Below are positions 1-64,000 of a stretch of DNA of 64,000 nt, piece after piece. The notes beneath the pieces were generated by a model. That model was not told the origin of the DNA. It was given only the letters and a program-made list of their open reading frames with translations, and made no database searches. Positions within the stretch are counted from its first letter, which is position 1. Each line of letters begins with the position of its first letter. The stretch is taken from contig CAWGYA010000007.1 in the NCBI GenBank assembly GCA_963826715.1, forward strand, positions 192,001-256,000, in the 5' to 3' direction. This DNA comes from Candidatus Bathyarchaeota archaeon. Its GTDB lineage: Archaea; Thermoproteota; Bathyarchaeia; Bathyarchaeales; Bathycorpusculaceae. The position numbers and the translations under genes were made by a program.

Positions 1-2
1 CC

Positions 3-1109
3 GCAGGAGACGAAATACAAAGATGGCTCTGCCGAGACTGTGGCTTACGTTTTAGCGATCCAATGGACCTCAAAAACTCATGGACCAATAAGGAAAGGGC
101 GCATCGGACCAATCAACCCAATGAATTAAAAACGGCACAGGGAATACTATACTCAAGCCAAATATGCGCAATCGAGGCGAAAAATTTGGATGCAGAACAA
201 CAGACCACTGGAGTTCTGCGGAGCAACAATCAAGCAGACATCAAAGGCAAAATCATTGAACACGCTTTCTGGATGCAAAAAGAAGGATACGCCGAAGCAA
301 CAATCTCACGCCGCATACGGTTCCTAAAAACAATGATGAACAAAGGAGCCAACCTAGCAGACCCCGAATCACTCAAAGAAATGATAGCCAGACAACAAAA
401 CTGGCAAGTCAAAACAAAAGACATCGCCGTCGAAACATACAGCCTCTTCCTAAAAATGCAAGGCTTAACCTGGAACCCACCAAAATTCAAAAGCGTCAAA
501 AAACTGCCATTTATCCCCACAGAGCAAGAAATCAACAGCCTAATCGCCGGCAGCAACAGAAAAACCGCAATTTTCCTACAGCTACTCAAAGAAACAGGAA
601 TACGATGCGGAGAAGCCTTCCTACTCAAATGGACCGACTTCAACTTCGAAAACAGAACCGTCGACATAACCCCCGAAAAAGGCAGCGAGCCAAGACAACT
701 ACCAATCTCAAGTCAGCTAATAGCAATGCTAAACAGCCTACCAAGAGACCACGAAAAACCCTACGGATGCAGCGAACGACATTTCGCAAGAGCCTTCCGC
801 CTACAAAGAAGCAGAGTAGCATTCAACCTCAAAAACGACCGCTTAAAGAAAATCCACTTCCACACCCTACGCCACTGGAAAGCCACCACTGAATACGCTA
901 AAACCAAAGACATCTTACACGTCATGAAAATACTCGGCCACAGAAACATCCAAAACACCCTACTCTACACACAGCTCATAACTTTCAAAAACGACGAATT
1001 CCACAGCGCAACCGCCAAAACCGTAGAAGACGCACAAAAGCTCGTTGAGGCAGGATTCGAATATGTATGCGACTTTGGAGAAGTAAAACTATTCAGGAAG
1101 CGAAAGTAA
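3..1109 (+). CDS. Tyrosine recombinase/integrase with N-terminal zinc-ribbon remnant, 5'-truncated by the window edge
   Basis: Catalytic motifs ETGIRCGE, TPEKG, HTLRH, LGH and LLYT are present. The frame is open upstream of ATG63 (AGDEIQRWLCRDCGLRFSD), so the true start is outside the window. Ends 50 nt from the tRNA-Pro 3' end. Confidence 0.9.
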   Translation, partial: AGDEIQRWLCRDCGLRFSDPMDLKNSWTNKERAHRTNQPNELKTAQGILYSSQICAIEAKNLDAEQQTTGVLRSNNQADIKGKIIEHAFWMQKEGYAEATISRRIRFLKTMMNKGANLADPESLKEMIARQQNWQVKTKDIAVETYSLFLKMQGLTWNPPKFKSVKKLPFIPTEQEINSLIAGSNRKTAIFLQLLKETGIRCGEAFLLKWTDFNFENRTVDITPEKGSEPRQLPISSQLIAMLNSLPRDHEKPYGCSERHFARAFRLQRSRVAFNLKNDRLKKIHFHTLRHWKATTEYAKTKDILHVMKILGHRNIQNTLLYTQLITFKNDEFHSATAKTVEDAQKLVEAGFEYVCDFGEVKLFRKRK

Positions 1110-1159
1110 AATGACAAAAAAATCGAACAAAATCATCGCCAATGGGGCCACTGGAAATG

Positions 1160-1238
1160 TGGTGGGGCCGCTGGGATTTGAACCCAGGATCGCTTGCACC
1201 CCAAGCAAGTATCCTAATCCATGCTAGACGACGGCCCC
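1160..1238 (-). tRNA. tRNA-Pro(GGG)
   Basis: Reverse complement GGGGCCGTCGTCTAGCATGG...CTTGC-TTGGGGT-GCAAG...GGTTCAAATCC...CGGCCCCACCA folds as a cloverleaf with encoded CCA. Confidence 0.95.
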
Positions 1239-1601
1239 GCGGGATACATGCTTTTCAAAGGAGCTAAAAGAAACACAGCAAGCAATCATAAAAACCTTAA
1301 CCTTTCTTTAAATCAACTCTAAGTGTGAAAACCGTAAAAAAGCAGAGTGAAGGAAAGTTTAAACAAATAAACAGCTCAACAAAGCGTCAATGGTGAGCTA
1401 AGATAGTTGGTACTTTCAATCCTCCGTTTGTAATTTGCTAAAATAGCTTATTCACTCTGGATTATAAGTAAAACTTGCTCTTCCATCATTTTTGTGATTT
1501 AATATAAAAATTATTACAAAATTTTACCCAGATTTAATGAAAGATATATTAAAGCAACGAATAATTTATAGAATGATCAAATTAGTTATGTGGGTGAATT
1601 T

Positions 1602-1889
1602 ATGATAAATTTCGAAGAACTTGTGGGTTTAGACATAGTAACTTCTGAAGCTCGGATCATTGGAAAAATTAAAGGCGCAAAAGTTGATACCGCGAATTGG
1701 GAGATAAAGTTTTTGAACGTAAGGCTTACTGGCGAGGCAGCTGAGAGTCTTGGTATGAAGAAGAGATTTAGAAGTTGTCAGATATGCATTCCAGTTGGTA
1801 TGGTTATAGCAGTTGCGCACGTGGTGACTATTTCACGTTCATTATCAGAGTTGGAGAGTTCTCAAGAAATCGCAGAATGCAAAGATTAA
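1602..1889 (+). CDS. PRC-barrel domain protein
   Basis: ELVGLDIVTSEARIIGKI...VDTANWEI...IPVGMV..V.HVVTI pattern, about 95 aa. Confidence 0.8.
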   Translation: MINFEELVGLDIVTSEARIIGKIKGAKVDTANWEIKFLNVRLTGEAAESLGMKKRFRSCQICIPVGMVIAVAHVVTISRSLSELESSQEIAECKD

Positions 1890-2033
1890 ACTCCGAAGCC
1901 TTTAAGTACTAAAATTCGACAGCATTTCCAACTCACTCTTAGTTGGACTGAAAATACTCTTCCAAAGGTACCTCCCTCACTTTGTATCTTGCCTTTTTTT
2001 AACCTAGGAAAAAGTGTTAACTGGAAAAGCAAA

Positions 2034-3053
2034 CTATGCTTCTGTGACTTTTGCATTTTTTAAAACATTAACGTTGCCAGTTCCCTTAGTTACGTAACCC
2101 ACTTCACAGTGACGGACTTTGTGTTTATCAAGTTCACTCTGCAAATTATCCGAATCTGCCTTCGCTACAGCCAAGAGGATACCACCCGCGGTTTCCTTCG
2201 CTTCACCCGATAGAAGTGGGTAACCGAAGAGGTCGGCAAGTTTAGGCGTGCCTGGAATTACCCAGAGGGTATCGATGACTATATCCACATTGCTTAGAAC
2301 CGCCATGTTGGCTGAGTGTCCCTTAAGCCCAAAGCCAGTGACATCCGTAGCGGCATGCACTCGAACCTTTTGCATTACCTCTGCAACAGGTTTGTTAGAG
2401 GTAATCATCCCCGATATAGCACCGCTAACAGCTACCTCTACCATATCCTCGGGAACATCAATCAAGAGTTCTTTGCCCTCCTCATCTTTGCGCAAACGAT
2501 AAGCAGCCATGGCGGGTGCAATTCCTAACGGTTTGGTAAGGAATAATTTATCGCCTACTTTGGCACCTTTCGTGTAAACGATTTTTTCGGGGTTACCTAT
2601 ACCTGTTGCTGCTCCACCAATAATGGGCCAGGGGTTGCGAATAGTATGCCCGCCCACAACAGGGGTGTCCATTTCTCTACAAAAGTCGCCAAAACCTTTG
2701 AGCATACCGACAGCGATTTCGCTGGGCATGTTTTCAGGAAAAGCCATTATTGTGAGGACAGAGGCAATTTTGGTGACTCCGAGTGTATAGATGTCGCTTG
2801 TGACGTTGCTGCCCGCAATACGCCCCTGAATTTCAGGTTCATCAACCATCGGAGTGAAAAAATCAAGCGAGTTTAAAACCGCTATTTCATCAGCGATTTT
2901 GATTACACTGCTATTTTCCCACGGACCAGCCAAAACGTCGGGTTTAAATTCTTGTGTTAAGCCTGCTTGGTCAAGTAATTCGCCAAGTTGATACTGCGGT
3001 AATTTGCAACTGCATCCATGAACGGGAACAGCTTTGGTTAATCTATAACTCAT
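2034..3053 (-). CDS. selD: Selenide, water dikinase (selenophosphate synthetase), Cys-type
   Basis: N-terminal RLTK...HGCSCK, plus DFFTPMVD, SDIY, GGHT, LTKPLG, ATDVTGFGLKGH and ETAGG motifs. Confidence 0.92.
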   Translation of the reverse strand: MSYRLTKAVPVHGCSCKLPQYQLGELLDQAGLTQEFKPDVLAGPWENSSVIKIADEIAVLNSLDFFTPMVDEPEIQGRIAGSNVTSDIYTLGVTKIASVLTIMAFPENMPSEIAVGMLKGFGDFCREMDTPVVGGHTIRNPWPIIGGAATGIGNPEKIVYTKGAKVGDKLFLTKPLGIAPAMAAYRLRKDEEGKELLIDVPEDMVEVAVSGAISGMITSNKPVAEVMQKVRVHAATDVTGFGLKGHSANMAVLSNVDIVIDTLWVIPGTPKLADLFGYPLLSGEAKETAGGILLAVAKADSDNLQSELDKHKVRHCEVGYVTKGTGNVNVLKNAKVTEA

Positions 3054-3132
3054 TTGGTTTTCCCCAATATGAAACATGTAGTTTTACATTATAAAACTTT
3101 TAAATTGCCCATACAGAAAGGAGGAGGAGCCA

Positions 3133-4425
3133 TCAGGCTTGCTTTTTGCCCTGGATTATTTCTAGGAAGGCCTCAATGCGGGTTTGAATTTGAGGGACGT
3201 CACCCATGGCGTAGTCAGTTTCGATTTTAAGCATTGGCAGCCCTTCTGCTTTTAACCCTCGCTCAACTTTAACGGCTTCCACATTGTAGTCATGGCAGTT
3301 TTGCAGGGTATAATATATTACCCCATCCGCCCTGAATTGTTTGGCAAGGTCAAGTACATTTTTTACTCGTCGATCGTTGGGGGTGAAGCATGCACAAGGA
3401 ATCTGGCTATACTTCTCAACAATAGCCCAAAGTAAATCATTTATTCCCTCACCCTTGGGCTCAACAAGTTCTGAGAAGTAACGAGTGCCAACACAGCTTT
3501 CTTCCACCACCACTGTAGCACCTGTTGCTTGCGCTATACTGTGGATTTTCCAGTTGGGAATCGCCATTGGGCAGCCTGAAATCATCAACCTTGGAGCATC
3601 TTTAGCCGCAATGCCGCTGCCGTTTTTGATGCGTTCTTCAAGTTCATCACAGAGCTCGTTAACTTTAGCGGTAAAGCGCACGGGATCATCGTTGAAACTA
3701 ATTTGGTTAATAAGTAAAGCATCTAATCCGCTGATGGGCGAGGGGCTGTTTGCCCGTAAATCGCTTAGGCGTTTTAGGGCTTTGCGTTTGCCATTGATTA
3801 ATCCAATGGCAGTTTTGAGTTTCTCGGCGGTTATTTTGTTTCCTGTAAGTTCCTCAAGCTTGGTTTTAAATGCTTCAAGCTCTTTGAACCAGAAATCTTT
3901 ACCCTGTTGCGAGTCGGGTTTGTGCGGTACTTCTATAACATAAGTTGGAATAAGCTCGTTTAGTAGCTCGTACACTTTCTTCTTACCATCGCAGGTGGTT
4001 TCACCAACAACGAGGTCGCTAGATTGAAAGTAGGGGCAAGTGCCATTGAGTTTGAAGCCATAAAAGGACTTTATTAGAGGACAGAGGTTTCGGGGTAGGA
4101 TGGCTTCAGCATCGGGAACCGAGAAATCTGCTCCGCCGCATAAACCCACCATTGACGCATCCGCAGCGTAAGCGAGTTCTTCTGGTGCGTAGATGCAGAA
4201 GGCACCGATGACTTTTTTACATTTTGCACGTTGGTCATTTAATTCTTTTATGCGTAAGCCGTGGATTTCGGAGACGACGAAGTCAAAATAATCCATTTTT
4301 TTGGGGCGATTTTTTTGGGCGAGGTAAATATCTGTATAAAACTGTCCTAGGGTGTTTAGGAGTACGTTGTGTTTTTCAATGTCGATTCCGATGCTCTTCC
4401 ACATTTCAACGTATTTTTCTGACAT
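3133..4425 (-). CDS. Double-cubane-cluster protein / 2-hydroxyacyl-CoA dehydratase (HgdD-like) family reductase
   Basis: FCIYAPEEL, GLCGG, LPRNLCPLIKS, CPYF, GETTCDGKKK, EESCVG, CACFTPN and KIETDY...TRIEAFLE motifs. Confidence 0.85.
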   Translation of the reverse strand: MSEKYVEMWKSIGIDIEKHNVLLNTLGQFYTDIYLAQKNRPKKMDYFDFVVSEIHGLRIKELNDQRAKCKKVIGAFCIYAPEELAYAADASMVGLCGGADFSVPDAEAILPRNLCPLIKSFYGFKLNGTCPYFQSSDLVVGETTCDGKKKVYELLNELIPTYVIEVPHKPDSQQGKDFWFKELEAFKTKLEELTGNKITAEKLKTAIGLINGKRKALKRLSDLRANSPSPISGLDALLINQISFNDDPVRFTAKVNELCDELEERIKNGSGIAAKDAPRLMISGCPMAIPNWKIHSIAQATGATVVVEESCVGTRYFSELVEPKGEGINDLLWAIVEKYSQIPCACFTPNDRRVKNVLDLAKQFRADGVIYYTLQNCHDYNVEAVKVERGLKAEGLPMLKIETDYAMGDVPQIQTRIEAFLEIIQGKKQA

Positions 4426-4509
4426 AGAGTTCACTTGGTGATGTTGAGAGATAGAAAATCAGTACTTATTAAAATTATTGATAATTAAAATTAAAAAAAA
4501 TAATAATGC

Positions 4510-4734
4510 CTACTGTTTTTTAATCAGCACCACAAACTCGGCGTTATCCTTATGCGCCTGCACTACCTCATGACCGTTATTCTTAACCCAGCGCTGAATA
4601 TTATCAAACTCCAATTCACCCTCACCAGTAACTTCCAAAAGCTCTCCAACAGCCAACTCTCCCAACCTACGTTTGGTGAGTGCCACAGGAATGGGGCACA
4701 TTTTACCTTTAACATCAAGCTTTTCAACGCTCAC
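4510..4734 (-). CDS. TusA/SirA-family sulfur (selenium) carrier
   Basis: LDVKGKMCPIP (CPxP) motif, 74 aa. Confidence 0.88.
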   Translation of the reverse strand: MSVEKLDVKGKMCPIPVALTKRRLGELAVGELLEVTGEGELEFDNIQRWVKNNGHEVVQAHKDNAEFVVLIKKQ

Positions 4735-4747
4735 GAAACCCGCTCTC

Positions 4748-5098
4748 CTAGAATGTTAGGACTTTATCGCTGATAGTTGTCCACTCAACCAGATCATGAA
4801 TGGTTGCAAGTTTAACGCCTTCAAAAAGGTCATCTTGGGTTAGCCCACGTGCTTCTGCGCAAACAGCGCATCCTTTTACTTCCACGCCGCCCTTGACCAG
4901 GTCTTCTAACATCTGACCATAGTTGGTCAAGCCCTGGGCAGGTTTTTGTCCTTTTTTAGCGAGGTAAACTCCATTTTCGAAGAGCCAGATTCTGACTTTG
5001 TGGCCTTCCAAGTCAGCGGTCCATGCGAATCGGAGGGCTGATAGAGCACGTTCTTTTGCGTAGGGGGACTCAAAAATTATCATGGTAAAATTCGCCAT
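4748..5098 (-). CDS. DsrE/TusD-family sulfur relay protein
   Basis: SPY, FENGVY, CAVCAEARG and C-terminal DKVLTF motifs. Confidence 0.88.
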   Translation of the reverse strand: MANFTMIIFESPYAKERALSALRFAWTADLEGHKVRIWLFENGVYLAKKGQKPAQGLTNYGQMLEDLVKGGVEVKGCAVCAEARGLTQDDLFEGVKLATIHDLVEWTTISDKVLTF

Positions 5099-5119
5099 GT
5101 ACAATCTAACTCTAAATTG

Positions 5120-5140
5120 TTCTAATAGCTCTTATTAGAA
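5120..5140. promoter_or_regulatory. Palindromic candidate operator between divergent dsrE and lysR
   Basis: Perfect 8-bp inverted repeat TTCTAATA-GCTCT-TATTAGAA, lying between a minus-strand TATA-like element (about 5146-5153) and the dsrE start. Confidence 0.5.
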
Positions 5141-5228
5141 AATCGAATATAAGGCTTATCTTTGCACAGAAACGGAATACAAATATAAACATACAAAGAA
5201 AACAATAAACGTGGGGATAGACAAGCGC

Positions 5229-6158
5229 ATGGAAACAATTCGTTTTGATTACTTAAACACTTTCTTAACTGTAGCTCGAACACATAGTTTCTCAATTGCG
5301 GCCAAAGAACTAAAAACAAGCCAAGGCACTGTCAGCCACCAAATAGCTGCGCTAGAAGAATGCTTCGGAGCAGAACTTTTCAAACGGACATCAGATGGCA
5401 CAGAGGTCACTGAAGCAGGTAACACCCTAAAAGAAGTCGCACAGCTAATCCTCCAAGAAATACAAACCGCTAAAGCCAAAATCTCCGCAGCCGAACACAC
5501 CCTCTCAGGAGTCATTCGCATAGTCGCAAGCACTATACCTGAAGAATACATAATACCCGGGCTAATCGCTGAATTCCAAAAGAATTTTGCTGACATCAAA
5601 TTCAAAATAACTGCACAAGACAGCTTAACCAGCCTAAAAGGTCTACAGAACAATATCTTTGACTTCGCAGCAGTGGGCACAAGACTTGGCTTCGAAGAAA
5701 AATTTGACTACATAGAAATAAGTGAAGAAAATTTGGTCCTCATCACAGCATGCAACCACCCTTTAGCCAAGCGCAAAACAATCAAACTCACTGAAATAAC
5801 AAATTACCCCTTCATTAACCGCGAAGAAACCTCAGGCACAAGAATAGAAATAGAGACACTTATGGAAAAAAATGATATCCAACACAGTATTCCTCAAGTT
5901 GCCTTTGAATTAGGCAGCACTGAATCCGTGGTAACAGCGGTTTCTGAGGGCAGAGGCGTTAGCATAATCTCTTCTATCGCCGCCGCAAAAGCCTCCGCGG
6001 CAGGATTGGTTAGAGTTGTAAATATTGAGGAATCCAAAGGCACACGCAAAATTTACATGGCAAGACCAAAAAGGGCACTGCTTAAACCATCTGAGGCATT
6101 TTGGGAGTTCTGTCGCAGTTACAAGTTCAAAAATCAAGCCATTATTTGCCCGATATAA
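5229..6158 (+). CDS. LysR-family transcriptional regulator (selenium-metabolism-associated/CysL-like)
   Basis: HTH SFSIAAKELKTSQGTVSHQIAALE; substrate domain ASTIPEEY, REETSGTR and LGSTESV. Confidence 0.9.
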   Translation: METIRFDYLNTFLTVARTHSFSIAAKELKTSQGTVSHQIAALEECFGAELFKRTSDGTEVTEAGNTLKEVAQLILQEIQTAKAKISAAEHTLSGVIRIVASTIPEEYIIPGLIAEFQKNFADIKFKITAQDSLTSLKGLQNNIFDFAAVGTRLGFEEKFDYIEISEENLVLITACNHPLAKRKTIKLTEITNYPFINREETSGTRIEIETLMEKNDIQHSIPQVAFELGSTESVVTAVSEGRGVSIISSIAAAKASAAGLVRVVNIEESKGTRKIYMARPKRALLKPSEAFWEFCRSYKFKNQAIICPI

Positions 6159-6236
6159 TTTTATTTTCATACCGATTTGCACAATTAACTTCTAGGAGAA
6201 TTTTGATAGAAGCCTGAAGAAAACAAAAATGACAAG

Positions 6237-6560
6237 TTAGAAGTCTTCTAATTTAACCCATATTTTACCGGATTCCACTTTGAAGGGAAAAGTAACAAGT
6301 ACATAATCCGGCGCCTCTTCATATTCTCCCGATTCAAGATTAAATCGCCAATCATGACAGGGGCACACGATTACATTGCCATCTAAGGTTCCTCCAGAGA
6401 AAGCACAGCCCATATGAGGGCATCGATCGTCGATGACATGAATTTTGCCGTTATGTTTGATGAAAAGCACAGGTGTACCTTCAATGCGGACAAGCTTCAT
6501 TTTGTCTTCTTCAAGCTCAGCCTCATCCAAAGCTGCAGCATATCCCTCATCATCCGACAT
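6237..6560 (-). CDS. Rieske [2Fe-2S] ferredoxin
   Basis: CPH and CPCHDWRF motifs. Confidence 0.9.
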   Translation of the reverse strand: MSDDEGYAAALDEAELEEDKMKLVRIEGTPVLFIKHNGKIHVIDDRCPHMGCAFSGGTLDGNVIVCPCHDWRFNLESGEYEEAPDYVLVTFPFKVESGKIWVKLEDF

Positions 6561-6707
6561 ACATAGTTACCCTTCTAAAGTTAATTTTCTATGTATTATA
6601 TTAAGATTTTAAAGTCGCCATTTTTGAAAAATGCTTTTTTTAGCGCTTAATTTTCACAACAAAAGATCTATTAGCAGTAAATTGTCACTCTAACGGGAGG
6701 ATACTAC

Positions 6708-8273
6708 GTGGATACATCCAAGCTCAACATCGGCAAGGCTAGACCTCTTATACTTATTGTTTTGGATGGTTGGGGGCTTCAGCGAAAAAAACTTGGAAAC
6801 GCCATAGCCCAAGCAAAACTTAAAGAAATCAATAGAATCTGGAACGAATATCCCCATACCGTCCTTAAGGCTTCAGATGGCGCCGTTGGGCTTCCCGAAG
6901 GCGTAATGGGAAACTCAGAGGTTGGTCACCTAAACTTGGGAGCTGGACGCGTAATCCCACAGGACCTAGTCAGAATAAACAAAGCCATCAAAGACAGCGA
7001 CTTCATGCATAGCTCAATCCTCAACAAATACCTGCAAGAAGCCAAAAAGGCTGGTCAAAATATACATTTTATGGGGCTATTATCTGACAGCGGAGTTCAC
7101 AGTGATATAAACCATTTATTTGCCTTGCTAACGCTTGCTAAGACTTTAGGCTGCTCAGAAAACGTCTGGATTCATTGTTTTCTTGATGGTAGAGACACTG
7201 CACCTAAAATAGCTGAAAAATACATAATCGCCCTAGAGAAAAAAATCGAAGGTTTGTCTGTTGGAAAAATTGCCAGCGTAATGGGGCGCTTCTATTCTAT
7301 GGATAGAGATTGCCGGTGGGATCGAACCGCCAAGGCATATTATGCCATAGCTTTAGGTAAAGGATTAAAAGCAAAATCCCCTCTGGAGGCTTTAGCACAA
7401 GCGTACCTGCGAAATGAAAACGATGAATTCGTTCAGCCAACAGTGATAGAGAATCATAAACTGAATTATAACGGGTTTAACGAAAAAGATTTAGTGGTAT
7501 TCTTTAATTTCCGCTCCGATAGGCCAAGACAGCTTGTCCAAAGTCTCTATGCAAAGGAATTTAACGCTTTTGACCGAGAACGTTTTTTTAAACCCCAAAT
7601 TGTCTGCATGACTCAATACGATAAAAAATTTAATCTACCCGTAGTTTTTCCACCTTTGCAGATAAAGAATGGTTTAGGGGAACTTCTCAGTGATCTTGGG
7701 TTGCGTCAGCTTCGAATAGCAGAGACAGAAAAATATGCCCACGTCACTTTCTTCTTTAACGGAGGCAGAGAAACTCCCTATAAGGGCGAGGACCGGGTTC
7801 TTGTTAATTCCCCTAAGGTTACAACATATAATTTGCAACCCCAAATGAGCGCTTACGAAGTAACAACGATTCTCATTGAGAAAATTAAATCAGAAATTTA
7901 TGATTTCATACTTGTTAACTATGCAAACCCCGACATGGTTTCACACACCGCTGATTTTCCAGCCACCATAAAAGCCCTTGAAGTAGTCGATGAATGCTTA
8001 GCAAAAGTTATCTCAGCTTCAGCTGAAGTTGGGGGTCTATGCATAGTAACTTCAGACCATGGACATGCTGAGCAGCTAATCGATTATAAAACGGGTGGTC
8101 CCTGGACAGCACACACATTGAATCCCGTGCCGTTTATTATAGTGACAGACGCAAAACTGAAGTTGCGTCAGGGTCAACTAGGCGATGTAGCCCCGACAGT
8201 TCTGGAATTAATGAATATTGCACAGCCAAAAGAAATGACTGGACGTTCCCTAATTAACAACTCTCCAACTTAG
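6708..8273 (+). CDS. gpmI: 2,3-bisphosphoglycerate-independent phosphoglycerate mutase (bacterial type)
   Basis: LDGWG, MGNSEVGH, DGRD, GRFYSMDRD, NFRSDR, AETEKYAHVTFFFNGG and SDHG motifs. Confidence 0.95.
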   Translation: MDTSKLNIGKARPLILIVLDGWGLQRKKLGNAIAQAKLKEINRIWNEYPHTVLKASDGAVGLPEGVMGNSEVGHLNLGAGRVIPQDLVRINKAIKDSDFMHSSILNKYLQEAKKAGQNIHFMGLLSDSGVHSDINHLFALLTLAKTLGCSENVWIHCFLDGRDTAPKIAEKYIIALEKKIEGLSVGKIASVMGRFYSMDRDCRWDRTAKAYYAIALGKGLKAKSPLEALAQAYLRNENDEFVQPTVIENHKLNYNGFNEKDLVVFFNFRSDRPRQLVQSLYAKEFNAFDRERFFKPQIVCMTQYDKKFNLPVVFPPLQIKNGLGELLSDLGLRQLRIAETEKYAHVTFFFNGGRETPYKGEDRVLVNSPKVTTYNLQPQMSAYEVTTILIEKIKSEIYDFILVNYANPDMVSHTADFPATIKALEVVDECLAKVISASAEVGGLCIVTSDHGHAEQLIDYKTGGPWTAHTLNPVPFIIVTDAKLKLRQGQLGDVAPTVLELMNIAQPKEMTGRSLINNSPT

Positions 8274-8299
8274 TGAAATAGTGCAGGACTAACGTTAGC

Positions 8300-9244
8300 T
8301 TAAGGTTTAAGCCCTAATATTTTTCTAATTTCATTTTGTGTTTGTTTAGGTTCACCGGTAGTGTTGACAAGGTATGCGTCGCACTGACTTAGAAGACGGC
8401 GGAAAAAGTTTGTGCGCAAAGCCATTTTGCGCTCATCACGCACCAGTTGGTGAGGATTGCAAAAGTTATTTTCGGAAAGATAAGTAATAGCTTGTTCTGT
8501 GCTAAGGGGCGTAATAATGTTTTGGTCTGAAGGATCTCGCTTAAGCATTATAATCTTATGAAGAGTTGTCATGGGTACAACTCCTCCCGCGCCAACTATC
8601 CAACGGATATTTACGATTGCTCTGCCACGGTTGTCAAACAGAGTCTTATCTACCAACCGCTCATACTCATTCCAGATTTTACCGATATCTGCTTGTATGT
8701 AGGTGTTCTTCTCTGAACCAAATGCCAACGGTTCTCGAGTGCTGAGACGCACAAAGTACCAATCATCACTAATCAGACGTGCAGTGGGGATTCGAAGTAA
8801 CCCCCAGGAATGAGTGGTTTTGCCTGTGCCCGACGGCGCAATTATAGATACACCAAGACAACCCACGTCTATAGCTGCGCCGTGTACCGAATAGATATGG
8901 TGCTCATCCTCTAAAACGTCTCCTGCAACTGAGAGTGCGATACTTTTTATCCATCCGTAATAGTTCAGGTTAATGAGGAACGCAGTTTTAGTATAGGCAT
9001 CATACTTGACGCTTAAGGGTTGATTGGGTTCAGAGAGGACGATAAGGCGTCCATGAGAGCGAGTATTTTCGTTTGCTGTATAGAAATTATCTTCCCATTT
9101 ATCTTTGGTTTCAATTGAGTCAGTCAAAAGTTTGACGCAACAGCCATAAATATCGGCTTTATTGGCGTACAATAAACGCGGTTCATAAGTTTCGTAGAGA
9201 GCATCTTTCTCTTTAGAATCGATTAATTGTACAGTATAGCTCAT
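8300..9244 (-). CDS. HPr-kinase/PEPCK-like P-loop protein of unknown function
   Basis: VHGAAI...APSGTGKTT Walker A and LISDDW motif. Confidence 0.65.
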   Translation of the reverse strand: MSYTVQLIDSKEKDALYETYEPRLLYANKADIYGCCVKLLTDSIETKDKWEDNFYTANENTRSHGRLIVLSEPNQPLSVKYDAYTKTAFLINLNYYGWIKSIALSVAGDVLEDEHHIYSVHGAAIDVGCLGVSIIAPSGTGKTTHSWGLLRIPTARLISDDWYFVRLSTREPLAFGSEKNTYIQADIGKIWNEYERLVDKTLFDNRGRAIVNIRWIVGAGGVVPMTTLHKIIMLKRDPSDQNIITPLSTEQAITYLSENNFCNPHQLVRDERKMALRTNFFRRLLSQCDAYLVNTTGEPKQTQNEIRKILGLKP

Positions 9245-9321
9245 TTGGCTTTCTCCAAATCTATAGATACTTGAAATGAAAAGAGAAGGATAAGGATTCC
9301 GTGCGAATAGGTTACTGGCAT

Positions 9322-10776
9322 TCAACCTCTAAGTGTGGCAAAGAAGCCCCGTACCACATCTTTCATTGATTGCAGCAGCGGATGCCGGATGGAGCCTGGC
9401 GTAAGATTCTCGAGGCGATCTACACGGAAGTAGATAGGGGGATGAGGGTCCAACCCAAGCCACTCCTGAATACGGTAGGAAGGTACACGTTCATAAATCA
9501 GACGCTGGAAACCAATTTTCTCTAGTGATCCCGCCAAAATCTTAGGATTACCTACCACCAAGGCTGAGACCAAGTCAGCGCGTGCCTCAAAGAATTTTGC
9601 GATGAAAAAAATCACAACCATAACTACCCAGAAATACGCGAAGAATAAAAACGACGAGAAAATCATCGGAAACAATGGGAAGAGCACATAAAAGCGAAAG
9701 AGAAACTCCGTAGAAACCAAACCATAAAGTATGAGAGGGTCTCTGCCCCGAAGGTGACCAAACTCATGCCCTAAAACCCCTAGCAATTCATCCTCTTCGA
9801 GCTGCACAAGAATGCCAGTTGTAATAAGCACCAACCCCCTCTTGGGGCTTGGACCAGAAGCGGCAGCGTTTGGAACCATGGTGTTTGAAACAACAATTTC
9901 AGGTATGGGAAAATTAAAGCGGTCAGCAATATTTCTAACTAGTTCATATACGTTAATTTTTTTGGCTTTTAAATTATCGACTTCACATGGAACCCCATGC
10001 TTAAGAAAAATTTTTTGTGCAGATCCAACATCGACTTCACCGTTTTTTGAAATTACTTCATCGTAAATTTCTTTTTTAATTGCTATTAAGGTTTCTTTGG
10101 GGTATGTCTTGTTAAAGCTATTTTTTTCGCTCACGGGCAGATAATATTCTAGTAAATGGATAATAGGGTTTTTTTCCGTAATGTGCCAGTCCGCGCTACG
10201 AGCGATAAAGCGGTTAGAATAGAAAACGAACCCAAATTGGATACCAATTAAAATCAAAGGTGCAATCCAAAAGGCGCCAGGCACAATTGTGGATATTGTT
10301 ATGAAGATAATCATTCCAAATACGATGAAAACCACAAAGAACAACACCTGGGTTTCTAAAAATAGGCGGTTGAAAGATTTCTCAGGTTTAGTGAAAGCTT
10401 CGGGCACAATTTCCTCGCCTTCTCGCCAAGCAAAAAAAACAGTTGCATCGCGTGTATTCTGCGAGAAAACCTGCATCGCAATAAGAACGTCTTGTTTAGC
10501 CTCTTCCACGGTTGTGTGGGATGCAACAGATGTAAGGGGGTTAACTTGTAATTCAAAGGGTGTGCCGCTTTTTAATTCTACCCCAACCAGACGGTTGCCT
10601 TGAGAGTCTACAACTATGTAAGATAATTTTTCTCCTTTAGGGGATGATTCCCGAACTATGTCGGTAAAGCGCTTTTTTTGGGTAACTATATACTGGGTAT
10701 AAATGAAATCGAATAGTTTTTCATAATAACTTGGCGGGACTTCAGGAGTTATGTTATAAGTAAAACGCGCGGACAT
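9322..10776 (-). CDS. M48 (HtpX-like) membrane zinc metalloprotease with extended N-terminal domain
   Basis: PNAAA, ITTG, GHEFGH, EARAD and HPP motifs; TM segments. Confidence 0.85.
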   Translation of the reverse strand: MSARFTYNITPEVPPSYYEKLFDFIYTQYIVTQKKRFTDIVRESSPKGEKLSYIVVDSQGNRLVGVELKSGTPFELQVNPLTSVASHTTVEEAKQDVLIAMQVFSQNTRDATVFFAWREGEEIVPEAFTKPEKSFNRLFLETQVLFFVVFIVFGMIIFITISTIVPGAFWIAPLILIGIQFGFVFYSNRFIARSADWHITEKNPIIHLLEYYLPVSEKNSFNKTYPKETLIAIKKEIYDEVISKNGEVDVGSAQKIFLKHGVPCEVDNLKAKKINVYELVRNIADRFNFPIPEIVVSNTMVPNAAASGPSPKRGLVLITTGILVQLEEDELLGVLGHEFGHLRGRDPLILYGLVSTEFLFRFYVLFPLFPMIFSSFLFFAYFWVVMVVIFFIAKFFEARADLVSALVVGNPKILAGSLEKIGFQRLIYERVPSYRIQEWLGLDPHPPIYFRVDRLENLTPGSIRHPLLQSMKDVVRGFFATLRG

Positions 10777-11063
10777 ATCTAACCTTCAAAACCTATACTA
10801 AAAACATGTTTTTCTATTTATAACTGTATTGCTGACAACAACTTCCTCACCAAAGCTGCAGTCGAAAAAAATTATCTGAGCATAAACAAAGGGGATAGAG
10901 TTTATTAAGATCGAAAATCATTGTACGATTAATGCTGGAAAGCAGAAAAAAGTTCTAGTCACCAATTAACCTTTAAATTATGGTTGATTTAATCTAGAAT
11001 TTAGCGGCAAACAAATAAAATTAAAGGCTTTAAAAAACTGATTATATACAGGAGGAATAGGAC

Positions 11064-11462
11064 GTGGCAGTTTCCAAAAAAACTATCTTAGTTGTCGATG
11101 ACGACAAATCTATACTTCGAACATTTTCCCGTATTCTTGAAAAAAGTGGATATGAAGTTGACACTGCAGAGACCGGAAAAGAAGCCATGCAGAAAACCGA
11201 GAATCGGCAATATGATTTAGCACTTGTAGACATAAGATTACCTGATATAGATGGGACAGATTTGTTAGCGAAATTAAAAAAGCAGCTTCAGCAAACTGTT
11301 AAAATAATGATTACGGGTTTTCCATCGCTGGAAACAGGCGTTAAAGCACTTGATGAAGGTGCAGATGCTTATTTGGTTAAGCCAGTGAAGCCGCAAGAGC
11401 TTCTTGTTCTGCTGGAAGAGAAACTTAAGAGCCGGGAAGAAGCCGCAAAAGTAAGCCATTAA
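11064..11462 (+). CDS. Stand-alone response regulator receiver protein
   Basis: ILVVDDD, DIRLPDIDG, ITG and YLVKP motifs; no output domain. Confidence 0.92.
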   Translation: MAVSKKTILVVDDDKSILRTFSRILEKSGYEVDTAETGKEAMQKTENRQYDLALVDIRLPDIDGTDLLAKLKKQLQQTVKIMITGFPSLETGVKALDEGADAYLVKPVKPQELLVLLEEKLKSREEAAKVSH

Positions 11463-11649
11463 TTGGTAACTATTCCAAAAATAATTAGTTATCGACTGAT
11501 TTCCTTAATTATTTTAATCCATTCCCCATTATATCCCTGGTTGGTTGATGGAAAACTAAGTTACTTTAATAGTCAACCTGCCTCGGGCTGATTGGACAAT
11601 GAATAGCATATAGTTAAAGAGTTGAAGAAAAAAATCCGATGGGACCCAG

Positions 11650-14529
11650 TTATTCTATATAAATAGCAGGTTGATAGGGCATAGCCATTGCTGAACGATT
11701 TTTAGGATCAAAGCGGTGCTCGTCAGATTCTCTATACACAGATATTTCAGCTTTGAATCGGTCATGCATAAAATCTGCAGCTTCTAAAAGATTTTCTCTC
11801 TCGTTAGCTTCACCGATTTTTAATATTTTGGTCTTGCGTTCGCTCGACACTTTAGTTAATGCCTTAATGATTCTGGGAACCATTGGTGCAATTTCTTTCA
11901 TATGTACCTTAAAGGTTGAATCCTTGGCGAATTCTTTCATAAGCTCATTAATTTTAGCTTCACCAGCAACTGTTTTCTTGAGAACTTTTAGATATACCTG
12001 CCATTTCCAAGAAGCCGCAATATAGTAGTATATCCGATGTGGAGTGATTTTCATAGCTTTTAGGATATTGTTTGTGTCATCCATCACGTCAATAATAAAA
12101 TTCTCCTGTTCTTCCGCAGCCACATCCACAGTATCTGCATTGAATTCAGGCCATTTTGCGACGCTGATGAATCCTTCCTCACCGTTCTGGCTCCAGAGTT
12201 CCTCGCACATGAATGGCGCAAAGGGAGCAAGCATTCGAATCCACACTTTTACCGCATCACCCAATGCTTTGGCTTCTGTGTTTCCTTTCCGCTGAATATA
12301 CCAACGCAAATCATTCCATGTTTCAAATAGTGCTGTTTGCAATGCAGTTCGCGTTTTAAGTTCATCTAGGCTTGCCGTGACTTCGCTTATGCGTTTCTGA
12401 ATTCGGCTAGTAAGCCAACGCTCCAATGCCGTATTCTCCGCATTTTTAGCTGAAGCAAGAATTGATCCTGCAAAATCCATCAGCGCCTCAAATTTGCTTT
12501 TGAGGTCGGAGACATTTTCAGCACGCCAGTCAGGATCATCCATGCCTTCTGCACCTAAAAGCAAACCGCAACGTGTGGCATCAGCACCATATTTTTCTAC
12601 AGCCCCCTTCATAGTGATGAAGTTTCCTTTGCTCTTATGCATCCCTTGCCCTTCAATCATCAGCATGCCATTGACGCCGATGGCTTTGGGCCAGTGCTCT
12701 CGGGGAAACAGCGCTGCATGATGGAATATGCAGAAACTTAGATGATTGGGTACCAACTCTTTTGCAGAATTACGTAGATCAAATGGGTACCAATAAAGGA
12801 ATTCACTACGCATAGCACACAGCAAGGTTGGGGTTATTCCAGCCGTTTGTAGGTCTTCTGGTTCTCCTCTGCCAAAGAAAATGTAATCAAAAACTTCAGG
12901 CGTTAGCGATTCGGCATTGATCTTGTTCTGTTTAATGTGCTTGTTTATGGTGTAGAACGCCATGTAGACCGTGCTATCACTGAGGGTTTCAATTATCCAG
13001 CCTTTTCCCCCAGGAAGTGGTGTTCCAAAGCCCGTGGTTCTGGCGCAAGCCCATTCCCGAAGCCAATCAATCACGGTATTAAACCAGGGCTTAGCTGTTT
13101 CGGGGAAGATGTTTAACTGCTCCACAACCTCATGTGCAAGTTCTTTCCATTTGGGGTCTGAGTAGTTAAGGAACCACTGGTCCGAAAGGATCTTCACAAG
13201 ACACGGTGTCATGCAACGGCAAACCACAGGGTCCGCCAGATCATACATGATTTCGGCAACTCCAAGTTTCTTGAAGTCAGTGATTAGGAGATCTTTAGCT
13301 TCGCGAATTGATTTGCCTGCATGTTGTCCGCAGTTAGATTTCAAGATGCCGCCGTGGTACTCTTTTTTGTAGAGTTCTTTGGTAGCTTGGTCAGCTTTTG
13401 CGTCGTTTTGATCGACTATTCCCATTTTATCGACGATTTCAACGGCAGGGTAATCGCCAACTCCATCAACTTTAATGATCGAGATGGGCTTAATTGCAAG
13501 AACTACTACTGGGTCTATGCCGAACTGCCTGAGAACCTCAGGTTTTCGTTGCAAATCTCGTAAAGCAAGCCAATCGTAGGGTGCATGGGCTGGAACACTG
13601 TAAACTACTCCAGTTGCGGTTTTCGGGTCAACAAACCACCCCGGGAGAATAGGAAACTTTAGGTTTGTAACTGGATTTGTGACTGTTTTGCCGATCAGTT
13701 CTCTACCCAAGAAACAATGCTTAACTTCGACCTTGCGCTCTTGTTCTTTAAGTTTTTCAGCAGCTTCTTGGCTAACTATCCAACACTCACCGTTAACCTC
13801 TGCTTCGACGTAAGTAGAGTCAGGATTGATCCACATATTGGTGATACCATAAACAGTTTCGGGTCGGAGAGTCGCTGCTGGTAAAAACGTTTTCTCATCC
13901 AATCTGTACTTTATTAGCGTATACTCCTCTGGAGTAACACCTTCACCACTTTGACGGTCGTGGTCGCCTGTAGGAGACTGGTCTTTTGGGCACCAAACCA
14001 CTGGGTGGGTGCCGCGAGTGACATAGCCTTTTTCTTTAAGGTTTTTGTACTGCCACTCAATGAATTTTTGAAAGGTCGGCATAATCGTTGTAAATTCGCG
14101 TCGCCAATCAACCGAGAAACCAACGCTTTTAACGGCTAAACGACCTTCGTCAGTATAATATTGAGCCATGTAAAGGGGGTCAACGAACTTCTGGAGTTCG
14201 CTTTCGGGTACGCCATCGACTTCGCGTAGTACTTTGATGTAAGCTTGATCTCCTCTCGCCACACGCTGAGATGCGCCTAAAAGAGGCTGACCTGTCCAAT
14301 GCCAACTCCATGGCCAAAGTACATTGTAGCCTTGCATGCGTTTGAATCTGGCGTAAGCATCTACGCGGGAAGCAGTAAAGGTGTGCCCAACATGGAGTGG
14401 ACCGTTCATATATGGAAATGGAAAGGTAACTAATTTTTTTTGGCGATTAGGGTCGGGGTTGGCTTCGAAGAGATGTGCTTCTTCCCATTTCTGTTGCCAT
14501 TTCTGCTCCATTTGTTTGGTTTGGCTCAT
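11650..14529 (-). CDS. leuS: Leucine--tRNA ligase (archaeal type)
   Basis: PFPYMNGPLHVGH, ATLRPET, IETLSDST, KELVPNHL and C-terminal AMPYQPAIYIE. Confidence 0.95.
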   Translation of the reverse strand: MSQTKQMEQKWQQKWEEAHLFEANPDPNRQKKLVTFPFPYMNGPLHVGHTFTASRVDAYARFKRMQGYNVLWPWSWHWTGQPLLGASQRVARGDQAYIKVLREVDGVPESELQKFVDPLYMAQYYTDEGRLAVKSVGFSVDWRREFTTIMPTFQKFIEWQYKNLKEKGYVTRGTHPVVWCPKDQSPTGDHDRQSGEGVTPEEYTLIKYRLDEKTFLPAATLRPETVYGITNMWINPDSTYVEAEVNGECWIVSQEAAEKLKEQERKVEVKHCFLGRELIGKTVTNPVTNLKFPILPGWFVDPKTATGVVYSVPAHAPYDWLALRDLQRKPEVLRQFGIDPVVVLAIKPISIIKVDGVGDYPAVEIVDKMGIVDQNDAKADQATKELYKKEYHGGILKSNCGQHAGKSIREAKDLLITDFKKLGVAEIMYDLADPVVCRCMTPCLVKILSDQWFLNYSDPKWKELAHEVVEQLNIFPETAKPWFNTVIDWLREWACARTTGFGTPLPGGKGWIIETLSDSTVYMAFYTINKHIKQNKINAESLTPEVFDYIFFGRGEPEDLQTAGITPTLLCAMRSEFLYWYPFDLRNSAKELVPNHLSFCIFHHAALFPREHWPKAIGVNGMLMIEGQGMHKSKGNFITMKGAVEKYGADATRCGLLLGAEGMDDPDWRAENVSDLKSKFEALMDFAGSILASAKNAENTALERWLTSRIQKRISEVTASLDELKTRTALQTALFETWNDLRWYIQRKGNTEAKALGDAVKVWIRMLAPFAPFMCEELWSQNGEEGFISVAKWPEFNADTVDVAAEEQENFIIDVMDDTNNILKAMKITPHRIYYYIAASWKWQVYLKVLKKTVAGEAKINELMKEFAKDSTFKVHMKEIAPMVPRIIKALTKVSSERKTKILKIGEANERENLLEAADFMHDRFKAEISVYRESDEHRFDPKNRSAMAMPYQPAIYIE

Positions 14530-14678
14530 AAAACCCACTGATTAAAGGTTTGGCTATTAAGAGTTTTGCTTTGGTGATACTGTAGTTGTGTAGTTCAAGT
14601 TAACGGGTTCATGAAAAAAGGTTTTACGTTTATATATTACGACTTACGACTTTACTTGTTGTGAGCTCGGGGACTAAA

Positions 14679-15467
14679 ATGAAAAAACTTGTCATAGCCA
14701 TAATCCTCTCATTCCTTATTTCACTACCAGTATTCACCACCACAGCAACCGCCATAACAGGCAATCTAAACCCCGACTCAAAACCATACGTGGGCGTAAT
14801 AGTCCTCCTTGACGATCAACAACAACCGATTGGCTATTGTAGCGGATTCCTAATTTCCCCGACCATCATGGTAACTGCAGGCCATAGCTTACTCAACGCA
14901 CAATACGTAAGAGTCAGCTTTGACCAAGGGGGCACTATCTACGAAGGTACACCAGAAACTTATTCTTCATACGTTCCTACGCTTTCGGGAAACAGCGAAT
15001 TCCAAACAAGCGACATAGGGCTAATAAGATTTGAACAGCCCGTTTCAGGGATTACAGATTTTCCAGTATTACCCACCATAGGCTTTACTGAAACATTGAA
15101 CCATAAAACAGATTTAAAAGTCATCGGTTACGGAATGCAATACCAAACAACACCAAGAAACAATGGAGTAACTAATTCGTGGATGGGCCAAGTTACTCAA
15201 AACAGTGCAACAGTACAATTGTTGAATGCAAACTTTGCTGGTAGCGATAAATATCTAAAAGTAACCGCTAATAACGCCCAAGGCAAAGGAGCAGTAGCAT
15301 TCGGAGACTCAGGCGGACCCGTTATTTACACCGATATGAATGGTAAAGACATCGTGTTAGCCCTTAACGCATTTGTTTCAAGCGCTAACTGCAATGGAGT
15401 AAGCTACCATACTAGACTCGATACAGAAGAAGTGCATAAGTGGCTTGAGGAGCCCTACTTGATTTAA
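14679..15467 (+). CDS. Secreted S1 (trypsin-fold) serine protease
   Basis: Signal peptide; CSG, TAGH, DIGL and GDSGGP catalytic-triad motifs. Confidence 0.9.
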   Translation: MKKLVIAIILSFLISLPVFTTTATAITGNLNPDSKPYVGVIVLLDDQQQPIGYCSGFLISPTIMVTAGHSLLNAQYVRVSFDQGGTIYEGTPETYSSYVPTLSGNSEFQTSDIGLIRFEQPVSGITDFPVLPTIGFTETLNHKTDLKVIGYGMQYQTTPRNNGVTNSWMGQVTQNSATVQLLNANFAGSDKYLKVTANNAQGKGAVAFGDSGGPVIYTDMNGKDIVLALNAFVSSANCNGVSYHTRLDTEEVHKWLEEPYLI

Positions 15468-15491
15468 ATCTGCTAATTCAGAACAGCGAAA

Positions 15492-15498
15492 GAGGTGA
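15492..15498 (+). promoter_or_regulatory. Shine-Dalgarno for peptide ORF 1
   Basis: GAGGTGA 5 nt upstream of ATG15504; TTTAAA TATA-like element at 15463-15468. Confidence 0.7.
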
Positions 15499-15503
15499 AA
15501 AAT

Positions 15504-15560
15504 ATGAATACAAAAAGAGCAATCAAAAAAGCAAAACCAATAACCTTCGGCGGTTGGTAA
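15504..15560 (+). CDS. Putative precursor peptide 1, MNTKRAIKKAKPITFGGW (18 aa)
   Basis: Hand-translated. Strong SD; immediately upstream of the prenyltransferase; shares the C-terminal TFGGW with ORF 16649-16690. Confidence 0.8.
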   Translation: MNTKRAIKKAKPITFGGW

Positions 15561-15571
15561 ACAATCATCTA

Positions 15572-15597
15572 AGGGTTAAATCCCTCACTTTATTTCC
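15572..15597 (+). terminator. Short hairpin plus pyrimidine tract after peptide 1
   Basis: AGGG-TTAAAT-CCCT followed by CACTTTATTTCC. Confidence 0.35.
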
Positions 15598-15633
15598 TAA
15601 AATTACAAATACAAAGACGATTCAATATCAATT

Positions 15634-16632
15634 ATGCAATCAAACTCTCTCACGGCCTTGGCTATAGAAATCATTGATAGGCATGGTAGTTTCGCGCTCA
15701 ATGAAGCTTCAAAATATATTTTGGAGAACAATGGTTGTGAAGGACTTATTTCTAAAGCATTAAAATATTATGCAAAGATGATTTTTCCGAGAGTTTTGCC
15801 TATCTTTCCAGCATTAATTGAATTATCCTGCGGATCGGTGGGTGGCAAACCCAATGAAACAAACCAAATAGCAACTGCAATGCTTCTAATTACCGCTTCG
15901 GGCGACATCCATGATGATATTATAGATAGGTCCACTCACAAGTTCCAAAGAAAAACTCTCTTTGGTAAGTACGGAAAAGACATTACTCTTCTCGCCGGAG
16001 ATGCCTTATTAATGCAGGGAATGGAATTACTCCAAAACAGCCTAGAACTTTTCCAACCTAAACAAAGAAACCAAATCTCCAAATTGATGACAAAAGCCAT
16101 GTATGAAATAACCGAAGCAGAAGCCATTGAAACTCAATTGTGGAAAAAAATTAACGTAAGACCAAAAGAATACTTTGAAGTAATAAATCATAAAGCAACA
16201 GTCGCGGAACTACACTGTAAGATTGGCGGAATAATCGGAGATGCGGACGAAGTTGCTTTAGAATGCATTTCTCGTTACGGTAGAACGATTGGTTTGTTAT
16301 CAACGATGAAAGATGAATTCTTGGATCTTGAGAATTTTGATGAATTTACAGATCGTGTGATCCACGAAATGCCGCCATACCCTGTTATTTGTGCTTTTCA
16401 AAATGAAGACATTAAAAATAAATTTATTCCAGTTATGAACCGTGATAAATTGTCAAAGAATGACGTAGCCTCAATTGCACAGGCGGTTTTAACCTCTGTT
16501 GAAGTGAAAACGCTAAAAGTCAAGCTGAGACAGATGGCTGAAAAAGAACTGTTGTATAATTATCTCTTGAAAGATAGCAAAATGGGAAAAGAGGCGGCAA
16601 TTATACTTGAGGCACTAGCTATTGAATTATAG
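15634..16632 (+). CDS. Class I isoprenoid-synthase-fold prenyltransferase, divergent (ComQ-like candidate)
   Basis: FARM DIHDDIID, LLAGDAL, HKAT and degenerate SARM KDEFLD; lacks GGKRxRP and the post-FARM RRG. Confidence 0.8.
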   Translation: MQSNSLTALAIEIIDRHGSFALNEASKYILENNGCEGLISKALKYYAKMIFPRVLPIFPALIELSCGSVGGKPNETNQIATAMLLITASGDIHDDIIDRSTHKFQRKTLFGKYGKDITLLAGDALLMQGMELLQNSLELFQPKQRNQISKLMTKAMYEITEAEAIETQLWKKINVRPKEYFEVINHKATVAELHCKIGGIIGDADEVALECISRYGRTIGLLSTMKDEFLDLENFDEFTDRVIHEMPPYPVICAFQNEDIKNKFIPVMNRDKLSKNDVASIAQAVLTSVEVKTLKVKLRQMAEKELLYNYLLKDSKMGKEAAIILEALAIEL

Positions 16633-16648
16633 CTAATTAAAAAAGTGC

Positions 16649-16690
16649 TTACCAACCGCCAAAAGTTCGAGTTAGTTTTTTGTTTTTCAA
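16649..16690 (-). CDS. Putative precursor peptide 2, MKNKKLTRTFGGW (13 aa, TTG start)
   Basis: Reverse complement TTG AAA AAC AAA AAA CTA ACT CGA ACT TTT GGC GGT TGG TAA. SD AGGAAGGAG (16696-16704) 5 nt upstream; TATA-like TTTTAAGT at about 16731-16738; T-tract after the stop. Confidence 0.75.
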   Translation of the reverse strand: MKNKKLTRTFGGW

Positions 16691-16855
16691 AGCTACTCCT
16701 TCCTCATTTGTAGTTTTGTAGTACAATAATACTTAAAAAGTTAGCGGTTGTAGGACACATCTACACTTCAATTTCAATCTAACCCCATAATACTGTTTAG
16801 TAATTCTGAATCCTTAATAATTCCCACGTTATAGGATGATTTAATGCGATAACGA

Positions 16856-18187
16856 ATGTCAAACAACGTACCCCTAAAGTCATCAAGGTTCAGCCTAACA
16901 AATGCTTCAGTCAGCAGCTTTTTGTTAGTGAACGCTTTCGTATGGTACCTTTGCGCGTTTAAATTTTTGCAAGATACAATTAACCTAAAAGGAATCTCGA
17001 GTGATTTATCACTGTTAGTAATAGGTGTAAACTTTTTAGCCTTTATTTTCTTTGGTTTTCTCACAACATGGCTTATTAACCGATTTAGTGACAGAAAAAA
17101 ATGGCTAAAATATTGGCTGATTGCAGGTCTTTTTGTCTCTGCAATATTTTTCTTCCTAAACTCAGCTGATTTTATAACTTTAACATTATTAGGCTGCACA
17201 ATAGGTGCATATTTTGGATTAGGAATGCCTGTGGTAGCCGGCTATTTTACTGCATGTACCGAACCAAAAAACAGAGCAAAATTTGGAGGCGCAGTAATTC
17301 TTTTATTAGTAGTATCTGTTCCAACTTTGACCATCATAGGAGCTTCAGAAACCTATCTAACTCCACTTGTCTTAGGTTTATGGTTAGTGATCGGTTTGGG
17401 ACTTTTATCGTTCAAAGCTCCCGAAAGTAAGGCTGAGCCAAAGAATCGGGCATCTTTTCGTTCTATCTTCTCAAATAGGTCTTTCTTGCTTTATATTTTG
17501 CCCTGGTTAATGTTCTCGCTAATAAACGACTTAGCCTCACAAGTAATCTCAAATTCCTTTAGTGGTTTTCCCTCATTCTTTTCACAAGGTTATGTGGTTT
17601 TCACAAATGTCCTAGCAGGAATTTGTGCACTCGCTTTCGGCTTTTTAGCAGACAAAAAAGGCCGAAAACGATTGGCTTTGGTAGGTTTTGCTCTCTTAGG
17701 AACGGCATACGCCGCCTTAGGTCTTTTTAACGGAAACTACGCTGTCGCATGGTTTTATGCAATCACCGATGGTGTCGCTTGGGGAGCATTCACCATGCTA
17801 TTCATAACGACACTATGGGGCGATATTTCTCAAGGCAAGAACGGTGAAAAATACTACCTTTTAGGAATTTTACCTTATCTTTTTTCAGTCTTTGCAGGCG
17901 ACTCAATGGGTGCATACTTAGCCCAGAACAACCTTATTTCGGAAACAACTGTCTTTTCTTTTGCTGCCTTCTTTCTATTCGCAGCAACATTACCTTTGTT
18001 TTATGCTCCCGAAACATTACCTGAGAAAGTAATCAAAGATTTGGACATTATGAGTTACGTGGAGAAAGCAAAGAAGAAAGCAGATGAAGGCACCAAAAAA
18101 ACCCGCAAAGAAGATAACTCCAATACCTCAATAGAAGATGACAAAAGCTACGAAGAAGCTAGAAAATTAGCAGAAAAATACTATTAA
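16856..18187 (+). CDS. MFS transporter
   Basis: About 12 hydrophobic segments, motif A GFLADKKGRK, and APETL after the last TM. Confidence 0.85.
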   Translation: MSNNVPLKSSRFSLTNASVSSFLLVNAFVWYLCAFKFLQDTINLKGISSDLSLLVIGVNFLAFIFFGFLTTWLINRFSDRKKWLKYWLIAGLFVSAIFFFLNSADFITLTLLGCTIGAYFGLGMPVVAGYFTACTEPKNRAKFGGAVILLLVVSVPTLTIIGASETYLTPLVLGLWLVIGLGLLSFKAPESKAEPKNRASFRSIFSNRSFLLYILPWLMFSLINDLASQVISNSFSGFPSFFSQGYVVFTNVLAGICALAFGFLADKKGRKRLALVGFALLGTAYAALGLFNGNYAVAWFYAITDGVAWGAFTMLFITTLWGDISQGKNGEKYYLLGILPYLFSVFAGDSMGAYLAQNNLISETTVFSFAAFFLFAATLPLFYAPETLPEKVIKDLDIMSYVEKAKKKADEGTKKTRKEDNSNTSIEDDKSYEEARKLAEKYY

Positions 18188-18211
18188 GCATGCGCAAGGT
18201 TAAGCATAAAC

Positions 18212-19342
18212 ATGTTCTTCCACGTGATACTCACCAGTGACTGCAACTTGCAATGCAAATACTGCTTTGGGGAGAGCCTTGATGACTTCGATGAGGCCTT
18301 CGGGGGAGACATAAAAATAGACTATGAATTACCACGAAACCTGAACTACGATCTGACGATGCTTAAGCACTTTTGTAGCCAGGATCCAGATTGTGTGCTT
18401 ACTTTCTATGGCGGTGAACCTCTGCTGCAAACAAGTAAACTGAGGGAAATAATGGACACCATCACACCTAAGCATTATATGATGCAGACTAACGGCTTGC
18501 TTCTTGACAAGCTCGAAGCTAAATACATCAATCGCTTCCACACTTTATTAGTATCAATTGATGGTGAAGAAGCCCTAACTGACCACTACCGTGGCAAAGG
18601 CACTTTCCGCAAAGTCATAGACAATCTAAAGCTGATTAGAAACAATGGTTTCAACGGTGAATTGATCGCGCGGATGACTATTATGGAGGAAACTGATATT
18701 GAAAAACAGGTCAAATGGCTCCTTCAAAATGATGAATTCAGCTTCACTTCAATTCATTGGCAGCTAAATGCTGGTTTTTGGGGAAATGATTTACCCAGGC
18801 GCAACTTTGAGCAGTGGAGCAAAAGTAGTTACATTCCTGGAGTTTACGCGCTGGTCCGTTTCTGGGTAGATTTCATGGACAAGCAAGGTAAGGTTTTGAA
18901 GTTATATCCCTTGTTGGGTATAGCAAACTCCCTTTTGCATGGAGAGAGGGATTGCCTTATGCGGTGCGGCGGAGGCTGGACAAACTATGCTATTCAAACT
19001 GATGGCTATCTAATTCCGTGTCCTACCATGTGGGGCATGAAAGACTATTATTTAGGGCACATAAAAAATACAAATCCGCTAAAACTGCGTAAAATGTTTG
19101 TTGAACAGAAACCCTGTAGCGAATGCAAAATCATAGGTATATGTGGAGGACGTTGCCTATATACTAACATAACCAAACGTTGGGCCGATCAAGACTATAC
19201 CAAAGTTTGCCAAACCGTTGAACAACTCATCGCTGCAGTGGAAGCTGAAATGCCCAAAATACGAAACCTGATACATGAGGGCAGAATTGGGCTAAGCGAT
19301 TTTGATTATGTAAAATATAACGGCTGCGAAATTATACCATAG
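18212..19342 (+). CDS. Radical SAM/SPASM protein (resembles the AF0577/TIGR04084 putative peptide-modifying family)
   Basis: CNLQCKYC, FYGGEP and QTNG; SPASM Cys set CGGG..PCP..CSECKIIGICGGRC..C; C-terminal EIIP. Confidence 0.85.
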   Translation: MFFHVILTSDCNLQCKYCFGESLDDFDEAFGGDIKIDYELPRNLNYDLTMLKHFCSQDPDCVLTFYGGEPLLQTSKLREIMDTITPKHYMMQTNGLLLDKLEAKYINRFHTLLVSIDGEEALTDHYRGKGTFRKVIDNLKLIRNNGFNGELIARMTIMEETDIEKQVKWLLQNDEFSFTSIHWQLNAGFWGNDLPRRNFEQWSKSSYIPGVYALVRFWVDFMDKQGKVLKLYPLLGIANSLLHGERDCLMRCGGGWTNYAIQTDGYLIPCPTMWGMKDYYLGHIKNTNPLKLRKMFVEQKPCSECKIIGICGGRCLYTNITKRWADQDYTKVCQTVEQLIAAVEAEMPKIRNLIHEGRIGLSDFDYVKYNGCEIIP

Positions 19343-19391
19343 CTTTGTGGGGTATCCACTATATTTCATTTCCTGATTTCTCTCAGAAATA

Positions 19392-20519
19392 TTATTTTGA
19401 TAATTTTTCTTCTTGAGAGATATTGTGTTTGTTTTCATTATCGGTTTTCTTTCTTGCTTTCTGAAGGCGTCTCCTACTGATGAAGTTTGAGTCTGGAGCA
19501 AGAACTGTAAATTGAAAAGCAATGTATGACAGAACAGTTTTAATGAAGAAAATCACTACTCCACTTAGCAAAGCCACAGATGCTCCTATGGCGAAAGGAA
19601 CACCCAGCGCGTTGTAGATTTCACTTGAAATTATTTGAGCATACCCAATAAAAGCATATCCTTGAGCTTCAACATTACCTGCGACTGAACGAACTATTAC
19701 AACCTTGTCAAGTGGAATTAGTTGTCCAAGTGATGCGAACACAAAAAGTAAGGCGAGGACTTCAAATCCCCACGCAAAAAATGAAAGTATCATCGGTTTT
19801 ATAAGCACTCTAGTGTTTTGCAACAACTCCTTCATGCCTTCATGATAATCATCCAACGCTTTTTGCACCTTAATTTCCAATAGCGCGAGTCTTTTGCGAT
19901 TTCTACCCAGGGACGATATGAACCCGAATAGAGTACTGACAAACTTCTTTGCGCTGTTAGGTTTAAAACTAGCAAGGAGCAGTATGAAAAGCGGCAGAGT
20001 TAGAAGGAACATTATGCTCCCAAGAGTTATGAGAAGAGAACCTTCGAGAGTGTAGTTCAGTAGAAGCAGAATAATCCCAAGAATCATGCTGCCTAAGTTG
20101 AATATTGCTTCATATACATTCTTTGCAACAACCGAAGCTACAGCTTTACCACTTTCTATCTTTGGGTCTTTATTGAGAATATATGCTTTAAATAAGTCGC
20201 CTGACCATCCTCCCGGAATCAAATTATCTACAAATACTCCGACCCAATAGAGAATGTATGTTCGGCGAAAACTTAACCTAATCTTTAAGGTTTTGAGGAG
20301 CTGGAACCAAACTAGAGTGTGAAAAGTTAATGATATTAAGACGCTAGCGATTGCCAAAGCATAGATGCCTATGTTTACTTTTTCTATAACCGCAATTAAT
20401 TCGGCCAGACCAACGAAGTACAGAAGATAAAAAATCAGTCCTGTGTAGCCAAGTAACGCTGAAATAAGTATCCATTTTTTAATCGAAGGGCTAATCAAAG
20501 GATGTTGGTCTTTTGTCAT
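19392..20519 (-). CDS. Lysylphosphatidylglycerol-synthase TM / flippase-like (UPF0104) membrane protein
   Basis: FVDNLIPGGWSGDLFKAY motif; multiple TM segments. Confidence 0.75.
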   Translation of the reverse strand: MTKDQHPLISPSIKKWILISALLGYTGLIFYLLYFVGLAELIAVIEKVNIGIYALAIASVLISLTFHTLVWFQLLKTLKIRLSFRRTYILYWVGVFVDNLIPGGWSGDLFKAYILNKDPKIESGKAVASVVAKNVYEAIFNLGSMILGIILLLLNYTLEGSLLITLGSIMFLLTLPLFILLLASFKPNSAKKFVSTLFGFISSLGRNRKRLALLEIKVQKALDDYHEGMKELLQNTRVLIKPMILSFFAWGFEVLALLFVFASLGQLIPLDKVVIVRSVAGNVEAQGYAFIGYAQIISSEIYNALGVPFAIGASVALLSGVVIFFIKTVLSYIAFQFTVLAPDSNFISRRRLQKARKKTDNENKHNISQEEKLSK

Positions 20520-20649
20520 ATAATCTATCGTAGGAAAGACGGAAGCTGGAATATATCAGGGTTACCAAATTTAATCTTCCACTAAATTAAAATCTGTTTT
20601 TCAAATCCCGCTTTCCTTATATAAACAGAAAACACATTAAGCCCTTAAG

Positions 20650-21168
20650 GTGCATAGTTTGCCCAAACTCGTTGCTGTTGTGGGAGCAAAGCATTCAGGC
20701 AAAACTACAATTATAGAGCATTTAATCGCGGAGATCAAAAGTCGAGGTTACACAATAGGCATTATTAAAGAGATGGTGCGCATCCCTAGCATAGATACAC
20801 CAGCTAAAGAAACTGATCGATATGCTAAAGCAGGCGCAGAAACTATCGTTGCAGTCCCGCAGAAAGAAACGGTATTTTTCATCAAGAAAAAGCTTACCTT
20901 AAAGGAAATTATGCTTCACTTAAAAGGCATAGATTTTGTGATTTTAGAAGGCTTTGAAATTGAAGCCTCAATCCCCAAAATTGTTGCCGCTAAAACCTCT
21001 GAAGAAGCCCACAGTTACCCAGCCAAGACCATTGCAGTCTCAGGCATAATCACCGATTCAGAAACAGAAACTAAGCTCGCTTTGGACTTAAAAATTCCGT
21101 TGCTTAGTAGTTTTAGTGAAATAAAGCAATTGGTTGATATAGTTGAGCATAAGGCGTTGGTTTTTTAG
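20650..21168 (+). CDS. mobB: Molybdopterin-guanine dinucleotide biosynthesis protein B
   Basis: VVGAKHSGKTT P-loop, ETDRYAKAGA, DFVILEGF and IPKI motifs. Confidence 0.8.
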   Translation: MHSLPKLVAVVGAKHSGKTTIIEHLIAEIKSRGYTIGIIKEMVRIPSIDTPAKETDRYAKAGAETIVAVPQKETVFFIKKKLTLKEIMLHLKGIDFVILEGFEIEASIPKIVAAKTSEEAHSYPAKTIAVSGIITDSETETKLALDLKIPLLSSFSEIKQLVDIVEHKALVF

Positions 21169-21677
21169 TTGACTTGGATCGCTGAGATGCCCCTAACCCA
21201 CCGTTGGGCATAAAGGTCATCACCGATGATTAACCGCAAGGGTCCCTCGCCGCCGTCTTTTAACAGCGTGAGAGGTGTGTCATCTTTTTTATAAGCGATT
21301 AGGGTGTTTTGGTTTTGTGCTTCCTCCATTGTTATAGTTGCTCCATAGCCGTCTTGAGCTTGCACAAAAACCGAAATGCCATTGATATTTGCTTGAGCTT
21401 GATTGAGTAGGTCTTTTAAGCAAACCCCTGTGTAATTGAAGACGCCATTATCTTCTGTTCTGCTACTGGAAGTCAAGCTCACCTGTATGGTCTTTGAAGG
21501 ATAAGATTCTAGTTCGGCAAATGTTAGAGTGATGGGATTGTGGACGTCGCCTTTAACCTGGAGTGAATTAAGCTGTGAATTATCGGGGTGCGTGTAAATA
21601 TAGAGAGGGACGGCCACTAGGATTAAAATTAATAAAAATATAAGGGCCCTTTTGGTATTTTTTTGCATTTTAGTCAC
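21165..21677 (-). CDS. Membrane-anchored sulfite-oxidase-like molybdopterin-binding-domain protein
   Basis: N-terminal TM; YTGVCLKDLL, AQDGY, GPLRLI and RWVRGI motifs; GTG start. Confidence 0.75.
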   Translation of the reverse strand: MTKMQKNTKRALIFLLILILVAVPLYIYTHPDNSQLNSLQVKGDVHNPITLTFAELESYPSKTIQVSLTSSSRTEDNGVFNYTGVCLKDLLNQAQANINGISVFVQAQDGYGATITMEEAQNQNTLIAYKKDDTPLTLLKDGGEGPLRLIIGDDLYAQRWVRGISAIQVN

Positions 21678-22607
21678 CTATGAAACCGTTATCTCAGACA
21701 TCCATCTGACCCAGTTTTGACCCCATTTAAACTCTTCAGTGGGTACAAACAAACGGAATGGTGCTCCATCATTGGGCGGGATGTATTTTCCGTTTTCTTG
21801 GTAACCAATTAACATGTCGTTACTTTGTACTTGTGCGAGAGTGAATTCTCTACTGTAGCCATCGATGGCAGTTACCGTGATTTTGGTTGCGTTTGAAAAT
21901 ATACCACTTGCCTGAAGTACGCTCTCGACAGTAACCCCGGTCCATTCTGATGTTCGCTGAGGTTCTCCACCAGGAGCAAAAGGGGCATTTACAGTTTTTA
22001 CTTCGTAGTTTGTAATGTTGTTTCCTGTCAGTACCATTGGATATGTAACTGAGCCATTGACGGTTATGGTCCAGGGATCTATGTTAATTTCCGCGACACT
22101 TTTAACGTTAAAGTTAGACTGTAAGCCTGGTGTAATGAGTTTTAGTGGTCCCTCGGATGTATCAGTTATCCAATGTCCATCTTTAGCTAAAGCTAAAATG
22201 AATTCGTTTCCCGAATATTGGGTACTGTTGTATGCTTGATAGGTGTTTATTGTTCGTTTGAAGCCGTCAGAGGAAATGATATTGATGAAGCCAGCGTTCC
22301 AGGATGCATTTGTTTCATTAAGAAGTTGTGTTACCGATACTCCTAGATATGTTGCAGTTTCATCTTTAATTGTAGTCGTGACTTTAGTCAAGTGCATACG
22401 AATTAAATCTGATATGCTAAGTGTCTTTTCAACTGCAACGTCCCCCGTGATCCTTAGTTCTGCGTTCGGAGAATTTCCGAATGGGATTTCTTGATTAGTT
22501 GTTTGAGGTTTGTTGATGTTGGTTAAATAATAAAGTGATGATCCCAGAGCAACTACCACAACGATAATTGTCATAATGGTTAAGACGATTTTTGTGTTTT
22601 TATGCAA
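21678..22607 (-). CDS. Membrane-anchored protein with two tandem molybdopterin-binding (Oxidored_molyb-like) domains
   Basis: N-terminal TM; repeat 1 YLGVSV..SSDGF..GPLKLI..VKSV; repeat 2 WTGVTV..AIDGY..APFRLF..WVRW. Confidence 0.75.
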   Translation of the reverse strand: MHKNTKIVLTIMTIIVVVVALGSSLYYLTNINKPQTTNQEIPFGNSPNAELRITGDVAVEKTLSISDLIRMHLTKVTTTIKDETATYLGVSVTQLLNETNASWNAGFINIISSDGFKRTINTYQAYNSTQYSGNEFILALAKDGHWITDTSEGPLKLITPGLQSNFNVKSVAEINIDPWTITVNGSVTYPMVLTGNNITNYEVKTVNAPFAPGGEPQRTSEWTGVTVESVLQASGIFSNATKITVTAIDGYSREFTLAQVQSNDMLIGYQENGKYIPPNDGAPFRLFVPTEEFKWGQNWVRWMSEITVS

Positions 22608-23169
22608 TTTTTTTTCCTCCTAATCCAAGGGACCCTACTCTGACAAGAAGCATATTCGCGATGAACCCACCGACAAAACCACTGATTGCTGCAATTACAC
22701 TTAAAAAAGCAAGCACAACCCACGGCAAAAAAAGTACCGTAACGCCAACAAGTACAGTTCCTACAACGTTTGCCAGACTGGATGCCCCCATACAACATGC
22801 AAGGCAGCATGCTCTATGTCTAGAAAATAAAAAGAAAACGTCGATAGCTAAGCCCGGGGCAAGGTATATTATGAAATTAAGCAAGCCAAAGTTGCCAAAG
22901 GGTAGAATTAAGCTAATGAATGCTTGAGTAAGCGATACTAAGGATGCGGCGCCGATTTTACGGACAAAGCCAAACGCCATAATTGGCCACATCATGTATA
23001 ATCCGCCTAAAACAGCTCCTGTCGGGATGTAAGCTGCTCCTATGAATGGTCCCAATAACGGGTGAAGAAGATTTTTGGTTGCTAAGCCCAAGCTTGCAAA
23101 AAGTGAAATAATTACTAGATCTACTGTTGCGATTCTTAGGTTGCTGTTGCGATTGGTTTGGTTTAGCAG
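22600..23169 (-). CDS. ECF transporter S-component-like membrane protein
   Basis: About 6 TM, with RKIGAA and PGLAID motifs. The frame stays open upstream of TTG23091 through TVDLVIISLFASLG to a CTG at 23169 preceded by GGAG, so the start is uncertain. Confidence 0.7.
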   Translation of the reverse strand: MLNQTNRNSNLRIATVDLVIISLFASLGLATKNLLHPLLGPFIGAAYIPTGAVLGGLYMMWPIMAFGFVRKIGAASLVSLTQAFISLILPFGNFGLLNFIIYLAPGLAIDVFFLFSRHRACCLACCMGASSLANVVGTVLVGVTVLFLPWVVLAFLSVIAAISGFVGGFIANMLLVRVGSLGLGGKKIA

Positions 23170-23182
23170 ATTCTTAAAGCTC

Positions 23183-23206
23183 CGATATTATATCTTGGTA
23201 ATATCG
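23183..23206. promoter_or_regulatory. Candidate ModE-type operator
   Basis: Perfect inverted repeat CGATATTA-N8-TAATATCG directly upstream of the ECF/Moco operon and next to a ModE-like gene; resembles ModE boxes. Confidence 0.6.
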
Positions 23207-23241
23207 AGAAATTAAAACGTTACCATTAAAAATTCATGTAA

Positions 23242-23571
23242 TTATGAAATTTCTTTAAGAGTGGCCTCCAGTTTAGCCTGAGCTTTTCTAAAACGAAATA
23301 CCAAATCCTTTCCGACCATGGTTACCTCTGAGGAACCGCCGCCTTTTGCGCCACCGCGAACTCGTGTAACCAATGATTCCTCAAGCCGATCTTCTGCAAG
23401 CGTTATTCGGTGAAGTGCATAACGATAGGACATCCCTAATTCTTTGGCAGCCTCTAATATTGAGTGGTGTTTGTCTATTGCCTCTAGAAGTTGCGCTAAG
23501 CCATCCCCGAAGACTGCTTCGTTTTTCCCGTTTATCATCCAAAGTTTAAAATTGTAACTCAGTGGGTGCAT
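23242..23571 (-). CDS. ModE-like winged-HTH regulator (HTH only, no molybdate-binding domain)
   Basis: KLW...FGDGLAQLLEAID..SI..AAKELGMSYR...RGGAKGGGSS.VT pattern. Confidence 0.85.
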   Translation of the reverse strand: MHPLSYNFKLWMINGKNEAVFGDGLAQLLEAIDKHHSILEAAKELGMSYRYALHRITLAEDRLEESLVTRVRGGAKGGGSSEVTMVGKDLVFRFRKAQAKLEATLKEIS

Positions 23572-23776
23572 TTCGCATTCACTAAAGTTAGTTAAGGTTT
23601 ATGCAAATAAATTTAATGCCAGTTTGTGTGGGTTTGGCTCTATTACGGTTCGCTTTTTTTAATGTTGAGGTTGCTTTGATGATCCAGCAACACTTTTATA
23701 GCATATATATTGTATATACAATTAATATTATTGCCGAACACGTTTGCAAATGGAGAACGGAAGTGCTAGAAAAACT

Positions 23777-24643
23777 ATGCAAAAATTAGAACTCAACCAA
23801 ATTGTTGAAAAAGAACAACTTAATTCTGTAACTAAAAAAATCACCGTTTACGCTCCTGATATTGCAGCAAAAGCCAAAGCTGGGCAATTCGTAATCTTCA
23901 AAGTACATCAGGACAGCGAACGCATTCCCCTAACTTTATCCTCTTGGGATAAAGAAAAAGGCACTATCTCCCACATATTCCAAGAAGTAGGTTTTTCAAC
24001 AAAAGAACTCGGCGCACTTGAAGTCGGACAAAAAATCCAAAGCGTAGCAGGTCCATTGGGAAACCCGAGCGAAATCAAAAACTTTGGAACCGCTGCAGTA
24101 ATTTGCGGAGGCTTAGGTACAGCCGTGGCTTACCCTGTAGCTAAAGCCCTCAAAGAGGCCGGGAATAAAGTCATATCCATAATCGGTGCGAGAAGCGCTG
24201 AACTATTCATTTTGGAAGATGAAATGAAAGCGGTATCTGACGAGGTCTTCTTAACCTCAGACGACGGTACAAAAGGACAGAAAGGGTTTGTCAGTGACGT
24301 GCTTAAATCCTTGATCGCGAAAAATTACGACTTTAACATAGTTTTCGCTATTGGACCCCCCATTATGATGAGCGTAATAGCAGACATCACGCGACCCTAC
24401 AAAATCAAAACTATTGCCAGCCTAAACCCAATAATGGTAGATGGCATGGGGATGTGTGGTGCCTGCCGGGTTTCGATTGGTGACAAAACCCAATTCGCCT
24501 GCGTGGACGGACCAGAATTTGACGCTCACCAAGTTAACTTTAAAGAGCTAATGCAAAGGCTCAAATGTTACTGCACTGAAGAAAAACATGACGCCTTAAC
24601 AACTCAAAAACCAGGAGGAACATGCCAATGTCACAGCCAATAA
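23777..24643 (+). CDS. NfnA/SudB-type FAD/NAD-binding [2Fe-2S] subunit
   Basis: GQFVI, ERIPLT, GPLG, GGLG and MVDGMGMCGACRV...CVDGPEFD motifs. Confidence 0.9.
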   Translation: MQKLELNQIVEKEQLNSVTKKITVYAPDIAAKAKAGQFVIFKVHQDSERIPLTLSSWDKEKGTISHIFQEVGFSTKELGALEVGQKIQSVAGPLGNPSEIKNFGTAAVICGGLGTAVAYPVAKALKEAGNKVISIIGARSAELFILEDEMKAVSDEVFLTSDDGTKGQKGFVSDVLKSLIAKNYDFNIVFAIGPPIMMSVIADITRPYKIKTIASLNPIMVDGMGMCGACRVSIGDKTQFACVDGPEFDAHQVNFKELMQRLKCYCTEEKHDALTTQKPGGTCQCHSQ

Positions 24644-26061
24644 AAGAAACCCCTAAACACCAAAACCGATTAAAAGCAGTTGAAGTCCAAAAACAGGAAC
24701 CATCCGCCCGAAGCAAAAACTTTGATGAAGTCGTTTTGGGCTACAATGAAGAGCAAGCTCAAGCTGAAGCTTCTCGGTGTCTAAACTGCCCTAAACCCTT
24801 CTGTGTGGAGGGATGCCCTGTCAGCGTGGAAATCCCCAAATTCATTGCGCTAATCAAACAGAAAGACTATGACGCAGCAATCAAACAAGTCAAAGAAAAA
24901 AATAGTTTACCGGCCATCTGCGGTAGAGTTTGTCCGCAAGAAGAGCAATGCCAAAAAAGATGTATTCTTGGCAAGAAAGGCGAACCTGTTTCCATAGGAC
25001 GCCTTGAACGCTTCGTTGCCGATCTTGAACAGAAGAAAGGCATATCTGCCCAAGCTGTTCCAGCGTTAAACGGCAAAAAAATCGCAGTTGTCGGCGCAGG
25101 ACCCGCTGGCTTAACAGTTGCCGCAGACCTTGCCAAACTCGGTTACAAAGTCACAATATATGAAGCGCTCCACACTGGAGGAGGCGTCTTAGTTTATGGT
25201 ATCCCAGAATTCAGATTACCCAAACGGATTGTGCAAGCCGAAATCGATTACATCCAAAAACTCGGGGTTGAATTACAGCCTGACTATCTAATCGGTAGAA
25301 TATTTACCGTCGAAGAACTTTTTAAGAAAGGCTTCAGTGCCGTCTTTATTGCCACGGGTGCAGGACTGCCTAAATTCCTCAATGTTCCAGGAGAAAACCT
25401 AAACGGAATCTATAGTGCCAACGAATTTCTCATCCGTGTTAACTTGATGAAATCGTATGACTTCCCAAAAAACAAAACGCCTATTCGCGTCGGCAAGCAA
25501 GTGGCGGTTATAGGGGGCGGCAACGTAGCTTTAGACTCAGCGAGATGTGCGCTGCGTTTAGGTGCTGACAAAGTAACAATAATCTATCGCCGTACAAGAA
25601 ATGAAATGCCTGCACGCCAAGAAGAAATCGAGAACGCTGAAGAAGAAGGAATAGTTTTCAAGTACTTAACTGCCCCGCTTAAATTCATGGGAGATGAGCT
25701 AGGGAATGTTAAGATCATGGATACAATTTCAATGAGACTTTGCGACTCAGATGACACTGGAAGACACCAAGTTGCTCCAATCGAAGGCTCACAAGAGGTT
25801 ATGGATGTTGATACAGTAATAGTTGCTATCGGGCGCACCCCAAACCCCATCATACAGGGGACAACACCGGGTTTGAAGACCCAACGCGGTGGCATTATAG
25901 CTAGCGACGAGAACTTCAAAACCAGCATCGATGGCGTATATGTAGGTGGCGACATCGCAACAGGCGAAGCAACCGTTATCAGTGCTATGGGTACAGGTAA
26001 AACTGCGGCTAAGGCCATCCACGAATATCTCTCTAAGGAAAAACAAAAACCCAAAAAATAA
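24628..26061 (+). CDS. NfnB/SudA (GltD-like) electron-bifurcating transhydrogenase large subunit
   Basis: EASRCLNC, CVEGCP, CGRVCPQE, GAGPAG, YGIPEFRLP and GGGNVA motifs; coupled to the NfnA-type gene. Confidence 0.9.
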   Translation: MSQPIKETPKHQNRLKAVEVQKQEPSARSKNFDEVVLGYNEEQAQAEASRCLNCPKPFCVEGCPVSVEIPKFIALIKQKDYDAAIKQVKEKNSLPAICGRVCPQEEQCQKRCILGKKGEPVSIGRLERFVADLEQKKGISAQAVPALNGKKIAVVGAGPAGLTVAADLAKLGYKVTIYEALHTGGGVLVYGIPEFRLPKRIVQAEIDYIQKLGVELQPDYLIGRIFTVEELFKKGFSAVFIATGAGLPKFLNVPGENLNGIYSANEFLIRVNLMKSYDFPKNKTPIRVGKQVAVIGGGNVALDSARCALRLGADKVTIIYRRTRNEMPARQEEIENAEEEGIVFKYLTAPLKFMGDELGNVKIMDTISMRLCDSDDTGRHQVAPIEGSQEVMDVDTVIVAIGRTPNPIIQGTTPGLKTQRGGIIASDENFKTSIDGVYVGGDIATGEATVISAMGTGKTAAKAIHEYLSKEKQKPKK

Positions 26062-26095
26062 ACTGCTAACTTTTTGTTAGCCTCAAAATTTTTCT

Positions 26096-27142
26096 TTATT
26101 GTTTTATTTTTAATTCATAATTTTCAGGTGAGGCTTCTTTAAAAGCTCGGTTTACTGCTGTTTCGGCTATATTGAAGGTGCAATGAGCAATTCGTTTGAT
26201 GTTGTCGCGAATCGAACATATTCCGCATACCAACTCTGCACTTTTTTGTGGTCCTGTAAAGGCGCGGGAAGTAATTTCAACATCAATTTTATCCATTTTC
26301 TGGCGGAACTTCATGATTCTTACTGCGTTGTTGACGTCTTTTGCGAAGAAGGCTTCAACCGCCTGTACGTAAAGATTTGTAACTTCTGTTCCTGCGCTGA
26401 CCATAAGAGCCAATACGTCATTGGGAATGGTTTGTTGGACACCGCTTAGCATGATTATGTGGCGAGTTATGTCCGAGGCGTAATCAGAGGCATGTTCCAT
26501 ATGGGTGACAAGCATCTGATGGTCCATACAGTCCAACGGGTCAACGTGTAACTCCTTGGCTAAATGTGGGTCTTGACCTGCATTACGCAAAATTCTGATA
26601 ATGAAGAAGGCAAATTGATCCACATCGTCATCAAGAGAAAAGGAGGATTTCGCAAGCGCTACATCATTGTTTTTAAGGGCGGTTAAAGCGCCTTCGCACA
26701 TTGACCTTGAAATTAGATGCATACGTTGAAGTGCCTGCTCGAGAGATGCTTTAGACTCATCCATGAGGCTTTGGATATAAACGCATTTTGCATCAGCCTC
26801 CATAACTCTAAGATAAAGGCGCCCAGCCATGTTGCGGATGGCTTTGGTTTGAGGTACAGTGAAAATATTGTCAGATGTAAGCATAATGCCTGTGTAACCG
26901 TTGAGGAAGGCGCCCAGAATCTTTTGGGTTATGTAAATTTCCTCTTCGTTTTGCCCCACAGCTAATGTAATTTCTTTTAGATCAGATTTCTTTGTCGCGC
27001 TGGGGTAGATAACCAAAGAGCGGTCTTTTTGAATGTTGACGATAACAGTTTGTCCTTTTTTGAGGTCGTTTAGCTGCATCCAATCTTTTGGAAGGGAAAC
27101 TACTAGCGAGGATTTCCCCAGGGACATGATTTTTCGTTCCAA
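26096..27142 (-). CDS. AbrB-domain / PhoU-family phosphate uptake regulator
   Basis: RKIMSLGKSSLVVSLPKDW N-terminal AbrB domain; DDDVD and EHASDY PhoU repeats. Confidence 0.85.
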   Translation of the reverse strand: MERKIMSLGKSSLVVSLPKDWMQLNDLKKGQTVIVNIQKDRSLVIYPSATKKSDLKEITLAVGQNEEEIYITQKILGAFLNGYTGIMLTSDNIFTVPQTKAIRNMAGRLYLRVMEADAKCVYIQSLMDESKASLEQALQRMHLISRSMCEGALTALKNNDVALAKSSFSLDDDVDQFAFFIIRILRNAGQDPHLAKELHVDPLDCMDHQMLVTHMEHASDYASDITRHIIMLSGVQQTIPNDVLALMVSAGTEVTNLYVQAVEAFFAKDVNNAVRIMKFRQKMDKIDVEITSRAFTGPQKSAELVCGICSIRDNIKRIAHCTFNIAETAVNRAFKEASPENYELKIKQ

Positions 27143-27499
27143 TTCTAATTCACAACTCGGCAGATATTAACTGTTAATACTATGTCGCATTAAATATATA
27201 TTATGCGTTAGTTGATTAGAGAAAATCCAGTTGACAAATAACAAGCTTCGTTAACTTCCAGAATTAAAGAAAAAAAGTGTTACATTTTACTAATTGTTGA
27301 CCAAACTAAATTTAGAAAGAAAATTACTACACTTGAATAAAGGAAAGCAGCCTCATTTTTATCAGCATTGAAAACTAACTCTTATAACCCGATGATTTGC
27401 TGGTTTTAGAAAAATTCGCAATCCCACTTCATTTTATCGGGAATTGACGGGCAGATTCAATGGAACAGATTTAAGTGGTAGACCAAGTCTTGTTTGATT

Positions 27500-28339
27500 A
27501 TGTTCCAAATCAAAAAATTGCGCAAGATCGACTTTACTTTTGCAGTAGAGTTAGCAAATACTATGGATTGGAACATGGCCCCTGAAGATTTTGAATTCAT
27601 GAACATGCTGGAGCCAGAAGGTTCTTTTTTGCTTTATAACGGATCAGAGAAGATTGGTATAGCTACAGCTATCAGCTATGACAAATTAGGTTGGTTCGGT
27701 AACTTAATTGTTAAGAAAGAATACCGTGGAGGGGGCGGCGGTAGCGCCCTTGTAGATCACGCCGTTAATTTTCTGTGCGGCAGGGGTGTCAAAACTATTG
27801 GTCTTTATGCATATCCCCATCTCGTTGACTTCTACACCGGCTTAGGCTTTAAGCAAGATGAGGACTTCTCAGTTTTACAATCCACAATTGTTAGGACGGT
27901 TGCTGCTGAAAAGCTTCCTGAAATCGAAAAAAGTCAGCTCTCTAAAATAATCAAATTTGATAAGGATTGCTTCGGCGGCGATAGAACACGGCTGCTCAAA
28001 GCAATACTTCCTGAAGAAGACAACCTAAGTTTTCAAGTTACTGAAGACGACCAGATTGTTGGATATGTTGCGGTCACAGTTTATCCGACGTTGGCTTGGG
28101 TTGGACCTTTAATTTGTCAATCCCATAGAAGCGATGTTGCACGTTCGCTTGTAATGGCAGCATTATCTCGTCTAACCGGAAAAAATGTGTATTCTGTAAT
28201 TCCAAAAAATAATTCTGTTCTCTTTGACACATTTGTAAATGCAGGGTTTAGGGAGAATTTTTTTGTGAAACGTATGTTTTGGGGTCAACCTACAGGACAA
28301 AATTGTATATACATGGCTGAATCTTTAGAAAGAGGCTAA
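27500..28339 (+). CDS. GNAT N-acetyltransferase (two-domain)
   Basis: LIVKKEYRGGGGGSAL acetyl-CoA motif, FYTGLGF, and a second GNAT-like half (FGGDR..LL, VGPL). Confidence 0.8.
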   Translation: MFQIKKLRKIDFTFAVELANTMDWNMAPEDFEFMNMLEPEGSFLLYNGSEKIGIATAISYDKLGWFGNLIVKKEYRGGGGGSALVDHAVNFLCGRGVKTIGLYAYPHLVDFYTGLGFKQDEDFSVLQSTIVRTVAAEKLPEIEKSQLSKIIKFDKDCFGGDRTRLLKAILPEEDNLSFQVTEDDQIVGYVAVTVYPTLAWVGPLICQSHRSDVARSLVMAALSRLTGKNVYSVIPKNNSVLFDTFVNAGFRENFFVKRMFWGQPTGQNCIYMAESLERG

Positions 28340-28343
28340 GCTT

Positions 28344-29705
28344 ATGGAAGATTACTGCAGAATTATGCTAGAGGATTTTCTGAATAATTCTTTTATGACC
28401 GTTGAGGCTTTAGTGGAAAAAATATCTGTTGTTAAGGGGCAAAACATTGATCGAAAAGTAACTTTGTTTCGCTACGTCAAAGGAGAAAAAGTATCTATAC
28501 CATTTGAAGGCGACCACTTTTTTTTGCGGGGCTCAGTTGAATATACCAATCCCCAAATAACAATTGAGGAAATTCAAGGAATAGTTGCGACGAGGTTACT
28601 TGAAACCTGCAGCAATTATTTTTACGAGGCGGGATTGCATAAACCAGATAAGCGTGATGTTGACGCAATCTATGAGGCACTGCAGAAACCGACTAGCGGT
28701 TATATTGTTCCTTTTTTATTAAACACCGACGACGTAGAGGCTGATCGCTACTCGATTAATCCGCTTCGACATTCAATTGTTGAGAGCGGGCAGAGCGCCT
28801 TTCCTGTCGTTAACGTAAAAACTGGAATGTTAAAAATTGACTGTGAATACGTCAAAAAATATCTTGGAAAACTCATTTCTCAAGAAGACCTTGATCTAAT
28901 TGAGAGTGAACTCAAAGAAAGCAGCGGATCCTACATAGATCTGGTTGATTCGATTAAGTATCGTCAACTTCAAGAATTAACAGGGTTCTGTGGCATGAAT
29001 CTCTCTCTCTATACGCTACGGATGCCTCTTACAACTCTCCAGGCGGAAAGCGAGGATGGCTTGCTTCACCACATTATTAGCGAAAGTAACCGTGACTACA
29101 AATCAGTAGAAGAAGCATACACTTGCATGGGTCGCAGTATGAATAAACGCACAACACTGCTGACGGTGCCACATTCAAAGCAAGGATTCGGGTCCAAACG
29201 TGCTGCTCGAGGCAAACTCCATTTTGAAGATGGCAAATTACAAAACGTAACTGTCAAATACCAAACTACACCGCTTTATCCCAACGGAATCGACCCAAAA
29301 GATGTTTCTACAGCAGTCTGCGAAGACAACTTTGTGGTCGCAGGCGAAAAACTCTCCAATTACAACTATGCGGAGACACCATCATCTCCTCAGTTTTTCC
29401 TCTATATGATTGGATCCCCTGAGGATGCAGCAGTCTGGCATGGCGTGGGCGCTTTCGCTTCTTCACAACTTCTTCAAAGTTACTCATCTGCTCGCAACGC
29501 CTGCAAGGTCGGGACGTTAATTAGGGATTTAAGCCAGAAGTACCGTGTTAACATGGGTGTTCCATTACAATTTAATCTTGTACCCGACGGCATGTGGCGC
29601 CACCCTAAATACAACAACATAGACGCAAGTGTGGGTAGCGTTGAAAATCTTGCTGATCTAGTAAAAAGAGGCATGAGAGTTGAGTTTCTCTCTGATTTCA
29701 AGTAG
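28344..29705 (+). CDS. Hypothetical protein (453 aa)
   Basis: Long ORF tightly packed between co-oriented genes; no motif recognised. Confidence 0.7.
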   Translation: MEDYCRIMLEDFLNNSFMTVEALVEKISVVKGQNIDRKVTLFRYVKGEKVSIPFEGDHFFLRGSVEYTNPQITIEEIQGIVATRLLETCSNYFYEAGLHKPDKRDVDAIYEALQKPTSGYIVPFLLNTDDVEADRYSINPLRHSIVESGQSAFPVVNVKTGMLKIDCEYVKKYLGKLISQEDLDLIESELKESSGSYIDLVDSIKYRQLQELTGFCGMNLSLYTLRMPLTTLQAESEDGLLHHIISESNRDYKSVEEAYTCMGRSMNKRTTLLTVPHSKQGFGSKRAARGKLHFEDGKLQNVTVKYQTTPLYPNGIDPKDVSTAVCEDNFVVAGEKLSNYNYAETPSSPQFFLYMIGSPEDAAVWHGVGAFASSQLLQSYSSARNACKVGTLIRDLSQKYRVNMGVPLQFNLVPDGMWRHPKYNNIDASVGSVENLADLVKRGMRVEFLSDFK

Positions 29706-29716
29706 GAGCCATCAAT

Positions 29717-30247
29717 TTGCCTGGGCTTGAATACATTTTCTTCCGGGTTCTTAGAGTATTCCGCCGTTTGCCAATTAACCCTCTGAGTATTGGTAACCAA
29801 AAAGGTTTTTTCCTCGACTATTTCAAGGGCTTTGATAAGGTTCCTGCAGTGAGGAGGGTATTTGGTGAAAAAACTACACATATTCTCACCCACTTAAAAG
29901 TCGAGTTTACATGGCTTAACGGCTACATGTTCGTCGATGGCTCCGACGGACATCTTGTTATAAGCAAAGGCTACTTTAACAGGGGGGATAAAACTGATAT
30001 TTACCTCGACTTGATCCACGAACTTTGTCATGTAAAGCAATTTATGGCTGGACATGAACTCTTTGATCCCAGTTATGACTATGTTGACCGCCCCACAGAG
30101 ATTGAAGCGTATAAGTATGCGGTCTGTGAGGCGCGGCGGCTAGGTTTTGACAAAGAGCGAATTATGTGTTACCTTAAAACTGAATGGATGAGCAACCACG
30201 ATCTCAAAAAACTAGCTAATAATATTGACTTAGAAAAGACAGGTTAA
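29717..30247 (+). CDS. Hypothetical HExxH (zincin-like) protein
   Basis: IHELCHVKQ...EIEAY motif; start uncertain. Confidence 0.6.
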   Translation: MPGLEYIFFRVLRVFRRLPINPLSIGNQKGFFLDYFKGFDKVPAVRRVFGEKTTHILTHLKVEFTWLNGYMFVDGSDGHLVISKGYFNRGDKTDIYLDLIHELCHVKQFMAGHELFDPSYDYVDRPTEIEAYKYAVCEARRLGFDKERIMCYLKTEWMSNHDLKKLANNIDLEKTG

Positions 30248-30283
30248 AAAAGGAATAGGGGTTCTGTAATTTTGCTCTCAGTT

Positions 30284-31483
30284 TTACATCTCCAGGGCTT
30301 CTTTATAAACGCTTAACATTCTATTTGCACATAAATCCCAACTGAAATTCTCGCAAACAAACCTTCGACCCTCAGCACCCATTTTTTCCCTCAAAGACTT
30401 ATCCGAAAGAACCTTCAATAAATAAGCTGCCAATTCTTCACAATTGCCGCTTTTAACTAAAAACCCCGTTTTCCCGTCGCGAATAGTTTCACAAACTCCG
30501 CCGGTCCCAAAGCCAATTACAGGTATACCGCATGCCTGTGCTTCTAGCAAAACAATACCTTGACCTTCCTGAATCGAAGGTAAAACAAAAACGTCAGCGG
30601 ATTGGTACACACCCGCGAGTAATTTTTCTGTTAGGTTTCCTAGGAACACAAAGTTATCTACGAGACCTAATGCTTTTATTGAATCCTTAAGTTTAGCCTT
30701 AAGCGGTCCTTCACCAACAATTAGAAACTTTGTGTTGATTTGTTCTTTAACAACCTGTTTTGCTGCCTCAATAAGAAATGGCAAGCCTTTTCTTAGAATT
30801 AAGCTGCCTACAAACAGCACACAAGGCTCGGCGCCTAAGCCGAAGAGCTCTCTTGCAGTTTTTGCATCGCCAGGCTTGAATTTTTCTAGATCGACTCCGT
30901 TGGGGACAATCCGAACCTTCCCAGTGTCTATGCCATAGAAACTCTGAATCTTACTAAGGGAATATTTGCTTATAGTCACTATTAGTGATGCATCTTGGGC
31001 AGTTTGTTTTTCTAGTTTGGATAGATATGCCATAAAAGTGTTGGTCACTCGTGCCTTTAGCGATGGGTAACCGCTTAGTTTTGCTTGTTGATACTCGTCA
31101 GCTAGAACGCCATGGATGGTGTGAATGAAAGGTCTTTTGCTCCCGTTTTGCTGAAGTTTTTTGGGAAATCCATATCCGCTCACCGTGTGGGCTTCATAAA
31201 CGTCAGCTTGGATTTCACTGGCTTTTTTGGTTAGGCTACGGTTAAAAAACCAGTTGTCGAGGGGGAATACTTTATCGCTTGCATAGAGGGGAATTAATTT
31301 TATTTCTTCGATAGATATGGGTTCTTTAAAACCTGTTTTAGTGCCGCTGTAAATGGTGGTTTCTGTTTGAGTTTGTAGCCGCTTAGCAGTTTCTATGATA
31401 CGTCGCTCTACGCCTCCATAGTAAAGGTGAGGCGGCTGGGTATTGAAAACTGCTAACTGAAATTTTGTTAATATTTCCCGCAT
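30284..31483 (-). CDS. Glycosyltransferase family 4
   Basis: GGVE, HTIHG, VPNGVD, FVGSL..RKG and EGQGIVLLEAQACGIP motifs. Confidence 0.92.
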   Translation of the reverse strand: MREILTKFQLAVFNTQPPHLYYGGVERRIIETAKRLQTQTETTIYSGTKTGFKEPISIEEIKLIPLYASDKVFPLDNWFFNRSLTKKASEIQADVYEAHTVSGYGFPKKLQQNGSKRPFIHTIHGVLADEYQQAKLSGYPSLKARVTNTFMAYLSKLEKQTAQDASLIVTISKYSLSKIQSFYGIDTGKVRIVPNGVDLEKFKPGDAKTARELFGLGAEPCVLFVGSLILRKGLPFLIEAAKQVVKEQINTKFLIVGEGPLKAKLKDSIKALGLVDNFVFLGNLTEKLLAGVYQSADVFVLPSIQEGQGIVLLEAQACGIPVIGFGTGGVCETIRDGKTGFLVKSGNCEELAAYLLKVLSDKSLREKMGAEGRRFVCENFSWDLCANRMLSVYKEALEM

Positions 31484-31784
31484 TAAGTGTCTGCTTGTAT
31501 GTTATGAATTTAAAAATATAAACTCTGCACTCGGCTTAGAATAAAATTCGAATTTGGTTGAATTACTTCCTTAGTTGTACTTCTTTTGACTTTTAGTTTA
31601 TTTTTTAGTCGACAATAGAAGGAATTCAAAAATTATTATACTCAGTTTTAGAGAAAATTCATTTTTTTCAAAAATTTTCAAAGGAATCTTGAAAATAGTT
31701 TTTCTATTTTTCTCAACAATTGGTTTTTTTTTAACTCTGTTAATTATAATACTTCTTTTTTAAACAAAAGAAAAAATAGTGAGA

Positions 31785-32765
31785 TTATCTCACATAGTCG
31801 TCGAATGTCCAGAAGTGTTCTTCTTCTTGGACTATGATGTCTTCGAACATGCGCCTTGTAGTTGTGTCACCGAGCTCAAGGGCTTTAGCGATGATTTTTC
31901 GGTAAAGGGTAATTGTGTCACTTTCGAGTTTGTGGTCAAGCGCAAGAAAGTCCTGGGCAGTTTCACCTACAACTGGCAGAGTTTCTGGCTTTGTTACTGC
32001 TTCACCTTCAAGAAGGTAAATTCGTTCACTGATTTTTTCTAGATGATCCATTTCCTGCATGAATATTGGTTTGAGGAGTTTGCTTATGACCTCAGCTTTG
32101 TTGGTTTCGGTTACTGCTTCAAGGGCTGAGTTTTTCTTTCGTAGTTCTAAGAAAGCGGCTTTTTCGTGCTGGGTGATGTATTGGACGATGCCTGTGATTT
32201 CCGCTGAGACTGCCTTGTTTAGTAGAGCGAAGTAGTCTTCGGTGTAGATTTTGCGCCACTCTGGTACAGATGTCGAGGAGTATTCATCTTTTTCATTTTG
32301 GAAGCTGGTGTATTCTTGGAATTTGAAGAGGTGACTTTCTTCTTCCTTGTAAATTTTCTCGAAGAGCTCTCGGGTTTTCCAATCACCAATCTGTCCTGCA
32401 GTGAGGATAATTTCCCTGTAAAGAGTAAGAGCTTCTTCTTCGGCCGCTACTCCTAGCTGAGCGAATTCACTGATGCTGTTACCGATGACAGGTTTGCCTC
32501 CTTTTGTAGTGGCTTGACCGCCGAGATAGTAGATGCGTTCCATTATGTCTGCGGCATGCTTCATCTCTTGGATTGCGATGTCTCGGAGGAATTTGCCGAC
32601 TGCGTCATATGTGGTTTTGTCTAAAAGAATATTCTCAGGAATGGTTTTGCGAATGAGCTTCTCCATTTTTCCATGTTGAAGAATATATTGGACTGATACT
32701 GCTAGTTCCCGTTCAACAGCTTTGTTTAAGAGATCTACATACTCTGTTGTTATTTTAACAGTCAT
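31785..32765 (-). CDS. Tandem double ferritin-like (bacterioferritin-like) protein
   Basis: Two repeats, each with E..QY..QH, QEMxH..ERIY.L.G, E...LY and EExH motifs. Confidence 0.85.
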   Translation of the reverse strand: MTVKITTEYVDLLNKAVERELAVSVQYILQHGKMEKLIRKTIPENILLDKTTYDAVGKFLRDIAIQEMKHAADIMERIYYLGGQATTKGGKPVIGNSISEFAQLGVAAEEEALTLYREIILTAGQIGDWKTRELFEKIYKEEESHLFKFQEYTSFQNEKDEYSSTSVPEWRKIYTEDYFALLNKAVSAEITGIVQYITQHEKAAFLELRKKNSALEAVTETNKAEVISKLLKPIFMQEMDHLEKISERIYLLEGEAVTKPETLPVVGETAQDFLALDHKLESDTITLYRKIIAKALELGDTTTRRMFEDIIVQEEEHFWTFDDYVR

Positions 32766-32961
32766 AAATATCACAATGTCTAAGCTCAAAGAGCCATCTC
32801 TGAGATATAAAATTTTTTGTAAACCAATATAGCTTGCGATGACATATTGTAGAACAATAAGTTAAACGCTGTTTTTCAAATAAAGGTTAGTTTTTGAGAT
32901 TTAGAGTAAAAAGATTTTTGCTCAACCAATTAATGAGAGTTAAAAATTCGAAGAGGAAAAA

Positions 32962-33390
32962 TTATTTCCAGTGACCTTGTGACCAACGGTAATAGCTAGT
33001 CGGTGTAATTTTGATAATTGGCAAGTCACCTTCTTTCCATCCGCCTTCTTCAGTTTGGTACTCTGGGAATTTCTCCTTCAGCAAATCATGTGCATATCGG
33101 TACTCTTCCCCGTTCCAAAGCAGTTCTGCTTCACCTTGAATGCGAATACCTTTGATGTTGGACCAATTACTTTTGTCGTAGTCGTCAATCACCAATGATA
33201 TTTGAGGATTTGCTTCTATATGCTCTAGTTTAGGAGTGTCAGGATCGGATGCTATATAGAAATAGACGCCATCAAAGACAGGCCAAACCGGTCTCACTAC
33301 GGGTTCACAGTCTTCAGTCGCTGTTGCTAATCGTCCAACTGGCAATTTATTAATAAATGCTTTATCAGATTTTGATAGTTTAATTCCCAT
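32962..33390 (-). CDS. Pyridoxamine 5'-phosphate oxidase (PPOX/F420-binding) family protein
   Basis: VGRLAT, PVVRPVW and KLEHIEANPQISLVIDDY motifs. Confidence 0.8.
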   Translation of the reverse strand: MGIKLSKSDKAFINKLPVGRLATATEDCEPVVRPVWPVFDGVYFYIASDPDTPKLEHIEANPQISLVIDDYDKSNWSNIKGIRIQGEAELLWNGEEYRYAHDLLKEKFPEYQTEEGGWKEGDLPIIKITPTSYYRWSQGHWK

Positions 33391-33647
33391 TTGATCACCA
33401 ATAAAGGCGCAGGAAACCTGCACTGAATACTTAATTTGTCTCCCTTTTAAAACTTAATGCTCTATGAAACAAAAAAGAATTTAGACCACTCATCCCGGAC
33501 TTAAATCTTAGGAAACCTGCTGAAAACTGGAAAAGCCAGGTCGCTATTGAGAAGGGGTTATGATTAATTGTTAGAATCGTTAGTTCAGATTTCTGCTTCA
33601 TAAGAGATTAATAAACAAACAGCAGTTTCACAGTGAAGAGGAAGCAT

Positions 33648-33869
33648 ATGAAAGACTCAAAAGGTATAAATAAAAAGACTCTCAAAGCAAAAATGGCTGT
33701 AGCCCTAAATGATAACATTTCAACACTATCTTCTGAAATGCGCAATATCCTTGTAGATGATTTAATTTGCGCTTTTGAAAACAGACTAAAAATATTATCA
33801 AAAGCAGACTCTAACGTTAATCTCTCAGTGAATATTGAAGATATAGAGATTGTCAATCCAGCGCTCTAA
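33648..33869 (+). CDS. Small hypothetical protein
   Basis: 73-aa ORF with GAGG upstream; no recognised domain. Confidence 0.5.
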   Translation: MKDSKGINKKTLKAKMAVALNDNISTLSSEMRNILVDDLICAFENRLKILSKADSNVNLSVNIEDIEIVNPAL

Positions 33870-34355
33870 GGAAAAAATATTTAGATTTAATATCCTTAGC
33901 AAAATAGGCTTTAACTAGAGAATCAATTAAAGCTCAAAAGCAGAACGGTACGAGTCATTCTTGAATTTTTAGTTTCAATAAAATAATATGATTTTAATTT
34001 TAAAATAAAGTTTTTATTTACTTAAATACTCAAAGTAATTTTTTTTTACTCACCACTATTTCATTTCTTTCTCGAAGTTTTGATTATCAGTCAAATTTTC
34101 TTCTTAACAAGCACTTATGACAATGAACTTTTTTAAAAATGGGTTGCGAAATAAAGATTATTTACAACAGTTTTTAATCAAAAGTATTTAATTATTCAAC
34201 TGCAAAAAATCTAAAACAAAATAACATTAGGTTCTTGAATTTTTTAGTACAAAAATAAACAACAGAATTGTATCATTATGCGATAAATAAAATTGTGTAT
34301 TTTGAATTCATAAAAGTCATATGCTAATTTTTAATAAATATTAATTTGATTAAAA

Positions 34356-34547
34356 TTGACACATTGTCCTAACTGCGGGAAAGAAGTAACCAAATCAACA
34401 AGAGCCCTGAAGAATCAATGTTTTACTATAGAGATATATGACTGCAAAGAATGCCACCACAACTTCAAAGTTACAATTAATCAAGCACCATACATCTTTG
34501 AAACCTTCTTCACAAATTCACAGTCCCAAAAAATGGTTGCGGAATGA
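34356..34547 (+). CDS. Small zinc-ribbon protein
   Basis: CPNCG...CKEC, 63 aa. Confidence 0.6.
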   Translation: MTHCPNCGKEVTKSTRALKNQCFTIEIYDCKECHHNFKVTINQAPYIFETFFTNSQSQKMVAE

Positions 34548-34856
34548 TCGAGTTTGTAATTTTGTCGCGAGCACGCCGGACAGGCAAATGATTATGTCTA
34601 ACATAGATTCTATTTATCTATTACAATTAGCTGCCAATTCATTTGCAACAACTCACCCTGTATAATTTTATGGCACTTTCAAGAAAAAATAATTTTTTTC
34701 TGTATAATTATGACCCGATAGTTTATTTGTAAAGGAAGCTGGGAAAACTTTAATTAAAGAATGTCTTAATGAATCTGCAGAAGCTGTCAACTAGGTGTTA
34801 AGAAATATGGGACACCTGATAATAGCTAAAACAGGCTTGGAATTAAAAATATTATT

Positions 34857-35795
34857 GTGCGGGATTCCCCAAGCCTGGTATGGGGCAGGCCTGCTAAGTC
34901 TGTGGTCGAAAGGCCGCGTGGGTTCAATTCCCACATCCCGCGCCACAACTCCAACACACCGTTTATTGATTTTTTGAACCATAGCTTACGAGAAGTAACC
35001 GTTAAAACCTACATTAAACGCCTTCAATTACTATCTAAGATAGGCAATTTGGATAATCCAGAGCAAATAAAAACCTTAATTTGTACTTACCAAGCGACTG
35101 AATCTTTTAAGGAACTATTAACGAACAGCTACGATTACTATGTAAGATTTATTGGTAAAACCTGGGTGAAACCACGTTTTACCCGTGAAGACAAACCGTT
35201 CTTTTTGCCAACTGAAACAGAGATAGACCAGCTAATTTCTAGAAGTTACTTTAAGATGTCAGTGTTTCTACAACTTCTAAGGGAAACAGGCGCGGATAGC
35301 GGGGAAGCATGGAAACTCCGTTGGATTGAACTTAACCCTATCGAAAACACGATTTCATTAACTCCGACTAATAACCATAATGCAAGAACCGTTAAGATAA
35401 GCGCTCATTTAACAGGTAGGCTTTTACAGTTGCCTCGTAAGAATGAAAGGGTTTTTGGTTGCAAAGAATTAGATGACTTTCGTCGACGCTATGAAGATAT
35501 GAAGAATAGTTTATCTGTGAAATTGCAAAATCCCCGTTTAAAAGAAACCGCTTTTCGAAGCTTTCGACACTGGAAAGCAACAACTGAATACAGGAAAACA
35601 AAGGATATTCTTTACGTTAAATGGTTGCTAGGTCATAAACGAATTGAGAATACACTTGTTTATACTCACTTGGTTCCGTTGGAAAACTCTAATTATGTTT
35701 GTAAGGTTGCTAAAACACTTGAGGAAGCTACTTTATTGATTGAGGAAGGCTTCGAATTTGTAACTGAGATGGATGAGGTTAAATTGTTAAAGTAA
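34857..35795 (+). pseudogene. Tyrosine-recombinase C-terminal fragment in frame with tRNA-Ser; catalytic residues degenerate
   Basis: Paralog of the 3-1109 integrase (LPTE.EI, FLQLL.ETG, RHWKATTEY.KTKDIL, LGH..I.NTL.YT), but with ETGAD, TNN and FRSFR at catalytic positions. No Met start outside the tRNA before the core domain. Confidence 0.75.
34859..34945 (+). tRNA. tRNA-Ser(GCT)
   Basis: Acceptor stem GCGGGAT/ATCCCGC, G73, encoded CCA; anticodon arm CAGGC-CTGCTAA-GTCTG; long variable arm; T arm GTGGG-TTCAATT-CCCAC. Confidence 0.93.
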
Positions 35796-36511
35796 AATTT
35801 GTTTTTTAAGTATTTAGCTTTTAGAAGTTTCAAATCCAACTGAATGCAAAATCTAATAAACAAAAAGCAGAGATAGCAAACATAATCATGATTCATAAAA
35901 CCATGTTAATATAGTCTTAACAAAGGGTTTTCGAGTCCTTTAGCGGTTAATTGTACAATTTCAATTGGTAATGTTGAAAGCCCTTTTCGAAGCTCATTTT
36001 ATTCTTCATAGAAAAAGTTCCAACCATTCAAGAGATTGCGCTTGTTAGCTTTTTTATTCCAGTCACCGCTAAAATGGTCAAATATAATTAAGGTTCTATC
36101 GGGGATTTCTTTGTGGGCACAACATCAAAAAGCTTTTCGTGCGTGAACCTTTGAATTTCTGTTCTTGCAGTACTGCAAGTGAACCAATTCAAAGCAAACT
36201 TGAATTCGCAAAGAAGGATTTTTTCATCATCTAACTCTAAAACTGAATCAACTATTATATTTTTTAGTGAATAAAACTCCTTTAGACCCAAAGATTGCTT
36301 ATTTTCAACAAAATTTAAGGCCTTATTCTCAAGGTCTGCTATTTTAATTCGAATTCTTTTTATACCCGAATGTTAGATGAAGATACGATTATTCCTGCTC
36401 TTCTTTTTCGTACTTCAGGCTTTGTTTTTTTTATGAATAATTCTTCTATTTTCATTCTAATTAATTCCTTGCTGGCTGAACTAATGACACCTACAATTAG
36501 GGGCAAATAAG

Positions 36512-36624
36512 TTACTTTTTCTTACGTGTCTTTCCGGCGTCTTTACGTTTTTTTCTCCAAGACCCATCTTTGTTACGTTCTCGTTCTTTCTCCCATTTCC
36601 CTTTTTTATTTTAGGTGTTGTCAT
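36512..36624 (-). pseudogene. Small very basic peptide, frameshifted
   Basis: MTTPKIK, then a shift in an A-run to KGKWEKERERNKDGSWRKKRKDAGKTRKKK*. Confidence 0.4.
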
Positions 36625-36783
36625 TCATATTCCTCAAGGAAACTTAAGTGACGAATTTGGAAAACTTGAAAAATCTGGCTTTTTTTGATGTTCTTTTTTT
36701 TTAACTTGCCTCACGTAGAGTTTTGTAATCTTTTCTAAAAGACCCTTTCTTTTTTTGATAAGAGGGTGATTTTAAGTCTCGTT

Positions 36784-36975
36784 TTATTTCATGTAAATTT
36801 GAAGGACAATCTGACAAACGAATCTAACAGTTTTTTCAGTTGGAGATATAGAAGGACTCCTCGTATGGTGGAATATTCCTCTAGTTCCTGTACCCCTACT
36901 TCCCCACTTTAAATTTTTATTACAATTTCTACTTTCACATTGACCTTGTGCTCGTTCAAAAACTGCCTTCTTCAT
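36784..36975 (-). pseudogene. HNH-endonuclease-like fragment
   Basis: AVFERAQGQCE...C...HH...VC pattern with a degenerate C-terminus. Confidence 0.45.
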
Positions 36976-37163
36976 TTATGCGCATATTGTTCTTCTACTT
37001 CACTGGAGTTCAAATGGATTCTTAGCGCTAAACATATCGAACCCTCTATTACTTAATTTACTCAGTTTCTTTTTAAACTGGTTAATTACTAATAAGTTCG
37101 ATTATTCAGGAACAAGTTGGTTAAATACTTTAAAAATAGTGTTTCCTGTTAGAAGGTTCTATC

Positions 37164-37873
37164 TTGGCGAAAATAGACAAAAAGTACACTGCAATAATAG
37201 CTATGATCTGCATTATTTTGCTAGTAGTCATTTTGATTTGGTTTCAAATAAGCCCAAGAGACTTAACACCTAACCTAAACAAACTCGACGTAACAAATCT
37301 AAGAATAGAACCTTTCAGTGACTGGAAGAGTTCACAACTCTTTTTTACGGTAACTAATGTCTACGATTCACCTATAACAGTAATAGGTTCACGCCTAAAT
37401 GGAGTTAATTTTCATTATATAGATTTTGAGTTACCTCCAGGACAAACAAAAGACGGAAACATTATCCTCAACGGTCTAAACATCCAAAATTCATCAAGCT
37501 ATCATGTCAAATTAGCATTTACTGCATGAGGATGGACAATATTCGAGTTACTCTCAAACAATTACCCACAAAAAATATAGCCCTGGCTTTTAATCATGGA
37601 TGCAAACGAACCATTAAAGATTCTAACTCCGTTGTTTACGTCGTTGAGCTGCAAAACACTGGAAATATTCCTATGGTGAGTGCTAAAATTTTGATTGATA
37701 ATTATCAAGTCTCTTTGTCACTAGAAAAATGGTTGCAACCAAAAGACAAGATAACTTTAGACACATCAATTTCTTTGCCTTTCCAAAAAGGAACCTCTTG
37801 GAATATTGAGTTAGAGGCAACATATGCAGAGGGAAGCACTTTTTCCGCTACTAACATCTTCACTTTTCAATAA
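37164..37873 (+). pseudogene. Membrane-anchored beta-sandwich (Ig-like) protein, split by frameshifts
   Basis: N-terminal TM; two overlapping ORFs with similar TVTN/ELQNTG beta-strand patterns; reading frame breaks near 37525-37590. Confidence 0.5.
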
Positions 37874-37971
37874 TCAAAAAGCGTTTTTTGCAATTTTATA
37901 GAAAGGGCAGTGAATTGTTTTGGTAAGGTTAACAAAAAATAAATAAGTGAAACGGAGCAACTAAACAACAC

Positions 37972-38322
37972 ATGTTTGATATACCGCTATCCAATCAATC
38001 GCAGAATGAAGGAGAATATCTAGGCGGACACATTCAACATCAAAGCGGGATTCGAATATTAATGAAGTTTGAGAATTCAAAAATTGATATTTTTCAATAT
38101 AATCCCGAAAAAAACCATAGTTCTGAATTAGTGAGTAATAGACCGTGTATTTCTATACTCTATGATAAGTTTGTAGGTGCTCAAGTCATCGGTCAAGAAA
38201 AGCTCAATACGCTACATTTACTTGTATATGGTTCTCTTGTAGCTCTATTAACCAAAAAGAATGAGTTGTTTTTACAATTAATTTTCAAGGATGATATTGG
38301 GTTAGAGCAGAATTTAATCTAG
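37972..38322 (+). CDS. Hypothetical protein (possibly truncated)
   Basis: 116-aa ORF with GGAG upstream. Confidence 0.45.
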   Translation: MFDIPLSNQSQNEGEYLGGHIQHQSGIRILMKFENSKIDIFQYNPEKNHSSELVSNRPCISILYDKFVGAQVIGQEKLNTLHLLVYGSLVALLTKKNELFLQLIFKDDIGLEQNLI

Positions 38323-38591
38323 ATTCAAGGACAATAATGTTGTCCAATCGACGATATTAAATAGAGTCACTAAGAGTAGGCAGAAAATTTAAGTTCCATA
38401 GGTAAAGACTGGTAAAGTCACAGGATTAACCCCTTCCGGTTTATGATTGCTTTTAGTATTAAAATTTTTTAGGAAATTAAGTTAATCTATACCAATTTTT
38501 CCGCGTTTTTTAGTTTAGAGTCGTCAGTAAGTTTGAAAGGGAACACTAACATATTGTATTTGTTAGGGGTTTGAATGGTCTTTAAAATTGA

Positions 38592-39033
38592 ATGCGATTT
38601 CCAAGGATCGCAACTGCCCTTCTGTTATCAGCTAATTATGAGGCAAAGGAAGTTAGAAAAATTAATTGCAACAACGATAACGAGCAAGCATGTTGTTACC
38701 TCTGTTCACGCTATCAAGGCTGCGAAATAAGCTGCAATTTCCTAGGTGAAAACAAAAACGCGCCACAAAAAAACAACTTGGTAGAAAATTTTGAGGATAA
38801 TAAAATCCGGATTCTGAGATGTTCTTTGTGCAATTCTAAAATGCTTAACACAAAAATGAACTTGCGCGCTGGAGGTTGGGAAGGGTTTACAAAGGGTTTC
38901 GTTTGGAATAGGTGAGTTTGGAGAAATATCTGAAGAACTGCTTCCAGTAATTGTTTATGTTTGTCCTAAATGTGGCAAATTGGAATTTATGGCGCAAGAG
39001 AAAACAAAACAAAAGATCATCAGTAGACTCTGA
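38592..39033 (+). pseudogene. Cys-rich zinc-ribbon protein, frameshifted
   Basis: CCYLC, CSLC...GGW, continuing in the +1 frame as GIGEFGEISEELLPVIVYVCPKCGKLEF to TGA 39033. Confidence 0.55.
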
Positions 39034-39269
39034 GTGGTGGAACAGTTTTCTTTTCTGTCAAGGTTGATTATTTCCCATTTGTTGTGCCAACTCTGACTTT
39101 TCTTTTAGAAGATGATTTCTTAATGTCGGTAAAATGTAAGTATCAAAAAACATATCCCAACTTTCTAGAGTGAAAGTGTCGCATTGCGTCTTAAAATATT
39201 CATCAACTAAATCAGATGCGTTATAGTCGTTAATTTCTTCTCTTCCACTGGCTCTGGTTTAAGCTTTGG

Positions 39270-39525
39270 TTGTGGTCTGATCATAGCTGTTTAGTCAGCT
39301 TTTTCTTGCTTCGTTTCTTTGAAAAGATTCCGACAAATAATCCAATTCTAAAATCTGTGATTCTAAGCATCGCCGCCATAGTCGTTATCGAAGTCCTTTC
39401 AACTTTTGGCAATCCAAGCAATGCCTATGTCTACCTTTTAGTCGACACAGTAATGAACATTCCAAGGATTCTTGCTCTTGGAATAGTCATTTTGCTATCT
39501 ATACAAAAAGCTGTACGGATCAGAG
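39270..39525 (+). pseudogene. Membrane protein remnant
   Basis: FFLLRFFEKIPTNNPILKSVILS...NIPRILALGIVI with a frameshift before YLYKKL; no proper 5' end. Confidence 0.5.
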
Positions 39526-39713
39526 AGTTTACGCCAATCAGACAAGCACTAACTAAATTCAAGATACCACCTATATTGCAGTTTTCAACTCCCTTGTACT
39601 TGCCACAAGGGTAAAAAACCCCAGCGTACCAGGAGTCATCTTTTTTTTATGATGAGGCGTGTAGTGGCTCGGAGACAAGTGTTAAATAAAGGAAAAAGCC
39701 ATAAAGGCAAGTC

Positions 39714-40127
39714 ATGGGCGCCAAAGCTTCAAAGCCAAATTATGCTAGCTTAATTACCAAAATTCTGATAGTTCTGGTCATACTCAACATTGCTGGGGAC
39801 GTTTTAGCTGCGGCGTTTTTTCTGTCGGACCCTTCCTTAGGAGAGTTGTCAGTATACGGCGGTTTGATTGCAAGTTTTTCGGGACAAAATGGTGCCGTTA
39901 TGATAACAAGCGCCATTCTTTTAGGCTACGCGGTGGTTTACGCTGTTTCTGTTTTTGGGTTGTTAAGTAAATTAAAGTGGGCACCGCTTCTGGTTATTGC
40001 AGTTTCGGTAGTGAATCGTGTGCTTGCGCTGGGGGTTATTTTTGAGCCAAACGTTGCTTGGCTAATCTGGTCAGCATGGAAACTTGTCATAATAGCTTTA
40101 GCTTTCTATCTTTGGCGCAAAACGTAA
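39714..40127 (+). CDS. Small 4-TM membrane protein
   Basis: 137 aa, four hydrophobic segments. Confidence 0.7.
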   Translation: MGAKASKPNYASLITKILIVLVILNIAGDVLAAAFFLSDPSLGELSVYGGLIASFSGQNGAVMITSAILLGYAVVYAVSVFGLLSKLKWAPLLVIAVSVVNRVLALGVIFEPNVAWLIWSAWKLVIIALAFYLWRKT

Positions 40128-40129
40128 TC

Positions 40130-40320
40130 AACTCTTGGGAGGTCGTGATACTAAGCTTCGTCGCTATGGGCATTGTCTTTCCCTTGCTCGGATTTGCAGC
40201 AAGCCTTACGAATGATGCCTTGCATATCTTCCTCCATCGCGTACGTTTAACATACCAAGGTTTCTCTTTGCAGGAGTAGTTATTGGATATCTATACAAAA
40301 GGCTGTTCGGATCAGCTTAA
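40130..40320 (+). pseudogene. Second remnant paralogous to 39270-39525
   Basis: VILSFVA..., frameshift, then FNIPRFLFAGVVIGYLYKRLFGSA*. Confidence 0.5.
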
Positions 40321-40577
40321 TTTGGGTCTGGTTTTGAACCTGTTTGAGTATGCCCCCGGCGGATCCATCAAACTCCAATACTCCAGGTGGTTTTTATTGT
40401 GGAACTTAAACGTGGAAGTAAATCTTACACCTCGAGCAATTTAATTTAGGTCTTAATGCCATTCATAATACTGAATTTGTCAAATAGAAATCGCGCTTTG
40501 TTTATGCGATATTGGCTTTTTTTGGGGTTGTTACTTTTATATAGTCTCTACGCATATTTTGCCTTACGGTAATAAAT

Positions 40578-43500
40578 TTGACTGCCCCCGCCATAGCTGA
40601 GCAAAACCAGAATCTGCCACCAAATTACACCCCGCTTGAACTTGAAAAAGAAATCCGCGAATTCTGGACTGAAAACATTATACGTGAAAAACTCGAGCAG
40701 ATTCAAAATTCATCAACCATTAAAGGCACACTCGGATATGTTGAAGGTCCACCCACCCTCAATGGTATCCCTCATATTGGACACGCTCGTGGACGCATTA
40801 TGAAGGATATCCGTTACCGTTGGAAAACTATGGAAGGTTACTACATGCCTTTTTGGGCAGGTTGGGATTGTCAAGGCTTGCCTGTGGAATTGGAAGTCGA
40901 GAAACTTTTAGGTGTACGCAACAAGAGGGAATCCATCGAAAAATATGGCATGGAACGTTTCATAGAAGAATGCAAAAAAGCAATTATGCGATATCATGTG
41001 ATGTGGCTTACCGCTGACAGTAAACTAGGGATCGCTATAAACCAAGAGAAAGCGTATTGGACCTACAAGGACAGTTACATCGAACGAGAATGGCAAATCC
41101 TAAAACGCGCTTGGGAACAGGAGCTTCTCGAAGAAGGGCATTATGTTGTAGCATACTGTCCAGGCTGCCAAACCAGCCTTAGTAGCGCCGAAGTTGGCTA
41201 CGAAGGAAGCTACAAGGAGATCGAAGATCCCTCATTATATTTCAAATTCAAAGTGTCCGGTACTATGAACGAGTTTTTCCTTGTCTGGACAACAATGCCC
41301 TTTACAGTTATTACCGACACAATGCTTGCGGTTCAGCCAAACGCCGAATACGTTAAGGTCAAAGTCGGAGACGAAATTTGGATAATGGTTCGTCAACGCG
41401 TGGAACCACTAATGGCTGAAATGGAAATTCAAAACTACCAAATTACCCAAACTATGACAGGGAAAAGTCTTGAAGGAACAGCTTATGATTACCCCCTCAA
41501 AGATATGATCCCAAAGCAAGCAGAACTTGAAACTAAGCATCCACTTGTCCATCACGTCATCGGTGAAGACTTCGTGGATGTAGACACAGCCACAGGTATT
41601 GTGCATCTTTCCCCGGGCAACGGCGAAGACGACTTCTGGGCAGCCCAGCGCAGAGGAGTGCCAATCTTTGCTCCATATGATGACGAAGTCAAATTCACAG
41701 ATGACGCTGGATTATTCACCGGCGTTTTCGCTAGGGATGCGGACATGCTTGTGGTTGAGGAATTGCGCAACCGCAACTCCTTTGTCAAAATTAAAAAAAT
41801 CAAACATGAGTACCCAACCTGTTGGCGAAGCCATCACAAACTGGTTTGGATTGCACGAAAAGAATACTTCCTACGCACGGACAAAATCAACAAGAAAGTG
41901 CTCCAGTCAGCCGAGCAAGTCAACTACTATTATGATGAACCTAAAAACCGCTTCTTAGGTTTTCTCAAAGAGGGCAAGCCATGGTGTATTAGCCGCGAAC
42001 GCATCTGGGGAACTCCGATACCGATATGGAAGTGCGAGACATGCGGCGAAAAACGCCTATTGGGAAGCAAAAAAGAACTGATTTCATTGGCGCAGGAACC
42101 GATTCCGGAAGATTTTGAACTTCATAAGCCCTGGGTAGACCGTATTACTCTGAAATGCCCAAAATGCGATGGCGTCATGCGGCGAGAAGACTTTGTGCTC
42201 GACACCTGGCATAACAGCGGAGCTTCCCCATATGCACGCTTCACCGACGAGGAAGTTGCGGAGTTTGTGCCAACAGCATTCTTAACCGAGGGCATAGATC
42301 AGACAAGAGGTTGGGCAAACTCACTTTTGCTTGAATGGGTAATCTTAACGGGGAAACCCCAGTCGCCATACAAGGCATTTCTATTTCAGGGGTTAACCCA
42401 GGATGCAAGAGGCAGAAAAATGAGCAAAAGCCTTGGCAATGTAATTGAAACCAACAAGCTGCTTGAAAATAACAGTGCGGATCTCTGTCGCTTTTACATG
42501 ATGCGAAAGTGTTCACCTGTAGATTTCATGAGTTTTGATTTACAGGAACTCAACCGTAGAAGCTATCAGGTGCTATCAACGCTTTATCATTTAAATCGCT
42601 TTTTTATTGATAACGCAACTTTTGACGAATTCCAGCCTTCTAAATACACTTTGAAATGGGCACTTTGTTCGAAACGTGTTGAGGCCGCGGATCTCTGGAT
42701 GCTTTCAAAGCTTCAGGAAAAAATCGAAGACTACACTTCTAAGTTAGAGTGTTGTGAATTCAATTCTGCCGTGGCGGTTTTGGAGGATTTCGTCATCGAA
42801 ACGCTTAGCCGACTTTATGTGCCCATGGTTCGAAAGGAGCTCTGGACCGATGACCCAGAAACCTTTGAACGTCGTCAAACTATCTATGCTTTGCTGCATC
42901 ATGTTTTAAAAACGGTAACGTTGTTGTTTAACCCTATTACACCATTTCTCAGTGAAGCTCTCTACCAAAAAGTATACCGCAAGTTGGAGCCAAGTTTGCC
43001 TGAATCTGTAAACTTGGCAGTTTGGCCAACGGTTAACAATGACATCCGTGACAAAACCCTTGAAGAAAAATTTGATGTATTATTCAAAGTTGTGTCAATT
43101 TCTTATGCTGCACGTCAGCAAGGCAAACTTAAGCGACGTTGGCCTCTAAGCAAAATTCTCGTGGTCGCACCCGAAAAAATCATTATTGCCCTCAAAAGTC
43201 TTGAGGTTCTGCTTCTGGAGCAAACAAACGTGAAATCCGCTGATTATACTATATCAGTTCCCGAGTTTGTTGGCGGCGAAAATTGGGTCTTTAGCCAAGA
43301 AGATGACATAACAGTATTTGTTAGTGGACAACGCGACGAAACATTGCTAGGTGAAGGTATCATGAGGGATTTAGCTCGTCGAGTTCAGGCGCTACGTAAA
43401 GAGATGGGTTTTGTGCCTACTGAAGTTTTGGAATCAGTACATATCTCCGAATTGGATACCGAGAGTGTAGGGTTGTTGCAGCCGTATCTTGTGGAGATGG

Positions 43501-43613
43501 CTGGGCTTGTTCGTGCTCGAAAGGTATATCTCCATGTTAATCGAAGCGAAATTGAAACAGATTGGCATCAATCCGAATTGGATGGCAAAAAAATCTTTAT
43601 CAACATCCACTAG
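40578..43613 (+). CDS. ileS: Isoleucine--tRNA ligase (archaeal/IleRS2 type)
   Basis: EGPPTLNGIPHIGH, GWDCQGLPVE, WTTMP, WCISRERIWG, EGIDQTRGW and KMSKS motifs. Confidence 0.96.
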   Translation: MTAPAIAEQNQNLPPNYTPLELEKEIREFWTENIIREKLEQIQNSSTIKGTLGYVEGPPTLNGIPHIGHARGRIMKDIRYRWKTMEGYYMPFWAGWDCQGLPVELEVEKLLGVRNKRESIEKYGMERFIEECKKAIMRYHVMWLTADSKLGIAINQEKAYWTYKDSYIEREWQILKRAWEQELLEEGHYVVAYCPGCQTSLSSAEVGYEGSYKEIEDPSLYFKFKVSGTMNEFFLVWTTMPFTVITDTMLAVQPNAEYVKVKVGDEIWIMVRQRVEPLMAEMEIQNYQITQTMTGKSLEGTAYDYPLKDMIPKQAELETKHPLVHHVIGEDFVDVDTATGIVHLSPGNGEDDFWAAQRRGVPIFAPYDDEVKFTDDAGLFTGVFARDADMLVVEELRNRNSFVKIKKIKHEYPTCWRSHHKLVWIARKEYFLRTDKINKKVLQSAEQVNYYYDEPKNRFLGFLKEGKPWCISRERIWGTPIPIWKCETCGEKRLLGSKKELISLAQEPIPEDFELHKPWVDRITLKCPKCDGVMRREDFVLDTWHNSGASPYARFTDEEVAEFVPTAFLTEGIDQTRGWANSLLLEWVILTGKPQSPYKAFLFQGLTQDARGRKMSKSLGNVIETNKLLENNSADLCRFYMMRKCSPVDFMSFDLQELNRRSYQVLSTLYHLNRFFIDNATFDEFQPSKYTLKWALCSKRVEAADLWMLSKLQEKIEDYTSKLECCEFNSAVAVLEDFVIETLSRLYVPMVRKELWTDDPETFERRQTIYALLHHVLKTVTLLFNPITPFLSEALYQKVYRKLEPSLPESVNLAVWPTVNNDIRDKTLEEKFDVLFKVVSISYAARQQGKLKRRWPLSKILVVAPEKIIIALKSLEVLLLEQTNVKSADYTISVPEFVGGENWVFSQEDDITVFVSGQRDETLLGEGIMRDLARRVQALRKEMGFVPTEVLESVHISELDTESVGLLQPYLVEMAGLVRARKVYLHVNRSEIETDWHQSELDGKKIFINIH

Positions 43614-43621
43614 GGAAGACT

Positions 43622-43795
43622 ATGACCGAGCAAAACAGGAAACACTATCAAAAATGTCCATATTGCAACTGCATTTTTTTTACGCAGGTAGACCTTCAAA
43701 AACACCTAAGTGTATTTAGTGAATCCAAGGGACAGCATGAATATCTCTACAGCAAAACCCATGGCAGACTAGAACGTGGTTATGGCAACGAATAG
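43622..43795 (+). CDS. Small C2H2-like zinc finger protein
   Basis: CPYC..F...DLQKH; starts 8 nt after the ileS stop. Confidence 0.55.
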   Translation: MTEQNRKHYQKCPYCNCIFFTQVDLQKHLSVFSESKGQHEYLYSKTHGRLERGYGNE

Positions 43796-44146
43796 CCCTG
43801 CTCTTTTACGATTTTTTTTAAATTCCTATTCTGGGTAACCAGATTAAAAACACTTCGTTGTCATTTTTTCTTAATCAAATTTAAATTCTGCTTGCTCCTC
43901 AAAAAATGATGACTTTTTATTCCTTTAAAAAATAGTTTTCCGAAACCTTAAATTCCTTTAACTCCCAAAACTACTTGTGGCAGAAGCGAAGAAATCAGTC
44001 TTGATAATATGAACAGGAACTTTGATCAATGACTTTAGCTAACAAAAACCCTATTGCGATAAACCGAAAAATTCACCCATTGAACAGCGGGATAAATAAA
44101 AAAAATAGCGCACATAGCCACAAAAACATTTTCGATGTGAAGGCAA

Positions 44147-46075
44147 ATGGTTATTGAAAGTTTAAACTGGATGGCAGGCGGACCACAAGGCAGCGGAGTC
44201 GATACAGCATCCAACATATTTGGAAGAGCCTGCGGATACGGCGGACTTTACGTCTTTGGTAGAAGAGAATATCACTCAAACATCAAAACAATGCATAGCT
44301 ATTTCCACCAAAGAATCTCCAAGCAGCCTACTTTAGCTAACATCAGTGACGTGAATTTGCTAGCTGCGTTTGATGCAGAAACTGTGGTTAGGCATGTTGG
44401 TGAAGTCGTGAATGAAGGCGGCGTTATCGTGGATTCCCAGTTTCTTGATGCAAACGCTTTAGGCATAATTACTTTCTCTGAGGAATACAAAAACACCGTT
44501 CGTCAATTTATCAAAAACAATAACGTTAGTGGCGAAACAATCAATGATTTTCTTAATTGGGCTAAACAGAAAAATATCCAAATTTTCCCAGTTCCATATA
44601 TGGAACTTTTAAAGCAAGTCGGAGAAAAGCTAAAAATAGAAAAAATTAGCCTACTATCAAAAATGATTAATGTTCTAGCAATCGGCGTATCTTTTGCGCT
44701 TTTAAAGTATGACCGAAAACTCGTTGAAGACGCCATCAAAGCAACCTTCAACGAAAAAATTGCTGCCATGAATGTAACCGCAGTAAATGTGGCGTACGAT
44801 TTCACAGAAAAAAACTTCAACGTAAACAACTTTAAACACAAACTAGAAAAACAGCCTACAAATGAAACACGGATTTTCCTAACAGGAAACCAAGCAGTGG
44901 CCATGGGTAAAGTTTTGGGTGGTTGTAGAGTTCAAACATATTACCCAATTACGCCAGCAGCGGACGAGAGCGAATACTTGGAGGCCCATGAAATTCTGAA
45001 AACAACAAAAGGTAGTCAAGAAGCTATAATTGTGCTGCAAACTGAAGACGAAATCGCTGCTATTAACTCAGCGTCAGGCGCATGCCTCGCTGGGGCAAGA
45101 GCTGCCACTAGTACCTCTGGACCTGGTTTCTCTTTGATGGCTGAAGGATTGGGCTGGGCAGGTAATAACGAAGTTCCAGTGGTTGTCACACTTTATCAGC
45201 GAGGTGGACCCGCAACTGGGCAACCGACACGGCATAGCCAGCAAGATCTTCGATTTGCGATGCATGCTGCACATGGGGAGTTCTCAAGAATTATTGTTGC
45301 GTCAGGTGACATAGAAGAATGCTTCTTTGACGCTGCAGGTGTTTTTAATTTGGCTGAGAAATACCAAATGCCAGTTATTCACCTGCTTGACAAAGGAATG
45401 GCGAATTCTTCTCAAACATATCCTATTTTTGACTACAGCGGAGTCAAAATTAACCGCGGCTTAATCGTAGATGAAAAAGACCTTGAAGGCAAAACTTATA
45501 GCCGTTTCCAATTTACCGAATCAGGTGTTTCTCCTAGAGCATTTTTGGGAACAAAGAATGCTATTCAGTGGTATAGCGGTGATGAGCACAATGAAATGGG
45601 TAACATTAACGAGGAACCTGAAAATCGGCGGAAGATGATGGATAAGCGCATCGGAAAACTCGATTTGGTCCAAAAAGAAGTGCCTATTGAGCTCAAATTG
45701 AACGTTTACGGCGATAAAGACTCAGAGAATATAATTGTTAGTTGGGGTTCGCCTAAGGGTGCAATAATCGAAGCGTTAAATCAGCTTAAAGAAGAGGGTT
45801 ATAGTTTGGGTTTCATCCAAGTACGGATGGTGTTTCCACTTCCCTCTACCTACCTAAACAAAGCGCTTATGGGTAAAACTAGAATAATTGACATCGAAGA
45901 CAATCACAATGCCCAGCTCGCAGGCGTAATCACCCAATATGCACTGATTAAACCAAATTACTACATTCTCAAATATTCTGGGCGTCCCATGACAGTTACT
46001 GAAGTTTATAACGCCCTCAAGGCGATTTTAGATGACAAAGCAGCCGAAAGGCAGGTACTCAACAATGGCGCATAA
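44147..46075 (+). CDS. korA: 2-oxoacid:ferredoxin oxidoreductase subunit alpha (gamma-alpha fusion)
   Basis: GGPQGSG, YYPITPA, EDEIAA, TSGPGFSLM and QRGGPATG motifs; substrate specificity not determinable. Confidence 0.9.
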   Translation: MVIESLNWMAGGPQGSGVDTASNIFGRACGYGGLYVFGRREYHSNIKTMHSYFHQRISKQPTLANISDVNLLAAFDAETVVRHVGEVVNEGGVIVDSQFLDANALGIITFSEEYKNTVRQFIKNNNVSGETINDFLNWAKQKNIQIFPVPYMELLKQVGEKLKIEKISLLSKMINVLAIGVSFALLKYDRKLVEDAIKATFNEKIAAMNVTAVNVAYDFTEKNFNVNNFKHKLEKQPTNETRIFLTGNQAVAMGKVLGGCRVQTYYPITPAADESEYLEAHEILKTTKGSQEAIIVLQTEDEIAAINSASGACLAGARAATSTSGPGFSLMAEGLGWAGNNEVPVVVTLYQRGGPATGQPTRHSQQDLRFAMHAAHGEFSRIIVASGDIEECFFDAAGVFNLAEKYQMPVIHLLDKGMANSSQTYPIFDYSGVKINRGLIVDEKDLEGKTYSRFQFTESGVSPRAFLGTKNAIQWYSGDEHNEMGNINEEPENRRKMMDKRIGKLDLVQKEVPIELKLNVYGDKDSENIIVSWGSPKGAIIEALNQLKEEGYSLGFIQVRMVFPLPSTYLNKALMGKTRIIDIEDNHNAQLAGVITQYALIKPNYYILKYSGRPMTVTEVYNALKAILDDKAAERQVLNNGA

Positions 46076-47030
46076 ACCCTCAGAATATAAAACAGACGTG
46101 TACGTGGATTGGTGCCCAGGATGCGGCAACCACGGTATAGTTTCTGCGGTGCAGATGGCTCTTGACGAGATGGCTCTGGAACCCCATAACGTCGTAGTGG
46201 TTTCAGGAGTCGGCAATGCCTCCAAACTCCCTCACTTTGTTAAAGTCAATGGCGTCCATACTCTTCATGGTAGACTCTTGCCCTTTGCCATGGGAATTAA
46301 GATGGCTAATCCCAACCTTGAAGTAATAGGAGTGGGGGGCGATGGAGATGGCTTAGGTATAGGTGCGGGGCACTTTGTAAATGCTGGTAGAAGAAACATC
46401 GATATGGCCTATATTATCCATAACAACGGCGTTTATGGTTTAACCAAAGGTCAGGCTTCGCCAACGCTTCACCTTGGAGAGCAAACCAAAGGGTTGCCTA
46501 AACCCAACATAAACGAAGCTGTCAATATTGTTTCACTCGCCATAATTTCAGGCTTTACCTTCGTAGCACGTTCGTATGCATTTGACATTGTTCACCTAAA
46601 AAACATGATCATTCAGGCAATAAATCACAAAGGTTTAGCAGTAGTTGAATGCCTGCAGCCCTGCCCACCCTACAACAACATAAACACTAAAGATTGGTAT
46701 GCAGGAATGGACCGTATAGACTCCGCTACAAATAAACCACAGCCACGACTCTACAACCTTCAAGATCAAGGCTTCGATCCGCTAGTACATGAAGAAAGCG
46801 AGATTTTCAAAAAGAAAGTCGCTGGCATGGAGAAAGCCCAGGAGTGGGGTGACAAAATCCCCTTAGGTGTCTTCTATCAAAATCCATTTGAATCTACGTT
46901 CCAAGATCGCTTTGTCAAACGCATACCCTTTTACCTGCAGAATCCACCCGCAAAGCAACCTCTCAAGGACGAAACAGGTGCTTCGACTGTGGACCTAAGT
47001 GTATTCATGGATGACCTGAAAACAAGTTAA
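46065..47030 (+). CDS. korB: 2-oxoacid:ferredoxin oxidoreductase subunit beta
   Basis: WCPGCG, HGR, GGDGD, NNGVYGLTKGQASPT and QPC motifs. Confidence 0.9.
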   Translation: MAHKPSEYKTDVYVDWCPGCGNHGIVSAVQMALDEMALEPHNVVVVSGVGNASKLPHFVKVNGVHTLHGRLLPFAMGIKMANPNLEVIGVGGDGDGLGIGAGHFVNAGRRNIDMAYIIHNNGVYGLTKGQASPTLHLGEQTKGLPKPNINEAVNIVSLAIISGFTFVARSYAFDIVHLKNMIIQAINHKGLAVVECLQPCPPYNNINTKDWYAGMDRIDSATNKPQPRLYNLQDQGFDPLVHEESEIFKKKVAGMEKAQEWGDKIPLGVFYQNPFESTFQDRFVKRIPFYLQNPPAKQPLKDETGASTVDLSVFMDDLKTS

Positions 47031-47124
47031 GATAGAAAGAAACTGTGAGGAAGCTTCTCCTTTCTCCTCATCAGACTATTTTCTTCTTGAGCTTATTAAT
47101 CACTATTTCCAATGTCGATATATG

Positions 47125-47487
47125 TCATGGTTCTTCGTCAACATAGCACTCCTGGGTGAAGCGGGGAGTACATACACAATAAAACACCAACTCCTCTTTG
47201 CCAGTGTTAGTAACCTTTTGGGATGTTAATGCTGGGATAATTACTACATCGCCGATAGTTACCTCGGTTGGTTCTAAGTTGCCGATGTAGACCTTTCCTT
47301 TTCCGCTTGTTACAATGTAGATTTCCTGTACATCTTTTATAAGGTGGTGGGCTTTGGTGGTTACCCCGGGTTTTACAGTTGCTCGGGCAATCGACACTTT
47401 TGGGTCACTGTAGTTTTCAGCTATATAACATCTCTCAGGAGTCAAGTATTCGTAAGGTGTTTGGGCTTTTACTATCTTTGGATTCAT
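47125..47487 (-). CDS. Cupin domain protein
   Basis: TKAHH...EIYIVTSGKG...GDVVIIP...Q.V.N cupin motifs. Confidence 0.85.
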   Translation of the reverse strand: MNPKIVKAQTPYEYLTPERCYIAENYSDPKVSIARATVKPGVTTKAHHLIKDVQEIYIVTSGKGKVYIGNLEPTEVTIGDVVIIPALTSQKVTNTGKEELVFYCVCTPRFTQECYVDEEP

Positions 47488-47731
47488 TTTCAAGTTTTTC
47501 TCCAGGCTTTTTGGTATAAGACACTTCTATTTTAAAATAAATACGGGTGATTTGTCTTTAATTATTATAATATTTGCGCAAGCCTTAATCAAAGTGTGTA
47601 TTTGTTCAGATAAGGCTGTTTTTGCGAAAAGGGGTTTTTTCTGCTTTTTTTGTTGTTGCAGTTTTTGTATATTTTTCATGGTGTTGTCTTTGGTATTTAA
47701 TGTTGTATTGTGGTTTTGATGTAAAAATACC

Positions 47732-47787
47732 TTATATAGGCGCTAACTGTAGTGTATGGTTATGCTTGTTGGCACTATGCACATGCA
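47732..47787 (+). promoter_or_regulatory. TATA box followed by candidate NrdR box(es)
   Basis: TTATATA at 47732-47738; GCGCTAACTGTAGTGT (47740-47755) resembles acaCwAtATaTwGtgt; half-site GCACTAT 32 bp further on. Confidence 0.4.
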
Positions 47788-47808
47788 GACCATGAGTATG
47801 AATAATCT

Positions 47809-48255
47809 ATGAGATGCCCTTACTGCAACTCTGAAAATTCAAAAACCCTTGAAACGCGTGACTCTCCAGAGAATACTACGCGCCGCCGCAAAGAATGCAT
47901 CACCTGCGGCAAACGGTACACTACCTACGAATACCTCGAAACGGTCGAACTCATGGTCCGCAAAAAAAATGGTGAACTCCAACGCTTTGACGTTAACAAA
48001 ATCATTCGCGGTTTGCAAAAATCCTGCGAAAAACGCCCTGTAAACATGAACCAAATTAACGAGTTAGCGGATAAAGTGCGCCAGGACCTAATGACTAAAG
48101 GCACCGAAGAAGTCGCTTCAAGGGAAATCGGGGATTTAATCATGAAGCATCTAAAAAAAGTCGACCGCATAGCCTACATACGGTTTGCTTCGGTTTACAA
48201 GCAGTTTGAAGAGCCTGAAGATTTCAGGAAAGTACTCTCGGAAGTGAAGAAATAA
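47809..48255 (+). CDS. nrdR: Transcriptional repressor NrdR
   Basis: MRCPYC, TRRRKECITCGKRYTTYE, ATP cone and AYIRFASVY. Confidence 0.95.
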   Translation: MRCPYCNSENSKTLETRDSPENTTRRRKECITCGKRYTTYEYLETVELMVRKKNGELQRFDVNKIIRGLQKSCEKRPVNMNQINELADKVRQDLMTKGTEEVASREIGDLIMKHLKKVDRIAYIRFASVYKQFEEPEDFRKVLSEVKK

Positions 48256-50381
48256 TGAAGTTTGTCCTAAAACGTGATAGTAAATTAGAACCCTTCGATC
48301 AAGAACGCATAACAATCGCAATTTGGAAAGCCGCAAAAGCAGTTGGCGGCAAAGATAAATCGCAAGCAAAGCGTGTCAGTGACCAAGTTGTTTCTGAATT
48401 GCAGAGACTCTACGGCGACGATGGGGTGCCAACAGTTGAGGAAGTTCAAGACCTCGTTGAAAAGCAGTTAATAGAAAACAGCCATGCCTCCACTGCTAAA
48501 GCATACATACTTTACCGCAAACAACACACTGACATGCGTGAACTCGCAGCGTTACTGAGTTCTTCGGACATGGTTGATCAGTACCTTGAGGTCGCAGACT
48601 GGCGCGTAAAAGAAAACAGTAACATGAGTTATTCGCTTCAGGGTTTAAACAATTATCTCTCATCCGCTGTTATTGCTAAATACTGGATAGCCCGTATATA
48701 CCCAGAAAGCATTGCTGCTTCTCACTTCGCAGGCGACATACACATCCACGATCTCGGCGTTTTGGGACCATACTGTGTTGGTTGGGACATAAGCGACCTT
48801 TTACTATCTGGCTTTGGTGGTGTGCACGGCAAAATTGAGAGCAAACCTGCTAAACACTTACGGACCGCCCTTGGGCAAGTGGTAAACTTCTTCTACACTC
48901 TACAAGGTGAAGCAGCTGGCGCACAGGCGTTTAGCAACTTTGACACTTATTTGGCTCCCTTCATAAAATACGATAATCTCTCACAGAGGGATGTGGAGCA
49001 GGCGCTACAGGAATTCTTTTTCAACATGAACGTTCCCACCCGCGTCGGCTTCCAAACACCATTCACCAACCTCACGTTGGATTTAACAGTGCCTGATTTC
49101 ATGAAGGATGAAGCTGTACTCTATAATGGCAAAATCACTCAAGACACCTATGGTAGCATGAGCAAGGAGATGGATATGTTCAACACAGCCTTCGCCAAAG
49201 TCATGGCGCAGGGCGATTCCAAAGGCAGAGTATTCACCTTCCCCATCCCCACATACAACATAACCAAAGACTTCGACTGGGACTCGCCTGTTTCGCAGGC
49301 AATCTTTGAAGTCACCGCCAAATATGGTGTTCCATACTTCAGCAACTTTGTTAACAGTGACATGAAACCCGAAGACGTCCGCAGTATGTGCTGCCGCCTT
49401 CGTATCGATAACCGTGAACTGCGCAAACGCGGCGGTGGATTCTTTGGCGCTAATCCCCTTACCGGCAGCATTGGAGTTGTCACTCTAAACCTTCCTCGTA
49501 TAGGATACCTCTCCAAAAATGAAGACGAATTCTTTGAACGCCTTGAAACGTTGATGGAGACCGCCAAAGCTAGCCTAGAACTGAAGCGAAAGGTGCTTGA
49601 ATCCTTCACGGAAAGCGGATTGTACCCCTATTCTCGTCGTTATCTGCGTCATATTAAAGATGGTTATGATAAATTCTGGAAAAACCACTTCTCCACTATA
49701 GGAATAGTCGGAGTTAACGAAGCCATACTGAATTTGCTTGGACAAAACATTGCCTCACATGATGGACAAGCCTTTGCAGTTAAGATGCTTACGTTTATGC
49801 GTAAACGCTTAGCGGATTACCAAGAGGAAACAGGCAGCATATACAACCTTGAAGCAACCCCTGCCGAGGGTACCTCTTATCGGCTTGCACGTTTAGACAA
49901 GAAACGATACCGCGACATTATCTTTGCCAATCAAAAACATATGGTTGCAGAACATGCTGAACCCTTCTACACAAACTCCTCACAGTTGCCTGTGGATTTC
50001 TCAGGTGATCTCTTCGAAGCTCTGGAGCATCAAGAAACTCTGCAGACACTCTATACAGGCGGGACGGTTTTCCATATTTTCCTCGGTGAACGCCTCAACT
50101 CATGGAAATCCGCAGCGGAACTTATCAAAAAAGTCAGTTGGAACTCGCATCTGCCTTACTTCACGCTGAGCCCGACCTTTAGCATATGCCCAACCCATGG
50201 CTATACAAACGGGGAACACAAAAACTGTCCAACCTGTGGAACACGATGTGAAGTGTACTCGCGAGTAGTTGGTTACTTGCGTCCGGTTGATCAATGGAAC
50301 GACGGTAAACAATCTGAATTCGCTATACGTAAAACCTTTGACCGCTCATCCGTGATGGCATCTGCACCCCTATCAGTATAG
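48255..50381 (+). CDS. nrdD: Anaerobic (class III) ribonucleoside-triphosphate reductase
   Basis: ATP cone, IHIHDL, SMCCRL, TPAEG and glycyl-radical loop YSRVVGYLRP. Confidence 0.95.
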   Translation: MKFVLKRDSKLEPFDQERITIAIWKAAKAVGGKDKSQAKRVSDQVVSELQRLYGDDGVPTVEEVQDLVEKQLIENSHASTAKAYILYRKQHTDMRELAALLSSSDMVDQYLEVADWRVKENSNMSYSLQGLNNYLSSAVIAKYWIARIYPESIAASHFAGDIHIHDLGVLGPYCVGWDISDLLLSGFGGVHGKIESKPAKHLRTALGQVVNFFYTLQGEAAGAQAFSNFDTYLAPFIKYDNLSQRDVEQALQEFFFNMNVPTRVGFQTPFTNLTLDLTVPDFMKDEAVLYNGKITQDTYGSMSKEMDMFNTAFAKVMAQGDSKGRVFTFPIPTYNITKDFDWDSPVSQAIFEVTAKYGVPYFSNFVNSDMKPEDVRSMCCRLRIDNRELRKRGGGFFGANPLTGSIGVVTLNLPRIGYLSKNEDEFFERLETLMETAKASLELKRKVLESFTESGLYPYSRRYLRHIKDGYDKFWKNHFSTIGIVGVNEAILNLLGQNIASHDGQAFAVKMLTFMRKRLADYQEETGSIYNLEATPAEGTSYRLARLDKKRYRDIIFANQKHMVAEHAEPFYTNSSQLPVDFSGDLFEALEHQETLQTLYTGGTVFHIFLGERLNSWKSAAELIKKVSWNSHLPYFTLSPTFSICPTHGYTNGEHKNCPTCGTRCEVYSRVVGYLRPVDQWNDGKQSEFAIRKTFDRSSVMASAPLSV

Positions 50382-50394
50382 GTGAAGACTAAAA

Positions 50395-51072
50395 GTGAAG
50401 TTTAGTGGATTACAAAAAACAAGCCTCCTCGACTATCCTGATCACATAGCTTCAGTGCTGTTCACTCCAGGCTGCAACCTCCGTTGCCCCTACTGCCATA
50501 ATTGGAAAATCGCTACAAACCCCCAACCTCCTTTTCTTCAAGAAGGTGCTGCCCTCTCAATTTTAGAGAGTCGCAAAAAATACGTTGACTCCGTAGTCAT
50601 CACTGGTGGCGAACCGTGTATGCACAAGGAGCTGCCTCGGTTCATCACAAAACTCAAAGAACGAGGCTTTCAAGTTAAGCTAGACACAAACGGCTTCTTC
50701 CCAGTTACGCTAGAAGAATGTCTCGACAAAGTCGATTATGTAGCCATGGACATTAAGACTAGCCCCGAAAAATATTCCCTTTTAGGTCAAGACAGCAATG
50801 CTGATTTGAGGAGTTCGGTTGAACTGCTCCGGACAGGTAACGTCAAATATGAATTTCGTACAACAGTTGCTCCTGAAATAGTTACTAAGCAAGACATTGA
50901 TGCGATGGGCGAGATGGTTAGAGATGCAAAGCTACATGTTCTTCAACAGTTTATCCCTGAGAGCACACTGGACAAACGTTATCAAACACTAAAGCCTTAC
51001 TCGCCCGACGAAATCCGTGAGTTCGGTGAAATTTTAAAAAAATATTGCCAAAAAGTTGAGTTTAGGCTTTAA
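50395..51072 (+). CDS. nrdG: Anaerobic RNR activating radical SAM protein
   Basis: GCNLRCPYCHN, TGGEP and DTNG motifs; follows nrdD. Confidence 0.92.
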   Translation: MKFSGLQKTSLLDYPDHIASVLFTPGCNLRCPYCHNWKIATNPQPPFLQEGAALSILESRKKYVDSVVITGGEPCMHKELPRFITKLKERGFQVKLDTNGFFPVTLEECLDKVDYVAMDIKTSPEKYSLLGQDSNADLRSSVELLRTGNVKYEFRTTVAPEIVTKQDIDAMGEMVRDAKLHVLQQFIPESTLDKRYQTLKPYSPDEIREFGEILKKYCQKVEFRL

Positions 51073-51235
51073 TTTCACTGATTTTTTAACCATAAAAATT
51101 AGCCATTTTTATGCGATTTTTTCACATTAAAATTAAAAAAATATACATTAAAATGTATGCAAATCTTAAATTAAAAAAAGGTTGATAAGGGCAAGTATGC
51201 GCTCGCAAAGCGCATATACTTTTAGGAAAAAAAAG

Positions 51236-53752
51236 ATGAAAACAATAAACAAAAAAACGACAGCGGCATTGTCACTGCTCTTAATAGCAGTTTTTCTTGT
51301 CTCAATGTTTGCTTTACCAACCTCAAATTCCCAGACAACAACTAAAACAAAAGCAACATACGCTGTATGCGGTCTTATGCCAAATCCTGTAGGAATAAAT
51401 CAAGAAGTACTATTATGGATAGGTATCACCGATTATTTGGAGAATGAATCTCAAAGTTGGAAAGGCTTAACTGTTACCGTAACCAAACCCGACGGAATAA
51501 TCGAAACCCTTGGCCCCTTTAAAACTGATGCAACAGGCTCAACAGGCACAGTCTTTGTCCCTGACCAAATAGGTAATTATACCTTCCAAACTCACTTTCC
51601 AGCGCAATGGTTCAACTGGTCTATGCCTTCTATGTTCGACCCTCAGATCAGCGGCAACATATTCTATAAAGCAAGCGATAGTGAAGTAGTAACGCTAGTC
51701 GTTACTGATGAACCAGCTCCTAGCTATCCGTTTAATGCGCTTCCAACAGAATACTGGACACGGCCAATAGATTCCGAACATTATACTTGGAATACAATCT
51801 CAGCCAACTGGCTCCAGATCCCGGTTAACAAAAACGCAATCGATAATGACTTCGCCCCCGAGAGTTCACATATACTTTGGACTAAACCATTAAACCTTGG
51901 AGGTCTTTCTGGAGGATTCAATGATGATCATGGACATGAAACAGGCGATGCCTACGAAGGAAAATTCGCAAACTCTGTTATCCTTGACGGTAGATTATAC
52001 TACAACAGGTACGCACAAGGTTTTAGCGGCGGCTGGGCACAGCAAGGTATCTTTTGCGTAGATCTTAGAACCGGTGAAGAAGTCTGGTTCAAGAACAACA
52101 GTCGATTAGCTTTTGGTCAAACACTCTATTGGGACGCATGGAATATGCACGGAGTTTTCTCATACATCTATACATCGACATCTGAATTTGATTTCGCAAC
52201 CTTTTCTTCAGTCACAACTTGGAATGCGTATGATCCATTAACAGGTGAATACGAATTTAGCATTAGCAACATTCCATCAGCAGGCGCAATGTTTGGCGCA
52301 AGCACCTTGCAAACAGGTCCAAACGGTGAATTTATCATTTACAATATCGATTTGGTGCACGGATGGGTCGCCAAATGGAACTCAACAACTGCAGTTATCG
52401 GATTGCACCCCTCAGGAGATATGAGTGGTGGTAGTTGGGGTTCAGCAGCTAACACACAGCAAACCTTTGACGGAAACCGAGGATACGACTGGAACAAAAC
52501 ACTCACTGCTGGCGCAGGTAATTTACCAGGCGGTATTAGCGCGGTTCTCGATGACAGAGTAATAGGTTCGACTGCTGAAGCATGGGCAGGCATGGGCGAT
52601 AAACCCATCAGTTTATGGGCTTTCAGTCTTGATTCAACCACCAACACGCTACCGACATTATTCAATACTACTTGGACACCACCTGCAGGAGACTTAACGG
52701 TTAGCTTTGGCGATTCGAGTTTACCTGACAAAGTTTTCACGCTTGAAATCAAAGAGAAACGGCAAATCTATGGATTCAACATGGATAATGGTCAGATAAT
52801 TTGGGGTCCAACTGAACCCCAGACACAACTACAAGTCTATGGTATGTCAGGTTGCATCGTTGACGGAAGACTTTTCTCTACTGGGTATGGTGGCATAGTA
52901 TACTGCTATAATGTTACAAACGGAAACCCTCTCTGGACCTATGAAGCAAAAGATCCTTACAACGAAATTCTATGGAGCACTGATTGGCCTCTACAGGTCT
53001 GTTTTGTCGCAGGAGACAAAATCTATCTGTCACACAGCGAACACTCCCCTGTAAATCCTTTACCAAGAGGCGCACCCTTTGTTTGCCTTGACGTCGTTAA
53101 TGGCTCAAAAATTTGGGACATCCCATTGCGTGGAAGCAGTTGGGGTGGCAACGGAATAATTGGCGACAGTATCATCGCAACTTGGAATTCCTATGACGGA
53201 TTAATCTATTCTGTAGGTAAAGGCGAAAGCGCTACAACTGTTATCGGACCCGATATCGGCATTCCCTCAGGCTCCTCAGCTATTATCAGGGGAACCGTTA
53301 CAGACCAATCACCAGGTGCTAAAGGAACACCCGCCATATCTGACGAATCCATGGATGAATGGATGAGGTACATATACATGCAGTTTGATCAACCTATAAA
53401 TGCTTCAGGAGTTCCAGTATCTATAGATTCCATTGATCCCAACGGCAACTTCATTCATCTTGGTGACACAACAAGCGATACAAGTGGTACCTACAGCTTT
53501 AGATGGATTCCACCTGCAGACATTCCAGGTAAGTACACGATAATTGCTACTTTCGCAGGCTCTAATTCGTATTGGCCTTCACACGCAACGACAGCAGTTT
53601 CCGTTGATCCCAGCGCGGAACCAACAGCTATACCGACAGAGGCATTAGTCTCAATGGCTGACACATACATTGTCCCCATTGGCGTGGCAATAATCATAAC
53701 AGTAATTATCGTCGGCGCAATGCTCGCTTTGCTTATGAGAAAACGATCCTAA
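51236..53752 (+). CDS. Secreted, C-terminally anchored PQQ-like beta-propeller protein
   Basis: Signal peptide; PNPVG, LPTEYWTRPI, HILWT, CVDLRTGE..W and EHSP motifs; C-terminal TM plus RKR. Confidence 0.85.
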   Translation: MKTINKKTTAALSLLLIAVFLVSMFALPTSNSQTTTKTKATYAVCGLMPNPVGINQEVLLWIGITDYLENESQSWKGLTVTVTKPDGIIETLGPFKTDATGSTGTVFVPDQIGNYTFQTHFPAQWFNWSMPSMFDPQISGNIFYKASDSEVVTLVVTDEPAPSYPFNALPTEYWTRPIDSEHYTWNTISANWLQIPVNKNAIDNDFAPESSHILWTKPLNLGGLSGGFNDDHGHETGDAYEGKFANSVILDGRLYYNRYAQGFSGGWAQQGIFCVDLRTGEEVWFKNNSRLAFGQTLYWDAWNMHGVFSYIYTSTSEFDFATFSSVTTWNAYDPLTGEYEFSISNIPSAGAMFGASTLQTGPNGEFIIYNIDLVHGWVAKWNSTTAVIGLHPSGDMSGGSWGSAANTQQTFDGNRGYDWNKTLTAGAGNLPGGISAVLDDRVIGSTAEAWAGMGDKPISLWAFSLDSTTNTLPTLFNTTWTPPAGDLTVSFGDSSLPDKVFTLEIKEKRQIYGFNMDNGQIIWGPTEPQTQLQVYGMSGCIVDGRLFSTGYGGIVYCYNVTNGNPLWTYEAKDPYNEILWSTDWPLQVCFVAGDKIYLSHSEHSPVNPLPRGAPFVCLDVVNGSKIWDIPLRGSSWGGNGIIGDSIIATWNSYDGLIYSVGKGESATTVIGPDIGIPSGSSAIIRGTVTDQSPGAKGTPAISDESMDEWMRYIYMQFDQPINASGVPVSIDSIDPNGNFIHLGDTTSDTSGTYSFRWIPPADIPGKYTIIATFAGSNSYWPSHATTAVSVDPSAEPTAIPTEALVSMADTYIVPIGVAIIITVIIVGAMLALLMRKRS

Positions 53753-53929
53753 ATATCTCTCTCCTTTCCCTTCCTTTTTTCTTTTGTAGTTAAGATTCTT
53801 AATCAAAAATGACTACAAAGGTTAACTGATTGAAAACCAAAAATGGCTTTTAAAAAAAATAGCTAAAAAATTTCTATGCTTCTTTACCTCTCAGAGATGA
53901 TGGGAAGATAGAAACATGAGGGCTTAAGG

Positions 53930-54841
53930 TTACTTTACCACTTTTTGCCAGTTTTCAACCCTATCAAGGAACTCTTGTACAGGTTGCCCGCCGAAGCTTC
54001 TCAGTTTTTGTCGCAATTCAGTTTTCTCGACAGCTGCTTTCTGAAAATCAAGCATTTCTTTTTTTCCATCAATCAGGTAGAGAAAGCCATTTACGCCTCC
54101 AACGCGTCCGCAGCGGACAGTGACAGTGAGTAACTCGGCGGGGGTGGGTACATCTTGAGGGATGTCGCCTGGACCGTAAACATAGAGGCTTATGTAGAAT
54201 GGTTTTTTGAGCAGTTTCTTGAAGCCTCGGGTCAGCATTTCCCAATACCATGGTGTAGCGTAATTTTTGCTAAACATGACCACGTTAAAAGCGTCGGCGT
54301 ATTTGGCTGAGTCTTCAAAATCCACACCATAACGTTCAAGTGAACTAACTGGGTCGGGCTGGAGGCTCAAAATAAGTTCCTTTTTAACAACGTCACGGAT
54401 CTGGGCAATGTAATCGGTGACTTCTTTTCGACGCCACTCAATCCAGCTTAAGCCGCTTTTTTGGTAACGTTGTGTACATCTAGGGCAGGTGCAATGTCCG
54501 TGCTCGGCGAAGTATTGACTGTTTAGACAGATACCTTGTGATTGCCTATCGACTTCGGCCATATATTTGAGTTGTTCTTCGCGGTAGTCAGGTTGGGTTG
54601 CACAGAGAACGCTCCAGTAAATATTAAAATTGTTGTTTCCAAATTTGGCTGGCCCTAGCGGGGATTGTGAAATCCAGTCCGGGTGAGTTTGGCCAGTTTG
54701 TGTATCTGCAAAGACAGCGATGTTGCTGTACATGTCTGAAACTGGCTTTAGTCTTAGACCTGTTTCGGGTTTGACCCGGAAAACGTGGAAGTCAAAACCT
54801 TCTGGTTTTTGTGGTTGGAATGTAAGTGTGCCGAACTTCAT
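53930..54841 (-). CDS. Hypothetical protein with CxCxxC motif (possible TIM-barrel, glycoside-hydrolase-like)
   Basis: HCTCPRC...WIEWRR...ERYGVDF pattern; fold is inferred. Confidence 0.55.
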   Translation of the reverse strand: MKFGTLTFQPQKPEGFDFHVFRVKPETGLRLKPVSDMYSNIAVFADTQTGQTHPDWISQSPLGPAKFGNNNFNIYWSVLCATQPDYREEQLKYMAEVDRQSQGICLNSQYFAEHGHCTCPRCTQRYQKSGLSWIEWRRKEVTDYIAQIRDVVKKELILSLQPDPVSSLERYGVDFEDSAKYADAFNVVMFSKNYATPWYWEMLTRGFKKLLKKPFYISLYVYGPGDIPQDVPTPAELLTVTVRCGRVGGVNGFLYLIDGKKEMLDFQKAAVEKTELRQKLRSFGGQPVQEFLDRVENWQKVVK

Positions 54842-55270
54842 TTGGATTGCCTATTGGGGCAATGAAGCGCTGTTGTTTTATAAGGTTTTTTGCTGAGGAA
54901 GCGAAAATGAAAATTTGTTTTATAGAGCTGTTACTATGTGAGGAAGGTTATTTTAATTGAAGTTTTCATAATTATTGATTGTCTGAGCTGTTGTAATTCA
55001 CATATTGACTGGTGAAAGCGTTATGTTTTTTTGTTTTCTTTGTTAATGATTGATTGTTTATTTTTTTAGTTACTTTTTGAATATCTTTTTATTTTTAGCT
55101 TTGATGTTTAGTTTATTTTGGATAATTGCCTTGCTTTTGAACAAAAATTTGGATGTTTATTTAGTAATTTGATTGTGAAACAACCAAATGGATAGTTTTA
55201 AATAGTAGAATGTTGTAATTGCACAGATAATAAAGAAAAAAATAAACAAATGTCGAGAGGAATATGTAAA

Positions 55271-56560
55271 ATGGCGTCAGGAGATATAGCTTGGATAATA
55301 ACTGCAACAGCTTTAGTCATGTTAATGACTCCCGCGTTAGGATTTTTTTATGGAGGATTAGTCCGCAAAAAGAACCTTATATCAACTATTGTGCAATGCT
55401 TTGTCATTTTTGCAGTCATAAGCATAGTCTGGGCTCTCTGGGGATACAGTCTAGTTTTTGGCGAATCCATCGGTGGAGTCATAGGTTTCAGTCCAGGATT
55501 ACTGGGGATGGGAAACCTGAGCATAAGCTTCGTTAACACTTCACTCGCACCAGAAATTCCTGAACTGTTATTCTTTGCGTTTCAGCTTAAGTTCGCCGCT
55601 ATCACTCCTGCTTTGATTATCGGTGCATGTGCAGAACGTATACGCTTTAAGTCGTTGCTCATCTTTATGGTGCTTTGGTCTACTATCATCTACGTTCCAA
55701 TCGCACATTGGGTATGGAACCCCGATGGGTGGCTCAAAGGCATAGGGGCCATTGACTTTGCAGGAGGAATCGTTGTGCACGTTGCAGCAGGAATATCTGC
55801 GCTTGCAGCAGCACTAGTCGTAGGTAGAAGACAAAGTGAAAGTTGTCCAACTTCCGGAGGCAGTTCAATTCCATGGAAAACCCACATGGTAAAGCTAGAT
55901 GCGCCCCCGCCAGCTTTCAAACCAACAAACATCCCATATGTCTTGTTGGGGGCCGCATTGCTGTGGTTCGGCTGGTTCGGATTCAACGCAGGTAGTTCCC
56001 TTGCCGCAAACGACTTAGCTGCATCAGCACTAGTCACTACAAACCTTGCAGCTGCAGGAGCAGCAGTCAGCTGGATGATCGCGGACTGGGTAATCAAAGG
56101 CAAACCTTCCGCAGTCGGTGTGGCAATCGGTGCTGTAGTTGGTTTAGTTGCAATTACGCCAGCAGCGGGCTTTGTCAGTGTTCCAGCTGCGATGATTATC
56201 GGTTTATCAGCCGGAGTCATCTCAAACTTAGTAGCTAACTGGCGGGCTGGCAGATCACGAATCGACGACTCACTTGATGTATTTGCATGTCATGGCATTG
56301 GTGGTCTTTGGGGTTCAATTGCCACAGGTATCTTTGCTTCTGCTGCGATCGGCGGGGTCAACGGCTTGATCTTCGGGAACGTTGGTCAATTCATTGCACA
56401 GCTTGAAGCTCTTGCAGTGGTTGTTCCGTTTGCTTTTTTCGGCTCGTATGCCCTGCTGAAGGTTGTGAACATATTCTCTCCACTGCGTGTGAGTGCCAAA
56501 GCTGAAGATGCAGGATTAGACCTAAGCGAGCACGGCGAAGAAGCCTACCAGCTTGACTGA
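55271..56560 (+). CDS. amt: Ammonium transporter
   Basis: LVMLMTP, FYGGLVR, DFAGGIVVH, WFGWFGFNAGS, DDSLDVFACHG and GLDLSEHGEEAY motifs. Confidence 0.96.
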   Translation: MASGDIAWIITATALVMLMTPALGFFYGGLVRKKNLISTIVQCFVIFAVISIVWALWGYSLVFGESIGGVIGFSPGLLGMGNLSISFVNTSLAPEIPELLFFAFQLKFAAITPALIIGACAERIRFKSLLIFMVLWSTIIYVPIAHWVWNPDGWLKGIGAIDFAGGIVVHVAAGISALAAALVVGRRQSESCPTSGGSSIPWKTHMVKLDAPPPAFKPTNIPYVLLGAALLWFGWFGFNAGSSLAANDLAASALVTTNLAAAGAAVSWMIADWVIKGKPSAVGVAIGAVVGLVAITPAAGFVSVPAAMIIGLSAGVISNLVANWRAGRSRIDDSLDVFACHGIGGLWGSIATGIFASAAIGGVNGLIFGNVGQFIAQLEALAVVVPFAFFGSYALLKVVNIFSPLRVSAKAEDAGLDLSEHGEEAYQLD

Positions 56561-56746
56561 TAGTTAAGCTTCACTTCCTTTTTTTATTTTTTTGTTTTAG
56601 TCTTGATACAGTTTGTAGTTTTGCTTTTAATTTAATTAGTTTCCCTATGATGACTTTTAGATAAGTTTTAAATAGATTAATTTCGTATAAAAGCGGCATA
56701 CACTAATTCAATATGGTGTATTATTATAAAAATAGGAGAAAAGAAC

Positions 56747-59299
56747 TTGATAAACAACAAAACAATAGCTAAGATAATGGCAATTATACTGACAATAGCA
56801 ATAGCAATACCAATAGTCGGCATGCAGACTGCAAGTGCAGATAACGAAGGAGTAACCTACGCTTACATCGGCGCAACACCAAACCCCGTAGGAATCGGTC
56901 AAGAAACACTGCTACACTTAGGCATTTCTCACCCAACCGCTTGGCCACAAGTGGGTTGGGTAGGTATGACCGTAGTAGTTACTCACCCAGATGGGCACAA
57001 CGAGACCTTGGGACCATTCACCACTGACCCAACCGGTGGAACAGGTACAGTCTTAATTCCTACCGAAGTGGGCAACTATACTCTGCAAACCTTCTTCCCT
57101 GAACAAAAACTAACAACTGCAGCATACGGTACACCAGAAAATACAACAATGCAAGCAAGTATTAGTCCACCTTTAACATTAGTTGTACAGGAAGAACCTA
57201 CCTCTGTACATCAACAATATCCGCTCCCTTCCGAATACTGGTCACGCCCAATTAATTCCCAATTCTGGGCATGGAATGACATTGCAGGCAACTGGCTCGC
57301 ATATAGACGAGGAACTGATTTCGCTCCATCCTCATCGATCGCGCCATATACCACAGGACCCGAAACCGGTCACATACTATGGACTGAACCCCTCGTTCTC
57401 GGCGGACTAGCCGGCGGCGTAGAAGTTGGTCCACACAGTTATGACATTGGAGACGCTTATGAAGGCAGATGGGGACACAACTCTGGCAATGGAGGACCTG
57501 TAATAATCCAAGGAATACTATTCTACAACATCTATCAAAGCGACGGAACTGATGCACTGGAACAAACAGTCAAAGCAGTAGACTTAAAATCCGGCGAACT
57601 TCTCTGGGAAAGACAATTAACTGATTCCGAAGGCAATGTACACAGACTCGCTTTTGGACAAGTATTTTACTTTGATGGCTTTAACCAGCACAGTGTCTAT
57701 GCATATCTCTGGGCAGTTGATGGAAGTACATGGCATGCATTTGACCCACTAACAGGAAGATGGGTCTACAGTATGACAGATGTACCCAATTCCAGCAACC
57801 GAGTATATGCTGAAAACGGCGAAATCTACACATACGGTATTAACCTCAACCAAAACACTCTTACCTGGTGGAATTCAAGCAAAGTAGTCGAAGAAACTCG
57901 ACGCGAATTATCCCGCGACTATGATACTGATTCATCTCGAGGCAGCTGGATTAGACAATACAATGGAATGGTACTCAACGGAAGCTTAGGCATTGAATGG
58001 GTAAAGGCTATCGGAGGACAACCAACCGGGACAAGAATTTTGCCTGGTTCTGCATACAAAATGCGCGATGGTGTAATCCTTGGCGCGAACTTCCAACGCG
58101 GAGCAGCTGCACCTTCACCTGCAGCAATGTGGGCAATTAGCTTACAGTCAGGACATGAAGGACAAATACTATTCAACACCACCTACACATTCCCACCTAA
58201 TGCGCACATGAGCATTGAAGATGCAAGCCCAGAAGACAACGCTTTTAGCATCGCTTCTCAAGAAACAACACAGGTTTGGGTCTTCGACCTAAGCACAGGT
58301 CAAAAAGTATGGGGACCATCCGCCTCGCAGAATTACCAAGACCAATTCGGCTACGCTTCAGGAAACCGTTGGGATGTCATATACAATGGCACACTCTACA
58401 CGGGCAACTGGGGCGGAACATTATACGCTTATGATATACAAACAGGCAATCTTAAATGGAGATATGATATTGTTGACACCCACAACCAAATCCTCTGGGG
58501 CAACAACTGGCCACTACGAATTGCATTCATCGCTGACGGCAAAATATACCTCGAACACACTGAGCACTCACCAGTTGATCCACTTCCACTCGGTGCACCA
58601 TTCACTGCTGTTGACCTAGAAACCGGCGAAAAAGTCTTTGACATAACCATCCGCGGAACAGAATGGGGTTCAACTCCAATTATTGCTGATGGCGTAATTG
58701 CGATGTTTAACACCTACGACGGTCAAATATACAGTATCGGCAAGGGTCCAAGCTCAACTACTGTCACTGCACCAAACGTTGGCGTTGAAACAGGTAAGTC
58801 AATTGTAATTCGAGGATCAGTGCTTGATGTCTCTGCTGGCACAACCCAAACCTCAATCGCTGCTCGTTTTCCAAACGGTGTCGCTGCTGTCTCCGACGAT
58901 AGCATGACTACATGGATGGAATACGTTTACATGCAAACACCTCTTCATTTGGACATTTCAGGCGTTGAAGTCTCAATCGATGTCATTGATGCAAATGGCA
59001 ACTATAGAAACCTTGGTACTGCTATAAGCGACTCTACAGGCATGTTTAGCTACACATGGCAACCAGATATTGAAGGCTCCTACACGGTCTTCGCAACATT
59101 TGCAGGCACTAAATCATACTGGCCATCATACGCAGAAACAACTTTCGTAGCTGATCCTGCAGCAAATGACACACCCCAAGCAACAGCCCAACCTAACTCT
59201 ACTGCTGACACCTACTTTGTCCCAGCAATCGCAGGTCTTATAATTGCCATGGTTATAGGTTTTGCCTTAACCATTCTGCTGCTAAGAAAACGACCATAA
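56747..59299 (+). CDS. Secreted, C-terminally anchored PQQ-like beta-propeller protein (paralog of 51236-53752)
   Basis: Same motif order: PNPVG, LPSEYWSRPI, HILWT, GDAYEG, EHSP, YWPS, then TM plus RKRP. Confidence 0.85.
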   Translation: MINNKTIAKIMAIILTIAIAIPIVGMQTASADNEGVTYAYIGATPNPVGIGQETLLHLGISHPTAWPQVGWVGMTVVVTHPDGHNETLGPFTTDPTGGTGTVLIPTEVGNYTLQTFFPEQKLTTAAYGTPENTTMQASISPPLTLVVQEEPTSVHQQYPLPSEYWSRPINSQFWAWNDIAGNWLAYRRGTDFAPSSSIAPYTTGPETGHILWTEPLVLGGLAGGVEVGPHSYDIGDAYEGRWGHNSGNGGPVIIQGILFYNIYQSDGTDALEQTVKAVDLKSGELLWERQLTDSEGNVHRLAFGQVFYFDGFNQHSVYAYLWAVDGSTWHAFDPLTGRWVYSMTDVPNSSNRVYAENGEIYTYGINLNQNTLTWWNSSKVVEETRRELSRDYDTDSSRGSWIRQYNGMVLNGSLGIEWVKAIGGQPTGTRILPGSAYKMRDGVILGANFQRGAAAPSPAAMWAISLQSGHEGQILFNTTYTFPPNAHMSIEDASPEDNAFSIASQETTQVWVFDLSTGQKVWGPSASQNYQDQFGYASGNRWDVIYNGTLYTGNWGGTLYAYDIQTGNLKWRYDIVDTHNQILWGNNWPLRIAFIADGKIYLEHTEHSPVDPLPLGAPFTAVDLETGEKVFDITIRGTEWGSTPIIADGVIAMFNTYDGQIYSIGKGPSSTTVTAPNVGVETGKSIVIRGSVLDVSAGTTQTSIAARFPNGVAAVSDDSMTTWMEYVYMQTPLHLDISGVEVSIDVIDANGNYRNLGTAISDSTGMFSYTWQPDIEGSYTVFATFAGTKSYWPSYAETTFVADPAANDTPQATAQPNSTADTYFVPAIAGLIIAMVIGFALTILLLRKRP

Positions 59300-59700
59300 A
59301 ACAACCAATCTAAAACCTTACTTCCCTTTTTTTAGTTTTAAACCGAGAGAAATATGGGTTGAAAAGACTTTGGCAATTACTCTGATGAATAAAGCCATAG
59401 TTCATCATTCGTGTTTGCATTTGGAACTCTCCTATCTGCCGAGTCTCAACAAACCATTTCTTTTGGTTAATTTATTTGGACTGCTGCCCGTATTATAAAC
59501 ATGTTGGCATTTTTAGTGTTTTTTTGGACAATTTTATTGTTATAAGCTTTAGAATCGATATTTGTTTGAGTGTATGTATCGGCAATTTTAGTATTTTGAA
59601 CGTTTATCAAAAAATAGCTATTTAATCGATGCGAATGTATCGTTTATATATTTGTTTGAATAAACCAGAGGAATAAATACGCATTAAAATAGGGAAGCAG

Positions 59701-60993
59701 ATGGAGAACGCAGCGGACATCGCATGGCTTCTTATGTCAACCGCAATGGTTATGTTAATGACTCCTGCCTTGGCCTTCTTCTATGGTGGGTTAGTCCGCA
59801 GAAAAAATCTCGTCTCTACACTCGTCCAGTGCATTATTATCTTTGCCGTCGTTAGTTTGATATGGTTTTTTTGGGGCTACAGTCTAGTTTTTGGTCCCAG
59901 TCTAAACGGTATCATAGGCAACCTTTCTCTGGTGGGATTAAACGGTTTAACAATAGACCACATAAACGTAACCTATGCTCCCGCCATCCCTGAAGTATTG
60001 TTTTTCGCTTTCCAGCTAAAGTTCGCCGCTATCACACCTGCTCTAATTATCGGTGCGTGCGCTGAACGCATACGGTTTAAATCCCTGCTGATATTTGTTA
60101 TTCTCTGGTCAACCTTCGTTTACTCCCCCATTGCACATTGGGTATGGAACGCTGACGGTTGGCTGCATGTTTTAGGTGCATGGGATTTTGCCGGGGGGAT
60201 AGTTGTTCATGTAGCTGCTGGTCTCTCCGCCTTGGCGGCGGCTCTAATTGTTGGAAGAAGGCAAGGATGTATTTACTGGAAAGACCAACTCAAAGCACTT
60301 GACCGTAAAGTTAACAACAGTAAAATGCCTGCAATGGGAACTGAATTCAAACCTACCAACATACCCTACGTCATACTTGGTGCAGGGCTTCTATGGTTTG
60401 GTTGGTTTGGCTTTAATGGCGGTAGTGCTTTGGCCGCTGATAATATCGCTGTTTCAGCTGTTATCGCTACCAATTTGGCGGCCGCGGCAGCTGCGGTAAG
60501 TTGGATGCTTCTTGATTGGGTAATAAAAGGCAAACCCTCCGCTATTGGCATCTCTGTTGGGGCGGTTTCGGGTATGGCAGCGGTTACTGCGGCTGCGGGC
60601 TACGTAAACTTTACTGCGGCTGTCCTGATCGGTTTGGCCGCAGGGATAATTTCAAATTTAGTCGCTAACTGGCGAGCGGGGCGCTCTCGAATCGATGATA
60701 CCTTAGATGTATTTGCTTGTCATGGAGTTGGCGGTATTATTGGTGCGGTAGCGGTGGGTTTGTTTGCAACTGCTGCAGTTAACCCTGTAGTTCAGGGTCT
60801 TTTCTATGGCAACCCTGTTCAGCTAGGTATTCAGGTTCTGGCAGTTCTGGTTGTCGCAGCCTTCGCTTTCTTTGGGTCTTATCTTCTCCTAAAGCTGGTG
60901 GATATTTTCTCGCCTCTTCGCGTGAGCCCACAGGAAGAAGATGAAGGATTAGATTTGAGCCAGCATGGCGAAGAAGCTTATCACCTAAACTAG
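59701..60993 (+). CDS. amt: Ammonium transporter (second paralog)
   Basis: Same Amt motifs; both pore His residues retained. Confidence 0.96.
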   Translation: MENAADIAWLLMSTAMVMLMTPALAFFYGGLVRRKNLVSTLVQCIIIFAVVSLIWFFWGYSLVFGPSLNGIIGNLSLVGLNGLTIDHINVTYAPAIPEVLFFAFQLKFAAITPALIIGACAERIRFKSLLIFVILWSTFVYSPIAHWVWNADGWLHVLGAWDFAGGIVVHVAAGLSALAAALIVGRRQGCIYWKDQLKALDRKVNNSKMPAMGTEFKPTNIPYVILGAGLLWFGWFGFNGGSALAADNIAVSAVIATNLAAAAAAVSWMLLDWVIKGKPSAIGISVGAVSGMAAVTAAAGYVNFTAAVLIGLAAGIISNLVANWRAGRSRIDDTLDVFACHGVGGIIGAVAVGLFATAAVNPVVQGLFYGNPVQLGIQVLAVLVVAAFAFFGSYLLLKLVDIFSPLRVSPQEEDEGLDLSQHGEEAYHLN

Positions 60994-61080
60994 TTTTAGA
61001 TTCGCTGGTTTTTATTACTGCTACTGTCGATTATTTTTTTAGATTAAAATTCAGTTTAGATGAGAGCTGCTATCTCCCAG

Positions 61081-61920
61081 CTATTTTCTCAAAAATTCCC
61101 GTTTAACCTCATCTATGCTTGAACCCAAAATTTCGATATTATCTATTTCACCGACTTCTTTTTGGTAAGCGCCTCTAATATGGCTGATTTCATGAGGGTT
61201 AAACCCCATAACTCTGGCGCATGTGGCGTCGGTGGAGACGGGATCTTTACCTGCTATTATTAAATTCATCTTAACGGGCTTTCCATCAGTAGGTCCCCGT
61301 CCTTCCATCGCAACGAATCCATCCACAACTGTCAGGTGAGGTTTTAGAACTGTATTAATGTCAACAATGACTTTACTTATGCCTTTGGTATGATACTTGA
61401 ATTTGAGTTTGTCGGGAAGCATTCCAAACATGTTCTTCATGCCCAATGTCACTTTTGTTGCCATGTGGGTTTTCATTTTGGCGGCACTAATAATGGCTGA
61501 TTCGGTAGCTATACGGGGAACAGTGATTTCTTTGAGGGCGTCGCCGTTGGGAATGGTAATTTTAACTTTGTCTTCTATATGCCTTAGGTTAAGAGTTTTG
61601 ACGCCGTTGCGTTGGCACATTTCAGCCATACCCGTGGCTTCAAATGCTTTATCGGCATTAGTCATGGTTGCGTCAGATTCCACGACAAAGATCTCTACAG
61701 GTAGTTTTTGGAGTCGTAGAATAATTGCTTCAACCATAAGGGGATCTGTTGTAGCGCCAGTATCCCAGGTCATGGTTGTTATAAAGTTGACTTTTATTAG
61801 GACTTTGCGGAAGCCAGCGAGGGCAGACTGGTAGTCTATTAAATCCAGTGCTTCAAACACTGGTTCATGTCCACGTTCACCTCGAACAATTGCAACTGTG
61901 GATTTTGGCTTGGAAAACAT
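61081..61920 (-). CDS. DUF362 domain protein
   Basis: VLIKVN, TTDP, KMKTH...TLGMKNMFG and DGFVAMEGRGP motifs. Confidence 0.85.
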   Translation of the reverse strand: MFSKPKSTVAIVRGERGHEPVFEALDLIDYQSALAGFRKVLIKVNFITTMTWDTGATTDPLMVEAIILRLQKLPVEIFVVESDATMTNADKAFEATGMAEMCQRNGVKTLNLRHIEDKVKITIPNGDALKEITVPRIATESAIISAAKMKTHMATKVTLGMKNMFGMLPDKLKFKYHTKGISKVIVDINTVLKPHLTVVDGFVAMEGRGPTDGKPVKMNLIIAGKDPVSTDATCARVMGFNPHEISHIRGAYQKEVGEIDNIEILGSSIDEVKREFLRK

Positions 61921-61984
61921 AGTATTTAGTGAGTTATCCTATAGCTTTAACCTTTATCCTCTTGTAAGGAGCCAAAATTATCTA

Positions 61985-62932
61985 TTATATTCCTGGAATT
62001 GAGAGACCTACTGATAAAGCGGTTAAGAAACCTGCGGCCAAGCCCATTATGATTGGAAAAGGTAAACCCGGAAAGATGCCTCTTTTTTCAAGCATATAAA
62101 GTGTTAATACAGAGCCTGTCATGATGCCAAATATTGATGCAATCACTGGATAAAGTGAATTTGGAAATCCAAATATCATGGCGCCTGTGAGCATTGAATA
62201 AAATACCAAGTCCCCTAGCCCCATTTGTATTTCCTTGAATGAAAAACTTAAACCCTGCAGCTGGTCAAGTCCAGAGGATTGAGCAATTTTACCCACCGGT
62301 CCCTTATAAACAGCAAACACGTCGTAGATAGCCAAGAAAATCAAAATTAAAACGGCGCTCCACAGCGAGATCCCTGCGATGTTGTAGCCAAAGAACATAC
62401 CTAACGCCCCACCCATTATTATAACGGCAGCGTTGCGGGGAACGTTGCCTAAACGGAAAATTGCTAAATCAAAGGTTGCTGTAAAGAAAAGAGAAAGCGG
62501 AATGATAATTAGCCAATTCCCTATGATTGGAAAGTATTCTGACAGAGCGATTAAATAAACTATTGAAAGCAGCAGTGCGGCTGTAGTTAGTGCAAAAATT
62601 ATTAGACCTTTGATTATTCGCTTACTATTCCGCTTGAGTAGAATATAGAATAAAGTTGCGCTAATTGCTATGAGTACTAAAAAGTAGACCGCGTTTCCCC
62701 AATCAGCACCTGGGGTCCCTGGCGAGATGGGCGTGACCTGCGTGGGAGGTACGGTTTGAGGCAATAATGCAAATGCGCAGACTAACCCAAAAAGTATGCT
62801 TGCCAGTATTGGTAGGATGTAAACGAATTCAAATTTGAATCTGTCCTGTTCGCTTGGTTTAGGTTTACCTTGTTGTTGAGTCACTTGGCTTTCTCCTGTT
62901 TGGGTTCGGTGCTTGTTGTTTGTAGATTGCAA
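61985..62932 (-). CDS. Presenilin-family (GxGD) intramembrane aspartyl protease
   Basis: YD, GLGD and PGLP motifs in a multi-TM protein; start may be GTG 62884. Confidence 0.88.
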   Translation of the reverse strand: MQSTNNKHRTQTGESQVTQQQGKPKPSEQDRFKFEFVYILPILASILFGLVCAFALLPQTVPPTQVTPISPGTPGADWGNAVYFLVLIAISATLFYILLKRNSKRIIKGLIIFALTTAALLLSIVYLIALSEYFPIIGNWLIIIPLSLFFTATFDLAIFRLGNVPRNAAVIIMGGALGMFFGYNIAGISLWSAVLILIFLAIYDVFAVYKGPVGKIAQSSGLDQLQGLSFSFKEIQMGLGDLVFYSMLTGAMIFGFPNSLYPVIASIFGIMTGSVLTLYMLEKRGIFPGLPFPIIMGLAAGFLTALSVGLSIPGI

Positions 62933-63027
62933 CGCTCACAGAATAAGTTTTGTTTTTTCTTACTCAAATCCATTGAAAATCGCCTAAATGCGCCTCGGTT
63001 TTTTAAATAAAGGCGATCATATTTTTT

Positions 63028-64000
63028 TTAAATGTTGAATTGGTCGCCCGTTCGTGGAGCTACTGCTTCCAATCCAAGTTCTGTTCTTGCCCAATTTGCA
63101 AATAGCTCACAATTTCCCTCTGCGCCATGTACCATGTAAACTTTAGGTTTGCCTCCGAGTTTGGCGAGGGCTTCTTTGAGTTTACTTGCACCGCAATGGC
63201 TTGAGAAATCAAAGTGTCGGTATGCTGCTTTGATTTTTCTTACTTTTCCATCGATGGTACAAATTCCTTTTTCCATAAGTTCACATCCGGGAGTGCCTGG
63301 GATTTGGTAGCTAACAAGATAAACTGCGTTTATGGCTTTCTTGCCTAGTTTAGATATGTAAAACGCAGCCGGTCCACCTTTAAGCATGCCCGCAGTTGAG
63401 ATAATAACACCGGGGTTTTCGAGAGCTTTTTTGCGGTCTCGCCAACCTTCTACCCAATTACAACTATGCATGGCGTTCATGAATAGTTTGGGGTCTTTTA
63501 GGAATTCTTTGTAGTTCATTATTACTCGGCTGGCTTCTCGTGCCATGCCATCTATGGTTATAGGGTATTCAAAGTGGCTAGCCGTTAAGATGCATGCCAT
63601 CTCTTGTGCTCTCCCTACACCAAAAGAAGGCACCAGTACGGTTCCGCCAACTTCTACCACAGCGTTGCAGGACTCTACAAATTGCCGCTCCACTTCTTTT
63701 CGTTCGGTATGATTTGCGTCTGCATAGGTGCTTTCTATGACGACTGCGTCTAAATTGTCGTAATCCATTGATGCGCCAGCTAGTAGTTTGCTTTCTTCAG
63801 TGTTAAAGTCGCCTGTGTATAGGAAGCGTTTGTTGTCTGCTTCAATTAGCACCTGCGCACTTCCAGGGGTATGTCCTGCATTAGCCAGCTTCATTTTCAT
63901 GTCTCCAATAGTTTCTTCCTGTCCAAATTCAAGGTGGTGATTGTTTTGCATCATGCTTTCGAGTTCAAGGTATTCAAAGGGGAGGTAGTAGCTGGAAAGG
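63028..64000 (-). CDS. MBL-fold beta-CASP ribonuclease, 5'-truncated by the window edge
   Basis: AGHTPGSA, YTGD, ESTY, GRAQE, GMLKGG, FSSH and VHG motifs. Confidence 0.88.
   Translation of the reverse strand, partial: LSSYYLPFEYLELESMMQNNHHLEFGQEETIGDMKMKLANAGHTPGSAQVLIEADNKRFLYTGDFNTEESKLLAGASMDYDNLDAVVIESTYADANHTERKEVERQFVESCNAVVEVGGTVLVPSFGVGRAQEMACILTASHFEYPITIDGMAREASRVIMNYKEFLKDPKLFMNAMHSCNWVEGWRDRKKALENPGVIISTAGMLKGGPAAFYISKLGKKAINAVYLVSYQIPGTPGCELMEKGICTIDGKVRKIKAAYRHFDFSSHCGASKLKEALAKLGGKPKVYMVHGAEGNCELFANWARTELGLEAVAPRTGDQFNI

Follow-up and report, generated by a model that had tools for sequence, protein, structure and literature searches.

The window analysed here, a 64,000-nucleotide stretch of a Bathyarchaeia genome, contains a gene for a polyprenyl-synthetase-like enzyme which is flanked by two micro-ORFs with the same C-terminal ending, TFGGW, and the gene set most likely makes small lipid-tagged peptides. 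Judged from the sequences, we regard it as fairly probable that the locus encodes a ComQ/PalQ-like pathway for tryptophan-prenylated peptides, which would be the first in archaea. Comparative evidence supports a gene layout of the peptide-modification (RiPP-like) kind (Table 1).

Table 1. Features of the locus; positions are those of the window, except for the canonical synthase, for which they are those of its own locus.
Feature	Position	Strand	Remarks
Secreted chymotrypsin-fold (S1) serine protease	14661-15467	+	Trypsin PF00089, 3.6e-12; may remove the leader of the upstream-type peptide
Shine-Dalgarno GAGGTGA of the upstream micro-ORF	15492-15498	+	Conserved in relatives
Upstream-type precursor peptide gene	15504-15560	+	18 aa, with a K/R-rich leader and the core TFGGW directly before the stop codon
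Trans-isoprenyl-diphosphate-synthase-like enzyme (P0001, 332 aa)	15634-16632	+	PF00348, 2e-20; proposed peptide Trp prenyltransferase
Downstream-type precursor peptide gene	16649-16690	-	13 aa, TTG start; Arg as last leader residue, followed by the core TFGGW and the stop codon
Shine-Dalgarno GGAAGGAG of the downstream micro-ORF	16696-16703	-	Conserved in relatives
Conserved block TGTACTACA	16717-16725	-	Presumably in the 5' leader or at the start of the transcript for the downstream peptide
BRE/TATA-like block CCGCTAACTTTTTAAGT, putative promoter of the downstream peptide gene	16731-16747	-	Conserved in relatives
MFS transporter	16856-18187	+	PF07690, 1.3e-11; proposed exporter of the peptide product
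Radical SAM/SPASM protein	18212-19342	+	NCBIfam TIGR04084, 1.6e-87, above cut-off
Canonical synthase of the same genome	G000:C8, locus L065, 526-1647	-	GGKKWRP, RRG, FQMQDDILD present

Both micro-ORFs are present where a preliminary description of this DNA had placed them. On inspection of the sequence, the upstream one, MNTKRAIKKAKPITFGGW, extends from an ATG at 15504 to a TAA at 15558-15560 and precedes the enzyme gene on the same strand with a spacing of 73 nt. The downstream one, whose translation is LKNKKLTRTFGGW, is read from 16690 down to 16649; its start codon is TTG and not ATG, a correction to the preliminary description. The two had been described as converging on the enzyme gene from either side, which is true of the downstream ORF but not of the upstream one, as the latter lies upstream in the same orientation. 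A Lys/Arg-rich N-terminal part followed by the identical TFGGW-stop is seen in both peptides, and so are the synonymous differences reported between them (ACC TTC vs ACT TTT). A Shine-Dalgarno sequence had been proposed for each ORF and stands before both; gaggtga(a), at a distance of 5-6 nt from the start codon, is kept in almost every one of 22 distinct upstream ORFs, and ggaagg(g)a is kept in 13 distinct downstream ORFs. The TATA-like element, likewise postulated for each, was recovered for the downstream ORF only: the CCGCTAACTTTTTAAGT block, which we take to be a promoter on the basis of the archaeal promoter consensus, is situated about 50 nt before the start and is kept in most of the 13 downstream-type ORFs. 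The corresponding region of the upstream ORF, just past the stop codon of the protease gene, contains only A/T-rich DNA that is not clearly conserved in relatives. An Rfam E-value scan of positions 14500-17500 returned 0 matches; the conserved blocks are therefore not a described RNA. Scans for bacterial promoters and terminators gave counts at shuffle level, with bacterial models that are not relevant to archaea.

The micro-ORFs are a genuine feature, which chance is far from explaining. The window has two occurrences of the pattern TTYGGNGGNTGGTRR, compared with 0.48 expected and with at least two in 7 of 100 shuffles; in the whole genome of 2,639,800 bases it has two matches only, both flanking the enzyme gene. 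Eight frames genome-wide end in GGW-stop, three of them with at least three Lys/Arg in the preceding 16 residues, and two of these three are the ORFs described here. The full criteria of our scan of relatives (a start codon, an SD-like purine run, 9-30 aa, at least three Lys/Arg, and GGW in the last five residues) yield three matches when applied to the genome itself, i.e. the two micro-ORFs and one elsewhere. No other pair of adjacent K/R-rich ORFs ending in GGW-stop exists in the 2.64 Mb.

The same arrangement recurs in relatives. We examined the close clade, defined by an identity of 44% or more, after leaving out the own locus and deduplicating genes at 98% DNA identity. Of 28 loci for which 300 nt or more of upstream sequence is available, 25 have an upstream GGW peptide; of 28 loci with as much downstream sequence, 11 have a convergent downstream GGW peptide; and at least one GGW peptide was found in 22 of 23 loci with both flanks, all of them counts that overstate the number of independent observations because related genomes are not independent. 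The last of these figures answers the proposal of the preliminary description to scan the flanks of enzyme homologues for short GGW ORFs; the sole miss (L038) has a peptide by eye. Over all 68 distinct enzyme genes, GGW-stop peptides adjoin 24 and other Trp-stop endings 7 more; our peptide filters found none for 15. K-rich peptides without Trp lie beside a few distant paralogues (L019, L091, L071), and on the tree the type of peptide tail tracks the enzyme clades.

Codon usage in these ORFs bears on the preliminary suggestion that the peptide is under selection, and agrees with it: across relatives, the third positions of the Gly codons vary and Gly-Gly-Trp is invariant. Among 22 upstream ORFs, the first Gly codon is GGC in 9, GGT in 11 and GGA in 2, the second is GGT in 9, GGA in 5 and GGC in 8, and TGG does not change; 13 downstream ORFs behave like the upstream set. 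Differences per site amount to 0.314, 0.351 and 0.478 at codon positions 1, 2 and 3, and the last five codons contain 101 synonymous vs 77 non-synonymous differences. The comparison supports the view that both micro-ORFs are true coding genes, conserved and under selection, and that they are linked to the polyprenyl-synthetase-like enzyme.

The organization of the precursors can be read from the comparison of the two peptide types within a locus. Among 11 loci in which both occur, there are 9 where the two peptides agree in precisely their five C-terminal residues, and the shared cores (TFGGW, SFGGW, GFGGW, SWGGW, QAGWI, VVGWL) differ between loci. Pairs taken across loci show such identity in 8 of 110 cases, and none of 20000 permutations reached the observed count. 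Because the last five residues are common within a locus and vary between loci, the pattern indicates that these precursors, 12-22 aa in total length, are divided into a K/R-rich leader of 8-13 residues and a five-residue core. Gene conversion is excluded for the shared core, since the codons differ between the two copies; a Ser codon in locus L042, for instance, is AGT in one copy vs TCT in the other.

The enzyme represents a small, separate branch of the trans-isoprenyl diphosphate synthases, with 176 representative clusters at E<=1e-30 vs 4874 at E<=1e-10. The FARM residues D94, D95 and D98 (DDxxD) as well as K103 and T108 are invariant in all 68 enzyme genes, and the FARM, the following Lys/Thr and the KT-type Lys187 are conserved as in canonical synthases. 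Motif I of these synthases, GKxxRP, binds the diphosphate of IPP. It is missing from P0001, which reads LPIFP vs KKWRP in the genome's own synthase, and its R position is occupied by F in 37, H in 15 and R in 13 enzyme homologues. In the FQxxDD motif, F is changed to S/A and Q to T/I, position 224 being T in 39, I in 17 and A in 3 cases. The second acidic motif has kept its acidic character as [DE]ExxD (positions 227-231: D 40/E 23, then E 53/D 14, then xxD; Asn at 227 in 3 of 68), and may have kept residual diphosphate binding. P0001 shares 23% identity over 180 residues with the canonical synthase of its genome; its best solved relative is the GGPP synthase 1wy0 (E 1.7e-19), and the second-best is Ord1 (9V4J, E 3.5e-13). 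Some homologues deviate in architecture: P0126 resembles a partial duplication, P0149 has an uncharacterized N-terminal part of 230 aa, and P0256, a squalene/phytoene-synthase fusion, scores far higher on the canonical Pfam family. These fused forms have no bearing on the micro-ORF finding.

The MFS transporter and the secreted S1 protease, like the shared five-residue core, had been missed by the preliminary description. The protease possesses the His, the Asp and the GDSGGP Ser, and its N-terminus, judged by eye, consists of MKK and a hydrophobic stretch. It is encoded upstream on the same strand in the loci of 17 relatives, all 17 of which have the upstream-type peptide; this peptide is found in 5 of 38 loci without the protease. 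We rejected trypsin-like cleavage after Lys/Arg, as the 189-equivalent residue is Ala and the closest solved relatives are collagenase/elastase, the E-values of these matches being weak (5.5e-05). Because such cleavage is not supported, we propose cleavage after small aliphatic residues. Among the 52 loci of relatives that extend 1200 nt or more downstream, 48 contain an MFS homologue; MFS transporters do not usually export peptides. The radical SAM/SPASM gene comes after the MFS gene in 8 of the 18 loci of relatives for which 2.8 kb or more of downstream sequence is available, and its product is possibly an accessory tailoring enzyme or else a mere syntenic neighbour. The protease-peptide-enzyme-MFS unit also exists in a different genomic context (L108, L109). 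A PADLOC search gave no match for the enzyme, the protease or the MFS protein, and only generic viperin-like radical SAM matches for the radical SAM protein.

A Pfam scan detected no histidine kinase among the window ORFs between 5.2 and 26 kb. The window encodes a receiver-only protein (11064-11462) that is absent from the 15.5-20 kb neighbourhoods of six relatives, and no regulator or receptor gene recurs near the module in these neighbourhoods. The quorum-sensing role advanced in the preliminary description receives no specific support; neither a histidine kinase nor any other gene for a receptor is kept together with the module.

The distribution of the module goes beyond Bathyarchaeia, which are among the most abundant sediment archaea. 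A convergent peptide of the form ...P[VI]R[LIF]W... was found in all seven Methanomethylicia-type loci examined, two of which (L095, L096) contain it as tandem double copies, and the MFS gene is present in six of the seven. By sequence comparison, the module is conserved across two archaeal classes, Bathyarchaeia and Methanomethylicia. Homologues of the enzyme labelled Methanomassiliicoccales (P0346, P0349) exist as well. An AmoA Pfam search in the second lineage gave no match, and neither did its control give any. Methanosuratincola petrocarbonis LWZ-6T, a member of Methanomethylicia, is in pure culture (PMC12244365), which makes the prediction testable in a living archaeon.

According to the pathway that we propose, the products of the two tiny genes would be precursors in which 8-13 leader residues, rich in Lys/Arg, are followed by the C-terminal core TFGGW. 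The cytoplasmic enzyme encoded between the two genes, probably descended from isoprenyl diphosphate synthases, would hold an allylic prenyl diphosphate via DDxxD and Mg2+, its IPP-binding motif having been lost, and would attach the prenyl chain to the terminal Trp at its indole, as do ComQ, StheQ and above all PalQ in bacteria. From the small residues before DDxxD, our guess is a chain length of C15-C20. The lipopeptide would be exported by the MFS transporter; the downstream-type leader would be cut after Arg, whereas the upstream-type leader would be cut behind a small aliphatic residue, with the secreted S1 protease whose gene immediately precedes the peptide gene as the probable agent. 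The sequences themselves show the genes and their conservation, the selection on the peptide, the common core, the motif pattern of the enzyme and the association of the genes; from these we infer the prenyl transfer, its acceptor atom and donor, the export, where the leaders are cut, and a biological role as a signal, an antimicrobial or a membrane-active lipopeptide. Points against this proposal are that the Gln near the indole NH in PalQ, ComQ-type enzymes and Ord1 is Thr/Ile in the archaeal enzyme, that the second acidic motif of the enzyme remains acidic, that our filters found no peptide for 15 of the 68 enzyme genes, that a few distant paralogues have Trp-less peptides, and that MFS proteins are unusual as peptide exporters. 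It is a doubtful idea that this is the first archaeal peptide-pheromone system, in which a prenyl-tryptophan pentapeptide would mediate kin-specific signalling (e.g. aggregation) in Bathyarchaeia and methyl-reducing Methanomethylicia. In this reading the core would vary by lineage like ComX pherotypes, in step with a dedicated, independently evolved prenyltransferase, and the receptor would be encoded outside the cluster.

Other readings of the locus have to be weighed against lipidated peptides. The peptides could be real and conserved and the enzyme still a prenyl diphosphate synthase or other terpenoid enzyme, whose lipid product would be used or exported along with the peptides without being attached to them; or else the MFS protein could export the peptides unmodified, as cationic, membrane-active molecules. 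We consider this rather unlikely. It would fit an enzyme that scores as polyprenyl_synt, has a GGPP synthase as its best solved relative and keeps both acidic motifs acidic, as well as the paralogues with Trp-less peptides or none found. It does not account for the loss of conservation in GKxxRP and FQ in a genome with a complete canonical synthase, nor for the tail types of peptides that follow enzyme clades; moreover, the invariant of the main-clade peptides is a Trp at or near the C-terminus after Gly, which is the acceptor context preferred by PalQ (PMC13290415). An improbable alternative assigns the modification to another maturase, e.g. the radical SAM/SPASM enzyme, and regards the polyprenyl-synthetase-like gene as a syntenic neighbour. 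SPASM enzymes often modify short peptides, the TIGR04084 gene comes after the MFS gene in the window and in the eight relatives mentioned above, and the next-best NCBIfam matches are peptide maturases. However, the gene is missing in 10 of the 18 loci, including close relatives with both peptides (L024, L107), and in the Methanomethylicia-type locus, whereas the enzyme-peptide-MFS trio is kept throughout, even in another genomic context.

That the micro-ORFs are regulatory leader peptides (uORFs or Trp-sensing attenuators) which control the enzyme or transporter genes is very improbable. The upstream ORF, which ends in Trp and precedes the enzyme gene by 73 nt in the same orientation, would suit such a function, but the more widespread type is downstream, convergent and equipped with its own conserved promoter-like block, two loci have two tandem identical copies (L095, L096), and a stalling peptide would have no need to share exactly its last five residues with another peptide of the locus while these residues differ between loci. 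Chance ORFs in A-rich intergenic DNA, finally, have a negligible probability: short ORFs are frequent, and 3829 frames in the genome end in Trp-stop, yet the specific class is found once elsewhere in the genome and beside the enzyme in nearly every close relative, with variation at third positions. This reading is refuted by the comparative data.

Prenylated-Trp ribosomal peptides (ComX, PalX, StheX) have so far been shown in a few bacteria only, as quorum-sensing pheromones or lipopeptide natural products. If the proposed chemistry is true, the same solution exists in archaea, with a separate enzyme branch and different gene partners (MFS, S1 protease). To our knowledge, precursors of 12-22 aa are among the shortest for a modified ribosomal peptide; their genes of 13-18 codons are invisible to standard gene callers and were recoverable from the comparative signal alone. 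For enzymology, the branch would provide a new family of candidate catalysts for C-terminal Trp lipidation. A search of mostly open literature found no paper on archaeal Trp-peptide prenylation or on a ComQ/PalQ-like system in archaea, in line with the preliminary statement that no such system was known; archaeal members may be present in the supplementary homologue lists or the similarity networks that accompany PMC10853753 and PMC13290415.

Among known systems, the genome's own canonical synthase and the archaeal GGPP synthase 1wy0 belong to the same fold family as the enzyme (PF00348), but GGKKWRP, RRG and FQxxDD are not conserved in the enzyme family described here. Ord1, an all-alpha indole prenyltransferase (PDB 9V4G-9V4J; the identity of 9V4J as Ord1 is from bioRxiv 2026.08.29.745113), also lacks GKxxRP in the aligned stretch. 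It differs in that it acts on free Trp, and its SARM has Gln Q216 and DD at positions where the archaeal enzyme has Thr224, Asp227 and Glu228. ComQ/ComX of Bacillus and StheQ/StheX of Sphaerobacter thermophilus resemble the locus in that a trans-IPPS-fold enzyme with a DDxxD FARM is encoded beside a small gene with Trp near the C-terminus, and in the short mature pheromones (6-10 residues), which are polymorphic between strains as the cores are here (bioRxiv 2026.08.29.745113). In ComX and StheX, however, the Trp is internal, 2-4 residues from the end, and the precursors comprise 55-69 aa (bioRxiv 2026.08.29.745113). ComQ enzymes attach a geranyl or farnesyl group to C3 of the Trp indole. The same source gives a pseudo-SARM NDxxx for ComQ vs [DE]ExxD in the archaeal enzymes; the Gln before the SARM of ComQ-type enzymes is missing here, and so are neighbours equivalent to the receptor genes ComP/ComA adjacent to ComQ. 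By motif, the enzyme, first described as ComQ-like, is not a member of the ComQ family (IPR033965), since it has neither NDxxx nor the Gln before the SARM.

The likeness to PalQ/PalX of Paenibacillus alvei (PMC10853753; PMC13290415) is closer. These sources describe characterised trans-IDS-like peptide prenyltransferases as acting on Trp in all cases, and PalQ as requiring a C-terminal Trp with a preference for GW/GGW ends. PalQ, too, is an isoprenoid-synthase-derived enzyme whose gene neighbours that of the precursor; the Trp that it modifies forms the extreme C-terminus, preferably after Gly, and the core is short (eight residues proposed for PalX vs five here). The differences in these accounts concern the long NHLP-type leader of PalX vs whole precursors here that are too short for such a domain, the conserved Gln (Q197) beside the PalQ SARM vs Thr/Ile at position 224, and the gene partners, since the PalQ cluster has a histidine kinase and the archaeal cluster an MFS transporter and sometimes an S1 protease. 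PalQ, compared here by its published description, is bacterial, and the present family is archaeal. The generic features of a RiPP cluster are present, i.e. a leader/core precursor (as we infer it), an adjacent enzyme, and a transporter and/or protease, and by analogy the closest functional counterpart of the archaeal enzyme appears to be PalQ rather than ComQ.

The gene of the 332-aa trans-isoprenyl-diphosphate-synthase-like enzyme P0001 is flanked by two micro-ORFs, both ending in TFGGW-TAA. The preliminary description had reported this pair, with an own Shine-Dalgarno sequence for each gene and synonymous differences in the common tail, and all of this holds: the ribosome-binding sites are GAGGTGA and GGAAGGAG, and the tail is encoded with ACC TTC in one gene and ACT TTT in the other. 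The second micro-ORF, for which an ATG had been assumed, starts with TTG. Both ORFs had been described as converging on the enzyme gene; the second does, but the first precedes the gene in the same orientation. In the entire genome of 2,639,800 bases there are just two copies of the back-translated tail TTYGGNGGNTGGTRR, both flanking the enzyme gene, and its backwards reading is found once. Eight frames of the whole genome (six frames) end in GGW-stop; three of them count three or more Lys/Arg among the 16 residues before that ending, and two of the three are the micro-ORFs of the window. These two also account for two of the three matches in this genome when a start codon, an SD-like run, a length of 9-30 aa, at least three K/R and GGW within the last five residues are demanded. 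The pair is more than chance would produce.

Features of the window and of loci around enzyme homologues in relatives (L numbers)
Feature	Location	Strand	Remarks
LysR-type regulator	window 5211-6158	+	near cluster
M48 peptidase	window 9322-10776	-	near cluster
Receiver-only response regulator	window 11064-11462	+	near cluster
S1 protease	window 14661-15467	+	
Ribosome-binding site GAGGTGA	window 15492-15498	+	upstream micro-ORF; purine-rich, right spacing
Upstream micro-ORF	window 15504-15560	+	ATG start, 18 codons
Enzyme gene (P0001)	window 15634-16632	+	332 aa
Downstream micro-ORF	window 16690-16649	-	13 codons
Ribosome-binding site GGAAGGAG	window 16696-16703	-	downstream micro-ORF; purine-rich, right spacing
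Conserved block TGTACTACA...ATACA	window 16717-16725	-	between TATA-like box and ribosome-binding site of downstream-type genes
141-aa ORF	window 16774-17199	-	overlaps MFS gene start on opposite strand; probably spurious
MFS transporter	window 16856-18187	+	
Radical SAM/SPASM gene TIGR04084	window 18212-19342	+	1.6e-87; start 25 nt after MFS stop
LPG_synthase_TM membrane protein	window 19392-20519	-	near cluster
Tandem identical peptide genes	L095 1850-1897, 1934-1981	+	15 codons; between enzyme and MFS genes; own ribosome-binding site each
Tandem identical peptide genes	L096 2948-2995, 3033-3080	-	15 codons; between enzyme and MFS genes; own ribosome-binding site each
Trp-less micro-ORF	L019 2332-2376	-	end ...TLPP
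Trp-less micro-ORF	L091 2451-2495	-	end ...RAGP
Trp-less micro-ORF	L071 2507-2563	-	end ...LFYI

Loci around enzyme homologues were collected from related genomes, species-representative genomes (17 loci, 15 titled Bathyarchaeota/Bathyarchaeia and two 'uncultured archaeon'), metagenome contigs (25 loci) and a phylum-wide sample; L003-L064 comprise 55 distinct enzyme genes after deduplication at 98% DNA identity. Among close relatives (enzyme genes at least 44% identical to that of the window, its own locus left out), a same-strand upstream micro-ORF with GGW in its last five residues is found in 25 of the 28 loci with at least 300 nt upstream, and a convergent one in 11 of the 28 with at least 300 nt downstream. 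The scan of homologue flanks suggested in the preliminary description thereby recovers at least one GGW micro-ORF in 22 of 23 close-relative loci with both flanks; at the sole miss (L038) the peptide is in fact present, a split enzyme match having shifted the coordinates. Loci that initially looked empty have a Trp followed by one to four further residues (...GGWG, ...GGWGIYS, ...AGWY/F/I, ...AGWPH). A looser pattern, whose background is 64 matches per genome, occurs in 11 of 18 both-flank loci of distant paralogues (less than 44% identity); it overlooks the peptides of L010 and L013, which end in ...GIGW and ...GFGW. With the class-wide sample (L066-L094) added, the set grows to 68 enzyme genes that remain distinct after deduplication at 97% protein identity. 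A candidate peptide accompanies 53 of them, that of L071_0 being doubtful; for the other 15 the filters used found none.

Some loci deviate from this layout. Three distant paralogues are accompanied by convergent K-rich micro-ORFs of the same style without Trp, which may use a different acceptor residue or be decayed copies. Enzyme paralogues occur in tandem or nearby in L017, L071 and L074 (two genes about 250 nt apart) and at 233845 and 237083 of G012:C10, a contig of a related genome; in L017 and L071, no peptide was found for the first copy. The enzyme copy at L039 4001-4999 (33% identity over the best segment, a very long branch of 1.04) may be degraded or misassembled; despite its divergence, the upstream peptide is the same as in close relatives. 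Another homologue, G010:C1:67067-68065, contains nine in-frame stops (three TGA, six TAA) in a genome with six matches, and is apparently a pseudogene.

The pattern of codon changes bears out the earlier suggestion of selection on the peptide and marks the ORFs as coding sequence, beyond mere conservation of the DNA. In 22 distinct upstream GGW ORFs the Gly codons vary at the third position (first GGC 9/GGT 11/GGA 2; second GGT 9/GGA 5/GGC 8), whereas TGG never changes and 21 of the ORFs stop with TAA; the codon pattern of 13 downstream ORFs is alike. Across 13 distinct 18-codon upstream ORFs, per-site differences at codon positions 1/2/3 are 0.314/0.351/0.478, and the last five codons differ by 101 synonymous versus 77 non-synonymous changes. 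The leader changes fast and keeps its richness in Lys/Arg.

Both peptide types are present in 11 distinct loci, and in nine of these the two peptides agree in precisely their last five residues and never in more: TFGGW (three loci), SFGGW, GFGGW (two loci), SWGGW, QAGWI and VVGWL. In the two exceptions the match is FGGW in one and QAGW in the other, where Y then stands against F. Between loci, five residues coincide in only 8 of 110 pairs, and none of 20000 permutations reached nine. Because the core codons differ between the two genes of a locus (Ser AGT versus TCT in L042, besides the difference in the window), the identity is kept at the peptide level and does not stem from recent gene conversion. 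Directly before the core stands always Arg in the downstream type (...TR, ...IR, ...VR) and a small aliphatic residue or Pro (I, V, A, P) in the upstream type; T and M also occur in loci with the upstream type alone. We infer that a processing site parts the K/R-rich leader from the five-residue core.

Ribosome-binding sites are conserved in both types, gaggtgaaa in the upstream and ggaagg(g)a in the downstream one. About 50 nt before the downstream-type start lies a conserved block, ccgctaacTTTTTAAGt, which by consensus resembles an archaeal BRE/TATA element, followed by a conserved tGTACTACA. The block TGTACTACA...ATACA could mark where a regulator binds or where the transcript begins; the similar GTAGAGCACAAATACAGGTGA lies at about 1975-1995 of L097, from a family NCBI-labelled Methanosuratus/Methanosuratincola. 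No Rfam family matches the peptide-enzyme region.

Of the 52 relatives' loci whose downstream flank is 1200 nt or longer, 48 contain an MFS transporter homologue, which nearly always comes directly after the enzyme gene on its strand. Among the 55 loci with an upstream flank of at least 1200 nt, 17 have an S1 protease gene before the enzyme gene in the same orientation; the upstream-type peptide sits between protease and enzyme in all 17, and occurs in only five of the 38 loci without a protease, all counts being from related loci and not from independent samples. The LeuRS gene is often found next door in divergent orientation; L108 and L109 have the protease-peptide-enzyme-MFS unit away from LeuRS, which argues that these genes belong together. 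The LysR-type regulator, M48 peptidase, receiver-only regulator, LPG_synthase_TM protein and molybdoenzymes do not recur in the 15.5-20 kb neighbourhoods of six relatives. The protease possesses the catalytic His, Asp and Ser, and its N-terminal MKK-plus-hydrophobic stretch looks, by eye, like a signal peptide. It has Ala at the trypsin Asp189 position, and its best matches, both weak, are to collagenase and elastase; this agrees better with cleavage behind small aliphatic residues than behind Lys/Arg, neither being proved.

Of 201 genomes sampled evenly across the class, 38 match at E<=1e-30, mainly in the window's family (21 of 27) and a few other families. In the phylum sample, 43 of 301 match, including 16 of 25 of one family in another class; one protein of this family is identical to an NCBI-labelled Candidatus Methanosuratus protein, and relatives at 85-92% identity are labelled Candidatus Methanosuratincola. 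All seven loci examined in this Methanosuratus-type family encode a convergent peptide MK.YNPTP[VI]R[LIF]W followed by 1-4 residues, with the MFS gene beyond it in six and two identical tandem copies in two (L095, L096). No peptide was found in five loci from three further families. The homologues P0346 and P0349, at 49-50% identity to the Methanosuratus-type enzyme, carry the NCBI label Methanomassiliicoccales, which points either to a module extending outside Thermoproteota or to binning errors. When the 68 enzymes are placed on a maximum-likelihood tree with the canonical synthase as root, the tail classes of the peptides form supported clades (SH-aLRT 95% for the GGW group of 31 rows, 98% for ...AGW+extension, 100% for ...GGW+extension), a support that is descriptive only, as relatedness alone can yield it.

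P0001 matches Pfam polyprenyl_synt (2e-20) and none of the NCBIfam models at their own cut-off. Over 180 residues it shares 23% identity with the canonical synthase of the same genome, whose motifs read GGKKWRP, DDIEDSSEMRRG and FQMQDDILD. Across 68 distinct family members, D94, D95 and D98 (DDxxD), K103 and T108 are invariant, D231 and R241 nearly so, and positions 227 and 228 are D/E and E/D; the Arg position of GKxxRP reads F/H/R (37/15/13) and the Gln position of FQxxDD T/I/A (39/17/3). In trans-isoprenyl diphosphate synthases the first Asp-rich motif holds the allylic donor with Mg2+, and GKxxR holds the IPP diphosphate. Read against this enzymology, the motif pattern suggests that the enzyme still ionises a prenyl diphosphate and has dropped IPP as acceptor. 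The residues four and five before DDxxD are small (S/A/G and G/A); by the chain-length rules of the fold they would admit a long donor, a faint hint at perhaps the abundant archaeal GGPP. The best match of a single-sequence PDB search is the GGPP synthase 1wy0 (1.7e-19), followed by Ord1 (9V4G-J, 3.5e-13), which the preprint bioRxiv 2026.08.29.745113 and section 2.4 of PMC13290415 describe as an indole prenyltransferase of the trans-isoprenyl-synthase fold. A profile search against 1.84 billion representatives shows how small the family is, with 176 clusters at E<=1e-30 versus 4874 at E<=1e-10. Two homologues are longer; P0149 (557 aa) has a 230-aa N-terminal part of no Pfam match with a Pro-rich linker, and P0126 (502 aa) looks like a partial internal duplication.

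In the pathway that we propose, the ribosome would make precursors of 13-18 aa, and the cytoplasmic enzyme would hold a prenyl diphosphate at DDxxD/Mg2+ and alkylate the indole of the terminal Trp. Gly-Gly would make the tail flexible enough for the last residue to reach far into the pocket, an argument made for PalQ (PMC13290415 section 2.4). The MFS protein would export the product; the downstream-type leader would be cut after Arg and the upstream-type leader after I/V/A by the secreted S1 protease, and both peptide genes of a locus would yield the same prenylated pentapeptide. What the sequences show is the genes, the selection on them, the core common to both peptides, the motif pattern of the enzyme and the partnership of the genes; all of the chemistry is our inference.

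The main rival to peptide prenylation is that the enzyme goes on making or handling a prenyl lipid which is never joined to the peptides; the synthase matches in Pfam and PDB speak for it, the divergent IPP motif against it. Another candidate for modifying the peptides is the radical SAM enzyme, encoded after the MFS transporter in the window and in 8 of the 18 relatives whose downstream flank reaches 2.8 kb; it could serve the module as an accessory or second tailoring enzyme, or be a syntenic neighbour alone. A role as regulatory leader peptides is hard to reconcile with convergent, separately promoted and sometimes duplicated genes, and with a core common to both peptides. The core diversity between lineages fits a specificity-bearing signal and equally an antimicrobial or membrane-active lipopeptide; the quorum-sensing label given earlier has no conserved receptor to support it.

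By analogy, we propose that the module works like the bacterial trans-IDS-like Trp prenyltransferase systems. PalQ/PalX is the closest likeness in published descriptions: PalQ uses a C-terminal Trp, loses activity on C-terminal extension and prefers GW/GGW (PMC10853753 sections 2.1-2.7; PMC13290415). Its cluster has an NHLP leader and a kinase gene, whereas the archaeal module has neither. The paralogues whose Trp precedes a few residues are more alike to ComQ/ComX and StheQ/StheX. Of the ComQ-like character attributed to the enzyme, the fold and the small adjoining Trp peptides stand, but by the motifs that mark out the ComQ family the enzyme falls outside it, having neither the pseudo-SARM NDxxx nor the preceding Gln. 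The distinctive features are a separate enzyme branch, its occurrence in archaea, extremely short precursors, and MFS and S1 protease partners.
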